A stretch of DNA of 64,000 bases. Source: Ylistrum balloti. Taxonomy: Eukaryota. The stretch is from the NCBI RefSeq assembly GCF_031769215.1, contig NW_026782003.1, positions 4,030,001 to 4,094,000 of the forward strand. Reading direction: 5' to 3'. Every line of letters starts with the position of its first letter. Positions within the stretch are counted from its first letter, which is position 1. Below the pieces are notes generated by a model that made no database searches, was not told where the DNA came from, and saw only the letters and a list, made by a program, of their open reading frames with translations. The position numbers and the translations under genes are program-made. Positions 1-64,000 of this stretch are shown here, one piece after another.

Positions 1-370
1 ATATATCACAGTGTCAATACTGTATACCACAACGTCGACACACCACGACCAAATATATCACAGTGTCAACGCAGTATACCACAACGTCGACACACCACGA
101 CCAAATATACCACAGTGTCAATACTGTATACCACAACGTCGACACACCACGACCAAATATACCACAGTGTCAATACTGTATACCACAACGTCGACACACC
201 ACGACCAAATATACCACAGTGTCAATACTGTATACCACAACGTCGACACATCAAGACCAAATATACCACAGTGTCAATACTGTATACCACAACGTCGACA
301 CACCACGACCAAATATACCACAGTGTCAACACTTTATATTACCACATTACCGACACACCACGACCAAATA
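1..370. repeat. 52-bp minisatellite, ~7 copies, cut by the window edge
   Basis: Unit cacagtgtcaatactgtataccacaacgtcgacacaccacgaccaaatatac starts at 7, 59, 111, 163, 215, 267 and degenerates after 319. Confidence 0.95.
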
Positions 371-479
371 GATCATTTTGTCATTACACCACGAAAAAAT
401 CCTATACAAGTAGGAATATACCAGTGTCAACACAAATTGACAAAACAAGACACCCAGACAAAATACACATCACTGTCAA

Positions 480-1440
480 TACACCAAGATAAACTATAAT
501 AGTGCCAACAAGCAAAGTCAAAATACATATCAATGTCACTCAGACAAAATACAAAACACACATCATTGTCAACTCGCCAAGACAGTCTATAACAGTGCTA
601 ACACGGAAAGTCAAAACACATATCAGTGTCACTCAGACAAAATACAAAACACACATCATTGTCAACTCGCCAAGACAGTCTATAACAGACAGTGCCATTA
701 CGGAAAGTCAAAACATATGCAAAAGTCACCATACAAAATACAAAACACACATCATTGTCAACTCGCCAAGACAGTCTATAACAGTGCTAATACGGAAAGC
801 CAAAACATATGCAAAGGTCACCATACAAAATACAAAACACACATCATTGTCAACTCGCCAAGACAGTCTATAACAGTGCTAATACGGAAAGTCAAAACAT
901 ATGCAAAAGTCACCATACAAAATACAAAACACACATCATTGTCAACTCGCCAAGACAGTCTATAACAGTGCTAATACGGAAAGTCAAAACATATGCAAAG
1001 GTCACCATACAAAATACAAAACACACATCATTGTCAACTCGCCAAGACAGTCTATAACAGTGCTAATACGGAAAGTCAAAACATATGCAAAGGTCACCAT
1101 ACAAACTACAAAACACACATCATTGTCAACTCGCCAAGACAGTCTATATCAGACAGTGCCATTACGGAAAGTCAAAACATTGCAAAAGTCACCATACAAA
1201 ATACAAAACACACATCATTGTCAACTCGCCAAGACAGTCTATATCAGACAGTGCCATTACGGAAAGTCAAAACATTGCAAAAGTCACCATACAAAATACA
1301 AAACACACATCATTGTCAACTCGCCAAGACAATATATAACAGTACAACACGGAAAGTCAAAACACGTGCAAATGTCACCAGACAAAATGCACATCAGTGC
1401 AATACACCTTGTCAAAATATAACAGTGTCAACACCAAAGG
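480..1440. repeat. 92-bp tandem repeat, ~9-10 copies, A/C-rich
   Basis: Unit a(a/g)gtcaccatacaaaatacaaaacacacatcattgtcaactcgccaagacagtctataacagtg... recurs with a 92-bp period from ~721 to ~1089, with degenerate copies on both sides. Confidence 0.95.
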
Positions 1441-2649
1441 CAAATTATATCAGTGTTATCTCAAAAGAACAAAACTGACTCATTTGTAGGTTAGTTTGAA
1501 CACTCTGTACATTCATGCTTTCGCCTTTAAACCTACATGTTTGACGTGTTAGCTCATGTCAGGGCCATCCATTATTAATCACGGAATCATTCATTCATCA
1601 TTAATATTCAATCTGATATTATCAGCCCATTAAAGGGTACTAATGAGCCATATTGAAATTCAAATGTCCATTTCGTAAATGTACTCGTGTCAATTATTTT
1701 CTCGTGAAGATAAAAATAAACATATATCTCATAACTATCAAATTTAAAATCCTGAGCTTTTATATGATTTATAAATAAAATCGACATTAACAACACAAGT
1801 ATCGAATAACATAAGACGTATTAGATTCTTAAAGTACACTAACCTGGATCAATAACCAGTAGAGTAGATAAGGACTTGTTGGTAACATAAGTGCATGAGT
1901 GATGAACATGTAAACAGTCGTGACGTATTCTTCCAATCTGTGTCGACATTCCCCCAACAGAAATCACGTGAGTGGAAGACATCTATGACAGAAGCAGATA
2001 CGTGATAGTTCTTGGAATATGTCGATACAATCTAAAGTTTGTTACATGATTTTTGTCTCTCATAATAACTTTTTTTTATAAATCATAATATACGTAGAGT
2101 CTAAAATGTCCCATTGTGTTATTATGCAGCTTAAGAGTCAAATAACAAGAGGGAAAAAGGCAATCTTATTTACTGTTAGAAGTTTCTGAAAGGTCCAACG
2201 GTATCAGTTACAATAATGTTTTGTAAGTTTAAGAGTCATAATTCTCATTCACAAATAGCAAAGAATGAAGGGATTACCAAACGATATTTATAACAGTTTC
2301 TGAAATGTGGTGTTCGAAACGTTAGATGCTTACTGATCGGATAGAATATCTTACACCTCTTTTCAAATCTACAAACTTTGGCTTCATAAATGATCTAAAG
2401 CAGGTTTCATCGTAAGTCAATACATCGATTTAATAAAAAAAATTAGCGCACAACTTTTAATTTTTTCGACAATTATATAGAAAACCATAAATCAGCATAA
2501 AAGATTAATTAGTTATTTTGATATTAAATCTGTCACATTTGATTTTCAACATTGCCAACTGTTTATTACACAATGATTTATTGAAACGTCCTCCTAAGAC
2601 ACGTACGCAGTTTTTTTTCTTTTTTTTCTTATATATCATTTAAACTAGT

Positions 2650-5600
2650 CTGTTAGGATGTCCGCCATTTGGTGTGATCCACGTGACCATTTTGTGAAGG
2701 GCTGTAATTCCATTTTATGCTATAGGCACGATAAGGGTAATTCCTTGTGATTATTCACGTGTGTCTGTGGTTGACAAAATTTTAATTTTGTATATCCATC
2801 TACTTGTTATTATGATGTTAAGACTGGGAGTTTGGGGCATTATCCATAAGGACTTGTAATGACTGAACTCTGTATATAATTAGTCTTTTACTGTAACATG
2901 TTCATCAAATTACCTATTCCGCGTGGGTGCAGGTGTTTGGCACAAAAGTGAAACCATTGGAATTCTAGGATGAAAATTGATATGGTGCAATGTGGTATCT
3001 TTCATTTTTTGCAAATCAACTTTCGGTTTCTTTGTAGTCTCTGATTGTCTTCCCTGCACATTTTACCTTGATGCCATGTGTGATTATGTGTTGCTGTACA
3101 GGTAATCATTTTGGATATAGAATTGACGATGATATATTTATAAACTAATGTGATATAACAATATTACTATATACAATTACCTTCATATTGTTCCTAACAG
3201 GATTTTACACAGTCTATGTCGAAATCGAGGCGCACAAGAGAATTGTTTCTGTATTTTTTTTTCTTCAGTCTACACACCTACATACATGCAATGCGTTACC
3301 AGCTGGAAGCGAAGTGACACATTTTCTTGCAAATTGATGACAAACACTGCTTTGTAACATATGCAGCAATGCCATATATGTATACCACAGACACATCTTA
3401 CACGGAATAGCTGACCAAAGCAACGCCAAGACCACAGAAGTAAGACTTATTTAGTGGACCACAACACGTGTTCTTCGTATCATGTGGTGTGTGAATGAGG
3501 CAATTATCTTTCGGGTATCAAACCAGAAATTTCAAGTTAGAAGTGATATAAGTTAAAATGGTAAATATCTATTAAATAAAATTTGTTATCATGAAATGAT
3601 GAACAGACATCTATAACACAGATCCCAGTTTTGAATTAATAATCTTGCGACTTCCAATCATATCTTTTAACCCTCTGATCTATGGTTTTTGGATTTAAAT
3701 CTTTATTCAAGACGAAATCCAATAATTTGTCCAGATATCTACCTTAATGTTTCTTCATAACTTTGGAAATAATGAACGCCAGTCTCATTCATGTAAATGG
3801 TGTTATAAATAGATTAGACAATTTAGAAATCAGTACAATATAAGCTCTGTACAAAACGTATTTAAAGTCTTGGATAAGTTTTCGATATTTTGTTCAAAAG
3901 TAGGAAATTCGGATATTGAAAAGTAAAACAAAATATGACACATAATTACCGGAGGTCTTCATTTTCCAAAATAAATATAATGGCATTGTAACATTTTAGT
4001 CAAGTTTATCTCAATACACCATGGCGTTATTGATTGTACGCGTGACTTGACAATATTGAAGTAGGCTGGTTTGTTCTCTCTTTTTATTGGTAATCATCAA
4101 TCAGTTTCCGGCGAAGTTTGCATAAGGATTGAGTTATCAAAAACTTAATGAAATGTTCAGGAAGGTTAAAGTTAGGACTTTATATTGTTCACCAGTTGTT
4201 GTCAATTTCTACGGAAACCTCTAATTCTGACTCATTTACCAACGTTATCCTGTTTTCTATCGCAATGTTGACGTCATTTTCCGTGTATTTATCTTCGCGT
4301 TCGACATCAATAACACAGTGCTGATAACACGTGCAGACGTTTCGCTGTGTTCTATTAACAATTTATTCCATTTTCTCTTATCCCCGTTTGATCAACTTTT
4401 ATTCGGGTCACTGATAAGTTTTAAAAAAAACCTACCAATGTGTTACCCGGTAAGTCGTTGTTTAAAGAATTAGACCAAGTACTGGATCACGGGGCCATTG
4501 AACGCGATGACAAGAGGTTCATGTGACCTGTATTGCTCACCTGGTAAAGTTTGGTTGAAATTCCTTTATCTATAGGAAAACTATCCTATAGATTGATGTG
4601 TATTTCTTCAATAAAGCCCTGCCCCTATCATTGGTACAATTTGAATTTTCATTTTTTATATAATCAAGAGCAAAACTTGGAGAAAGAAGAGAAAAAAGGG
4701 AAAAAGATTCTCCTTCAAAAGAACAAACCTCTGGGATATCTTATATTTTTATAACTAAATTTAGTGTAAAAAATCCAAGTAATGGCCACTGACAATATAT
4801 TATTTTCGATAACTTTACATCCTCCAATACTAGTTTCTGACGACTTGAAGATGAACATTGTTAATTCATGCACGGTAAGTTGATAGGAAATCACAGAAAT
4901 CAAAAACACAAATTGATGTTGAAATATTACTCGTGTTATCAACCTTCTCGAGAGAAACCATCCATTACTTTGTCTACAGTCCAATATAATCACAGGACAT
5001 CGTTACATTGTTTGCTACAATGGTGTCAATCTACAGTGATTGGCCACAATCCCTAGAAACAAGTTTATTGTAAAGGGCCAATGAGTGAAAAGGACTTGAA
5101 GCTCAATATTTGTATACTGTATATTTGAGTGATATTTAAGATTTTCTTGTTTACTGGTGAGCAAAATGCATTTTTACAGATATTTTAAATGAACCCCATT
5201 AGCTCATTGTTGGATAAACAGTAAACAACAAAAAAAAATATTTCTTATATTTACATTTTGACAGGTTTTTTTTATTATTTAAGCAACTTTGGAAAAAAAA
5301 ATATTTGTCATCCATTGAATGTTATACCCCCTAATGGAACAGCCCAACAACTGATGGTAAAGTAAATTAGCCAATTTGGTGGGAAATGTTGTTAGAATTT
5401 TACCTAGGCGTAAATATCAATTTTGTTGGTAAGACTTAATATAGAATAATCACCAGAAATAAAAATGTTATCCGATATCTTTTAACATTGTATTGATAAA
5501 CAAGTTTTTGAAAAGTCGGTTTTAAATCTCAATATAAGCTCTAGGCTTGTTTTCCCATCCAATACGTATCATGCTTGTGTTTAATTGCTGAATATTGCAT

Positions 5601-5715
5601 GAAAATATTGTTTAAACTAAATCTCTATATATCATAATTAAATGCAATTTATTACCTAACAGGTGATTCCAGCATGTCGTGATTTACCCAAGATAAGGTT
5701 GACCAGACATTTCAG
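2650..5715 (+). ncRNA. possible spliced non-coding transcript, convergent with YIPF1
   Basis: Plus-strand donors at 3102 (cag|gtaatc), 3440 (gaa|gtaaga) and 5716 (cag|gtgagt); acceptors at 3200, 3268 and 5662. Exon 3269-3439 is closed in all three frames. YY1-like ccgccatt and E-box cacgtg at ~2660-2690. Confidence 0.3.
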
Positions 5716-6589
5716 GTGAGTTGGTGACTCTGCTGTGTGATACATGATCATTAAATCCATTCTATCAACATCTCTCATCACATTTAAAAAAATCACTTAA
5801 CGTAAGTTACACATGGCAAGGAATTCGCAAGGTATTTGAGATGGACAAGTGAACATGTAAAGTAATCTCATTTTATTAATCAAAGATTGACATTTGATAA
5901 GAGTTCAGAAAGTTCCTCGTCGCAATGACAGCCATTAAGAATTAAGAAGCACTAAAGTAACTTCTACCATGTTGGCATTCAAGTAACATTAAAGAAATGT
6001 GTACTGTTGATCTTAGCAGTAAATCAAAATACCTTTTCCTACACGACTTTCAAAACCAGGAAGTAGTTTCCTAAAACACACCTCAGGAGTTTTTTGGCCA
6101 TATTTGATATCAGTAACTGCCGTGTCTTACACAATTTGGGAACTTGACACTCACTATAGAAAAATGTATTTTATAATTCACTCAGTTTTCCATAAAATGG
6201 ACCTTATCACATTAGTAAAAATATTTTCCATTTCCAGAAAGGAAATATCACCTTAATACATGTATATCACTGTTATCATCCTTGCATCACTGTGCCAATA
6301 GATTACTGCTAAAACTTGGATTTCTTTGTTTACATTTGTAGCCATCAATATATACATATATACAGAAGGAATGATTAAAAGATTTGAATTTTTTCAGAGT
6401 TTTCTTTACAGTATATGACAGGCAGAAGTACAAAAAACAATTCTTCAACGAATTACAAGAGATCCCAAAGGATTATTTGATCTTTATTTGCTCTTTGAAA
6501 GTTGAATCTTTTCCGTTCTTTATCTTGTCTCGTCTGTTTTTGCTCTTAATAATAAGAAATTTTACCATTCCTTTGCAGAAATAGTGACA

Positions 6590-6880
6590 ATAATCTCTAA
6601 CTGCAAAATCCAAGATGGAAGCAATTTTTTTTTCTGATCAGTCCCAAAATCAAACAGGCACAACAAGTGACAAAAAAGAGTCTTCATATGAAATTTAAGA
6701 GATCCATTCAGAGCTTTGTAAGAAATAGTGATATCCAACTTTAAAAGGTGAAATTGAAGATGGCTGCCTGTCGGCCATTCTGTTTTTCTGATCAGTCCCA
6801 AAATCAAACAGGCTGAACTAGGGACCAAGAGGAACTTCAACATGAAATTTCAGGAAGATCTAGGATTCTTTGTGAATTTT
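6590..6880. mobile_element. ~154-bp-period repeat resembling the internal units of bivalve Helentron/HINE-type elements
   Basis: Identical 29-mer tttctgatcagtcccaaaatcaaacaggc at ~6631 and ~6785, each preceded by aagatgg; a third copy lies at 9265-9385. The family assignment is recalled resemblance, not a database hit. Confidence 0.5.
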
Positions 6881-7687
6881 TTTTTTATTTTTCACAATCC
6901 AAAGTATTTGGCATTTGAATTAACCCTTAGTGCACATTTATCATAGTTATGTAGATACTGAAATATCAAGAACTATATATCAATAAATAAGAAAAACAGC
7001 ACTCCTACACTCAATTACATTGTCTCAATATCTTGGTATATAAATACACACATGCCCAATAACCCCATTCTGACATCAGATACAAATATCAAAAAAACAA
7101 ACTATGTCTTACATTCTACATGGTTGATACATGTATGTATAATTCAACACAAAATGCTCCTGTCTCAAATTAAAAATAACATGTGCTTACGCTTTAACAC
7201 TTCCATTGAGCAAAAATTAGGATGTTGGAAGCATGAATAATACATTGGAGAATAACTATGGTATGTTACAGATCAAAGACATGACAGACGACTGTGACTT
7301 ATAAACATTATACACTGTTTACATTTACAGTTTTTTTTCTATGTCTTCAATACAATTTAAATATCTGTGATGAAAAAGCAATAATAAATATTTTCTAAAA
7401 TCTATACAACTTCCCATATTTTTTTGAAAGTTAAATTATCTTACATCTTATGGAATACAATTCTGTGAAATTCAACTCAATCAGCCAAAGATAAAACTGC
7501 TACATAACTACATCTAATAGAAATTAGTAAGGCTGTTATCACCAGATTATAATATATTGACTTATATTGCTTTCTGCTAAGTTTGTTGGTTTTATGTTCC
7601 ATGTATGAAAAATATTCTAAAAGAAATGAATTGATCAATTCTTGCACAGCAGCTGTCTAAACACTTGATACCATTTGAAAATATTGT

Positions 7688-13524
<5,837 letters not shown>

Positions 13525-13532
<8 letters not shown>

Positions 13533-13600
13533 GTTTTGAAAACAAATTATCTCCCCTCGCACCGGAAATGAAATAATGGCGCGTTCGAACAAAACAATAA
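13525..13600 (-). promoter_or_regulatory. YIPF1 start/promoter region with YY1-like and ETS-like motifs
   Basis: AAAACATGGCGG overlaps the ATG (YY1-type consensus); accggaaat at ~13561; locally CpG-rich against an AT-rich background. Confidence 0.45.
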
Positions 13601-13989
13601 GTTCTGTTGCTTTAGCATGTTTTCATGGAAAGCATACAACTTTTTCGAAATCCATCAGTAGGATTATATAAATTGCACACACAGGAATATTCCGAAGAGT
13701 TCTGAAAATTTCAGACTAACACATTAACGACACCAATTAAACGTAAATAATAACCTTATAGCCAACACAGCCTGGGTTTATCATATAATAATGGTCCACA
13801 GGCGGTATGCATTGGCTACAACTATTTATATTGATGGCCTTTTTATTTTACAACTGACAAGAGAAAAATAGAACGTGATAATGTTCTAACATCCTTGGAT
13901 ATGAACAACATACACTATCAATAAAATGTTTGTATGGTCTTGCTGAAAACTACCGACATCTAATGCTTAGGATCATTGCCACAATTTGA

Positions 13990-15240
13990 CATTCAGTTAG
14001 ATAAGCTGAATTCCCTATTCACACATCACTCGGCACATAGTAAGTCTGTAGACTCACCAGACATTATTTCATCAATGTACAGGTACCTAGAGTCTATGTT
14101 AAGGTCAATCGTCTAAATTTCTATAACAGTGACATTGATACGAATGTGACAACGCTCCTGGATGGAGGAAACCGAATTGTCTTCTTGGTAATCGGTCTGC
14201 ATACATCCATATCAGCATCACAACCATATAATGCCCTATCGTGGAAATCCAACGAACAAACACTTTCCGACTGAATCACAGTGAATCTTCTCATTTGGAA
14301 TTAACTATGCAGTATATGTACCTGTGGCGACTCCAATGCCAGATTCCTACTACAGGAAAACAACGAAAAGGAAGACAAATTGCTAACGAGAATGCTGCAA
14401 TACTAATGAGCTCTTATCATCACTGAAGGGAATCTCGACATTCTTCGATGTTAACCAGAGGGACGAGGATGAAATTAACTATATCATTTATAACATTAAA
14501 GCTTGGCAAAGTATAGGAGTTGTAAGACTTCAGCAGGGAATCCCCACTGATATATATCGGATCACATCCCAATTTATACAGATAAAAGTAGTTAAAATCA
14601 AACCACCAGGCGGCAAACAGAAATCCAGGAAAACAAATATGGCCACATTCGACAACTATAGTCGGACGGTATCCAAGTAGGGGACAGGCTCATCGTTAAG
14701 GAGTTGCATTGTATATACACAGGTGCAACGGGAGGGAGCAGTATCGGAGAGCTTCCCCATACTGCAAGGTGTCCAACAGGGAGTTGCAGTCTCCAGTACG
14801 CATTACAACAGGTACAACAACACCGTTCTCATTAACTTTGAAAAATAAGTCTTGATATTTCCAGAAGTTAATAATTTTGTTACCACAGACGATCTAGACC
14901 TGTGCTAATGATACAACGCTATTGGCGAAAGCCATGATGAGATGCAGACCTTGTTTACTATGTAGATACAAGACAATCAACATACAACATCAACCCACTC
15001 ACTCAAGGGTAATTTGATCCAATTCAATACCAACTCAAACATCGTCTTAAAGCTGTATGACGAGGCAACAGAAGTAGAAAACGTTCACAAAGGAATCGCA
15101 ACAACCATCAAAACATGAACGGCCAATTGGACCAAAGAAGTAAACTCCTGTCAGCTGAGCGACAGAGACCTTATTCCACACTATGCACAAGCCACATCGA
15201 CCCGTCCCTTTCATGATATCTGTCACTATGAAAACCAGAC
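13990..15240 (+). mobile_element. heavily decayed non-LTR retrotransposon (LINE) reverse transcriptase remnant
   Basis: 14732-14848 translates EGAVSESFPILQGVQQGVAVSSTHYNRYNN, a match to RT domain 4 (GVxQG..LS...Y). An ADDL-like remnant follows at ~14888; many stops and frameshifts. Confidence 0.6.
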
Positions 15241-16634
15241 AAAATTTCGTTGTGATGTTAGTTGACGTTCCCTAACATTCAATTTGAATGGGAAAGTCAA
15301 ATTGAATATTGTTAAAGAATATCAAAAACTCTGTGATTTTTTTTAAATTTTCATATTCAAGTGATTCCTCTAGTCACATTGTCGAAGTGTGATTAATCCT
15401 GATTAAATAGTACCAATGAATGAAAAGAAGAGGAAATAAAGGCTTGGCAGTGAATCTATGCGTACCATTAACCAACTTTATTTGCAGTAAGAGGAAGATT
15501 TTATGATACGAACATATAAACATCGGGTGCTATTTTATAAAGGATAGTCTTACAATTTTCGCTAAATACTACTATGCATTTGCGATAGGAAAATGAAATG
15601 GGATGGATGTTCTGACAGGAAAGATTAATGATCACCCAAGATAGTGATTTGGAAAAGGGTCATGAATTTAACAATGGAATATTAGAAACGTGTTCTTAAG
15701 GCTTGATATTTAAATTAAAAAATGATAATACTACCAACGTACATAACACTTATAATACATACAGGTTAGAGAGACAATTAAACCTAGATGTGATGAGGAT
15801 TCTAGATTCTAGTACGCTTTTGAATTGTGAATCCCAGCGTACCAAAAGTCATTTAAATGCTAAAATTTCTTCAAATGAGAAAATTAGTTTACTGGTAAGA
15901 ACAGCTGCTTCCAAATTGAAGAGTAGAAAAAAATCCAGAAACATATCTTGGTCGTGTAATTAGACGACGCTGTTGACCGCATTCTGATCCTGCACTACTG
16001 AATTAATACGTGTTATTTTTTTCGAATGCAAATCCAAGTATTATTTAGCGGAATAAACGAATGTTTTCAATAGAGATAAGTATTATCATAGGACCGGAAT
16101 TATACATACATCAGATGCGTTTGATTTCGGATGAAAGAGATTGTTCGTTAAATATCATTTGCTTATTTTTATTAATTAAACATCATGAAACATCGAGAGT
16201 GATACTGGGTGCATGTCTTAATCCCAAATACAGCAAGCCTGGATAAATAATTAACAAATGAAAGGGCTACAGCAAAGAAGACACCATTCCATATCGACAA
16301 TCATGGTATAGTATCAAAGAATGTTCTAAATGTCGTGTGACGCTGGGTCGGTACTCCCCATGGACAACCAACGGTAATATGAATATTAATATACTCGATT
16401 ATTAATCTATATTTCAGTTACCCGGTAACATTTCAAAAATCGATCGCAGTTATGGTACAATTATATAGGGAAACGGTCGTCGCATCATAACTTTGATATC
16501 CTAACGTCATGCGTTAAGACGTTGGGAACATATTACTTTCGGACAATTTATCTAATAACAACACCAGTTATTGATGGTTTGAGTTAGACGTGTATCGTGG
16601 CACTTACCATCGCTGCCGTTTACAAGAACCAAGA

Positions 16635-19600
16635 ATGGGAAAAATATCCAAATCCGTCAATTTAGGGAAGAATGTTATCGATGTTTGGCAGAATAAGAGT
16701 AACAAACTTGATTCAAGTCCGAACACGAAAACGCGAACTCAAGATTTGTGGAAATCTTCCACGAGACAATTGTTATCTAGTTTTCATGACAGCACGACAT
16801 TTCACGGAATCCGCTTCGCGTTCGGTACGGAGATATCCGTAAAACGAAGGTAGGCTGTATCTTTTTGTATTTTTCAAAAATTTGTTGTTCTTAATTGTGA
16901 TCAGTAAAACAAAGCCTGATGACTTATTCATGATCTTTATTATCAAGGTAAACATTTAACAAAACCGGATAAAATTTGATACATAAATCGATATGATTGA
17001 TACTGCATATTTCAGAATGTTTAAGTATTGAGTAACTTAAAATGTGATTTCAGTGCATATCTTTGGGTCTGTTGCAGTGTTTTTATTAGCATTGGAATAC
17101 ATTTCAAAATCTGAAATGCAAATATAAAATTACATTTTTATTTTAAAAAAAAAAGAGAAAAAAGCTCAAGATGACAAACTAGTCAATGACTCTCTGTCCA
17201 TGCCTGAAGAGCTTACGGCATTTGACAAAGGCAGCCACAATGTCTTTCTTCAAAAATCAAATCGCTACAGGATTAGGGGAATTGTCATCAATTGGATAAA
17301 AAAAAAACTTCCTCATTAACAGAACGATGTCGGTAATACTCGATGGAGAACTGTCTTACAGAACAATTGGTCATATTCTCCTTGTACTTTTTCCAGAATC
17401 TCCGTGTTCATATTTTGCCCTAGTTTGAATTATGATTATGTTGACATGTTGGTATTTTCTTGATTTTTTTGTTAAAATACAGGCCAGGATGCAACATCCC
17501 GGAATCAATCCGCCTGGGAAAGAGTAGTGATTCTGTCATTTCAGTATTAGAAATAATATTCCATCAACTATTCCAAATATGAATTTTTATGAAGTCATTA
17601 TTTAGTACATCAGCTGCAACTTGTCTGTTCCCCTCAATTAGACCATATAGGAATGTGTCATCAGCAAGTAACTTTCCCTTATATGCTGGTGTCACATTAT
17701 CATGTATTCAGACTCGATTGTAATTTTCATAGATACTTTTCTTTGGCCTCCCGAGTTAAGGCAATAACTTCATTTCGAATAGTTCCAAATATATTCCAAG
17801 AGGCTGAGGTATCCATGTGCTTGACTTTGGAATACTGACGGTTTCTCTCTTTAATTTTCAGTCTAATATCATTCGTCATCCAGATGTTATCATTAGCTCT
17901 ATTTGTTACATATTTATTAGGTAGAAATTTGTCTACATCTGTTAATATTTTGTTTGTAAGAACATAATTAGTTTCATTAATATCACCTTGCAACGGAAGA
18001 CTCCAGTCGATAGAAGAAGAGATTCATTTGCTCCATCAAAATTAATGTTATGGTAATTTGACAGAGTTTTCTTGTATGCATGCTTCTTGAAGGATTTGAA
18101 ATTTAAGTTAACAATAGTTGAACAAAGCCTGCTTCAGGAAGGAGGGAGTATATATTTTTTATCCTAAAGTTAACATGATTATTAATAAGAATATCGAGGA
18201 ATGTTGAGGAATAAGGAGTTATCATGATAGGTTTAGTCACGGTATTTTGTGATCCAAGCAATTAATGAAAGCATGTGAAGATGAGAATTTGAAATAGGAT
18301 TTAACATGCCTTGATTAATATCTTCCACCAGAATAACTTTGTAAATCAATTATATCATTATCCTTAAAAGGTTTTGCCAATAATTAACAAGTGAATGTGG
18401 GAGTCTGTAGACGCACTCAGTAAGAACGGGTTTGTACGAACATCATCACCACCACAATTATTTCGATCTTTCTTGAAGAGATTTCCAGAGTTTTCAAGTG
18501 ATACATCATTGTCAGAAATAGAGTCATTAAGATGAGTTTCAGTAACACATAGAACATCATACTCAGAACATTATGCATTAAGGAGATGCCTTTTGTTCCC
18601 TAAAGAACGGAAATTATTATCAGGGTCAGGATTGGGGTGAATATCACCACATGATAATAGTATCGGGCATATCAACACAAATTGTGTATTTCTTTTGTCA
18701 ACATTGTAAACACACATTTTTATATAATTGGTATTTTCTTATGTCATTTTTTATTTTTCTTTGCTACACTATTATATATATGTATAAGGCTGGGGCTGTT
18801 TAAATTGATTTAATATTATGTATGATATTTATGCATCCTATGATATTCTAATCCAAATTGTTATCTGTGATATCTTGCTTTCTTACTACAGGTTTACTAT
18901 GTATATACAAGACTAAATTCTTCTATCTATTATCAGAATTCAATAATACACTAAAGCCTTCTATTCCATATATGTCTATATAGCCATTAAGTCCTGCGAT
19001 GCGAATTTCAGTACTACTTCGTAGTGAAGTGTATTACAGCCAAAGGCAGAAACATTATTATTTCATAGTGGTACTTGGATATTTAATAATCTATAGAACA
19101 TCTTTAATAAGGAAAGTCCTTTAGCACAGCTGTACTTATGTAGATATATAAACAGAGTACATAGGATATTAACTGAATCTAAAACGAGGACGTCACGTAC
19201 AGATAAAAGTGTAACTTGATAAAAAAAAATTGAGGGATAACAAAGAGAAATTATTCAAGGATTATGTCATTTAAAGTTGATATGTTCAGCAAACTTTTTT
19301 CTACATATACAATGTTTTTGAAAATGAATTTCACAATTTTCTTTTACGATGTTGTTTCAGAAAAAAAAGTAAAGTACATGTGTATATTCTGAACCATTTC
19401 CGAAGAACTTCAGAAATTTCTTCCTCTTTTTATCTAATTTTATTGTCCTTCTTCCCTGTCTTTCCTTAACTCACTACCCCTTCTACATTGCGCATTCCTA
19501 ATAACTTCTTGAAATTTTTATTTTTAGACGTTATAATCTTACCGCGTATTTATCTTTCCTCTAACCATTATCTTCTTTCCGCCATCATACTTCTGAACGC

Positions 19601-22600
19601 CAACAGTCTTCCGCACCACATTTTTTTGGTTCCATTTCAGATCTGACATACTTATTTTTTAATGTTGCAAATTTCAATGTCAAAGGATTCCCGTCCTTCT
19701 GTATTCGTGTCGTGTTTGTCAGCCTTTCTTTATCATCTTTTGCCATGCCATTTATTTCTTGTCGCTGCTTTTCCCGACGTTTTCACTTTTTCGACATCAT
19801 TCACGTTCATCATGTCGTTGCTTTTCCTCACGTCCTCCATCTTTGTTCAAGACATCAATTTACGTTGCGTCAACACAATTTGTGTTTTGTCATTGTCCCG
19901 CATTCATCTTTTCGTTGTACATTGTTAACGACTTTGTTCAATATTTGAGACATTGCTAATTATAAGGTACTTGTTGGGACATTGCTAAAAACCGTACTTC
20001 TATAAATAATGTAAAGAAGTTTTCTCCTGACTTAAGCAAACACACATAATATTTTTATGAATGTTACAGAGTCATATGGATATCATTGTGCGTACTCAGC
20101 AGTTGTTTGCTGGTGGTAGACGTGGCAGATAGGATACAACATTACTTTTCATACCCGGTATCAGTTAACCTCCAGGTAAATTACAAGGAGAGCATGCAAT
20201 TTCCTGCCGTCACCATCTGTAACCAAAACAGCTTTCGGTAAGTATCATCAGTAGGTATACTGTTGTCTATTCTTTCGTTTAATCTTGTATTCATTTAAAT
20301 CCTTTGAGAGGTAAAATGTTCATTTTCATAAATTAATGACTATAAGAAAGCGTAAACAATATAATAATTCAAAAGCAACGAAACTATTGCAAAATATGAA
20401 GGAATGAAAACAGTACACGGAGGCCAATGAAAACATAGAATAAGATCGTGTTAAACATCTTTAAGTTCATCGACGTCTATATGTTCATATTTTGCCCTCA
20501 TTTGATCGATTATGTTTGAATTACGACTTTGAATTACAATAATGATGTCATGTCCACTCAGAGAAACAAAACACTGCGAAATATGATACTAAACTATACT
20601 AAGTTTTAATACAACATTAAATGTTAATTACCCCTCTGAAGGAGAACACTGGCGATACAAAACGGACATTATGATCTACTGAAGTCGTTATACAAAGACG
20701 GTGATTCTCTGTATTTGTCTGGCGAGAAAAAAAGGAAATTCAGTGAGACTTGGATCAACGTTACCATGGAAACATTGTTTATAAACAACTCTCACCGGGC
20801 GGAGGACCTCATCGTTACGTAAGAAATTAAATTCGGTGTTGAATTTCAGCAAGTAAACTTTCTAATTGATAAACATAACTAAAAAACAAATAAAGAAAAA
20901 AAACCCTTTGTTTTGGGTCAGAAAATATTAATTTAACATTTTGATTTAAGTATGTTAACAAACGAAAAATGGTTTCCACAATAAATTACTATCATTTATC
21001 AGTTTAATTAGTGATGTTGATATTTCTATAGACAAATTCCTTATTTCTACTAAGATATAAAACTTTAATTATTTAATAGTTGTAAATGGAAAGGTGAGGC
21101 CTGTACTTGGAATGATTTCAAACCTGTGTTGACCCAACATGGACAGTGCTACACCTTCTTAGGTAACACAACAATCGAGGACGGTAACATCGTCGACTCA
21201 CCAGGTAATTATCATTGATCGCTTTAAACAATATGGTCACTTTTTGACTTGTGAAAATTATCGTTCAGAAATTTCATTTGAACTGCCAAGAATTTAGTTT
21301 AAGGAAACAAAGGAATATTAGATATAATAGTAATTACTCTCCATTTCCGACCTCCTTCCCTAGAGGAGTTGAAATCATTTGGTATTAAAGATAATGCCAT
21401 GTCTGTATATTTATACTACTTTGTGGTATAATATGAAATCATAACGAGGTCTTCTGATTATGTTTAGGGGTGTACAGTGGCCTAGAAGTGATATTGAACA
21501 TAGAAGACTATGATGGTATGATGGGGCCTCATAGTAGCGGCGGTGTGAAGGTCATTCTACATCACGAAACTGAGGTCCCCATGCCAGAATACGGCAACGA
21601 GCTCCCTTCTGGTCGGCATGGTTTCATGGATGTCCAAGTATCTAAGGTATGAACCAAATTCCTGTCAACTCTAAAAACTCTATGGTAAGCTAACATAACA
21701 AAAAATAAGTTTATCTTGAAAATAAGCGTGCAGTTTCGTACACAAATAAACCTGAATTTCCTTACTTTAGAAGAAAATAAGTCGCGTCTCATTTTCGAGT
21801 TATCATCGCTTCAGTACGACCTTACAAACGCTACTGCATTAGGAATGTGTATAAATATTCGTCATTTCACGCGCTTAACTGCACACGAGTGTCTGAATAC
21901 TTGAAATTGAAAAACGGGTATTTTCTTTGTTTTTAAATGTTTTGAACGCGAAATCAGGAGAAGATCGAGAAAAAAACCAATGAGCAAAACTTGGAAAAAA
22001 TGATTGTTTTTATGTTAATTTAAACATGCTGTTATTGCTTGTTTACTCGAATATTTCAATAAACATCTTTAACGTTTTGGTCTAGCAAAACAGTTGTTCT
22101 TCTCAAACTAATTTATCAAATTTGTTTTAAGAAATAATGTTATCTTATTTTTACAAGGCACAGAACGTTCCGCCTCCCCATGGACAGTGCGTGACTCGAT
22201 CGCTAAGGTTTATGGATATATATTCCTATACAGTTGGGGCCTGCCAGATGGAGTGTGAGATGCAGTACATCTCGTCTCTTTGTCACTGCCGACAAATACA
22301 CATGCCTATGGGAATGAGTAAGTGTATCCTACAGAGACACATATCATATCTCATTTGATAATAGAAAAAATGAATCATAAGACCAACAAGAGAAAATCTA
22401 AACTCAAACTGAATTCGTAAAAAGAACGGAGAAAATAAAATAACATCAAACTAAGACACCTTAAAGATGTCACAGCATGTGCTACTTTTTTCAGAATGAA
22501 CTTGACATTTTTTGTAAACATTCGTCTTTTACAGGTTCTCTTCCGCCTTGTAACGTGGACCAATACAGCACTTGTGTTGTTGAAGCAAAAGGTATCTGTT

Positions 22601-25600
22601 GGTTTCCTCTTCCGGGAGTTTATGAATATTTCCCTGCTATATTTGCCCTTATACTACCTGACGTGACCAGTTTAGATTTGTAAACGTCATTTCCTTTGAA
22701 TGTATGAAGCTACTGGCAAATAACGCACCTTATATGGTGAGTCTGGAACGACTAATAAAGAACAAAAGAGAAAATTTACAGGTGTAAACCGTAATTTATT
22801 AAAGAAAAATAATGATTTTTTCTTGTTGCAGTGAAATATAGGCGACTTCACGACGTCGCGTGTAGCTGCCCTGTACCATGTACTCAAACCTGGTACCGTC
22901 CTAATTTGTCATACGGTACCATCTCCAGATTTTCAACAAACCAAAGGAGAGTCATTCAAAACAGGAACATCAGAAGTCGACTTATATATGCACGGGAAAT
23001 GGCTTTTCGAGAGGAAATGGATTATTATACTTTACGGCGATCATTCGTTCATCTTAACCGTATAAGTTTGCCAAACTTTTACCGAGTCTTGCATGACTTA
23101 GAGAGTGTCGATATACTCCTAAAACAGTCGATAGATACATTTAACTATTTCTATGACTGTATACAGCGTGCACGGAAATACCTTGAAAAAGGTCATAGTG
23201 TGTACCCTAGTTATTATATATATACCAAGCGGCTGGATAAAACACGATTGGGTCGCGACTTCGTGGATTTGACATCATACCTTGATAGTCAGATTCGCCT
23301 TATGGAGACGACTGACAGGCCTGAGAAATGGACTGCGTACTATGAAACATTGCAAACTAAAGTTAGACTGGATTTGTCAGCTATTAAAGAAGTGTTGAAG
23401 GAGAAAGACTTTTTAGATTGGCTCTCAAAGCAATATCTAGACGTTTGGTTCGCTGACGATGATCAACTGCGAAGTAGTGCTTCACCAACAGTTTATTCTG
23501 TTCCGGCTGACTTGCAATGGATGGAAATCTATAAAACTATGAATAGGTGTAAGAGCACGTTACAAAGTTACATGGACATCGCTAAAACGTTTTTGAAAAC
23601 GGGAAAAATCGATTTGAAAATGCTGGAGTCACTGAATTCAACTTCAGCTAGGTTGGCAAAAACGTTTGACCAGCAGCGAACACAAATGGAAGTTTTTTTC
23701 AAAGAAAGTGTCGTTAGCAATTTCGACCACGTCAGTTATGTGCTGGATGTACAATCGCAACCGATGACTTCTGTGATATCTACATTTGAACAAAAATGCA
23801 CTACAATGTACATTACTATGGGAATACGGAAGGCTAGCATTTATCTCAACATGAGTGTTGACTATCTTTCACAGTATTTTGATAGGAGACGAACCCTCCT
23901 GACTGTGGCTGAACATTTTGACTCAAATCACATGAAGTATTTTATGGAAGAAGTGAGGACATTTGCGTCTGGAACATTTCACAATAAAGAGTTTAGCATG
24001 GAGTCAACTAATTGTTTGGACATGTTGCTGATAGAATATTACGCCATGCTCAAAGTATACGAACTCGTCAAACCAGCCTTAAATGGCATGAAGATCGGTT
24101 ATTACACACATAAAGATAATGCCATGCCGTCAATTAATCAGCTTGATAATTACAATTTTGATAAGGTGGAGCTCCTGGATGTCATTCTGAAACTAGATGA
24201 TGTTATCAAGATCATGGAAGAGTTCAAACAGTCGCTGAAAACAGATCAACAATTTTACAGGTACAAGGTTTAGGATTCCGTGTGTGAAGCTTGAGATCAT
24301 TTGTGAATATTTCAGTCTGTGTTTGTGTTTTCAGTAGTCCTCCATCTCCTTATTTGACTGCTTTCTTGATTAATAAGTTACGGCACCTTGAGCACCTTGT
24401 CTGTTTTCACAGTCTAAGTATTTAGCGGGAATTCTGCACGTGAACAATTTGGCTATATAACTCGGAGAATTTCTATTTCTTGCCAGTCAGCGGGAAAACG
24501 TGACAAACTAGTTTGCTGAATCACTGACGGTCTGTCTGTCTGTCGTAAATGCGTACAGTTATGTACGGACGCATTTGTCGTTTATACTTAGAGTCACTGT
24601 CGGTTGAATGGAGTAGAAAATAGAGTTAGAATGCAGTGTTAGGAACAAAATAAAAATGAAGCGTGTAGGAATAGGAGATTAGTACCTATTCATGCAAGGT
24701 CAATTTTACTAGTCCGTTGTCATTTTTGTTATAGAAGTTAGGCCTTGTAGACAGTTTTGACTTTTGAGAGTGCGTAGTGATGTCTTGTTTAAATATCACT
24801 AAATTCATCTTGTCTCCCTAATAATACTCAATAGAATATTATGTCACTCATTGGAGGAAAATTAATAAAATCATCCAAGACATAAATTTAACAACAACGC
24901 TGTTTGTTGAGTTCTTGATGGTAACTATTGTCATTTTAATAGGGAAAATTATGATAAAAATAACATAAGACATACATGTGATCACAAATTAAAATACACA
25001 GCTAGAATTAGATACAATAGAGCCAAAATACTAAATCACACTGCAACTGCAGCCAATTCGTCCTTTCAGGAATCGCGAGTGGTCGGAACAGCCTAAATGA
25101 AACCAATGGCGACTAGAAGAAAGGGAATCAAACTTGATTGAAAGTGTCAAAATCAAGAAGGGGAAAAGTACAGGCCTAATAATTCAATGAATTCCGTTAT
25201 TCGACCATAACATATTATCTTCAAACTTAACAATTTCTTAATTAGCTGTTTAACTAATAACAGCCAATAGTGCAATTAATTTAGTCAATTTCACTGATAA
25301 TGAAGTGTGTTTTGTTTACATAATACCGTGCGCTTTGATGTTTTCAGGGACAACTTTCTTCATCTGAATATATTGTTCCATGAACTGAGATATGAACAGC
25401 TAACTCAACAGATTGATTACACTATATTTGCTCTGATGGGTAAGTAAAATCTAGCTGCAAATTAATCTTCAGGATCCTGATGAACAATATATTGTTGTTA
25501 TTTTGATATAGAAATCGAATTTCTCTTGTTATTTCCATTTCTCCTATTTACGATTGATTTATGTGGAGCATGCGTCTTAACACAATATTTCAATATTTGG

Positions 25601-27155
25601 CCGAGATGTAATGCATTCAGGATATTCATTTTTAAAGATATGTAAAGGTCTAATAATTAAATTTTAACTTTTGTTTCGGTGATGATATTTTGTTGAAAGT
25701 AAAAAACATTTCGAATAGCAAAATGTAATAAGTTTCTGTGTTTCTTTCACCACTTCAGGCGTCAGAATATGCGTATTAGGAAATATTCATTTTCGTTTCT
25801 TACAAGCAGACATTCTTTGTTTTTCTCGAGATGATCTTTCCCAGCTAACCTCTTTTTATTTCATCAAAATGTAATAACAAGAAACTGAAAATGCTGAAAT
25901 GCTGCTTTTAGTCGATTTTAATTTCTCAAAACTTCGTAGCATCCAAAAATATCAATTTTGAAAAAAAATATTTTAAAAAATTAATTCTGTATCAGGCAAT
26001 GTGCTGAATTTCAACTTTTTAAAGACCTTGTACTTTGATAGAAAAAGTATGGTTATTATTTACAAAATCAAAAAAGACACTTGTTTTTTCGCAATTTTAC
26101 CAAAATGTCGAATTGTTCTATGATCAAGAAATAAATTTGAATACATTTCAGATCATCAAAATCAAGAAAATGATCCAACAAATCAATATACACGTATTTC
26201 AAATTTGTGATTTTTATATTTAATTCGTTCAATATTTATTTTACAATATTTGCATTACACAAGTAAAAATCGACTACAAAACGTCATAGTTATACGTTCA
26301 GCATTGGTAGCTTAAGATGCTATACAACTTTAAATAACAAAGCCACAAATGCAAAAGTGTACAATATAACGTTGAAATTAATTTAATTTGAAAATTAATC
26401 ATATTCTGCTTTCGGTCAAATACGATTTTTAGATCTATTTGAATTTCGTTGATCAAACATAAAATAAAAGGCATATTTCGGGATGAAATTGAAGCAAAAC
26501 ATTTTTTTTAAATATTGATGATCGATATGGTTTTAACCACCACTTCCCTGATGTCCCAGGCCTTGTCGTTGTTATTTTATATAAGGATGCTCGATTAGGA
26601 TAGTAAACCGAGTTACAGAAATCAGAATCCGGATTGTTGTAAATTATAATTATTAAAATCGTATATTTTTTATGCTGCACTAAAAGACTTCTCGAAATAT
26701 CGTTTTCATTCGGTTTCAAATCGCTTTAAAGACCACCTTGGGGAAATGACACTAAGAAACTTTTCAAAACATTGATTATATATTCGGTAACATCTCGTTC
26801 GTAAAACCACATTGGGGATTTGACACTAAGAAACTACTCATGATTTCGTTTTCATTTGGTTTCAACTCACTTAACAGATCACCTTGATGTCTCGACACTA
26901 ACTCAAAATATTAATTACGACCATCTTTTTTCTTGTTTTAAATGTCATTGTTATTTTTGTTGAATTCCAGGTGACATTGGTGGGGCCATGGGCCTTTGTA
27001 TTGGTGCCAGTGCGCTAAGTGTTTTTGAGATCATTGACTTCATCACAATACTTTTAGCATCTATCATGGTTAAAAGGAAACGTTCCTCAAAGTCACATCC
27101 TACGGTCGTCCACGTCAAGCCCAAGAATGAGTTGAATGTGAAACCGGTATATTGA
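16635..27155 (+). CDS. DEG/ENaC (ASIC-clade-like) ion channel, 10 exons, ~928 aa, with a giant extracellular insertion
   Basis: Exons 16635-16849, 20070-20237, 20642-20818, 21080-21204, 21468-21646, 22158-22317, 22535-22591, 22832-24260, 25348-25439, 26971-27155. All are GT-AG, phase-consistent and total 2787 nt. Motifs: pre-TM1 STTFHG, TM1, FPAVTICNQN, TQHGQCYTF, SGLEVILNIE, GVKVILH, thumb cysteines ending CSCPVPC, NFLHLNILFHELRYEQLTQ, TM2 MGDIGGAMGLCIGASALSVFE. Confidence 0.93.
17200..17360 (+). mobile_element. LINE RT fragment (CR1/L2-like) in intron 1 of the channel gene
   Basis: Translates AFDKGSHNVFLQKSNRYRIRGIVINWIK then, after a frameshift, FLINRTMSVILDGELS. This matches the KAFDxVxH...GI.G..L.WI..FL..R.Q.V pattern of RT domain 3. 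Confidence 0.7.
17570..18700 (-). mobile_element. decayed LINE ORF2 5' part: 2A-like motif, APE endonuclease, EN-RT linker
   Basis: LLSCGDIHPNPDP (~18663-18622); DVLCVTETHLNDS...FKKDRNNCGG (APE motifs); IWMTNDIRLKIKERNRQYSKVK...WNIFGTIRNEVIALTREAKEKY (linker, ORF 17727-17993). Confidence 0.82.
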
Positions 27156-27395
27156 GATTCACGTTATTTCGGACAGAAACATTATTTGAACCGAAAGGAG
27201 TTATCTGATTATTCAATGCCTAGATTACAATATTGACTCTTTAAACTGTGATATTATCTTTCTGTAATCACCCTTAAATCCATTTTAGTATTTGACTGTG
27301 TTTACATGTTGTGTATTATACATTAAATATGAAGGATATATTTTACCATGCATGATTGTTAAGAAAATGTATTTGAGGTTCTGACAAATGAAATA

Positions 27396-27569
27396 CAGTC
27401 GAACCTCGTTATTTTGTTATTTAAGTAGAAAGACCCCGTTTAATTCGAAGTATTTCATCGGTCCCTGCCGAACTTTACAAAAAACATTCGAACTCACTTT
27501 AATTGAATACCCGGTTATCTCGAGGTTTACTCGTGGTCCCGCCGAGTTCGATATAACGAGGTTTAACTG
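27396..27569. mobile_element. Tc1/mariner-superfamily (pogo/Tigger-like) MITE, 174 bp
   Basis: TIRs CAGTCGAACCTCGTTAT and (reverse complement) CAGTTAAACCTCGTTAT match 15/17; TA on both flanks (27394-95, 27570-71). Confidence 0.8.
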
Positions 27570-30500
27570 TATATTGGCCAATGTTAATGTTTTAACGCAA
27601 AGTTTTAAACAAAGAATTTTGTGAACAAATGCAAAAAATCAAAGTCATAGCTTTAATGTTATAACTTCCGATATCCTCTCTTTTTATCGAATTATTCAAA
27701 GCAAAAAAAAAACAACATGTAAGCAATTATAAATAAATGAATTATATGATGGAGGATAATTACATACACATTGTAGTCAAAATATTATAAAGACTCAATT
27801 TACGTGCATAACCAAACTATTTCTTGATACTGTGAAAAATAACGTTTTACGTATATTCACTCGTGTGTGTTTTGTTTAAACTTTTTGCAAGTTTGCAGGT
27901 GGCATACACTGCTGGTGGAATACATGTCGTCGAGGTTTGCCGTAACCTGCTTGTCAACCCATATATCCGTATCTGATTTATTCATATGATCTCGGGTTGT
28001 GATTTCTCTGTGATCTCCAGTATGAAATAGATGAAGTACCATGCTTTGGTGACCGGTGCCTTGTATGGGTATAACATTTAAGTGGCTGTGAACAGATGCT
28101 AGAGGTTTATGTATTGATTAATGGCTGTCCAGATCCCTGAAGTACTCGAGTATACTATTAGTCATTAAATATTCACGATTTCAGATATTTATTGGTTCTA
28201 TGGATTTACCTTGAATCATTATCACAGTCCCTCGATATGAATATTTGTCTTTATATATGAAGGGAATTAAGAGTTTGCAATAATCCATAAATTTAATTGG
28301 TACCTTATATGTAAATATCATTTATATGATAACCGATTGTAAGTCCCACGGTAATCGTGATGAATGTTGACGTATGAGTCAGAAAAGTTAGGTTTCGACT
28401 ACAGAAGATATTTCATTCTTGTTCGAAAAACTTTTCCATTATTTACAATTTTAGTTTCTACTATGATTTAAAGTTTTTACCTATTTAAATATGATGATAT
28501 CCTAAGACATGTGTATATCTGATAGAACATAAGAAAACTTATACGGACATCATAACTTAAGATATCACCAAGCTTTGATCTCTACGACGCGGAAAACAAC
28601 TGGATATAAACATATTTTTATAAAACTGCGAATTGTGTCATTTTTACTTGTATGGAGTTACAAATCCAGGCGATTTTACTTGTATTCATTATCCCGATTT
28701 TAGTGCAAGATGTCATCAGCTGACAGACAAATTCACAACACACAGATGCTGTTTGATGGAAATTATTGGTAAATCTTGTGGTCGCCACAGTGATCTCATT
28801 GAGAAATATGAAATATTTTATCTGTGCGATATGAAGAGTCTTTAAGGATCTCTTTAAGAAAGAATAGAAATTTACCCACGCACCAAAGTAAATTAAAGTG
28901 GGTTGTATTTGTAGCACCTTGAGTGACTACCCATGAAATAGGATTTAAAAATTCAAAAGGTCCATAGGGCCTGTGCTACGATCAATTTAACGTCGTAACT
29001 ATAGGAGTACGACAGCCTTCAGTTTTTCATCTGAAAAAAGTATTTCGACCACAGCGTACATTAACAAATTATATACTGTTTGATTAACAAGGATCGATTT
29101 GGCAATATGGTGGCAAATATGTATCAAACTATTGCAAAATAAAAACATCATGTAGTTTCGAAAAAGTATGATATATTTGTTTTACATTTTTCAGTTAAGA
29201 CAGTTTTTCAAAGGACTGAAGCCTGTACTTCCAATTAGAATGCACCAACAATATGTTTATATTATTTGGCCATGTAGAACAATTGGTAAAAAATTCAGGG
29301 AAATAGAGAGCCGGTTAACGTGTCATTTAAAAGCCAAATGATTAGTATCTCAATTTTAGTCAGTTTTGTTGGATTTCGACAGGGGTCAGTATTTCCTCAA
29401 AAATATGTTGAAACAATGGTATACATAGTCATTTTTGAATAAGTAGATTCTGCTGCAAGTTTCAATGTCAAAAATGAATATAAATATTGTTAATTGATAA
29501 AATTAACAAAAATTAAAACAAAAATGAGATTTTTCGACAGTTTCTTTTTTTTGTCTATATTTTGTCTATCTTTTTGAATTTCAGTTTGTTTTTTTAAACT
29601 AAAAAATTATCATTAACTTAAATCCTTATAGGAATACCAAACTCCTTCAATAAATCGATGATTTGTTGGCTTAATAAGAAATCCATTGACCATTTGGATG
29701 GCCTGATTTTCATCCTTTTTCAAGACGAGAAACTATTAGCGATATCTTGGGACTGTCATTTGAGTATCCTGGACAAATATGCAGACAAGGCTGAATATTG
29801 TGTTACATAGGCAAGCAGTTACATCAGCTTAAGTTGGAAATTGACAACATCTTTGTAGTATATAGAATATATGTCAAATCTTTGTTATATTTGTATAATT
29901 ACATGTGTTTTCGTCTAAAGTTTTAAATGTGTATCTTCAAATCATGTTTATGGGAAAAAATATATGGTTTCAGTATCACTGTAAGATATTTGGCAATTAT
30001 TATTTTGTCTTGCTAGCTAATGAAATAAAAAAAAAGATTGAAGGGAACGATCATCAAATGGCTTTCGCGAAGTCTTGTGCAAAGATAAACCTTCTGCACG
30101 TATACATTGGCCTTATTAAATAAACTGGATAAATTGTTGTCGAATGATATTCCAAGGTCATTGAAAATACCATACATAAGGATATAAAGATGGTAACTAA
30201 GGGTTAATGCATTTCTTTATGATTTAATCGTTGCAATAGATTTTTAGATATAATGTAATTACAAAGTCTAGATACGGAGTAATCTGGGTATATGAATCTC
30301 CGGTATCAAAAATGCTACCTTGTCTTAGCTAGGAAAAATATCATATCGTAATATCAAGAAAAAGAATTTCTACCTAAATCCTGTTCAAATGAGAAGATAT
30401 GAATCTTAACAGAAATTAGTTATGAAGAGATCTCTATACAATAATTAGATGTAAGACCTGTTATATCGCAAAGAAACCCGTATTATAATCAGGAATAAGC

Positions 30501-30984
30501 ATGATGTAACTGTACTGAGCAGAATTAATATCTAGTTTTAACCTTTAAAGTTTCCAGCACAAAACAATTTCCAATTAAAACCCAAAAGAGTTATTGAATT
30601 AAATACCTCTGGAAATAGTTCTGAACGTGTCATGTCATGCAAAAACCTATAGTTAAATGAAAAATATCTAACTGCTTTGTGACCTGTTGTGATAAGCTTT
30701 TTGATAAATTCAGCCTCGTGTGAAAACAAAAGACGAGTCAGCCACCAGAGGGACACAGTTAGTTCCCAAAGATATGCCGTCTATTAGAATATCTTACCAC
30801 CAAACTCGACAAATATGTCATTTTTATGATTACGTCCTCCGTATGTTTCTTCTTTGATTTGGCCGTAACTTTTACGAAATATACTTGAGTATAGTTCTAA
30901 ATAATATATTTTTACTGCCGTTCATATTTCGTGCAGAAGAAAACGAAGGTGTTCCTTCAGTTTAGACTGGGATATGGTGCTGTA

Positions 30985-31841
30985 CAGAGTGGTCAGTACT
31001 AGATGACTACACTGACATTATTGATCCTTTCTGTTCCCCTGAGGGAGTGGTCAGTACTAGATAACTACACTGACATTATTGATCCTTTCTGTTCCCCTGA
31101 GGGAGTGGTCAGTACTAGATAACTACGCTGACATTATTGATACTTTCTGTTCCCCTGAGGGAGTGGTCAGCACTAGATAACTACACTGACATTATTGATC
31201 CTTTCCGTTCCCCTGAGGGAGTGGTCAGTACTAGATAACTACACTGACATTATTGATCCTTTCTGTTCCCCTGAGGGAGTGGTCAGTACTAGATAACTAC
31301 GCTGACATTATTGATACTTTCTGTTCCCCTGAGGGAGTGGTCAGTACTAGATAACTACACTGACATTATTGATCCTTTCTGTTCCCCTGAGGGAGTGGTC
31401 AGTACTAGATAACTACACTGACATTATTGTTACTTTCTGTTCCCCCGAGGGAGTGGTCAGTACTAGATAACTACACTGACATTATTGATCCTTTCTGTTC
31501 CCCCGAGGGAGTGGTCAGTACTAGATAACTACACTGACATTATTGATCCTTTCTGTTCCCCTGAGGGAGTGGTCAGTACTAGATGACTACACTGACATTA
31601 TTGATCCTTTCTTTTCCCCTGAGGGAGTGGTCAGTACTAGATGACTACACTGACATTATTGATCCTTTCTGTTCCCCTGAGGGAGTGGTCAGTACTAGAT
31701 AACTACACTGACATTATTGATCCTTTCTGTTCCCCTGAGGGAGTGGTCAGTACTAGATAACTACACTGACATTATTGATCCTTTCTGTTCCCCTGAGGGA
31801 GTGGTCAGTACTAGATAACTACACTGACATTATTGATACTT
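30985..31841. repeat. 58-bp minisatellite, ~14.5 near-identical copies
   Basis: Unit gagggagtggtcagtactagataactacactgacattattgatcctttctgttcccct repeats head to tail with no spacers. Confidence 0.97.
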
Positions 31842-32604
31842 TATGCAACAGGTTTATCCGCTTCTTACAATACGTGTTGTTTAACACGTTTCTTAGCCCA
31901 ATAAGAATAGAGGAAAGTTATGTATGAGTTTTTTCAGTACGTTACGTTGAATTGGAATGGACTATTCTGTTTTAACAACACACTAATGTCAATGAATTGT
32001 TAAAAACCACAGCACAGTTTTGATAGTATCACATAGTTATGTTTATATTAGTGCTCAGGTGGACATTTAAAAGCTAACTATTCACCTTTACTCCTTTGTA
32101 AATGTACCTTATGGAGGCTTACAAGTAAAGAATTTTAAAAACAACGGCACAGAGCACTGTTTGAAGGGTGTAATATTCCCCATTAACAATCACTATATGG
32201 GAAACGTGCGCGCCGATCCGTTCGTTCAAGCCTGCAAGGATTTACATATACCCTGTTAATCAATAGTACAATAAAGAAACACGTTCTAGCAATTAAAGAA
32301 ACATGTTCTAACACTAAGCTAAAAAATAATATGTTATCAAATACGGCATATAGATTTATACCTAGTATAATGCCGTATTTAGTCAACGTTTGATCTTCAT
32401 CAATTAATACGAGATAGGTAGTTAATATTTTGTAATTCCCGAGAAACATGGACATAGTTTGTTATTATATATACCCGTGTTTTATGTGACTGTTATATTT
32501 CAGTTAGACCTGGAACCAAAGTGGTCAAGGATATCCTTTTTTTATATATATTTCTGATGAAAAGGATCAGAGAATATAACTGCCTGGTCAGACGAATAGT
32601 ACCT

Positions 32605-32965
32605 AAAAAAAGTCAGTGAATATTACTACCATGCTATGACAATTTGTCAGACGGTTAAAAATCAGTGAATATTACTACCATGCTATGACAATTTGTCAGA
32701 CGGTTAAAAATCAGCGAATATAACTACCATGCTATGACAATTTGTCAGACGAATTTTAAAAAATCAGTGAATATTACTACCATGCTATGACAATTTGTCA
32801 GACGGATTAAAAATATCAACGAATATTACTACCATCTATGACAATTTGTCAGACGGATTAAAAAAAACATTGAATATTACTACCATGCTATGACGATCTG
32901 TCAGAAGGATTAAAAAAATCATTGAATATCATTACGAAATCATGACGACTTGTCAGACGAAATAA
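32605..32965. repeat. ~49-52-bp minisatellite, ~7 copies
   Basis: Unit aaaatcagtgaatattactaccatgctatgacaatttgtcagacggtt; length varies in the A-run. Confidence 0.9.
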
Positions 32966-33415
32966 AAAAAATGGCGAGTTCAAATGACTGTGATGAATTG
33001 TTACTTGTACTTGTTTACAAAGAAGCTTAATTCCTGTCCGGGTTTACTACACATACACAAAAGTAACATTTCAGATCCTGTAGTCAGTATCAAAACGGTT
33101 ATTGACAAATTAACAATTCACGTGTATAAAGTTAAATACAAACTCCAGTCTGATGATTCCTTCTGTTTTTTTTACTCATTTGTCCTGATTAAATATCACA
33201 CAATTCCTCAATACAGATAACAAAAATGTATGTAACATATATCTATACGCTCGCTTAATGGCTAGGTTCATATATAGTTCTCACGGGACAAGTTAAGAGG
33301 AAATGATAACATTAACTGTCACGTGACACATACTTTGTAGGACTTTTTTTGCAAGCCTTTTGATTATTAACACTACATTTACCTTCAGTTACCATTCCAT
33401 TTCACCGGATTTACA

Positions 33416-34783
33416 ATGAGAAGACTTAATATAAACGCTGCCCGGAAGTATATCTTCAAATTTCGTGTTTTATTTCCTGTGATAGGAATTCTCATCTTAT
33501 ATTTTGTATACAAAAGTGAAATCAAAAGCACAACTATTCCATATTCGGGACAGCTTCCAACGCAAAAGCATGTTATCACAGAATATAACAGGTATATGAC
33601 TACTTTCCAAACGAATCATGCAAACAATTCTGTCCCTAAGGAACGAGGCGACCTGCAACAAAATGGTGACCGGAAGGAGACTGGAAACCAAGATATTAGA
33701 GAAGTTAAGCTAGTCGCAAATGATGAACGGATCGCTATGCCGGAAGATAATGTCGAGGATGAAAGATATCCGGGCACATTTTCCCCTAGTGAATATCCAT
33801 CTGCTGTCAACTTAACCGGGATTTTAAACCAGTACGATATGAAAGGTTATTCGGATGAACAGCCAGTTAATGATATTCATTATAGGTATTTTGTTAATCC
33901 CAGGCACATTTGTAATGTTTCCAGCGACATCAAAGTGTTATTTATTGTGAAAAGTAGCCCATGGCACACATCAGCTCGGCAAACCATCCGAGAAACTTGG
34001 GCAAACACAAAACGGTTTCCATCAATACGGATTATCTTCTCTTTCGGAACTCCAAAACAAAGTAAAAGACTTGAAGCCTTACTGGAGGAGTCCTCTACTC
34101 ACAAGGACATCCTCATCGTGAAAAATTACATTGACAATTATTACAATTTGACCTTGAAGACTGTTAGTGGTTTAAAATGGGCGGTAACCCACTGCGCACG
34201 CGCCTCGTATGTAGTGTCTGTTGATGACGATATTTACGTCGCACCTGATTTGCTGCTTAGATTTCTTCACAGACCACAGATTCGGAAAATTCATAAATTC
34301 TTCTCCGGTCATCTCTTAATAGGTACAAAACCTATAAGGAATCCTAAGGATAAATGGGCCATTTCCTTATCCGAATATCCCTTTCAGAACTATCCGAATT
34401 ATATATTCGGAGGCTTTGTTATTATGTCAATGTCTACAGTGAAATCATTTACCATAGCAGCACAGTATACCAAGTTATTCAAATTTGAGGATGTGTATTT
34501 GGGGATTTTAGCAGCTAAACTTGGAATAGAAGCCACTAATAATGGGTATGTTAACTCTAGGAAAACATTCACTGTTTCTGAATCATTTAGGACAATCATT
34601 GCTTCTCATTTTTACAGCGATCCAAAAGAATTACAAAGAGCATGGGACTGTCATTTGAGTATATTGGACAAAAGTGACGAGAAATCAATTTTTTGTGACT
34701 ATATTGGCAAACGCTTAAAGAAGCTGAAGTCAGAAATAGACAGTATAGTTAGCTGGATGGAAAATGTCAAGTTCAACTCATAG
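33416..34783 (+). CDS. GT31 beta-1,3-glycosyltransferase (B3GALT/brainiac-like), paralogue 1, 455 aa, short stem
   Basis: Type II signal anchor VLFPVIGILILYFVY; VKSS, RQTIRETW, DNYYNLTLKT, VDDD (DxD), YPNYIFGG, FEDVYLG. Single coding exon; acceptor-like ccttcag at 33388 just upstream. Confidence 0.95.
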   Translation: MRRLNINAARKYIFKFRVLFPVIGILILYFVYKSEIKSTTIPYSGQLPTQKHVITEYNRYMTTFQTNHANNSVPKERGDLQQNGDRKETGNQDIREVKLVANDERIAMPEDNVEDERYPGTFSPSEYPSAVNLTGILNQYDMKGYSDEQPVNDIHYRYFVNPRHICNVSSDIKVLFIVKSSPWHTSARQTIRETWANTKRFPSIRIIFSFGTPKQSKRLEALLEESSTHKDILIVKNYIDNYYNLTLKTVSGLKWAVTHCARASYVVSVDDDIYVAPDLLLRFLHRPQIRKIHKFFSGHLLIGTKPIRNPKDKWAISLSEYPFQNYPNYIFGGFVIMSMSTVKSFTIAAQYTKLFKFEDVYLGILAAKLGIEATNNGYVNSRKTFTVSESFRTIIASHFYSDPKELQRAWDCHLSILDKSDEKSIFCDYIGKRLKKLKSEIDSIVSWMENVKFNS

Positions 34784-34874
34784 GTACAGAAGTTTGAGTA
34801 TAATCATTTAATTAGATGTTGATAACGTTAATATATACCAGTGGTAGACAGTGCCTTAAAACTACACGTTAAAT

Positions 34875-35335
34875 ATTTATAACGTTAACGTCACCAGGTA
34901 GACCTAACTACACCATATTTATAACGTTAACGTCACCAGGTAGACCTAACTACACCATATTTACAACGTTAACGTCACCACCGCATTGTGTAGACCGGAT
35001 TTATTACTTACACTGTATTTATTACATATTTATAATTAACGTAGTCCTACTACAGCCTATTATTAACGTAAACGTCACCAGGTAGACCTAACTACACCAT
35101 ATTTATAACGTTAACGTCACCAGGTAGACCTAACTACACCATATTTATAACGTTAACGTCACCAGGTAGACCTAACTACACCATATTTATAACGTTAACG
35201 TCACCAGGAAGTCCTAACTACAGCCTATTATTAACGTAAACGTCACCAGGTAGACCTAACTATACCATATTTATAACGTTTAAGTCACCAAGTAGATCTA
35301 CAGAATATTGATAACTTTAACATCACCAGGTAGGT
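34875..35335. repeat. 42-bp minisatellite with palindromic ACGTTAACGT core, directly after GT31 gene 1
   Basis: Unit atttataacgttaacgtcaccaggtagacctaactacaccat, interrupted at ~34980-35040. Confidence 0.9.
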
Positions 35336-35869
35336 AGATACACAGATCATTTGTACAATATATTTATGACTGAATACCACCAGTTTGATATATTAATTCA
35401 GCAGCTTTAGTGAGTGTACAAGCAGATCCAGATATGTTCTCAATATCTTGATAACAGTTTTTTGTTTCCATTTACGACGGAAGTTCTTGTCTTCTAACAT
35501 CGACATTAGATATTTGTTGTTTTATCGTAAATTTTCTTACTAGTCCAAGACGTTCTCAGGGAGATAACTCTGAATTGTTTGTGCGAAATGTGTAGTTATT
35601 AGGGAGATACATTCAGCTAGTGATTAATAAACACAAATGGCGACCAACATAGATGCAAATTTATTGTTTTATTATTTAATTTATTTTATTATTTATTCAT
35701 CAAGGAAAAAAATTATTTCACATATCTAGATGTTGTTTTTGGGACAAACTCCCTTGGGAACATCGATTTTTTTATTATCACTTTATACGAACGTTTATAG
35801 ACATTTTTAATTAAAGACTACCGTGACGAAGCATTACATATTCAACAAACCTCCCTCATAAAGTCATAT

Positions 35870-36085
35870 CATCCACACTGATGACGTGCTATTTCATATA
35901 CTATTGACCTCACTGATGACGTGTAATCCATATACTATAAACCTTCATGATGACATTATATTGTATAAAATGTATAGCTTTCCCTAATGACGTACTATCA
36001 TTTATATACTATAATATGATATAATCTCCCTGATGATGTGACATCGTTATGTAGAATTGATGCAGATCTCGCTGATGACGAAATA
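35870..36085. repeat. degenerate ~36-42-bp repeat with ctgatgacgt cores, paralogous to 40330-40640
   Basis: ctgatgacgt at ~35878 and ~35913, with decayed copies at ~35949, 35986, 36031 and 36072. Confidence 0.65.
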
Positions 36086-37720
36086 TTGTACTGCATGTTT
36101 TGGTGTTAATAATGTTAATATGTCTACAGACGGTATTAAGGACAAAAAGTTACAGGAGACGTCTATCTCGCTAGTTTATACCATAACAACTTTTAGTCAC
36201 AGCCCTTGAACACAACAGTTGCACAACTAAACAGAAACCAAAAACACCGCTTTCTAATTTCAAAATACTGATTGCTTGAATACTTTTTCTTTAATGACAA
36301 GAGAAAAGTGTTTCAATACTTGTATGAGTAGACACTGGATTCTAGATATGAGGTTTCCGGTCAAGATCAAACAAATACTTTTCAATTAACAATATAACTC
36401 GATCTCAACTGGATGAGCTCGTCTGTTCCTCAAGGACGTTATAATTGTAAGGTTTCAATGCTCGTTATCAGCCTGATTATTGTCGAGTGAAAAACATTCA
36501 CAGAACAATTCATATCATTTCATTTCATGAAAGTAAAACTTCTCTAGAATAAATAATTGTATTTCTAAGTCATGTAAAGACATGTCTATGGCATCTTTAT
36601 ACTATTTAAAGACAATATGTCTGAAAGAGGTGTTAGATATAGGACTGACATAACACGAGCATTGATATCTTATTTTGGAAGCTAGTACAACTAATTCATG
36701 TAAAATTATAATTTTATCTAAAATTTGTCGATTTACGATAACAAAAAAAATCGTCACCTCCTAAAATTAATTTGAATTTTTACAAAAATAGATCAGAATG
36801 AATGCCGAGTGTAAATTTAGGAAATAAAATAAACCAAAACAAAATTTATTTACTTTCGTCGATGCCCCGAATTTTATCGCCTTGTATGTAAAGATTCCAT
36901 GGAAATGTAGAATAGAATCATAATAAACGTGCTAGGGATAGGATTCCTCGCCGAATGCTTTTTTCTTACCATAACTTTATCACTTGCGGGAAAAGTTCAT
37001 TTCACCATTTTTATAAGCGATAGAACACAACATAACAAACAATGACCTAAATACCCAAGGGTATTGCATTTTCCTTTGTTTAAAAAATCATTTTAAAAGT
37101 CTATCATATCGATCTCAACATTAAAATAAGGGACATGACTCTGAAATGTGGCCTTTTATCTAAACTCACTATAGCATCAATCTATCAATCAATATTATAT
37201 GTATCGATCTCAAAATGTGGCCTACCATAGTCAAGGTATCAAATAGACACAATTTAACATTTCCGTTAATCTAAAATATTCACAAATAATTCTTATGGCA
37301 GTATAGCTGTTTGACCTAAGCCATTGGACGACACCGAAGCTACTCATACTCGAGTCATGGTGAAAGAAATACGTAACAAATACTATACAGATATCAGTCC
37401 TTTCTTGTCCCGTCTCATATTTAAAATATAATATATATATGGGTGTAAGTACTACCATAGTATAGAGAGTTAGATATTTAAACCTTAAATGGTTGTCTTT
37501 GTTGTCCAATATAATTGCTGTGTAAAAACTATGTCGGATCACGTTATGTCGTCTTTAAGAAATTTTTATCCTTTGAATTTGATGAATTTGTATTTAAAGT
37601 ACAGTTACGTGACAAAAAATATTTAAAGACCTGAACACAAGTTGGAGTACTTTTAACTGGACAAACACGACAGAGTATAGTTTATTTTTACAGAACAAAC
37701 CTTCAGAAATCAAAAGAATT

Positions 37721-38410
37721 ATGCAGAAACTAAGAGCACTTATTTTGCCCTGGGAACACACCTGGAAAATTTGTTTATTATTTGTGCTAATTGGAATGTG
37801 TATTGTGCTCTACCTTTCTACGCTGAATGAGAAGAATATTTACCAAACTTCCAGAGTTTATTTTCAAAGGAAACACGTACAATTAATTGGAGCAAAGAAA
37901 GAAGAAAACATTTTAAAACGTTTAAGAAGAAATAGTTTTCCAGCTAAGAATAACCGAAGGTCAGATTCGAACAATTTTCGGAAGAAACAAGAGAAACAGG
38001 ACAAAATATCATTCAACCAGAAACACGCAAATCAGAGCAAAGCAGGGTCAAAGTTCACACCTGATGGCTATCCTATGTATGTAAACATGATTGACATCGT
38101 AAGACAATATGAAATGAAAGGCTACGCTGATCAACAACCTATCAACTATTTTGATTATAGTTATACCAACAACCCCAATCATACATGTGACCAATCGGGA
38201 AAGATACAATTGCTGGTCATAGTAAAGAGTAGCCCGGATCACAAAAACAGGCGAATAAAAATTCGTGAAACTTGGGCTAGCAGAAAACGGTTTCCAGCGG
38301 TTTGTAAGTTGCAATTCAGTTTTGTGTTTCTTGTAAAACGTCATATCGACAGAGGGAATAAAATGAATATTGTGCTGGAGTCATCGTGTATACCTAGGGA
38401 ACATTTATAA
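37721..38410 (+). pseudogene. 3'-truncated GT31 paralogue 2: TM, short stem and start of the catalytic domain only
   Basis: Homologous to gene 3 up to RIKIRETWASRKRFPA (38299), then unrelated sequence to a stop at 38410. Lacks the NLTLKT, DxD and EDV motifs. A GTAAGT at 38304 coincides with the break. Confidence 0.8.
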
Positions 38411-39445
38411 CATTACCGTCACCACGTAGATTTTCATAATATATAAGTATAACGTCATCATGTTTACTTACTGAATATTTTAATGTTAAAATCACCAAAC
38501 AGATTTACACAATATTTATATCTATAACGTTAATGTCATCAGGCAGAATTACAGAACATTTATAACGATAGGTCGCTAGTTAGGTGTACAGAATATGAAT
38601 AAAGTTAACGTCGTCAGTTAGGTTTACAGAATATGGATAACGTTAACGTCGCCAGTTAGGTGTACGAAACATGGATAACGTTAATGTCGCCAGTTAGGTT
38701 TACAGAATATGGATAACGTTAACGTCGCCATGAATAACGTTAACGTTGTGTTAGGAAACATGGATAACGTTAATGTCGCCAGTTAGGTTTACAGAATATG
38801 GATAACGTTAACGTCGCCAGTTAGGTGTACGAAACATGGATAACGTTAATGTCGCCAGTTAGGATTACACAACATGGATAACGTTAACGTTGTAAGTTAG
38901 GTTTACAGAACATGAATAACGTTAACGTTGTAAGTTAGGTTTACAGAATATGGATAACGTTAACGTCGCCAGTTAGGTTTACAGAACATGGATAAAGTTA
39001 ACGTCGCCAGTTAGGATTACACAACATGGATAACGTTAACGTCACCAGTTAGGTGTACTAAACATGGGTAACGTTAATGTCGTCAGTTAGATTTACAGAA
39101 CATGAATAACGTTAACGTTGTAAGTTAGGTTTACAGAACATGGATAACGTTAACGTCGCCAGTTAGGTTTACAGAACATGGATAGCGTTAACGTCGTCAG
39201 TTAGGTTTATAGAACATGGATAACGTTATTGTCGCCAGTTAGGTTTACAGAACATGGATAACGTTAACGTCGCCAGTTAGGTTTACAGAACATGGATAAC
39301 GTTAACGTCGCCAGTTAGGTTTACAGAACATGGATAACGTTAACGTCGCCAGTTAGGTTTACAGAACATGAATAACGTTAACGTCGTCAGTTAGGTTTAC
39401 ACAACATGAATAACGTTAATTTCGCCAGTTAGGTTTACAGAACTT
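38400..39445. repeat. 38-bp minisatellite, ~27 copies, same family as 34875-35335
   Basis: Unit gataacgttaacgtcgccagttaggtttacagaacatg shares ataacgttaacgtcRccagKtag with the 42-bp unit. Confidence 0.95.
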
Positions 39446-40329
39446 GAACTATTCACGCAGCAATTTTTAGTGAGTTTGCAGACATATCGAGATATGATTT
39501 CAATACCTTGATACAAGTTAGTTGTTTTTATTAATGACAAACGTCTATTTTTCTAAGCTCGACAATGAGTATGTGTTTTTGTATTGTCAATTTTCTTGCT
39601 CTTCCTGGCGTTTTCAGGGACATAACTATTAACTGAATCAAGTGTGCGCATGTGTAGCTATAATGGAATTGCATTGATCTAATAATTTATCTATCAGTTT
39701 ACTGGCTATATGTATATATATCTGCTCATTACTTAGTATTGTTATTTATTTGTATACCTACATATATTCATTATTTAATAGCTATTATGTAGTGTATACC
39801 TAGATCTATTCAGTTACGTGAATTAAATGTATAAGCTCATTGTTTTTGTATTGACAATTGGCTTCCTTTGAACAATAGAATATCAGACGGAAACAGTAGT
39901 ATCCAGGCAGTATCACTGGCCACCTCCATTAACCTGATAATAATCACAACAACGGTGAACAACTGAGAGAAGATTGTACAAGAATCATCAGTAAACAGTA
40001 CCTTTTATACTAGTCTGGAGATGTATACAGTAGCTCTAGGACTCGTCAGTGATACGAAGGGCCTATTTTCATAACGTAGGAGTCGATATGAAAAATGCAA
40101 ACTAATTAAAAGAAATGAAAAACGTAAGATGGGGAGGTCCACTAGCCCCATGATTCAATAAATATAATATTCTGATTATTTTTTCATAATGCCATTCTGA
40201 ACTATGGAACTATCCGAATGAAAGTCCCGGTGAAGCTTTGCACATAAAGTATATTGTCTTTTATACAAGGTGTACTATAGACCTCCGTGACATAATATTA
40301 GTATATACACTATACTTCCTTGTTTTCAA

Positions 40330-40640
40330 AATATTGTTTTATACACTACAGACCTCCCCGAAGACGTAATATTATTCTATATACTATAAACCTCCCTGAT
40401 GACGTGATATTATTTCATATATCAAAGACCTCTCTGATGACGTGATATTTTTTCTTATATTATAAACCTCCCTGATGACGTAATATTATTTTATATATTA
40501 TAGACCTCCTTGATGACGTAATATTATTTCATATATTATATACTTCCCCTATGTCATAATATTGTTTCATCTTATATATACCTCCGTGGTGACATAATGC
40601 TATCTTATGTACAATTGACTTTTGCTGACGTCACATTATC
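40330..40640. repeat. 38-bp-period degenerate repeat carrying TGACGT cores
   Basis: TGACGTGA at 40400 and 40438, TGACGTAA at 40476 and 40514, TGACGTCA at 40626. Confidence 0.8.
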
Positions 40641-42274
40641 AACAGATAGATAAAAAAATATGTTACTTTAAGAGCTTAATAACACGTGCTATGTCTTTTT
40701 TATCATTATTATCAATTCAGTTAATCGTATATTGGTGTTAGAGACAATCTGACTACAGCTGATATCAAGCACACAAAGTCGCAGGAGATGTACATGGTTT
40801 CTACCATTCCAAGCATTTTTTTTGTTAATGTACTTGCACACAACATTTGCACTATTAACTGAAAACAACACATTCTTATTGTTTTAAGATCCTTTCTTGA
40901 GTAACAAATATAAAAATGTGAAATAATTATAAAAGTAGGCACTTGATCGAAGGCATGAGGTTTTCGACCAAAAGCAAACAAATGCTTTGTTTGTTTTTCA
41001 ATACACAATACTGCTCGGTCTCAACTGGATGAACAAGCCTACTAGCAAAGCACAATATATAAGGTTGTATTACCAATTATCGGTCAAAGTACAAATAACT
41101 CACAGAACAACTTAATTATCTATATCATTACACTTTAGAATTTACAAAACAGACTTCTCTATAATACATAAAGTGTTTATTTAATAGCATGCAGAGATAT
41201 GTTTATGGTATCCTAATACTACATGTATTTACAGACAACGTATAAATAGGGATAGAGACGTTAGCTATAGGACAGACATGAATGAGCATTGATAGCCCCG
41301 CTAGCCCAGTCACCAAGTATAAAACTATAACCAGATTTAAAATTTGCCAATTCAAGACCAAACGTCGTATTCAATTAAATTGTTATGATTATGAGAAAAT
41401 TCGAAATAAATGCGTCGTATAAAAATTAAGGTGACTTCCCGGTGTGGTCTATTTAGAAAATCTGCATAATTGCATTCTCAGACTAATCAAGAGCTTCTAA
41501 CGTCATTTAGAAAAACAATAATATCTTAAACTGATTTAGCGTTTATTTCGTCTATATATAATCGTGTTGCATAAAAGGAATCAACGGACATGTAGAATCA
41601 TAAATGGGTATGAAATTTCTTTTCAGAGCCTTGTTTCTCACTAAAACTTTACATCATTTGGAAGAAATACCACACAACTGTTCTTACACATGACTGAACA
41701 TTTTCACGAGGAACACATGTAACTTTCACACGCAAAAGTGGGTGAAACAATGTCAACATAACAACTAATGATGTAAATATAGTGGGCTTTGTTTGCTTAC
41801 TTGTTAAATTGATTTCAACAGTGTCGCCTACCATAGTCAGAGGGTTGAATAGACTACAGGACATTTATCGTAAAATCAATGGTATAATAACAAGTCATTC
41901 TTTTTATAGTACAATAGTTTGTATTCGACTCATGATCATAGAAATACGTTACACATACTATATAAATGCCAATACTCCGTTGCGCCGTCTTCTATTTAAA
42001 AATAAAATCACTTGTGAATGTACGTACAACCTTAGTATGCGGAGTTAAATATTTAAACCTTTAAGGGTTGACATTGTTGTTCGATATAACTGCTGACACT
42101 AACTCTGTTGGATCACGTTTTGCATTCTTTAGAAACTCTTCACCATTTGAGTATTTTTATTTATAGTCAATGTGTATGACGACAACATTTAAAGAACTTA
42201 ATACAACTCGGAACATTTACAACAAGTCAAACAGAACAGAGTATAGTTGATTTTCGAAAAGCAAATCTTCAGAC

Positions 42275-44311
42275 ATGGGAAGACCCAAACATAAATTAAG
42301 AACTTTAATGTTGCTCTGGAAACACATGTGGAAAGTTTGTTCTGTGTTAGTGCTGATTGGAATGTTTATCATGGTCTACCTTTCTACAACGAATGACAAC
42401 AAGATGGACCAAACGTCGGGAGTTAATTTTCAAAGGAGACATGTACAACAATTTGAAACAAATAATTTAAAAAGAAATAATCCGTCAAGGTTTTCAGTTA
42501 GGAAAAAACGACGGATGGATTCGAAAGATACTTTGGAGAAACAGTACAACATGTCACCTAATCTTAAAACTGCTAATCAGGGAAATAAAGAAATCAACAA
42601 TCGTGATCGCGCTAAAAAACAGAAGGAGGATGCAAGATACGAACATTTTCCTCGTCAAGACAGAGATATTGATCATCAAGGAGATACCGCTAACGAGAAT
42701 CTCTATCGAGGTGAACAGCTGGAAAATCTACAAAAGGACGAACAAGAAAATATCAATCAGGACGAACAAGGAAATCTCAAAAAGGATGAACAAGAAAACA
42801 TCAAAAAGGACGAACAAGAAAATATAAAAAAGGATGAACAAGAATACGTCATTCAGGACGAAGAAGAGAATCTCAAAAATGACAAGCAAGTAAAGAGCAA
42901 TCAAGAAGAACAAGAAAATCTCAAAAAGGGCGAACAGGAAAACATCAAAAATGACGAACAAGAAAATCTCAAAAAAGACGAGCAAGGAAATGTCAAAAAG
43001 GACGAGGAAGGAAATCTCAAAAAGGACGAGGAAGGAAATGTCAAACACGAAGAACAAGAAAATATCAAAAAAAGTGAACAAGAAAATCTCAAAAAGAGTG
43101 AACAGGAAAACATCAAAAATGACGAACAAGAAAATCTCAAAAAGGACGAACAAGAAAATCTCAAAAAGGACGAGCAAAGAAATGTCAAAAAGGACGAGGA
43201 AGAAAATGTCAAACACGAAGAACAAGAAAATATCAAAAAGGGTGAACAAGAAAATCTCAAAAAGGGCGAACAAAATGATTTAAATTATCAAAGCAAAGTA
43301 GGAGCAAAATTTACACCTGATGGCTATCCCATGTATGTAAACATGAGTGACATCGTAAGACAATATGAAATGAGAGGCTACGCTGCTCAACAACCTATCA
43401 ACTCTTTCAATTATAAATATAACATCAACCCCACTCATACATGTGACCAATCGGATAAAATAAAATTGCTGTTCATAGTAAAGAGTAGCCCGAAACACAA
43501 TGACAGGCGAATAAAAATTCGTGAAACTTGGGCTAACAGGAAACGATTTCCAGCGATAAGGACTGTTTTCTCAATTGGAATTCCAGGAAGTGGGACAACA
43601 TTATTAGATTTACAGGACGAATCAGTTACATATAAAGATATACTCCAAGTGCATTATCTTGATAACTATTACAACCTTACCCTGAAGACAATTACTGGAT
43701 TAAAATGGGCAGTGACTAACTGTGAACGTGTCCCATATGTGTTATCCGTAGACGACGACATGTATGTTGCAACCGATTTGCTGCTTAATTTTCTCTATAG
43801 ACCAAATGTACGCAAAATAAATGCTCTCTTCTCTGGTCATCTTTTGGTCAATACAAAGCCCATTCGTAGCGATCATTCTAAATGGTTTTTGGAGAAGTCT
43901 GAATACCCCTTTCAGAACTATCCGAATTATATATTCGGAGGATTTGTTATTATGTCAATGTCTACAGTGAAATCATTTACCATAGCAGCACAGTATACCA
44001 AGTTATTGAAATTTGAGGATGTGTATTTGGGGATTTTAGCAGCTAAACTTGGAATAGAAGCCACTAATAATGGGTATGTTAACTCTATGAAAACATTCAC
44101 CTCTTCGGAATCATTTAAAACACTCATTGCCTCCCATTTTTACAGCGATCCAAAAGAATTACAAAGAGCATGGGATTGCCATTTAAGTACAGTTGACGAT
44201 GACGATGACAAAGCCATTTTCTGTGATTTTATCGGTGATCGTCTACGCAAAATACAATATGAAATTAATAGCATAGTTGGATGGCTTGAAACCGTTAAAT
44301 CTCGGTCATAG
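42275..44311 (+). CDS. GT31 paralogue 3, 678 aa, stem with 23 copies of an 8-aa ENLKKDEQ-type repeat
   Basis: TM VCSVLVLIGMFIMVYL; 24-bp repeats at 42722-43273; VKSS, RIKIRETW, DNYYNLTLKT, VDDD, YPNYIFGG, FEDVYLG. Confidence 0.95.
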   Translation: MGRPKHKLRTLMLLWKHMWKVCSVLVLIGMFIMVYLSTTNDNKMDQTSGVNFQRRHVQQFETNNLKRNNPSRFSVRKKRRMDSKDTLEKQYNMSPNLKTANQGNKEINNRDRAKKQKEDARYEHFPRQDRDIDHQGDTANENLYRGEQLENLQKDEQENINQDEQGNLKKDEQENIKKDEQENIKKDEQEYVIQDEEENLKNDKQVKSNQEEQENLKKGEQENIKNDEQENLKKDEQGNVKKDEEGNLKKDEEGNVKHEEQENIKKSEQENLKKSEQENIKNDEQENLKKDEQENLKKDEQRNVKKDEEENVKHEEQENIKKGEQENLKKGEQNDLNYQSKVGAKFTPDGYPMYVNMSDIVRQYEMRGYAAQQPINSFNYKYNINPTHTCDQSDKIKLLFIVKSSPKHNDRRIKIRETWANRKRFPAIRTVFSIGIPGSGTTLLDLQDESVTYKDILQVHYLDNYYNLTLKTITGLKWAVTNCERVPYVLSVDDDMYVATDLLLNFLYRPNVRKINALFSGHLLVNTKPIRSDHSKWFLEKSEYPFQNYPNYIFGGFVIMSMSTVKSFTIAAQYTKLLKFEDVYLGILAAKLGIEATNNGYVNSMKTFTSSESFKTLIASHFYSDPKELQRAWDCHLSTVDDDDDKAIFCDFIGDRLRKIQYEINSIVGWLETVKSRS

Positions 44312-46207
44312 GTGCTTGTTAGTAACAGTGTTCTCTTTCTTATCTTCCTTGTCTCTGTTTATCGTCTGATTAGACTTCATGTGACAAAGGATGATGCCAG
44401 CACGTAATTGATATATGGATATAAAACGTTATATCCCTGACTTAAATACATCTTCCCTCATAATCACTCTGTCGATCAGGATGATTATTTGAGGGTTTAC
44501 TGTACAATAAACGACAGTTTTCATTAATTGACAGATTCATTTAATTGATTGTTCTGTGTTTAAGCTGTTTAAAGTAAATGATGGGATTAGGTATTATTAT
44601 GCATTGGAACTTGGCGTTAATATTTAACGCTTTATGTGGCTATTGTTATTCATTAAAGTAGAATGAGTATCCAAATTGATTGTATGATGTGTCAGTTACA
44701 TTTTTTAATCATATGTAGAATCACGGTTCCATAAGTGATGAACAGTAATGCCTGACCAGACACGTGGCTCGTGTGTCAGTTGCTTAAAAATATGAATGAA
44801 ACACAAATCATATGTAAGAAAAATTATCATTTCTGTAACATGTAAGTTGATAACGTATAGATTTGGTTCCCCGGTGTCATGATATCTATGGGATATAACA
44901 TGCCACGATCTTTTTTTATATCGAATACTTCTGATAATGACATGTAATTTCGGATTATTTATTCCACAATGGCAACACAGAGAAGTAGTTAAATGTGAAG
45001 TGGTTTAATATCCACTACAACTATTCAAACATCGTGATATTGATAGAGTCGACAATCACTTTAACCTTGCTGATGAAGCAAGTTTTTGCTTTCCTGTTGA
45101 CTCACTGGAAATGGTGATGCCGCAGAATTGAAGAAGAAGTCAAATTTCTCTTCCAACCCCCATCTACGCTTCGATTTTACCTGCCAGACATTTACGGTCC
45201 TTTGTACACCGCTTGTATCAGGTTTAATTAGTTATTGTAATATTATAGAGTCTTTGAGAATCTGAAATGGCACTAACGAAGATTCCTATAGGAGAAGCTG
45301 TCAATCAGAGAATCACTTTCAGTAAAATTAAAGCAAATTCAGGAATACCAAACACATAAGGACGAACGTCGGAAATCAAATCCTCCTTCCTAAAAGTTCC
45401 TCGTCAATTCCGGTCTCCCTTCAAATCAAGTCCCTCGTCAAATCAAAAAGATGATTTAGGCATAGCTAAAACGTCATTACGGCAAACACTGGAAAATAAT
45501 TATGACTGAAAATAAACTACTAATATCGTAAAGAAATTCGTCCATTAAGATCGGACTATAATCAGACTGGAAATTCGTCAATCTGTTTTTAAAACATAAA
45601 ATATGTCCAGGCTTTAACACACATCGAACATTTTATTTCTGCTGTGTAGTTAAAAATCAATTTTGTAGGTAATTTGAAAATTTTTCGACATATTTTCATT
45701 CATGTATACTCTATGGTAGACAAAATATCCTATCGGCCTTCTGTTTAAGATGTTCGAGAATGTTATCATTATAATCACTACAGATAAGTCACCGCTTCAT
45801 ACAGCTAACTATCTACATTAATATTCTGCCATTCATTTAAAATTCCGCTCGACGACAATGAAGTGATATCACTCTGTTTAGTCATAAAGTACAGTAACAA
45901 TGAACGATTCATAAAAACTGTCAAATCATAAAGGTGTGTATTATCTTTCTATAAATCAGTCAAAATATGTGTATATGGGATAGTTTACGTGTGTGATGTT
46001 CTGTTGGGAAGCTTTGCAATAATAAAGAGCCTTCAGATTATCAAATAATTAAAATGATTTTTACTTAAACAATGAAAATTGCTTCCGTCCAATTGTTGAA
46101 ATGCAAAGACGCTGAGCTATTGAAAACAATTGCTAGGCGTGTTTGAGACATCAGATCTAGAACACAGACCCAGATTTTGACTCCTTTCTTGGAAACGCTT
46201 TCTCATA

Positions 46208-46510
46208 ATTGAAAACGTGTAAGAAAATTTATTTGTATACCCAAAGTAGATTGCAATTAGAAGTGAAGCCATTTTCTATCTAACCATTTCAAACCTTTGA
46301 TATTTCACATGAAAACTTGCAAGAAAATTAATTTATATACCCAAATTAGATTGCAATTAAAAGTGAAGCCGTTTTCTATCTAACCATTTCAAACCTTCGA
46401 TGTTTCCAATGAAAACGTGCAAGAAAATTTATTTGTATACCAAAAATAGATCGTAATTAGAAGTGAAACCGTTTTCTTTCTAACCATTTCAAACCTTTGA
46501 CGTTTCAAAT
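46208..46510. repeat. 100-bp tandem triplication
   Basis: gaaaacKtgYaagaaaatt...accatttcaaacct starts at 46211, 46311 and 46411. Confidence 0.9.
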
Positions 46511-47183
46511 TTTTCAATGCAATCAGTGAGAGGTTATTAATTTTCCGAATCTGATATTATAATTGCTGTTGCTTATCAATGCGTCAGGGCGTCATCTTTT
46601 TCTGTCATCAAACTATTGCTTTTCTCTGCTACCTTATTTAACTACTCTAAACAATTTCCATTCATATCCATTGTGAATGGATAAAACCCCCACCCCCTGC
46701 ACAGGATTTGACAGTATTTTAAATTTCTTACATAGCGGTGTGACTAAGGGTCATGTAAACTGGGCTCTTATTTAAATAATACATTCTGTCCACAAAGAAG
46801 ACACTCGAAGTTGTTTGAATAATGGAATTTGATAACTTTCGCTGTATATACCGATATGAATAAATGCTGGGGATATGAAAACGAACGTGTTTGATATATA
46901 GCAATAGGACTATAATGTGACCTCTTTTGTATTCTACATAAAACATATCCCATTGTTATCAAAGTCACGATTTAGTATATGATAGTAAAAACTTTTTTGA
47001 TGATATTGTCTATCTTAATATGCAAATATCCAGTGTCAGCTAACATACCTTAAATAGAGTTTCCGTCACGATTAGTAAAAGACACTAGAAACAGTTGATG
47101 TATATTTACATTCATGAAACTTGCTCAGCACTTTACAGTTTAAATCGCCAGTCGTACGAGATAGGGGTAATGCAGAGGTGAAC

Positions 47184-49217
47184 ATGCTGCGACATAAACG
47201 TGGTATAAGATCATTTATGGTACTCAGGCGACATTACGTCAGAATTGTCTCAGTCTCAGTACTGACTGTTGTAATCCTCTTCCTCTTTCTACACATTAGA
47301 GATAACATCAATGGTGCCGCCGATAAATCTTACGTCATCACCAAGAAGAGTCCTGTCCATGACTGGCAAGAGGAGAAAATACTTCGTTCCTACAAAGAAA
47401 CGAAAGATTATTTCTTCTCAAGGAAAAATAAATCGGAGGGCAATACCGAAACTCAGATACGATTCACTCTGCAGCAAAATGGTTTTTCAGAGGCACAGGG
47501 TTATATAAGGAATACAACACGTAATGAAAGTGAAACTCGTGAAATAGATCATCATTTCGATCAGCAAGAAGACATTGCTCAGCAAGGTCATGACAAGACT
47601 GATAAGATAGCTAATAACATGGGTCATCAAATTGTTCAACAAGGAGACATCACACGGAAGCAGGGTGGCCCGGAGAATGAGATTATTCAACAAAAAGATC
47701 AAGTTCAGCAAGGCCCAGACGCACATCGATTCGTTCGACAAAACGATATAATTGTTAAGGATATTGACACGGGTCATCAGCTTTTACAACAAGGGGGCGT
47801 CGCTCAGAAGAAGGATGACACGGGTCATCAGATTTTACAACAAGGGGGCGTCGCTCAGAAGGAGGATGACACGGGTCATCAGCTTTTACAACAAGGGGGC
47901 GTCGCTCAGAAGGAGGATGACACGGGTCATCAGCTTTTACAACAAGAAGGCGTCGCTCAGAAGAAGGATGACACGGGTCATCAGCTTTTACAACAAGGGG
48001 GCGTCGCTCAGAAGGAGGATGACACGGGTCGTCAGATTTTACAACAAGAAGGCGTCGCTCGGAAGGAGGATGACACGGGTCGTCAGCTTTTACAACAAGG
48101 GGGCGTCGCTCGGAAGGAGGATGACACGGGTCGTCAGCTTTTACAACAAGATCATGACATTCATCAACTTAGACATATTAATGAAATGAAGATCAACGAA
48201 AAACCGTTTACGCCAGATGAGTATCCACTAAATGGGAATCTATCTGATATCGTGCGTCAGTATCAAACAAAGGGATATGCCGATGAGAAACCAATAAATG
48301 TTTTTGATCACCGCTACATCATTCATCCAGACCAAACATGTAGTGGAAACGATACAATAAAGGTGCTATTTGTAGTGAAAAGTAGTCCAGACCACAGCAT
48401 GAGGAGGGCAATAATTCGTAAAACATGGGCCGACAGAAAACGATTCCCCTGGACTAGGACTGTTTTCTCCTTCGGGATACCAGAATATAGCAAATCGTTA
48501 GTAAATCTCCAAGAAGAATCTGCCAAAAGCAATGACATTCTCCTTGTAAGTTATTCTGATACCTACTACAATCTGACCCTGAAAACTATACATGGAATGC
48601 GGTGGGCAGTAACTAATTGTGCACGTGCTATGTACGTAGTGTCCCTAGATGATGACATCTACGTTGCACCCGATTTACTGCTTGGTTTTCTTGACAAACT
48701 TCCGGTACGAAAAACAATAAAACTCTTCAACGGTCATTTGATGACTGCCACTTCCCCAGTACGGGATGCAAAAGGAACTTTCCAAAAGTGGTATGTTACA
48801 ACAAATGAATACCCCTTTCAAAACTATCCTGATTATATATTCGGAGGGTTTGTTATCATGTCAATGTCTACAGTGAAATCCTTTACCATAGCAGCACAGT
48901 TTACCAAGATATTGAAATTTGAGGATGTGTATTTGGGGATTTTAGCAGCAAAACTTGGAATAGAAGCGACATTTAACAGTTATGTTGATTCTAGAAAAAC
49001 AATAACTGCTTCGGAATCATTTAAAACACTCATAGCATCTCATTTTTACAAGGATCCGTTTGATTTACAAAAAGCTTGGGAATGTCATTTAAGTATCATT
49101 GAAAATGATAGTTCCAAGAGTATATTTTGTGTTACCATAAACACGCGTTTGCATGAACTGCAATCTGAAATAGACAAAATCGTCGATATGGTGGAATCTG
49201 TGAAGAAATACGTGTGA
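47184..49217 (+). CDS. GT31 paralogue 4, 677 aa from the first ATG, stem with ~7.5 copies of a 17-aa DTGHQLLQQGGVAQKED repeat
   Basis: TM IVSVSVLTVVILFLFL; 51-bp repeats at ~47765-48150; VKSS, RRAIIRKTW, DTYYNLTLKT, LDDD, YPDYIFGG, FEDVYLG. The ORF track starts at a TTG (47121); the ATG is at 47184. Confidence 0.95.
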   Translation: MLRHKRGIRSFMVLRRHYVRIVSVSVLTVVILFLFLHIRDNINGAADKSYVITKKSPVHDWQEEKILRSYKETKDYFFSRKNKSEGNTETQIRFTLQQNGFSEAQGYIRNTTRNESETREIDHHFDQQEDIAQQGHDKTDKIANNMGHQIVQQGDITRKQGGPENEIIQQKDQVQQGPDAHRFVRQNDIIVKDIDTGHQLLQQGGVAQKKDDTGHQILQQGGVAQKEDDTGHQLLQQGGVAQKEDDTGHQLLQQEGVAQKKDDTGHQLLQQGGVAQKEDDTGRQILQQEGVARKEDDTGRQLLQQGGVARKEDDTGRQLLQQDHDIHQLRHINEMKINEKPFTPDEYPLNGNLSDIVRQYQTKGYADEKPINVFDHRYIIHPDQTCSGNDTIKVLFVVKSSPDHSMRRAIIRKTWADRKRFPWTRTVFSFGIPEYSKSLVNLQEESAKSNDILLVSYSDTYYNLTLKTIHGMRWAVTNCARAMYVVSLDDDIYVAPDLLLGFLDKLPVRKTIKLFNGHLMTATSPVRDAKGTFQKWYVTTNEYPFQNYPDYIFGGFVIMSMSTVKSFTIAAQFTKILKFEDVYLGILAAKLGIEATFNSYVDSRKTITASESFKTLIASHFYKDPFDLQKAWECHLSIIENDSSKSIFCVTINTRLHELQSEIDKIVDMVESVKKYV

Positions 49218-51820
49218 ATGTAATGGTTTGAAAACAGGAAAGAGATATACAGATATACCGGTAAACTGTCATGAGATATGTATTGAATTGTTATTGTTTA
49301 TATAATTAATAGTGATGCATCTGTTAGACTCGCCATTGTTACGTTATCAGTATAGATTTCTAATATTCATGAAACACATGCTGTCTGCATCATGATAATG
49401 AAAGTAAAATGTTCGTGTAGTCCTAAACGGTTGAATATTATTTATGAATCTTATTTATTGATATATCTATATATATATATATATTATATACAGATAGAGC
49501 AAGAGAGATGTGGGGGGAGAAACTGCTCGATATTGGCTAATATTACTTGTGTTGTTAACGTTTTGCGCGAATTGGGGGTTATATTGATTTATATGTAGTT
49601 GCGATATTGTTATCAAAACTTTATTCATGCATTCATGCTGAGGGTATTGCTATTTTATAAACGTTCTGTCATTTTTAGGTATGCTTAATATTATGATGAT
49701 ATAGTGTATGCGTTTTATTTTTGCATATCATTAGCATGTTATCGATTTTAATACATTTCTTCTGATTTTTGTCTTGCGTCCGACGAGACAAAGGCGTTAC
49801 TTTTCCGGCGGTAGCCCCGGCAACATCAACATTTGTGTTAAAAATTCAAAATTGTCTAGATTCACTTTACAAACTTACTTATGGCTATAAATAAACAAAA
49901 TATCCTAACAGATGTTTTCAATTTAGACTTAAACATAAAGGTGACAATTAACTGGTATTTGTTAATTGATTGTGTCATATTAAAATTAGCGTCTAACTCC
50001 AAATCGAGTGCGATTTGTTGCTAGGTACATAAGCTTAACGTTATATCTATATATAACCATCCAAACACACTTTTAATATCCAAAGTTTTACCTACAGCTT
50101 ACCCTTAATTGGGCATCATAGAAGGACATTATACATTAATTGTGTCATGTTGAAGTTTTAGACCTACTTTTGATCAATTATAGTGATAAGAGGGGACATG
50201 TGACACATATAATTAAGTTATTTTTGTTTTAATATGTAGTTACTGTCCTAAGAATAACTGATTACCCCCGTGTTTACTTTAGAATATAATGTGTTTGCAA
50301 GACTGATCAGTACATACCTTTAGGTAGTCCTACTTATATTTAAAGAACAGGTCATCTACTAAGTATTATAACTATGTAAGTATTTTTTCCTGAAATCGAC
50401 TGGACATTATTTATGATATCCATCAGTTTCAATGAGAAATGAGAAAGATTATACCCAAATAGAAAGCAAATTAATTCTGGAGATTTTCACAATCAAAGTG
50501 TGATATACAATGGAAAGCCTTGATTGGTTGGGTACAGGTTTTCCGTCTTCTTGACTTTTTCTGTTTCTAGGCGTTGTCTCACCAACGAACATCTCTCACC
50601 TTTTCATGATCCTGTTCGAAATATTGAGTAGTTTTAAAAGACCGCTCTTGGACTAATGGTGCCTTATCCTGTCAGTAGTGTACCTTTGTTTACCGCGTAA
50701 TATTAGTGCCCTATTTATGAAAAACCTGAATGTGTACTCTATTTAATTTTTCATTCAAACACATAGGATAGCGTGTTGGTTTTTCCAAAGAAAGGCCCAC
50801 ACGTTGTCTGGAATGTCCACATACTTGTTCAAAGATTGTTGTAGGTCAAGTTAACATCCTACAAATCGCATATTTGTCTTCTGGCTTTTAAAAGTCGATT
50901 TTGTTAACGGTGTCAATCTTTATGCTAAAAGAGACAAAAATAGAGATATTAGTTTTGATGTCTTTTACAGACTGTCGAGTTAAATCAAATAAAACACAGG
51001 ACATTATTAAAATGATTCCAAACAAGGAATATGTATTCCATTTTTAAAGCTTATCCAATTATAATTAGTACATTTTTGGAGGGATTATCATCCTGTGAAA
51101 AACAAGGGTCAATCTGACTTGGCGTATGGAATATCATTGATTCATGTGTCGCATGCTTTTCGCTCAATGAGAGTAAAGCGTCTTGCACACCAAGACTGCA
51201 ACTGCCTTGCCTGTGATGACAAGGGTAACACAAAACGTCGTCTTGTGCAAGGATGTAACAGCCATGTTTTATTTCAGTCTAATAGTGGCACGGTTCTATA
51301 ATTGCATTTGTTCTGTGGTTCATACAACGTTTTTTTCTATCTTTTCCGATAACTTTGGTCATTGTTCCACTTCACCAATAAACACGTGACCAAATAGACA
51401 GTGTTCTTATTTAGGTTCAGGTTTCCCATGGAAACTACCAAATTTATTTAAATATTGGACTAGAACACCTTCCTAGAAGGACGAAAAAGCTAAGTGATGC
51501 AGTTAAACGTGTTGTTTGGCTCTAGTGTATGTTATTCAGTCGAATAGTGGCACGCTTCAGAATAAACACGTATACTTGACATTCTTTTCAAAACTTATTA
51601 AATTGTTTGGCTAGAACACCCCTCCTAGAATGTCGAAACAGCTGTATGATACAGTGTTTGACTCTACTGAATCGAAATCTTAATTTGTATTTAAAGATCT
51701 ATTCACTTGTGTGTCTTTTGAACAATTATCTTTTTAGAATTTACAGACACACTCGCCCAAGACAACTCATTCCGTCTTGTAATGGGATTATTTCTTGAAT
51801 GCTGCTAGTTTCTAATTTTG

Positions 51821-53544
51821 GGGTGTTCCCGATTTGCCCACTTTTTTTAACAAAGAAAGGTGTTGAAGACAATAGAAAACCAATTATAGCCAGTTTCAGA
51901 TTGACTATAGATTTCACCTGAGTTCATTTACCTGTGTTTTTTCCTGTGTGAGATATTACCAGAGATTCTACCTGTAGTCTTCACTAAGTACTTTTCATTA
52001 AACATGCAAAGCAGAAAGTTTATCATTTCTTATACACATTACATACATAAAAATATAATAAAACATAGTATTCTAAAGGATGTTTGACAGTCCAGCACAT
52101 TGCACATTATCATCAGTCCAGCAATTCATCCCAGGTGTAGAAGATGTGATGCTGCGTCGGCGTACTCCATGATGTTGATCCTCTGAGTCTGGAATCGCTC
52201 CTTAAGTTGGGCCAGTCTGTTGTCGATGCTTCGATATCTCTTCGCACGTGGTCTTGTTGCTCCTCCTGCATCACGCTGTATCCTGTTGATTTCGTCGGCG
52301 GCTTGAATGTCCTGGAACACTTTGATGATGGTGTATATGTTGGGGGCTTCCCATGCCAGGCTTCTAGATGGTTGGTGGTGCGAGGTCCCTCTGTGGTGAA
52401 GTGGTTCCAGATACGGCGGTCTCCCTCAATCCACTGTGTAACGCCATAATCTGTAAAGGGCGTAGTGTCCACGGGTAAGTCAACATCTTCCAGTTCCTCC
52501 AGCGCGTTGAACCAAACATCCTCAACTCTTTCCAGTGGTACCAAAGGCAGCACGGCAGCCAGGCGAACTAGTCTTTTGATGACGTGGTTCTCTGAAAAGT
52601 TGCTGAAGTCCGGTTGGCTGGGCTTTCCTCCAAATACACTGGGTAAAGTGGAAAAACATCCTTTGATGGTCACTCCTGGGAACACTTGGCGTAGGGCGTT
52701 GCGAGCTGCTGTCTCGAAGTCAACAAAGGCAGATGTAGGACGCATAGGGAGGTTGAAGTCAATCATGGTTGTCTTCAGTAGCATCAGGAAACGGGTATAC
52801 AGCTGCTGGGTCTTACCGGGTAGGGGTGTGTAAACAAGAGGATACATGTGGCCGTCAATAATGATAATGATGAAGTCTGATTTCCCCCACATTTAGATAA
52901 TCATTGTGGCTTGGGATACCTGCTCATCATCAGCTTGCATTATCATAATGATTCTGTGTGTGCATGGAACAGTGTTCACTATCTGGTAACAGCACTATCA
53001 TCACCACTTCTGAGATCATCTTATAATTGTTTGTATTTGAGGTCGATGGCTTGGAGGTATAATAAAAAATTAATACTGTTAATACCAAAAAATGAATACT
53101 ATTAATATCAATGGATATTTTGTTTAATTATACATAATGATTAATATCCTAAAATATTTCATCATCATTATCAATTTATTTAATATGGGGTCCTTAATAT
53201 ATATTGAAGTCAGACAAATTTATCAAAAATGTAAAACTTTAATTCTGATATAATGTAATATTCTAGTGAATTTTAACCTCCTCTAGTAATTGAAATTTAT
53301 ACATTTAAGAAAAAAAAGTCTTTAATTTGTTTTCAGTGACATATATATCAACATAAAGAAAAATTTTTAAAAACTCAATAAAATAGCTATCATTTAATAG
53401 ACTAGATGGCATAGGTGACCATAGGTAAAATACAGGTAAAAACACAGGTATTCACAGGTAAATAAATAAGAAATAGACTATAATCCTTATCAGAACATTC
53501 TTCTGCCCATGTGATTTTAAAAAGTGGGCAAATCAGGTACAGCC
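51821..53544 (-). mobile_element. Mutator (MULE) DNA transposon, internally deleted, both ends preserved
   Basis: TIRs GGGTGTTCCCGATTTGCCCACTTTTT and (reverse complement) GGCTGTACCTGATTTGCCCACTTTTT match 23/26. 9-bp TSD CTAATTTTG at 51812-51820 and 53545-53553. Transposase remnant 52126-52892: PLVY..LPGK, FVDFETA, GCF(F)HFTQCIWR (frameshifted), TTNHLEAWHG. Confidence 0.9.
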
Positions 53545-53559
53545 CTAATTTTGTATTTT

Positions 53560-53990
53560 TACATGAGTTGTTTCCCTTTGAACATGTTTTGTAATATCCA
53601 TTATTGTAAACATGCACTGGAATTTTGGAGAAGACTTCCATCCAGCTGTCCAATCCAATGGATATAATATATATACATAATGTTTGTTGAAATTGAAAAC
53701 AGCAATATATGAAAGTTATGAAAATACCCAGCCTCTATAGAAGTTGTGCTCTCCTTGAGGAGATTACCTTTTATTACATTACGGACTACAAACCGCTTGT
53801 AATGGAAGTATTTCTTTAATGCTAACAATTTCTAATTCTATCTTTTTACGGGAGTTGTTTCCCCTTGAACCTGTTTTGTAATAACCATTATTGTAAATGG
53901 CTATAATATACCACTGGAATTTTGGAGAAGACTTATATAGGCATAGGCTGTCCAATCTAATAGATTGTTGAAATTGAAAGTAAGAAAATT
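53560..53990. repeat. ~287-bp-period degenerate direct duplication next to the MULE right end
   Basis: gagttgtttccc.ttgaac.tgttttgtaata.ccattattgtaaa and cactggaattttggagaagactt occur at ~53565 and ~53852. Confidence 0.75.
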
Positions 53991-54945
53991 GATCCTCTTA
54001 ACATCGGTGACAATTTACACTAGAAATCAGTCGAAATTATTTATAATACAGAGAAAGCCCTGACATAGCCTTTAGTTACTCCAAACCGATTGCGTGCTAA
54101 CTTACCAAACGCAGCAACAGAACGTGGGTAAACTATTGATCAAAAATGTTTTCTGTGAAGGGTCTGAAATATCGGGGAAACCTCTGTCACTAATTGGAAT
54201 CTGGATATCAAGATACTTATGGATTCCATGGATGCTGGAGAGTGGATGAAATGAGAGAATCTTTTTCTAATTCGCTTTCAGTGTGGAATAAATCCAAGTC
54301 TGTATTCTTAGATTCTTTTGATATACATACACACAAGATTTACGTGACAGGGACTTCATTGTGTGTTTAGCTAAAACATTCAAAATCTTGTCTGCAAAGA
54401 TTATAACTTTCTGTACGAACTGTACAACTTCAAATGCGAAGCAACGAAGGACCAATCAAGAGGACATATTGTCTACCGGGTGAGTCCACCATTTATTTTA
54501 CAAAGGTACTCAGTAATCCCCTAACATTACCATTACAAGGCCATGGGTCCGCCACCTCTAGACGGACGGATTATAATCAGCATAAGGCGGCGACATGCAC
54601 AGGCAATGTAAATATAGGCATGGAATTGTATTCTTGTGGCATTTATGTTAGATATAAATGACAAAGTTTGGCGTCAATCAAGATGTCACTTATGAAGACC
54701 ATAAATGCCACAGCGTCAACATTTGATAACAAGAAAAAAATTGTACAGCAATATGTCTCGTAAATCTAAAAAAAAAACTACACTGATTCTTCTCATGTTA
54801 ATATAAAATAAAATATTATAATCACAAGGATGAAATATAACTCAGAGTCGCTATCACAACGATCAACTTCTTTTATTTTAACAACACATGAACATGTTAC
54901 TGATATATATATATATATATACTCTGTTTATCCATTCTCTACCAT

Positions 54946-55191
54946 CAGGACCCACTTATATAAATCATCTCAACTTGAGATTTCCTCAAGTCGAGATTTT
55001 CCTCTGCTGACATCTCCTCAAAAACGGCATGTATCAAATTTTCTCAATGAACAGGAGGAAGTCCTCGGGCTAGGATGTCCCTAAATTCCTTGAGGAATTT
55101 TCATACAAGATATTTTTAAGGAGATATTAGCTGAGGAAAATCTGGGCTTGAGGAAATCTGAAATTGAGATATTTTATACAAGTGGGGCCTG
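54946..55191. mobile_element. 246-bp foldback/MITE-like element with ~80-bp imperfect TIRs
   Basis: Left CAGGACCCACTTATATAAATCATCTCAACTTGAGATTTCCTCAAG... versus right reverse complement CAGGCCCCACTTGTATAAAATATCTCAATTTCAGATTTCCTCAAG...; no clear TSD. Confidence 0.75.
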
Positions 55192-55369
55192 GTTACTTTT
55201 CTTCTACTTCGTCAATATTTACATAACAATTACAACATGCGGCACGTTGGTTCACACTTATTCACTAAACCGTTACTCGGGAGTTACGTATTGTAATTTT
55301 AAAATTAATTAACGTGTACATTTCAAAGAAATTCCCAACAAATGTAAATTATCTAAAGAACATATTGCA

Positions 55370-55445
55370 GCGTCAGCGGTCAGCCTGAGAGAGACGTTCA
55401 CGTGACCGGAAGTGTACGTATTTAGGTACACAAAGGTAAGTGAAC
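55370..55445 (+). promoter_or_regulatory. promoter-like motif cluster with a first-exon donor
   Basis: cacgtgaccggaagtg (E-box plus ETS) followed by caaag|gtaagt at ~55436; no downstream plus-strand coding exon found. Confidence 0.35.
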
Positions 55446-56096
55446 TTAACACCTTTACACGATGTATTGAAAGTACTGTGATTTTCTTGTTTCTGTCATA
55501 GTTGAACCTTCTGTTATCCTACCACTAAATACATACTGTATGTTCTAATACCTGCAAGTAGTGTCTACACTGGGAGTTCGAAAACCGATGTCAACTAACG
55601 TGCGAATTCCTAAATTTTAAACAGACAAGTTTTAGTAATCATAAAAACGTATACACATAGTACAATTGATATACATTGTAGATTAGAAAATAACAAAGAG
55701 CACATTTTCTGAATCTTCATGTATTCTGTTCCCTGTAAATCAGGTAAAAGCAAGTCTTCTGACTTTGGAACCACTTCTTTGGGATTTGTCTGTTTCAATT
55801 CGCCGTAGAAACGTGATAGTCACGTGTTTATTTGATCTCAATTATCAATTAATTACTAAAATTCTATTCTTATGAATTTCTCCAAAAAATGTGAATATTT
55901 CAGTGCGTACCAAAGACTCCGGACCATTAATTAGAAAATCCATGGTTCCTTTGTGATATTTCATGAAAATCAACAATGTTAACTAGTGTTTCTTTACTTT
56001 GTTCAGCAAAATAGGCAATTATTAAACATAGAGAGACAAATAATACAAATAGATATAGCACCATTTCATTAAACGCATTTCTCCCATACAAATGTT

Positions 56097-56367
56097 TCCG
56101 AGACAAACTATAACATACAATATTTCTTGTGCCGAGACAAACTATAACATACAATATTTTTTGTGCCGAGACAAACTATAACATACAATATTTTTTGTGC
56201 CGAGACAAACTATAACATACAATATTTTTTTGTGTCGAGACAAACTATAACATTCAATTTTTTGTGCAGAATCAAAATATAACATACAATATTCCATGTA
56301 CATTTTACCGAGACAAACTATAACATACAATATTCCATGTACATTTTACCGAGACAAACTATAACAT
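56097..56367. repeat. 33-35-bp minisatellite, ~7 copies
   Basis: Unit ccgagacaaactataacatacaatattttttgtg. Confidence 0.9.
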
Positions 56368-56627
56368 CGTACTTTTAGACGCATGGTCATTTTATAATCA
56401 CATTAAAAATGTTCCTATTAAATCAAAATTATCCATGCACTAATAAAACAATATAGGTAATTGAACACGTGTACCCGACTTTCACATCAAATTAATCCTG
56501 TATAATGCATTAAGGGACACCTTTGTGAGAAAATCTACAATGTGCTACACTACCGGCAAGAGGTTAAATGTACATTATTTTTGAGCTGCGTCGAAACTTA
56601 TTTGTTCGGCAAGATTTTAAGAAATAA

Positions 56628-59600
56628 TCATATACGCTTCATGGTTTCCAGCTGGACGATGACACCAACGAGACTAAAAACGCTGAGGATAGCCAGGCAT
56701 ATGACAGGATAGACAATGCGACTCCTCCAGTAAGATTTTGTACACAACATCACCACCATTCCTTTTCCTGTACATAGTAACAGATTAATTCAATATGTTA
56801 GGTGTCTGATTTTATCACCATTTAAGCAAGCTATGTAGTTACTCAAATGTAACTCACTCCAATGTACGCCCAGAAAATAAATATTTACATTTAAAAACTA
56901 CATATTTTCTCAAAACAGCAATAGGTGCGCCTGTTTAGCGTCATTGACGACGCAATAAGAACACAATTTTATCAAGAGCACGTGATTAAACTGACGGTTT
57001 TTTTTTTTTTTTTTACTATTTGCACATTTAAATTACAGTTATGTAAAATTTGTAACCAAACATCTTGCAGTCGTATAAATACACTCATTGTTGTTGGTAA
57101 GCCATCTAGAAATTATGCAAAGCAAGTATAAATATTTATACAAAGTATGCCAAACATGTATTCTGACCTCGCGAGGCATACGAGGAAAGTGAGGACGTCT
57201 TGGGGTCAGTTACTGACGTTCTGCGAGGAAAATGTCCCCTTAGAGGAATTCCTTCAGTTGTGATGTAAGTCTAGTTTTGAATAAATAGAACCCCTGTATT
57301 GAATGGCAGATTCAATTTGACCTCATACAGGCACAACTGGGTTTCATACTGGTACAATAAAAGAGAAAATAAAAGAGAAATGAGGACCAAACACCATTCA
57401 CCCCAGATCTGTATCTCACCCTTCAAAATTCCTACAAGCGCGACGTCCGTATAAGCTGCCTACAATAGTGTGACTACAATGTGAAGGAACAATACCATCA
57501 GGAAAGGGGCAATGATCGCTTGTGAAGAAATTCGTATATATATAAGTCAAAAAGATATGAAATACTTTAACAAATACTTTATTCCTATATTGTTCATTAA
57601 TACAAGTATTTTAGAAGGAGGAGGAGGAGGAGGAGGAGGAGGAGAGCATTTTACTCTAAGCGCAACAAATGCTGAAATACTGGACGCAGTTTCAGCTGAT
57701 CCAGGAAATCGGAAATTTTTGACCGGAGTGTCAGCTGGTTAATGAAATCGGAAATACTGAACGGAGTGTCATCTGGTCAAGGAAATAGGAAAAACTGAAC
57801 GGAGTGTCATCTGGTCAAGGAAATAGGAAAAACTGAACGGAGTGTCAGCTGGTCAAGGAAATCGGAAATTTTGGTCGAAGTGTCAACTGGTCAAGGAAAT
57901 CGGAAATTTTGGCCGGAGTGTCGGCCGGTCAAGGAAATCAGAAATAGTGACCGGAGTGTCAGCTGGTCAAGGAATTCGACAGCACTATTTTGTTACATTG
58001 ACACCTAATATTAAGATCTACATTCAATCGATATATACTGACCTTGACGTACAGCGATTTCCTGTTGAAGTTTTCTCCTGTGCTTCAAATTTAAAAATGT
58101 AAGTTGGTCTGTACTGTTGGATCTAACGTCAAAGAAGTAATTCTGGAAACCCTGATACCTGTCTGCAGTTGTCTGTTGGACAATAGAACATTGAATTAAA
58201 TTATTTTTTCATATACTTATTTCAAGCCACTTCAATGCTCAGGTATACTTTCAGTAAGATCAGACGTGATCAGAGATTCTGTTTTTGGTAGGAATTTCAT
58301 ACTGACAGAGACATGAACAGATAGAAAGACATAGAGCATAGAAGCCGTAAAACAAAAGGAATGACAGAGAGAACACGGCAGAGATAAAACAGAGCAATGA
58401 CAACACAGAGATTACAGCAGAAATAAAACAGAACAAAGACATCACAGAGATTACAGCAGAAATAAAACAGAGCAAAGACATCACAGAGATTACAGCAGAA
58501 ATAAAACAGAGCAAAGACATCACAGAGATTACAGCAGAAATAAAACAGAGCAAAGACAACACAGAGATTACAGCAGAAATAAAACAGAACAAAGACATCA
58601 CAGAGATTACAGCAGAAATAAAACAGAGCAAAGACAATACAGAGATTACAGCAGATAAAACAGAACCATGACAACATAGAGATTGCAGCAGAAATAAAAC
58701 AGAACAAAGAAATCAGAGAATACAGTAGAAATAAAAACAGAGCAAAGACAATACAGAGATTACAGCAGAAATAAAACAGAGCAAAGACAACACAGAGATT
58801 ACAGCAGAAATAAAACAGAGCAAAGACAACACAGAGAATACATCGGAAATAAAACAGAGCAAAGACAACACAGAGATTACAGCAGAAATAAAACAGAACA
58901 AAGACATCACAGAGAACATGACAGAAATAAAACAGAACAAAGACATCACAGAGAACATGACAGAAATAAAACAGAACAAAGACATCACAGAGAACATGAC
59001 AGAAATAAAACAGAACAAAGACATCACAGAGAACATGACAGAAATAAAACAGAACAAAGACATCACAGAGAACATGACAGAAATAAAACTAATGAAAAGC
59101 GACATTAAAAAAACATTGCAAAAATATGAAAGAAAGTGATCATTAGAACACAGACAAAGTAAAATGAAAAACAACGCGGACAAAGATTCATTAGGAGAGA
59201 AAAAGAACAAGGAACAGAACACAAACATAACGAAGAGTTAAAACCGCACAATCTCTACCCTGACTTAAAGTCATAATCAGAGATGTTTTATGGCACCAGT
59301 ATCAAAAGTGCAATCTTCATGTTTCCAGTCAAATCTATCAGCGTAAAAAATTATTTAAGGTCATGATGTACGACTCAACCTGAAGTTTTACATATACGAC
59401 TTGTAATCTATGGACGAATCACTGTACTCTAGACTAGTTGTTTTACCTCTGCTAAAAACAGCATCCGTCTCAGCTTCTTCTTGTTCTTGGTGATAGTGTA
59501 AATGGCGATGATGTGATACATAAGCAGAACACACAAAATGGCGGCATTTGTGATGTTGATAACTGTGTTCTCACAGTAACAGGCTATCTGTGAGGAAATG

Positions 59601-61388
59601 ATAAAAATACTAGAAAATTGAAATAAATAATTTGCTAAAAGAATTTCTAGGAATTCCAATAAAGATATGGGATGGTTTTGCTAAAAGCGATCATGATGCC
59701 TTCTATTCTTGTCGCTTACGACAAATTCTTAGTCAGGCCGATCAGGTCTCAAAGGTGTGACTTCAGACGATTTAATAATATTTTTAATATTCTTGTTCTT
59801 TAAATAACTTTGTTTCAAATCAAACAAGAACACGTTTCACTGACTTGATTTCTGTATGTAACAAACGCCTGCAGATCTAAATTTCTTTTGCATATTATTT
59901 AAATATATCTATATATAAGCAATACTTTATTTGTAAATATATGTATCGTACCAAACAAACATTTAATCTCAAATCTGTGACTCACCGGAATGACACAGCA
60001 AGAATAGACGCAAAGGAAGTACCACGTGACAAGAGCAAACACGTCACCGATATTGCTGCTGGCGCCACCAACCGGAAGCACCCGGAATACACGTGGTTCT
60101 TTGACATCATTGGCTGCCTTCAGAAATTCCGCGTGAGCAATCAAGGTGTTGTGGCAAATATATGGCCTAGAATGATAAAAAAATAAAATGTGTAAGCTTA
60201 TTTTGCTATCGGGTCAACAAACTAACAATACTTTAAACCAATAAAGAACAGAACGTGTTTGCATTACCGATTCCAAACACAGCATAATGTTGAAATTGAT
60301 AATGAAATGACGATTGAAATCTGCTGAGGCGTTCAAGAGGGGAAGCCTTTAAAGTAATTTTGTTCCTAACGGCCTTTTTTAGGGCTCCGCTCCCATGTTC
60401 CGAAAGGTCGAATCGACTTAATTTATTCAAGAAACCATTATCCTCACCAATGATGTTTCAAACCAAATTTGGTTGAAATTCGCATAGGCATTCAACAGGA
60501 TGAACGACTGGTCAAGAAATAGGTATATGTAGGTATACCATCCCCGGGCATGCTTAACAGTTACTGTCTAAAATCAACTGTTTACGCAAATGTTTGGTGG
60601 AATGAACTCAATGAGAGGCGTGATGTCTTCTCACTATCCATTATACTTGAATTATCCATTATCAGAAACATAAACACACAAAACGTATGTTAAAAAAGAA
60701 ATTAATGAACAGAAATAGGCAACAGTGGTAAAGACAAAATGGACAGATATGTAACATCCACAGGACAATGCACGAACTGACCAAATAATCAAGTGATCGA
60801 TCACCTATTAGATGACAAAAGAGTTTTTTTTATGTTTAACGAGAAGTAACACCTTCGCAAACAGATACGGTCAAAGGAGGGCGGAGGTCAATGGGGACAC
60901 AACGAGTTGAAAGCGAAGAAAAGAAAGTATTAAGTATTGTATTGGGACAGCAGATCTCTCTTCAATGATCTCTTAGTAGAAAAGATGGCAGAAAACTACC
61001 GATTCTACAGGAGACACGCTTTTCGTCGCATCCTCCTATCAAGTAGTGGAAAACAGCAGGCCCTAATCTTGGGTTCTCCGATGTCCCCTTAACAGAAGGC
61101 GTCGGTGAAATAACACCTGGTCAGTCAGGGGCTTCCGTAGTCATCTATAACGACATGCAGTGAGATACAACAGGGATATTTTTCCTCGTCTACTGTCGGG
61201 TTCAGCAATAAGGAAATGGAGTGTGTTGTAATTACAAGCTCATGTGATCATATATTTGAGTGACAGAATTATAAATAGCCGAGCTCCTTGTATACTTACC
61301 CTTCCCGGAAGCTGGTCAGTGGTCCTTTATCTCTTATTTCCAGTCTATGACTGGGTCGTTCCTCAAGGTCAATGTTTGTAGTGTCCAT
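56628..61388 (-). CDS. uncharacterised multi-pass membrane protein, minimal model 226 aa
   Basis: Phase-consistent GT-AG exons 61388-61300 (MDTTNIDLEE...), 60166-59986, 59587-59447, 58172-58043 and 56767-56628 total 681 nt. Hydrophobic segments: VFALVTWYFLCVYSCCVIPIACY, AAILCVLLMYHIIAIY, IVYPVICLAILSVFSLVGVIV. Extra candidate exons 57518-57420 and 57270-57168 do not fit unambiguously. No family recognised. Confidence 0.62.
57685..57975. repeat. 38-bp minisatellite, ~7.5 copies, preceded by (GGA)n at 57616-57643
   Basis: Unit cggagtgtcaKctggtcaaggaaatMggaaaWactgaa. Confidence 0.9.
58370..59090. repeat. 39-bp purine-rich intronic minisatellite, ~18 copies
   Basis: Unit acagagattacagcagaaataaaacagagcaaagacatc; a gaacatgac variant is clustered at 58910-59050. 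Confidence 0.95.
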
Positions 61389-61959
61389 TCGTCATGTCGT
61401 TTACCCCATGAATCCGTGTTATCTACGTCTGTTGATTACTGCTTCTGAAATATTGAAAATATGTATCTCCTAATTGAACACTGATATATACTCATAAACT
61501 ACCTGGAAAAGTCATCACTTAAAAATTAGATGACACTTCAAACATCTGTCGACCGACAACGGCTATCAACATTGAAATCTTCCAAGCGATTCATCGGTTT
61601 AAGTCAATCTTTTTTGCGCCCACTGGACCGTTTCGTCAATATAGTTATGACAACAATATCCTGGCTAGCTATACATGTCTACCTGTCGTTAAGTCTCGCC
61701 GTGCATAGCTATATTAACGTAGAAGTCGGGTACACCGGTGACGGATCAATACATACAAGTCCTTGTGGCATATAAAGATGATGAACGTGACTCAGGTGAT
61801 GTGGCAGCCTCGATATATTAGATACCAAGACAAACCTGACGTGATTGAATTACAGTGAAACATAGAGATTGTATATATAAAACTCTATTTATTTTACAAT
61901 AATTGCGAAACAAGTTATATCAACTTATACTAATCACTCTTGTTGGCCCGGATGTAAGC

Positions 61960-62030
61960 GCGCGAGGGGTCTTATTGTGGGAGGAAACCGGAGAACCCGG
62001 GGAAAACCCACGTGGTCAGGCAGGTAAAAA
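61960..62030 (-). mobile_element. V-SINE-like core fragment
   Basis: ttgtgggaggaaaccggagaacccggggaaaacccacg matches the recalled GGAGGAAACCGGAG.ACCCGGAG.AAACCCAC motif of V-domain SINEs; not verified by search. Confidence 0.45.
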
Positions 62031-62649
62031 ATTAATTGTTTGGTGACAATATCATTTTCAGAAAACTGGCATTTGATTACAGGTTTATTATGCAAAACAA
62101 ACATGACTGAGTACCGACTTTATATTTTCAGGGATCCTTAAAAACATAGGGCAGGATGAAATTTATCAGACATGAAAACATGCAATGTGTGAAAAGACAA
62201 AGCCCTTAAAATGGCTGAGCATTTGATAACTTGTGTAGGTAAAAATACTGAAAGGACTATGAAAAAAAGGCACAAAGAAAGCACACGATATCTAGGTGTT
62301 TTTTCCTGTTAGAATTGTCTCCCTTATATGAATGTACCACCGCTGTAATGCGACCGGTTTCACATTTTTATTCCATAACGTCGAGAAACGGTTCAGCGAT
62401 AAAGGAATGTATTTTTCATTAATTTACAGAATAATGCGTGTTTGAACGCAGCATGCTTTGCAATACATATGCAGATATCTCGATACGAAAGGAGCAAATT
62501 ACAATTTCCATTTCTCATTCACGCGATAACAGGACAAGATTAACAGGTAGGCATCTTGGTTTATTACCTAATTCTTTTCCTTATTACAAAGTAATTGAAA
62601 ACTTAAAATTCATGTAATCAGTTATATTCATTTATACTAAAACTATTTA

Positions 62650-63150
62650 AATTCGTCGCGGTTCGATTTCGAGGTCATTTCTCCATTGAGTACTGCTTCA
62701 GGTTTTCCGACAAAAGAAAATAAAGGAAACGCACGCGGAAAGGGAGATAATTATGTCAAGTATCTGTGTTTAATTCACACATACTAGTCTTAAAAGAACT
62801 CCGCTCTGAATAGAGAGTAGCGTTTGCCAGGGACGTTTAATACCGCTGGATAAAAAACTAGACTCCGTGGTGACTTCTCGGGCGTTAGCTTTCGTGTTTG
62901 TTCACTGATCCATGAAGTCGTGAAGTCCCCTCTTCTTACTAAAGCTTCTATCATCCACCTGTGCCTCTATGATGCAGCTTACTTAGTGTGGACATAGAAC
63001 TGACCGCCGTGACCAGAACCATTTTGTCGACCAAAATAACACTAATAAATAAAAGAAACTATCACAAAGGTTACGTCTGAAAATTACTCGTTCTTTTAAT
63101 GTCATCAATGTAAAGATGGCTCCCATATTTCGAGCAGAAAATGGTAAATG
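62650..63150. promoter_or_regulatory. CpG-enriched, possibly bidirectional promoter region
   Basis: CpG-rich patch; minus-strand donor taa|gtaagc at 62982 (candidate 5'UTR exon of the membrane-protein gene); plus-strand aagatggct...aatg|gtaaat at ~63113-63145. Confidence 0.3.
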
Positions 63151-63468
63151 ATATAGGACGATATTTCAGTTGTTTTGATATAGCTTAAACATGCATTTTG
63201 TTTTACAAGCATCAAAAGTGAACAGCAATTATTTGTCACAAAAGTTCAGTCAATTTGAAAATTGTTTCTTAATACTATTTCCATAGAAGACTATGAAATG
63301 TATGAAAACAGCTGGTTGACTCGAAATTCTTCGCTACAGAGTTACAAAGTGATATAGACATTTCTTATCCGGCGGGAAGCTCTATATTGATAACATGTTT
63401 AAGACAACGTGTCTTTCACATCCAAAAAGACAGATCCCAAGAACTGATCCATCCGAGAAAAATTCGTC

Positions 63469-63632
63469 CGGAAGTGAAAGGCATCGAGCATTCGGAAGTG
63501 AAAGGCATGGAGCATTCGGAAGCGATAGGCATCGAGCATTCGGAAGTGAAAGGCATGGAGCATTCGGAAGTGATTGGCATCGAGCATTCGGAAGCGATAG
63601 GTACCGAGCATTCGGAAGTGAAAGGCATGGCG
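63469..63632. repeat. 24-bp minisatellite with alternating variants, ~7 copies
   Basis: gagcattcggaagtgaaaggcatg alternates with gagcattcggaagcgataggcatc-type units. Confidence 0.92.
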
Positions 63633-64000
63633 CATAGATGCTCTGCACTTTACCTGTAGATATTGTTAATAAAAAAAATTTGATAGCATTTTCGTGAACC
63701 TAAATTTATTTGACTTACTTTGCATTATTTCTAAACCTAGATATGGTTTTACTAGAATTGAACAGGTATGAAATGAAATCCCTTCATACCTGCAAGTACC
63801 CCACTTATAACGCCAACCGATATCATGACTTCACAATATGCACATACACACATATCTCTTGATACTTTTAACCGAGAATGTCATATGACATGTAAGCTTC
63901 GCTCTTTCCTGATTCGTATTATAAACAAAAATATATCTGGATAACTTAGGAGAAACTAACAATGTGCTTTTCCATCCAGAATGGGACAAGGTATACAGTT

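What the first reader, a model, noticed from the sequence alone, without database searches (positions are those of the whole stretch)
22832..24260. DEG/ENaC channel with a ~420-aa helical domain inserted at the knuckle, encoded by one giant exon
Seen: nine exons are 57-215 nt but exon 8 is 1429 nt, fully open and bounded by good splice sites in the required phases. It starts with the thumb-base CSCPVPC and a beta10-like strand (WYRPNLSYGTIS). About 445 residues then intervene before the beta11-like DNFLHLNILF in exon 9. Established: in ASIC1 this segment is the ~25-35-aa knuckle at the channel apex, next to the finger. TM2 (GDIGG..G..IGAS) and the HG motif are intact and ASIC/BASIC/HyNaC-like. 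Inference: the insert is amphipathic and helical in pattern, Cys-poor, with NxS sequons; three copies could form a tall crown acting as a tether, ligand-binding or gating module. Long lophotrochozoan ASIC-like proteins may already be in databases as uncharacterised; I cannot check this.
Basis: partly seen in the sequence, partly recalled or inferred. Interest (0 to 1): 0.8.

Follow-up and report, generated by a model that had tools for sequence, protein, structure and literature searches.

The report
Scallop sodium channel with helical mast
A scallop ASIC-like (DEG/ENaC) channel gene really does carry a ~430-residue all-helical extracellular domain in its "knuckle", encoded by one giant exon. 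The same domain, which I found described nowhere, occurs in a channel subfamily of molluscs, brachiopods, ribbon worms and annelids.

Summary
The window is from the scallop Ylistrum balloti and holds a 10-exon, 928-aa DEG/ENaC gene. Exon 8 (22832-24260, 1429 nt) is open and has GT-AG borders in the right phases. It places about 435 residues where ASIC2 has 13, between strand beta10 and knuckle helix alpha7.

- **Conservation:** exon 8 is open, nearly gap-free and under purifying selection (omega 0.13-0.18) in the Pecten and Argopecten orthologues.
- **A wider family:** the insert is homologous end to end (hhalign 98%, E 5e-13) to a ~480-aa insert at the same site in long (860-1250 aa) DEG/ENaC proteins. 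These come from bivalves, gastropods, chiton, octopus, Lingula, nemerteans and annelids. They are labelled "uncharacterized", "ASIC1" or "del-10-like". The insert is one exon in Lingula too.
- **Position of the window gene:** it is a fast-evolving paralogue that has lost most hallmark residues of the canonical clade.
- **Structure:** AlphaFold on the canonical Ylistrum paralogue's insert is confident (pLDDT 90.6). I read it as two stacked four-helix bundles about 12-13 nm long. There is no Pfam family and no specific PDB relative.
- **Literature:** I found no paper describing the domain.
- **Not settled:** no RNA data were available for this gene, and RefSeq models split it. Function is inferred: most likely an extracellular docking or tether arm.

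The parts
16635..16849 (+). Exon 1 (215 nt): start codon, cytoplasmic N-terminus and the HG motif (TTFHGIRF).
   Evidence: tblastn finds the orthologous exon in Pecten and Argopecten.
20070..20237 (+). Exon 2 (168 nt): TM1 and the post-TM1 motif FPAVTICN.
   Evidence: Pfam ASC profile positions 23-78, E 4e-13. Hydropathy peak at aa 72-92.
20642..20818 (+). Exon 3 (177 nt): variable finger region.
   Evidence: No Pfam hit when scanned alone.
21080..21204 (+). Exon 4 (125 nt): extracellular domain.
   Evidence: ASC profile positions 156-183.
21468..21646 (+). Exon 5 (179 nt): beta-ball and palm.
   Evidence: ASC profile positions 203-261. Aligns to ASIC2 from residue 244.
22158..22317 (+). Exon 6 (160 nt): Cys-rich thumb.
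   Evidence: ASC profile positions 274-321.
22535..22591 (+). Exon 7 (57 nt): thumb.
22832..24260 (+). Exon 8 (1429 nt): thumb base CSCPVPC, beta10, the whole insert and the alpha7-like end (..QQFYR).
   Evidence: Open and in a single frame in three scallop genera, with the same acceptor and donor. Omega 0.13-0.18.
22927..24225 (+). The insert proper (about aa 393-825): an all-helical extracellular domain homologous to the canonical long-knuckle domain.
   Evidence: PDB alignment gap. hhalign 96.4% local and 98.1% global. Helical prediction.
23302..23304 (+). Internal ATG (METTDRPEKW) at which the RefSeq model LOC132545538 (411 aa) starts.
   Evidence: P0001 is 100% identical from this point onward. 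The Pecten model starts at the homologous Met.
23635..23643 (+). N-S-T sequon (aa 629), invariant in the three scallops.
23746..24033 (+). Most conserved core of the insert (exon-8 residues 305-400).
   Evidence: Alignment A1. Omega 0.03-0.12.
23848..23856 (+). N-M-S/T sequon (aa 700), invariant in the three scallops.
25348..25439 (+). Exon 9 (92 nt): beta11-beta12 (DNFLHLNILFHELRYEQ...).
   Evidence: ASC profile positions 403-430. The junction to exon 8 is used in RefSeq model P0001.
26971..27155 (+). Exon 10: TM2 with GDIGG...IGAS, the C-terminus and the stop codon (27153-27155).
   Evidence: ASC profile positions 433-455. Aligns to ASIC2 TM2.

Best explanation
**Shown.** The locus encodes a full-length DEG/ENaC subunit of 928 aa. 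The channel machinery is intact: HG motif, TM1, palm, Cys-rich thumb and the GAS pore. The short knuckle segment between beta10 and alpha7 is replaced by a folded, N-glycosylatable, all-alpha extracellular domain of about 430 aa. The whole domain lies in one exon. This domain is a divergent copy of an old lophotrochozoan module found at the same site in long DEG/ENaC channels of molluscs, brachiopods, nemerteans and annelids.

**Shown for the canonical paralogue, inferred for the window protein by homology.** I read the module as two four-helix bundles stacked end to end. One 84-residue helix runs through both, giving a rod of about 12-13 nm. The ranges of the bundle matches suggest that both chain ends lie at the base, as expected for a domain plugged into a loop.

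**Inferred mechanism.** From established ASIC structural work, recalled from memory, the knuckle and upper palm form the least mobile scaffold of these channels. A domain added there should not disturb the gate. It would lift a binding surface far above the channel body. I think the mast most likely serves as a docking or tether arm that binds an extracellular partner such as matrix, mucus or glycocalyx, or an apposed cell. It would thereby position the channel or pass force to it through beta10 and alpha7/beta11. I put this at about 45%. A ligand-sensing role for the distal bundle gets about 25%, and a role in assembly or subunit choice about 15%.

The window gene is a fast-evolving duplicate with a strongly conserved 100-residue core of its own. 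It probably has a changed partner or ligand.
For: - **Gene model:** coherent, with open phases. A chance open frame of this length is expected about 3e-10 times.
- **Orthologues:** Pecten and Argopecten keep all 10 exons. Exon 8 is open, with 61% and 55% identity and almost no gaps.
- **Selection:** pS is 0.65-0.70 against pN 0.22-0.28, giving omega 0.13-0.18. This includes the part upstream of the internal Met, where omega is 0.19-0.30.
- **Polymorphism:** one SNP lies in exon 8 against 19 in the 4.4 kb of flanking sequence laid, in a second individual's DNA.
- **Insertion site:** fixed by the ASIC2/ASIC1 alignment and by collinear Pfam mapping.
- **Family:** 44 hits, mostly 860-1256 aa, from four phyla. 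BLASTP covers 93-98% of the Lineus query. The CxCxxPC-to-DIGG spacing is 521-527 aa in most of them and 491 in the window gene.
- **Homology of the window insert to the family insert:** hmmsearch gives collinear hits. hhalign gives 96.4% local and 98.1% global, E 4.9e-13 over 419 columns.
- **One-exon encoding elsewhere:** seen in Lingula, in the canonical Ylistrum paralogue and on unlabelled contigs.
- **Transcript evidence for the canonical clade:** a continuous 929-aa ORF on a 3474-nt contig.
- **Structure:** pLDDT 90.6 and pTM 0.78, all-alpha with helices 54-137 and 303-362. The two-bundle reading comes from the match ranges 113-309 and 59..490.
- **Tree:** the window gene sits on a long stem inside the mollusc group.
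- **Tether precedent:** ENaC N-glycans have been reported as potential tethers to the extracellular matrix in shear-force sensing (PMC7958617, abstract as listed).
Against: - No RNA evidence exists for this gene. The only run holding the DNA is genomic.
- The RefSeq models of Ylistrum and Pecten start at an internal Met of exon 8, and the Pecten annotation splits the gene.
- The window protein's own AlphaFold model is poor, with pLDDT 44. The fold is therefore transferred from a paralogue at about 15% identity.
- Most hallmark residues of the canonical domain are not kept in the window clade.
- No trimer model, partner, expression site or current is known, so the functional part is inference only.
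- Fold matches are generic helical bundles below the noise level for such folds.
Confidence: 0.8

Rival explanations
1. The distal four-helix bundle is a ligand sensor, working like the periplasmic 4HB domains of bacterial chemoreceptors and sensor kinases. Ligand occupancy would be passed down the long continuous helix to the upper palm and would modulate gating.
For: Part of the model (about residues 113-313) superposes on 4HB sensor domains. In PDB these are 4k0d (Z 10.6), 8bsa (9.7), 3o1h (9.7) and 5xsd (9.3). In the Atlas they are 4HB_MCP and PilJ clusters, with TM by row 0.74 and 0.67. One 84-residue helix spans both tiers. Many DEG/ENaCs are ligand-gated, which is established knowledge.
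Against: These Z values are below the level (about 13) at which helical-bundle matches mean more than a common arrangement. Designed bundles score higher. No binding-pocket residues were identified. From established ASIC knowledge, the knuckle is a static part of the channel.
Confidence: 0.25
2. The main product is not the full-length channel. Either an internal promoter and start at 23302 gives a 411-aa protein (two thirds of the insert plus beta11-12 and TM2), or the insert is spliced out in most transcripts.
For: RefSeq models in two species begin at the same internal Met, although earlier Mets exist in the exon. The Pecten locus carries two gene calls. There are no RNA data to contradict this.
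Against: The part of exon 8 upstream of that Met is open and under purifying selection in three species, and it is included in the ORFs on other contigs. The Argopecten model reads straight through from exon 5 to exon 10. The upstream Pecten call ends at a TGA (L002 9550-9552) that lies in the +1 frame of exon 8, which points to a phase error in the model rather than a real stop. Only one internal GT resembles a donor, and it is in the wrong phase. A one-TM fragment could not form a DEG/ENaC pore.
Confidence: 0.1
3. The window gene is a decaying or non-functional duplicate of the canonical long-knuckle channel, or the insert is captured foreign or transposon sequence.
For: The stem branch is very long, at 2.09 substitutions per site. 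Most canonical hallmark residues are lost. The ESM Atlas feature search found nothing.
Against: The 928-codon frame is intact and all splice sites are kept in three genera. Omega is 0.13-0.18, and 0.03-0.12 in the core. The pore and gating motifs are intact. There is no transposon, phage or other Pfam family. Every homologue found lies inside a DEG/ENaC gene.
Confidence: 0.04

Closest known systems
Vertebrate ASIC1/ASIC2 (e.g. PDB 6l6p, 2qts, 9e4k)
   Same: These are the best solved relatives, at E 7e-25 to 8e-23. They share the architecture: palm, Cys-rich thumb, beta10, alpha7-like segment, beta11-12 and GAS pore.
   Different: ASIC2 has 13 residues where the scallop proteins have about 435. 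No proton-sensing residues were tested. A published survey found no ASICs in the molluscs it sampled (PMC9949801). Membership of the ASIC clade is therefore unproven.
Canonical long-knuckle DEG/ENaC proteins of Lophotrochozoa. Examples: Ylistrum LOC132559172 (P0025), Mizuhopecten 'ASIC1' (P0024), Magallana 'del-10-like' (P0034), Lingula LOC106170158 (P0017), Lineus LOC135497392 (P0008)
   Same: Same insertion site, similar length, one-exon encoding, and end-to-end profile homology of the insert.
   Different: The window clade is about 35 residues shorter, shares only about 15% identity, and lacks most conserved hallmark residues. It has its own conserved core.
ENaC (GRIP domain) and FaNaC (finger insertions), e.g. 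PDB 6wth, 9blr, 7yvb, 8on7
   Same: These are DEG/ENaC members whose extracellular domain was enlarged by lineage-specific insertions that tune gating (established knowledge).
   Different: Those insertions lie in the finger, are much smaller and are not long helical rods. The sequence matches here are far weaker, at E 7e-12 to 8e-4.
ENaC N-glycan tethers to the extracellular matrix in shear-force sensing (PMC7958617)
   Same: This gives a precedent for the tether hypothesis. That paper's abstract reports alpha-ENaC N-glycans as potential tethers to the extracellular matrix. That the asparagines involved lie in the palm and knuckle is from my memory, not from text read here.
   Different: The tether there is a glycan on a normal-sized channel, not a protein domain. 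The analogy is functional and untested here.
C. elegans DEL-10 (T28D9.7)
   Same: NCBI names several family members 'degenerin-like protein del-10'. DEL-10 groups with ASIC/BASIC-type channels, and its activating stimulus is unknown (PMC9822975).
   Different: I could not obtain the DEL-10 sequence. Whether its extra length lies at the knuckle and is homologous was not tested.
Bacterial 4HB sensor domains (4HB_MCP, PilJ, TorS, LytS types)
   Same: The shape of one four-helix tier is similar.
   Different: There is no sequence relation. The scores are within the noise for helical bundles, and the context (an animal channel loop) is different.

Membership tests
DEG/ENaC superfamily (Pfam PF00858 ASC) | Collinear match to the ASC profile across the protein. 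| tested here: met
   Exon pieces map to profile positions 23-78, 156-183, 203-261, 274-321, 356-~391, 403-430 and 433-455. P0001 scores E 1e-16 and the Argopecten orthologue E 4e-40.
DEG/ENaC superfamily (Pfam PF00858 ASC) | Two transmembrane helices flanking a large extracellular domain, with the HG motif before TM1 and a G-x-S filter in TM2. | tested here: met
   The only hydropathy peaks are at about aa 72-92 and 877-900. TTFHGIRF, FPAVTICN and GDIGG..IGAS are all present. TM2 aligns to ASIC2 TM2.
DEG/ENaC superfamily (Pfam PF00858 ASC) | Trimeric, amiloride-sensitive cation channel. | not testable with these tools
   Needs expression and recording.
ASIC clade proper (proton-gated) | Placement inside the ASIC clade in a tree that includes bona fide ASIC, BASIC and HyNaC sequences. 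| not tested
   No reference ASIC sequences could be obtained. The only outgroups available were two echinoderm ASIC-like proteins. ASICs are the best PDB matches, but PMC9949801 reports no ASICs in the molluscs it sampled.
ASIC clade proper (proton-gated) | Proton-activation residues (H73, K211 and others in rat ASIC1a numbering, per PMC9949801). | not tested
   The PDB alignment obtained covers only ASIC2 244-379 and 393-460.
Long-knuckle lophotrochozoan DEG/ENaC clade (unnamed) | A domain of about 415-480 aa inserted between beta10 and alpha7. | tested here: met
Long-knuckle lophotrochozoan DEG/ENaC clade (unnamed) | Insert encoded in one giant exon that ends ...F-Y-R/K just before the beta11 exon. 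| tested here: met
   Window gene, Pecten and Argopecten, contigs L003-L006, and Lingula and the canonical Ylistrum paralogue.
Long-knuckle lophotrochozoan DEG/ENaC clade (unnamed) | Sequence homology of the insert to the family domain. | tested here: met
   hhalign gives 96.4% (E 1.4e-9, 340 columns) locally and 98.1% (E 4.9e-13, 419 columns) globally. hmmsearch hits are collinear.
Long-knuckle lophotrochozoan DEG/ENaC clade (unnamed) | Hallmark residues of the canonical domain (model positions Q114, N121, F122, R124, E131, R166, N190, G201, F205, P304, F392, R398). | tested here: not met
   Of the hallmark residues beyond the thumb base and beta10, only Y361 is kept throughout the window clade; P222 and F122 (as Y) are kept partly. 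The gene is therefore filed as a divergent sister or paralogous branch, not a canonical member.
Bacterial-type 4HB sensor domain | Four-helix-bundle fold match standing above the background for helical proteins. | tested here: inconclusive
   Z is 9.3-10.6 against a noise level of about 13 for helical bundles, and designed bundles score 12-15. Atlas TM by row is 0.67-0.74 over part of the model only.

The most novel reading that the evidence does not exclude
The mast would be a protein gating tether or contact sensor. Three rigid arms of 12-13 nm on each channel would bind matrix, mucus or an apposed membrane, so that displacement or contact gates or modulates the pore. This would define a new, phylum-spanning class of DEG/ENaC receptors in Lophotrochozoa with a built-in extracellular force or contact transducer. 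The scallop gene in this window would be a re-targeted duplicate.
Probability: 0.25. Interest if true: 0.85.

Novelty: new variant of a known kind. Interest (0 to 1): 0.66.

Why it matters
DEG/ENaC channels are known for variable finger domains. A large, rigid domain conserved across phyla on the knuckle has not, as far as I could find, been described, named in Pfam or solved.

It roughly doubles the size of the extracellular domain. If it points away from the membrane, it would more than double the channel's height. That is far enough to reach matrix, mucus or a neighbouring cell.

It offers a concrete, testable handle on how these channels are tethered or localised, which is a long-standing question for mechanosensitive family members. 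It also bears on what replaced the ASICs that a published survey found missing in molluscs.

Practically, genome annotations mis-split this gene in two scallops. Recognising the domain would improve gene models.

Tried and rejected
- **RNA support by reads:** The look-up of sequencing runs found one run only. Laying it showed contiguous genomic contigs and no splice joints, so the junctions could not be tested.
- **ESM Atlas feature searches** of the window insert and of the canonical insert returned nothing usable.
- **AlphaFold on the three-scallop alignment** gave pLDDT 44. I used it only for helical content.
- **Foldseek against PDB:** no match at E <= 0.001. VIA-wide and Atlas searches returned only generic helical bundles. 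Resemblances to TTYH, tripartite pore-forming toxins (AhlB, HblL1, MakB) and chemoreceptor 4HB domains were considered. I rejected them as evidence of kinship because the Z values are below the helical-bundle noise level.
- **A degenerate second beta11-12 copy at the start of the insert:** this was suggested by the weak Pfam alignment reaching profile position 421. I rejected it because in full-length relatives the first ASC stretch ends at profile 389-391 and the second resumes at 388-403.
- **Transposon or foreign origin:** rejected. There is no other Pfam family, and every homologue lies inside a DEG/ENaC gene.
- **Internal donor skipping the insert:** only one GT matches the donor consensus as well as the real donors do, and it is in the wrong phase.
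- **Literature:** ten calls found no description of the domain.
- **DEL-10:** its sequence was not obtainable, so that lead stays open.
Full report
**What is there.** The window comes from the scallop Ylistrum balloti: a 411-aa RefSeq protein, LOC132545538, is 100% identical to part of it. Reading the sequence and assembling the exons gives a 10-exon gene on the + strand.
- All introns are GT-AG, the phases are compatible, and the product is 928 aa.
- Nine exons measure 57-215 nt. Exon 8 (22832-24260) measures 1429 nt.
- The open frame around exon 8 is 485 codons. The window has 34.6% GC and 6.2% stop codons per frame, so about 3e-10 such stretches are expected by chance.
- The protein has the HG motif, TM1 followed by FPAVTICN, a Cys-rich thumb, and TM2 with GDIGG...IGAS.
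- The exon pieces map collinearly onto Pfam PF00858.

**Where the extra sequence sits.** I ran phmmer of the Argopecten orthologue (P0002) against all PDB chains. ASIC2 and ASIC1 are the best relatives (E 7e-25 to 8e-23), and they align in two pieces: residues 8-145 to ASIC2 244-379, and residues 583-650 to ASIC2 393-460. So 437 residues stand where ASIC2 has 13. They lie after beta10 and before the alpha7-like segment (..QQFYRDNF..) that leads into beta11. No ASC profile positions are lost, so this is a pure insertion.

**Is it translated?** Three lines of evidence say yes.
- *Conservation of the gene.* The Pecten maximus and Argopecten irradians loci keep all ten exons and the downstream GT31 neighbour. 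In both, exon 8 is one open frame with the same acceptor and donor.
- *Selection.* The three peptides align over 476 residues with two one-residue gaps, at 61% and 55% identity. Synonymous sites are near saturation (pS 0.65-0.70) while pN is 0.22-0.28. That gives omega 0.13-0.18 overall and 0.03-0.12 in a 100-residue core.
- *Polymorphism.* Contigs of a public DNA run, apparently from another individual, differ at one position in exon 8 and at 19 in the 4.4 kb of flanking sequence laid.
- *Extracellular character.* The insert has no hydrophobic segment, four cysteines, and two N-x-S/T sequons that are invariant in the three scallops. This fits an extracellular, glycosylated domain.
- *No skipping signal.* Only one internal GT matches the donor consensus as well as the real donors do, and it is in the wrong phase.

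**What could not be shown.**
- No RNA run holds this locus. The single run found is genomic.
- The RefSeq models of Ylistrum and Pecten start at an internal Met (window 23302), and the Pecten annotation splits the gene in two.
- The upstream Pecten call ends at a TGA (L002 9550-9552) that lies in the +1 frame of exon 8. It therefore enters the exon out of frame, which looks like a modelling error rather than biology.
- The Argopecten model reads through from exon 5 to exon 10.
- The part of exon 8 upstream of the internal Met is itself under purifying selection.
- I rate an internally initiated or insert-less main product at about 10%.

**It is not unique to this gene.**
- *Close relatives are rare.* A profile of the three scallop inserts searched against 1.84 billion representatives found four close matches: P0001, which is the window's own protein, and three giant-exon ORFs on unlabelled contigs. 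It also gave weak hits (E about 1e-4) to the start of the insert in 920-1000-aa DEG/ENaC proteins of the nemertean Lineus and the annelid Dimorphilus.
- *The long family.* A profile of those long proteins retrieved 44 proteins, mostly 860-1256 aa. They come from bivalves (including a second Ylistrum gene, P0025, 901 aa), gastropods, a chiton, octopuses, Lingula, nemerteans and annelids. BLASTP covers 93-98% of the Lineus query. They are labelled "uncharacterized", "acid-sensing ion channel 1" or "degenerin-like protein del-10".
- *Constant size.* The spacing from CxCxxPC to DIGG is 521-527 residues in most of them and 491 in the window gene.
- *Homology.* Profile-profile comparison shows the window-clade insert is homologous to the canonical insert from end to end. 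hhalign gives 96.4% locally and 98.1% globally, with E 4.9e-13 over 419 columns.
- *Exon structure.* The insert is one exon in Lingula (1644 nt, thumb base included, as here) and in the canonical Ylistrum paralogue (1392 nt). The unlabelled contigs show the same layout.
- *Transcript evidence.* A 3474-nt contig carrying an uninterrupted 929-aa ORF indicates that canonical-clade mRNAs contain the insert.
- *Tree.* A quick maximum-likelihood tree places the window gene and its Argopecten orthologue on a long stem (2.09) inside the mollusc group (SH-aLRT 84). The canonical scallop paralogues have short branches. Long-branch effects were flagged, so this placement is tentative.
- *Divergence.* Most residues that are at least 75% conserved in the canonical domain are not kept in the window clade.

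**Structure.**
- With only three sequences, the window insert folds poorly (pLDDT 44, all helical).
- With a 48-sequence alignment headed by the canonical Ylistrum paralogue, AlphaFold2 gives pLDDT 90.6 and pTM 0.78. The model is all-alpha and includes helices of 84 residues (54-137) and 60 residues (303-362).
- Structural matches fall into two sets. Four-helix bundles cover residues 113-309, and four-helix bundles cover 59..490.
- I read this as two bundles stacked end to end, with both chain ends at the base. That makes a rod of about 12-13 nm (84 residues x 1.5 Å).
- Nothing specific was found. Foldseek's best E is 0.018. The top VIA matches are designed bundles (Z 12-15). Sensor-type 4HB domains reach Z of about 10, which is below the noise level quoted for helical bundles. 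Atlas matches are partial.
- Pfam has no family for the insert.
- The fold is transferred to the window protein by homology and is not shown for it directly.

**Mechanism (inference).** From established ASIC structural work, recalled from memory, the knuckle and upper palm form the static scaffold of the channel.
- A rigid domain added there should leave the gate intact. It would raise a binding surface well above the channel body.
- I think a docking or tether arm is most likely (about 45%). The precedent is the ENaC N-glycans proposed as tethers to the extracellular matrix in shear-force sensing (PMC7958617).
- A ligand sensor in the distal bundle comes next (about 25%), then a role in assembly or subunit choice (about 15%).
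- The window paralogue is fast-evolving but has a highly constrained core. It probably binds something different from the canonical one.

**Literature.**
- Surveys of DEG/ENaC and ASIC evolution describe an extracellular domain of about 300 residues for ASICs. One reports no ASICs in the molluscs it sampled (PMC9949801).
- Others mention only "uncharacterized" lophotrochozoan clades (PMC10507113; PMC9234716; PMC9822975).
- C. elegans DEL-10, after which NCBI names several family members, has no known stimulus (PMC9822975). One passage of a screen of the C. elegans channels lists it among members whose currents did not differ from water-injected controls, while a figure legend in the same paper lists its transient currents as amiloride-blockable (PMC10424705).
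- I could not obtain the DEL-10 sequence, so whether it carries the same domain is open.
- I found no paper describing the knuckle domain.

**Verdict.** This is a new variant of a known kind: a DEG/ENaC subfamily with an unnamed, structured helical domain on the knuckle, conserved across phyla. The window holds a divergent paralogue of it.

Noticed in passing
L002:6654-9552 and L002:10001-13240 (Pecten maximus); window 23302: Public annotations cut this gene inside exon 8. The upstream Pecten call ends at a TGA (9550-9552) in the +1 frame of exon 8. The downstream calls in Pecten and Ylistrum start at the same internal Met, although earlier Mets exist in the exon.
   Followed up: partly
window 30987-31842: A 58-bp tandem repeat with 14.8 copies at 96% identity lies between the channel gene and the GT31 gene. 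It is open in all three frames, giving repeated 39-aa pseudo-ORFs.
   Followed up: partly
window 33416-34783; L001:24553-25698; L002:19644-21074: A single-exon Galactosyl_T (PF01762, GT31) gene lies downstream of the channel gene in Pecten and Argopecten, and a 455-aa ORF (not scanned against Pfam here) lies at the matching place in the window, so synteny looks conserved.
   Followed up: partly
window 21400-27200: A public DNA run, apparently from another individual, shows 20 single-base differences and 5 small indels over 5.8 kb. Only one single-base difference falls in the 1429-nt exon 8 (22849 C>A).
   Followed up: partly
L008 (Ylistrum balloti contig JAUZWB010000583.1): The same genome holds a canonical long-knuckle paralogue (LOC132559172, 901 aa) spread over about 44 kb. 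It has an extra intron between the thumb-base/beta10 exon and the 1392-nt insert exon.
   Followed up: partly
L003, L005, L006 (unlabelled ENA and Logan contigs): These contigs carry giant-exon ORFs of the window clade at 24-47% identity to the scallop insert. L003 carries the flanking DEG/ENaC exons as well. The source organisms are unknown.
   Followed up: partly
P0051, P0053 (Mytilus): Mussels have their own long-branch paralogue of the long-knuckle family (stem 1.64). It is not the orthologue of the window gene, which suggests repeated birth of fast-evolving duplicates.
   Followed up: no

What the first reader, a model, noticed from the sequence alone, without database searches (positions are those of the whole stretch)
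33416..49217. GT31 array whose paralogues carry independently evolved, very different repeat stems
Seen: four same-strand paralogues share TM and catalytic architecture. Genes 1 and 2 have short stems. Gene 3 has 23 x 8-aa E/K/D/Q units (24 bp, with a 7-unit higher-order duplication). Gene 4 has ~7.5 x 17-aa Gln/Gly units (51 bp) that are unrelated to those of gene 3. Both expansions keep frame and sit just before the shared (F)TPDxYP motif. Established: glycosyltransferase stems influence Golgi localisation, complex formation and shedding. Inference: repeat number may tune reach or localisation, giving a glycan-diversification cassette.
Basis: partly seen in the sequence, partly recalled or inferred. 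Interest (0 to 1): 0.7.

Follow-up and report, generated by a model that had tools for sequence, protein, structure and literature searches.

The report
Scallop glycosyltransferase genes with repeat-built stems
Two neighbouring Golgi-type sugar-transferase genes of the saucer scallop have each lengthened the stalk between membrane anchor and enzyme domain to about 305 residues with a different in-frame DNA repeat. Related scallops do the same with other repeat units, which looks like tolerated repeat turnover in a floppy spacer, not a proven tuning device.

Summary
Gene 3 (42275-44311) carries 23 x 24 bp (8 aa), with a 168-bp higher-order unit. Gene 4 carries 7.6 x 51 bp (17 aa). Both arrays end 12-19 residues before the F-T-P-D-x-Y-P start of an intact GT31 domain.

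Three corrections:
- Gene 2 is a 5' fragment (pseudogene), not a full paralogue.
- Gene 4 starts at the ATG at 47184.
- The array also holds a decayed 3' relic at 29715-29851.

The genome is Ylistrum balloti. The genes belong to a scallop-specific tandem array with orthogroups A, B and C. It evolves by birth-and-death, with a local gene-conversion block.

The A stems are stable at 88-102 aa. The B and C stems range from 115 to 306 aa and carry coding minisatellites of 24, 33, 42 or 51 bp, depending on species. Gene 4's unit is shared with the Pecten maximus orthologue, so it is inherited and then amplified. Gene 3's unit matches nothing known.

Only these two of the 30 best GT31 loci in the genome have coding repeats. 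AlphaFold models the stems as disordered or weakly helical.

No RNA data were available, and repeat-number polymorphism could not be read. The functional idea (reach or localisation tuning) remains untested. Interest is modest.

The parts
29715..29851 (+). Decayed relic of the C-terminal ~45 residues of a family member. It has a frameshift and stops, and is closest to D- or A-type proteins.
   Evidence: tblastn, 52-65% identity in two frames
33416..34783 (+). g1, the orthogroup A GT31 gene. 455 aa, intronless, type II. Short 90-aa stem without repeats.
   Evidence: ORF. PF01762 E=1.5e-46. Groups with the P. maximus 456-aa and A. irradians 455-aa proteins at 100/99 support. Stem length.
37721..38410 (+). 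g2, a truncated B-like pseudogene fragment: tail, TM, 76-aa stem and the first ~65 residues of the catalytic domain. Homology to g3 ends at 38299.
   Evidence: No Pfam hit. tblastn and blastn segment map. Alignment A3. Its junction sequence also appears in the contigs of other individuals (loose ends at 43287 and 43555).
38475..41294 (+). Flank behind the g2 breakpoint, homologous to the 3' flank of g1 (35051-36667). It includes the 38-bp satellite at 38524-39443.
   Evidence: Self-blastn, 64-73% identity. TRF.
42275..44311 (+). g3, the orthogroup B GT31 gene. 678 aa, TM ~21-39, 306-aa stem. Catalytic domain with RRIKIRETW, DDD 493-495 and EDVYLG.
42722..43273 (+). g3 stem array: 23 x 24 bp (8 aa, consensus E-N-L-K-K-D-E-Q), with a 7-unit (168 bp) higher-order repeat x 3.2.
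   Evidence: TRF. Unit table. pN/pS 0.28-0.37 between units and higher-order copies.
43928..44065 (+). Core of the gene-conversion block shared with g1 (34400-34537) and g4 (48834-48971).
   Evidence: DNA identity of 97-100% (g1-g3) and 90-97% (with g4), against 50-75% elsewhere. Longest identical run is 79 bp. g1 contigs of other individuals lay on g3 here.
47184..49217 (+). g4, the orthogroup C GT31 gene. 677 aa from the conserved ATG, TM ~18-36, 305-aa stem, confident GT-A catalytic domain.
47610..48150 (+). g4 stem array: 7.6 near-identical 51-bp (17-aa) units at 47763-48150, preceded by about 3 degenerate older units.
   Evidence: TRF. Unit table. Same period and similar unit in the P. 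maximus orthologue, L032:10383-10502.

Best explanation
This is a scallop-family-specific tandem array of intronless genes for type II Golgi-type GT31 beta-1,3-glycosyltransferases, closest to B3GALT5 and B3GNT2.

In Ylistrum balloti the order is: relic, A (g1), truncated B-like pseudogene (g2), B (g3), C (g4). The array evolves by duplication, decay and local gene conversion.

The A stem is short and length-stable. The B and C stems are long, hydrophilic, Q/E/D/K-rich, S/T/P-poor and largely disordered. In them, in-frame minisatellites arise, amplify and decay, presumably by slippage or unequal exchange in a minisatellite-rich genome.

As a result, each species has its own unit length and copy number. 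The g3 array is a lineage-specific 8-aa unit. The g4 array is a recent amplification of an older 17-aa unit.

Inferred: the stem acts as a flexible spacer between membrane and catalytic domain. It is constrained mainly to stay open-reading and hydrophilic, so length changes are mostly tolerated and not finely tuned.
For: Shown:
- GT31 identity: Pfam; PDB sequence match to B3GALT5 at 2e-28; Foldseek to B3GNT2 and B3GALT5 with TM 0.70-0.86; conserved motif residues.
- Species: own-genome ORFs are 100% identical to NCBI Y. balloti proteins.
- Orthogroups A-D are well supported. Gene order is syntenic in A. irradians, P. maximus and M. yessoensis, each with its own broken copies.
- Coding tandem repeats occur in orthologue stems: 33 bp x 10.9, 51 bp x 2.4 and 42 bp x 2.1.
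- Stem lengths: A 88-102 aa, B 115-306 aa, C 123-305 aa.
- Unit relatedness: g4 vs P. maximus p=0.016; M. yessoensis vs A. irradians B units p=0.004; g3 vs all others not significant.
- AF2: the g4 stem is coil with pLDDT 30-38. The g3 stem has pLDDT 30-72 with patchy helices.
- g3 units have pN/pS of about 0.3 and no indels, so they have been translated under constraint.
- In four resequenced samples the listed indels fall in intergenic DNA. The only coding exception is three 1-base gaps summing to 3 bases in a collapsed repeat contig.
- 11.4% of the window is tandem repeat.
Against: - No expression data were available for any of the genes.
- Whether copy number varies between individuals could not be read.
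- The near-identical stem lengths of g3 and g4 (306 vs 305 aa), built from unrelated repeats, are not predicted by a purely neutral model.
- Only 2 of the 30 best GT31 loci carry coding repeats. A generally repeat-prone genome is therefore not a sufficient explanation, and something about these stems is special.
- The pN/pS estimates rest on few, non-independent and compositionally biased sites.
Confidence: 0.7

Rival explanations
1. Adaptive tuning. Repeat number sets the reach, sub-Golgi localisation, oligomerisation or shedding of each enzyme, and selection on stem length diversifies the glycans the array makes.
For: - g3 and g4 reach almost the same stem length (306 vs 305 aa) with unrelated units.
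- g3 units have pN/pS of about 0.3.
- Repeat-bearing stems persist in the B and C orthogroups across four scallop genera.
- Coding repeats are restricted to these two of the 30 best GT31 loci.
- Stems of Golgi enzymes are known to mediate complex formation (PMC10715278, listed).
Against: - There are no expression, localisation or activity data.
- B and C stems are not length-matched in A. irradians (246 or 115 aa against 128 or 123 aa).
- The B gene of P. maximus is split by a frameshift in its stem.
- g4 units differ almost only by non-synonymous changes.
- In resequenced individuals the g3 stem outside the array shows 5 non-synonymous and 0 synonymous differences.
- AF2 sees no ordered structure in the stems.
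Confidence: 0.17
2. The g3 array is exonised satellite DNA. A member of a genomic A-rich satellite family was inserted or copied into the stem and became a 24-bp in-frame unit.
For: - The 24-bp consensus matches the 23-bp satellite on contig C592 (about 334 copies) at 18 of 24 positions with one gap.
- Shuffle test p=0.004.
- The g3 unit is unrelated to the units of its own orthologues.
Against: - The satellite was picked as the best match in a 648-Mb repeat-rich genome, so the p-value ignores a very large multiple-testing burden.
- The second match, a 20-bp satellite, is not significant (p=0.23).
- A degenerate proto-unit sits at the 5' edge of the array (unit -1), which fits local origin by slippage.
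Confidence: 0.08
3. g3 and/or g4 are unexpressed, recently dead genes, and their repeats are decay products.
For: - No RNA run holds the locus.
- The array contains dead copies (g2 and the relic).
- Orthologous copies are broken in other scallops.
Against: - The ORFs of 2.0 kb are intact.
- All family-invariant catalytic residues are kept.
- The g3 array has no indels, no stops and pN/pS of about 0.3 despite pS up to 0.6.
- ORF-preserving variation only was seen in four other samples.
- The lack of RNA runs reflects what data are served, not silence.
Confidence: 0.05

Closest known systems
Animal GT31 B3GALT/B3GNT enzymes (human B3GALT5, PDB 8zwp; B3GNT2, PDB 6wmm/7jhk). Family reviewed in PMC8022947.
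   Same: - Intronless coding exon and type II topology.
- Pfam Galactosyl_T domain and GT-A fold.
- Motif I (R-x-x-I-R-E/K-T-W), a DDD (DxD) motif, F-S-G, G-G-F-V-I-M-S and E-D-V-Y-L-G.
   Different: - Stems of about 305 aa built from tandem repeats.
- A conserved ~45-residue C-terminal helix beyond the end of B3GALT5.
- The last position of motif V is L, not W/C. Motif IV has V where Y is usual.
- Donor and acceptor are unknown.
- The clade is restricted to scallops among the hits. The next relatives are at 47% identity or less, and hits outside scallops at 54% or less.
RefSeq-annotated scallop orthologues ('beta-1,3-galactosyltransferase 5-like / 1-like / brn-like' of Mizuhopecten yessoensis, Pecten maximus and Argopecten irradians)
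   Same: Same orthogroups and gene order. Their B and C stems also hold coding repeats.
   Different: - Units and copy numbers differ: 33 bp x 10.9, 42 bp x 2.1, 51 bp x 2.4.
- The Y. balloti copies have the longest stems.
- The 8-aa unit is found nowhere else.
Neck-region VNTR of the type II lectins DC-SIGN / L-SIGN (CD209 / CLEC4M; PMC3261175)
   Same: - Type II membrane proteins encoded by neighbouring paralogues.
- An in-frame tandem repeat forms the stalk between the TM segment and the C-terminal functional domain.
- Stalk length is set by repeat number.
   Different: - The lectin neck is a 23-aa coiled-coil unit that drives tetramer formation, and its polymorphism is documented.
- Here the units are 8 and 17 aa, are not heptad-like and are modelled as disordered or weakly helical.
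- Polymorphism is untested, and the proteins are enzymes of the secretory pathway.
Single alpha-helix (ER/K) spacer domains
   Same: The g3 array is E/K/D/Q-rich. AF2 draws helices over parts of it (residues 170-231, pLDDT 52-72).
   Different: - The charged fraction is only 0.53.
- There are 0.16 opposite-charge i,i+4 pairs per residue.
- The helix prediction is patchy and of low confidence.
- The array should not be filed as a SAH domain.

Membership tests
CAZy GT31 / Pfam PF01762 Galactosyl_T | Domain match above the Pfam gathering score | tested here: met
   g1 159 bits, g3 157 bits and g4 139 bits against a cut-off of 23. The g2 fragment has no hit.
CAZy GT31 / Pfam PF01762 Galactosyl_T | Five signature motifs I-V, as defined in PMC8022947 | tested here: met
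   - Motif I: R-R-I-K-I-R-E-T-W in g3 (411-419).
- Motif II: DDD at 493-495 (g3), 489-491 (g4) and 270-272 (g1).
- Motif III: F-S-G, with G521 invariant.
- Motif IV: G-G-F-V-I-M-S, with V where Y is usual.
- Motif V: E-D-V-Y-L-G-I-L, with L where W/C is usual.

CAZy GT31 / Pfam PF01762 Galactosyl_T | GT-A fold resembling solved GT31 enzymes | tested here: met
   The g4 model has catalytic pLDDT of 84-96. Foldseek gives B3GNT2 at E=8e-22 (TMt 0.70-0.76) and B3GALT5 at TMt 0.86.
CAZy GT31 / Pfam PF01762 Galactosyl_T | Type II topology: short basic tail and one N-terminal TM segment | tested here: met
   The hydropathy maximum is at residues 13-39, preceded by R/K-rich tails. AF2 models a helix there with pLDDT 71-87. 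This is prediction only.
CAZy GT31 / Pfam PF01762 Galactosyl_T | Beta-1,3 transfer of Gal, GlcNAc or GalNAc from a UDP-sugar | not testable with these tools
   Needs an enzyme assay. The B3GALT5 and B3GNT2 matches are too distant (24-26% identity) to assign a donor.
Coding minisatellite / VNTR | Head-to-tail units with a period divisible by 3, inside an intact ORF | tested here: met
   24 bp x 23 and 51 bp x 7.6, with 0% indels and no stops.
Coding minisatellite / VNTR | Copy number varies between individuals | tested here: inconclusive
   Contigs of four DNA runs break at both arrays (42751-42961, 43210 and 47794). No record spans either array.
Single alpha-helix (ER/K) domain | Very high E/K/R content with dense i,i+4 salt-bridge pattern, and a confident long helix | tested here: not met
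   Charged fraction 0.53 and 0.16 i,i+4 pairs per residue. AF2 helices are patchy with pLDDT of 72 or less.

The most novel reading that the evidence does not exclude
Stem length itself is the selected trait. On this reading, B- and C-type enzymes of the saucer scallop have converged on a stalk of about 305 residues by amplifying unrelated repeats. The reason would be that the two catalytic domains must sit at the same height above the Golgi membrane, for example in a heteromeric complex or to reach a bulky mucin-like acceptor. Coding minisatellites would then serve as an evolvable molecular ruler for glycosyltransferases.
Probability: 0.1. Interest if true: 0.65.

Novelty: new variant of a known kind. 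Interest (0 to 1): 0.3.

Why it matters
Stems of Golgi glycosyltransferases are usually treated as nondescript linkers. Here, orthologous enzymes in four scallop genera rebuild the stem from different in-frame minisatellites (8, 11, 14 and 17 aa), while a neighbouring paralogue keeps a fixed short stem.

That gives a natural series of stem lengths from 115 to 306 aa on near-constant catalytic domains. The series could be used to test whether stem length affects Golgi localisation, complex formation or shedding.

I found no description of repeat-built glycosyltransferase stems in the searchable literature. Without expression or functional data the finding remains a descriptive evolutionary curiosity in an otherwise ordinary gene family.

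Tried and rejected
1. RNA evidence. The look-up of sequencing runs returned only DNA runs, so expression could not be tested.
2. Repeat-number polymorphism. The contigs laid break inside both arrays. The three 1-base 'left out' calls at 43217-43223 sum to 3 bases in a high-depth collapsed contig and are taken as mis-registration, not a frameshift.
3. g2 as a 5' exon with an intron. A GTAAGT follows the breakpoint. No downstream catalytic exon exists, and g3 has no acceptor at the homologous site. Rejected.
4. g2 as the ancestral short-stem state. Rejected. g3 shares the Q-D-R-D anchor with the P. maximus B gene and g2 lacks it. The g2 short stem is therefore a secondary deletion.
5. g3 array as a single alpha-helix domain. 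Not met.
6. g3 unit derived from a genomic 23-bp satellite. The similarity is real, but the satellite was selected as the best of a whole repeat-rich genome. Kept only as a weak rival.
7. Homologues of the g3 stem. None among 8000 scored candidates. The low-complexity composition limits what this blank means.
8. L028 looked like a third GT31 gene with a coding repeat. Its 39-bp array lies after the stop codon.
9. The large representative-protein search was not run, because no claim here depends on it.
Full report
**What is there**

The region holds three intact, same-strand, intronless ORFs with a Pfam Galactosyl_T (GT31) domain:
- g1, 33416-34783, 455 aa.
- g3, 42275-44311, 678 aa.
- g4, listed from a TTG at 47121. 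Its conserved start is the ATG at 47184, giving 677 aa, as shown by alignment with g3 and with orthologues.

All three have a short basic tail and a hydrophobic segment within residues 13-39, modelled as a helix. They also have the family motifs: R-x-x-I-R-E/K-T-W, a DDD triplet, F-S-G, G-G-F-V-I-M-S and E-D-V-Y-L-G. The motif definitions come from PMC8022947.

The g4 model has a confident GT-A catalytic domain with pLDDT 84-96. It superposes on human B3GNT2 and B3GALT5 at TM 0.70-0.86. By sequence the closest solved protein is B3GALT5, at E=2e-28.

**The repeats**

g3 has 23 units of 24 bp at 42722-43273, with 77% matches and no indels. Three and a bit copies of a 7-unit, 168-bp higher-order repeat are visible.

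g4 has 7.6 units of 51 bp at 47763-48150, with 94% matches and no indels. About three degenerate older units lie at 47610-47762.

**Gene 2 is not a full paralogue**

- Its 229-aa ORF has no Pfam hit.
- Positions 37347-37899 match the 5' flank and start of g3 at 73%.
- Positions 38031-38299 match g3 43287-43555 at 89%. Homology then stops.
- What follows (38475-41294, including a 38-bp satellite) is homologous to the 3' flank of g1.
- No remainder of the catalytic domain lies before g3.
- The same junction sequences appear as loose ends in contigs from other individuals, so this is not an assembly artefact.

A second dead piece, the last ~45 codons of a family member with a frameshift and stops, lies at 29715-29851.

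**Whose genes these are**

ORFs elsewhere in the same assembly are 100% identical to NCBI proteins of Ylistrum balloti.

The catalytic domain finds close relatives (57-70% identity) only in scallops. A maximum-likelihood tree resolves four orthogroups:
- A: g1 with the P. maximus 456-aa and A. irradians 455-aa proteins.
- B: g3 with the M. yessoensis 529-aa and the A. irradians 615- and 496-aa proteins.
- C: g4 with the P. maximus 531-aa and the A. irradians 498- and 481-aa proteins.
- D: no intact member in this genome.

Gene order is conserved: A then B in A. irradians, A then B then C in P. maximus, and A then B in M. yessoensis. Each species has its own wreckage. The P. maximus B gene is split by a frameshift in the stem, and M. 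yessoensis has an extra frameshifted copy. This is birth-and-death evolution of an old array.

**Stems across species**

Stem length is measured from the end of the TM segment to the F-x-P-x-x-Y-P motif:

| Orthogroup | Stem length (aa) |
|---|---|
| A | 88-102 |
| B | 115-306 |
| C | 123-305 |
| D | 103-134 |

Coding tandem repeats are detectable at the DNA level in orthologue stems:
- 33 bp x 10.9 in the A. irradians B gene.
- 42 bp x 2.1 in the M. yessoensis B gene.
- 51 bp x 2.4 in the P. maximus C gene.

A composition-controlled shuffle test gave the following:
- The g4 unit is related to the P. maximus 17-aa unit (p=0.016).
- The two foreign B units are related to each other (p=0.004).
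- There is a weak B-C link (p=0.04).
- The g3 8-aa unit is related to none (p=0.23-0.82).

The g3 stem also has no homologue in the large protein collection. The g4 51-bp unit occurs nowhere else in the genome.

So the g4 array is a recent amplification of an inherited unit. The g3 array is a lineage-specific unit that replaced whatever its ancestor had. 'Independent expansions of unrelated units' holds. 'Independently evolved stems' needs the qualification that repeat-proneness is an old, shared property of B and C stems.

**Is it chance?**

The window is 11.4% tandem repeat, with 23 arrays. Earlier notes of the scan describe minisatellites as common in this genome. Even so, among the 30 best GT31 loci of the genome only g3 and g4 have a repeat inside the coding sequence.

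**Selection**

- Between g3 units and between its higher-order copies, pN/pS is 0.28-0.37, with pS from 0.16 to 0.6. The array is old and has been translated under constraint.
- g4 units differ at 8 positions, almost all non-synonymous, giving pN/pS of about 1.7. This is a young array with no sign of constraint and very low power.
- Four resequenced samples carry the locus with about 1-2% of bases differing. The indels listed lie in intergenic DNA.
- The g3 differences listed are 5 non-synonymous to 0 synonymous in the non-repeat stem, 0 to 2 in the tail/TM, and 3 to 3 in the catalytic part.

**Structure of the stems**

AF2 models the g4 stem (residues 82-339) as coil with pLDDT 30-38. It models the g3 stem with patchy helices at pLDDT 30-72.

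The g3 array has a charged fraction of 0.53 and too few i,i+4 salt-bridge pairs for a canonical single alpha-helix. One hydrophobic residue per 8 cannot form a coiled-coil seam; this is inference from helix geometry.

**Best explanation**

The stems act as flexible, hydrophilic spacers in which in-frame minisatellites arise and turn over. They are tolerated as long as the frame and the hydrophilic character are kept.

The tuning idea is not excluded. The one observation in its favour is that g3 and g4 reach 306 and 305 residues by unrelated repeats. B and C stems are not matched in A. irradians, however, and the coincidence was noticed post hoc.

**What could not be done**

No RNA run holds the locus. 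Short-read contigs break in both arrays.

**Literature**

Searches found no report of repeat-built glycosyltransferase stems. The nearest analogue in architecture is the neck VNTR of DC-SIGN/L-SIGN (PMC3261175). Stem-mediated complex formation of Golgi enzymes is documented (PMC10715278).

Noticed in passing
g1 34400-34537, g3 43928-44065, g4 48834-48971 (the block extends to about g3 43922-44101): Local gene conversion. DNA identity is 97-100% between g1 and g3 and 90-97% with g4 across the Y-I-F-G-G...G-I-E-A-T block, against 50-75% in the rest of the catalytic domain. The longest identical run is 79 bp. g1 contigs of other individuals align onto g3 here.
   Followed up: partly
window 34873-35333 and 38524-39443; also 35876-35954 and 40330-40598: The non-coding satellites behind g1 and behind the g2 breakpoint share unit cores (e.g. 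ATAACGTTAACGTC and CTGATGACGT). The duplicated unit of the array therefore included its 3' satellite flank.
   Followed up: partly
last ~45 residues of g1, g3 and g4 (e.g. g4 residues 634-676): A conserved C-terminal extension beyond the end of human B3GALT5. It has conserved Cys at g4 634 and 649 (nearly invariant) and a long helix (residues 647-676) modelled at pLDDT of about 70. It is shared by the whole scallop clade, and its function is unknown.
   Followed up: no
G000:C893:115000-152000, C15:458692-460452, C89:216562-218268: Other GT31 loci of this genome show two catalytic-domain matches inside one open frame of 730-770 aa. These may be double-domain GT31 proteins lying in a dense cluster on contig C893.
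   Followed up: no
L034 (G000:C592:481000-488700) and L035 (G000:C136:913600-918700): Large non-coding A-rich satellites: 23 bp x 334 and 20 bp x 255. The 23-bp unit matches the g3 24-bp unit at 18 of 24 positions. This may be chance, given how it was selected.
   Followed up: partly
stems of B and C orthologues (window g3 and g4; L031:10371-10730; L032:10383-10502; L033:10455-10541): The repeat units are 8, 11, 14 and 17 aa (24, 33, 42 and 51 bp), an arithmetic series in steps of 3 residues. The 14-aa and 17-aa units can be aligned by eye with three 1-residue gaps (their shuffle test, p=0.09, is not significant). This is possibly successive 9-bp indels in one ancestral unit, and possibly coincidence.
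   Followed up: partly
window 52113-52892 (- strand): A 259-aa ORF with a weak MULE transposase domain (E=1.2e-6), probably a transposon remnant just downstream of the array.
   Followed up: no
L032:2758-4252 and L033:857-2461: The B gene of Pecten maximus is split into two frames inside its stem. Mizuhopecten yessoensis has an extra frameshifted A-like copy. Array members decay independently in each scallop.
   Followed up: partly
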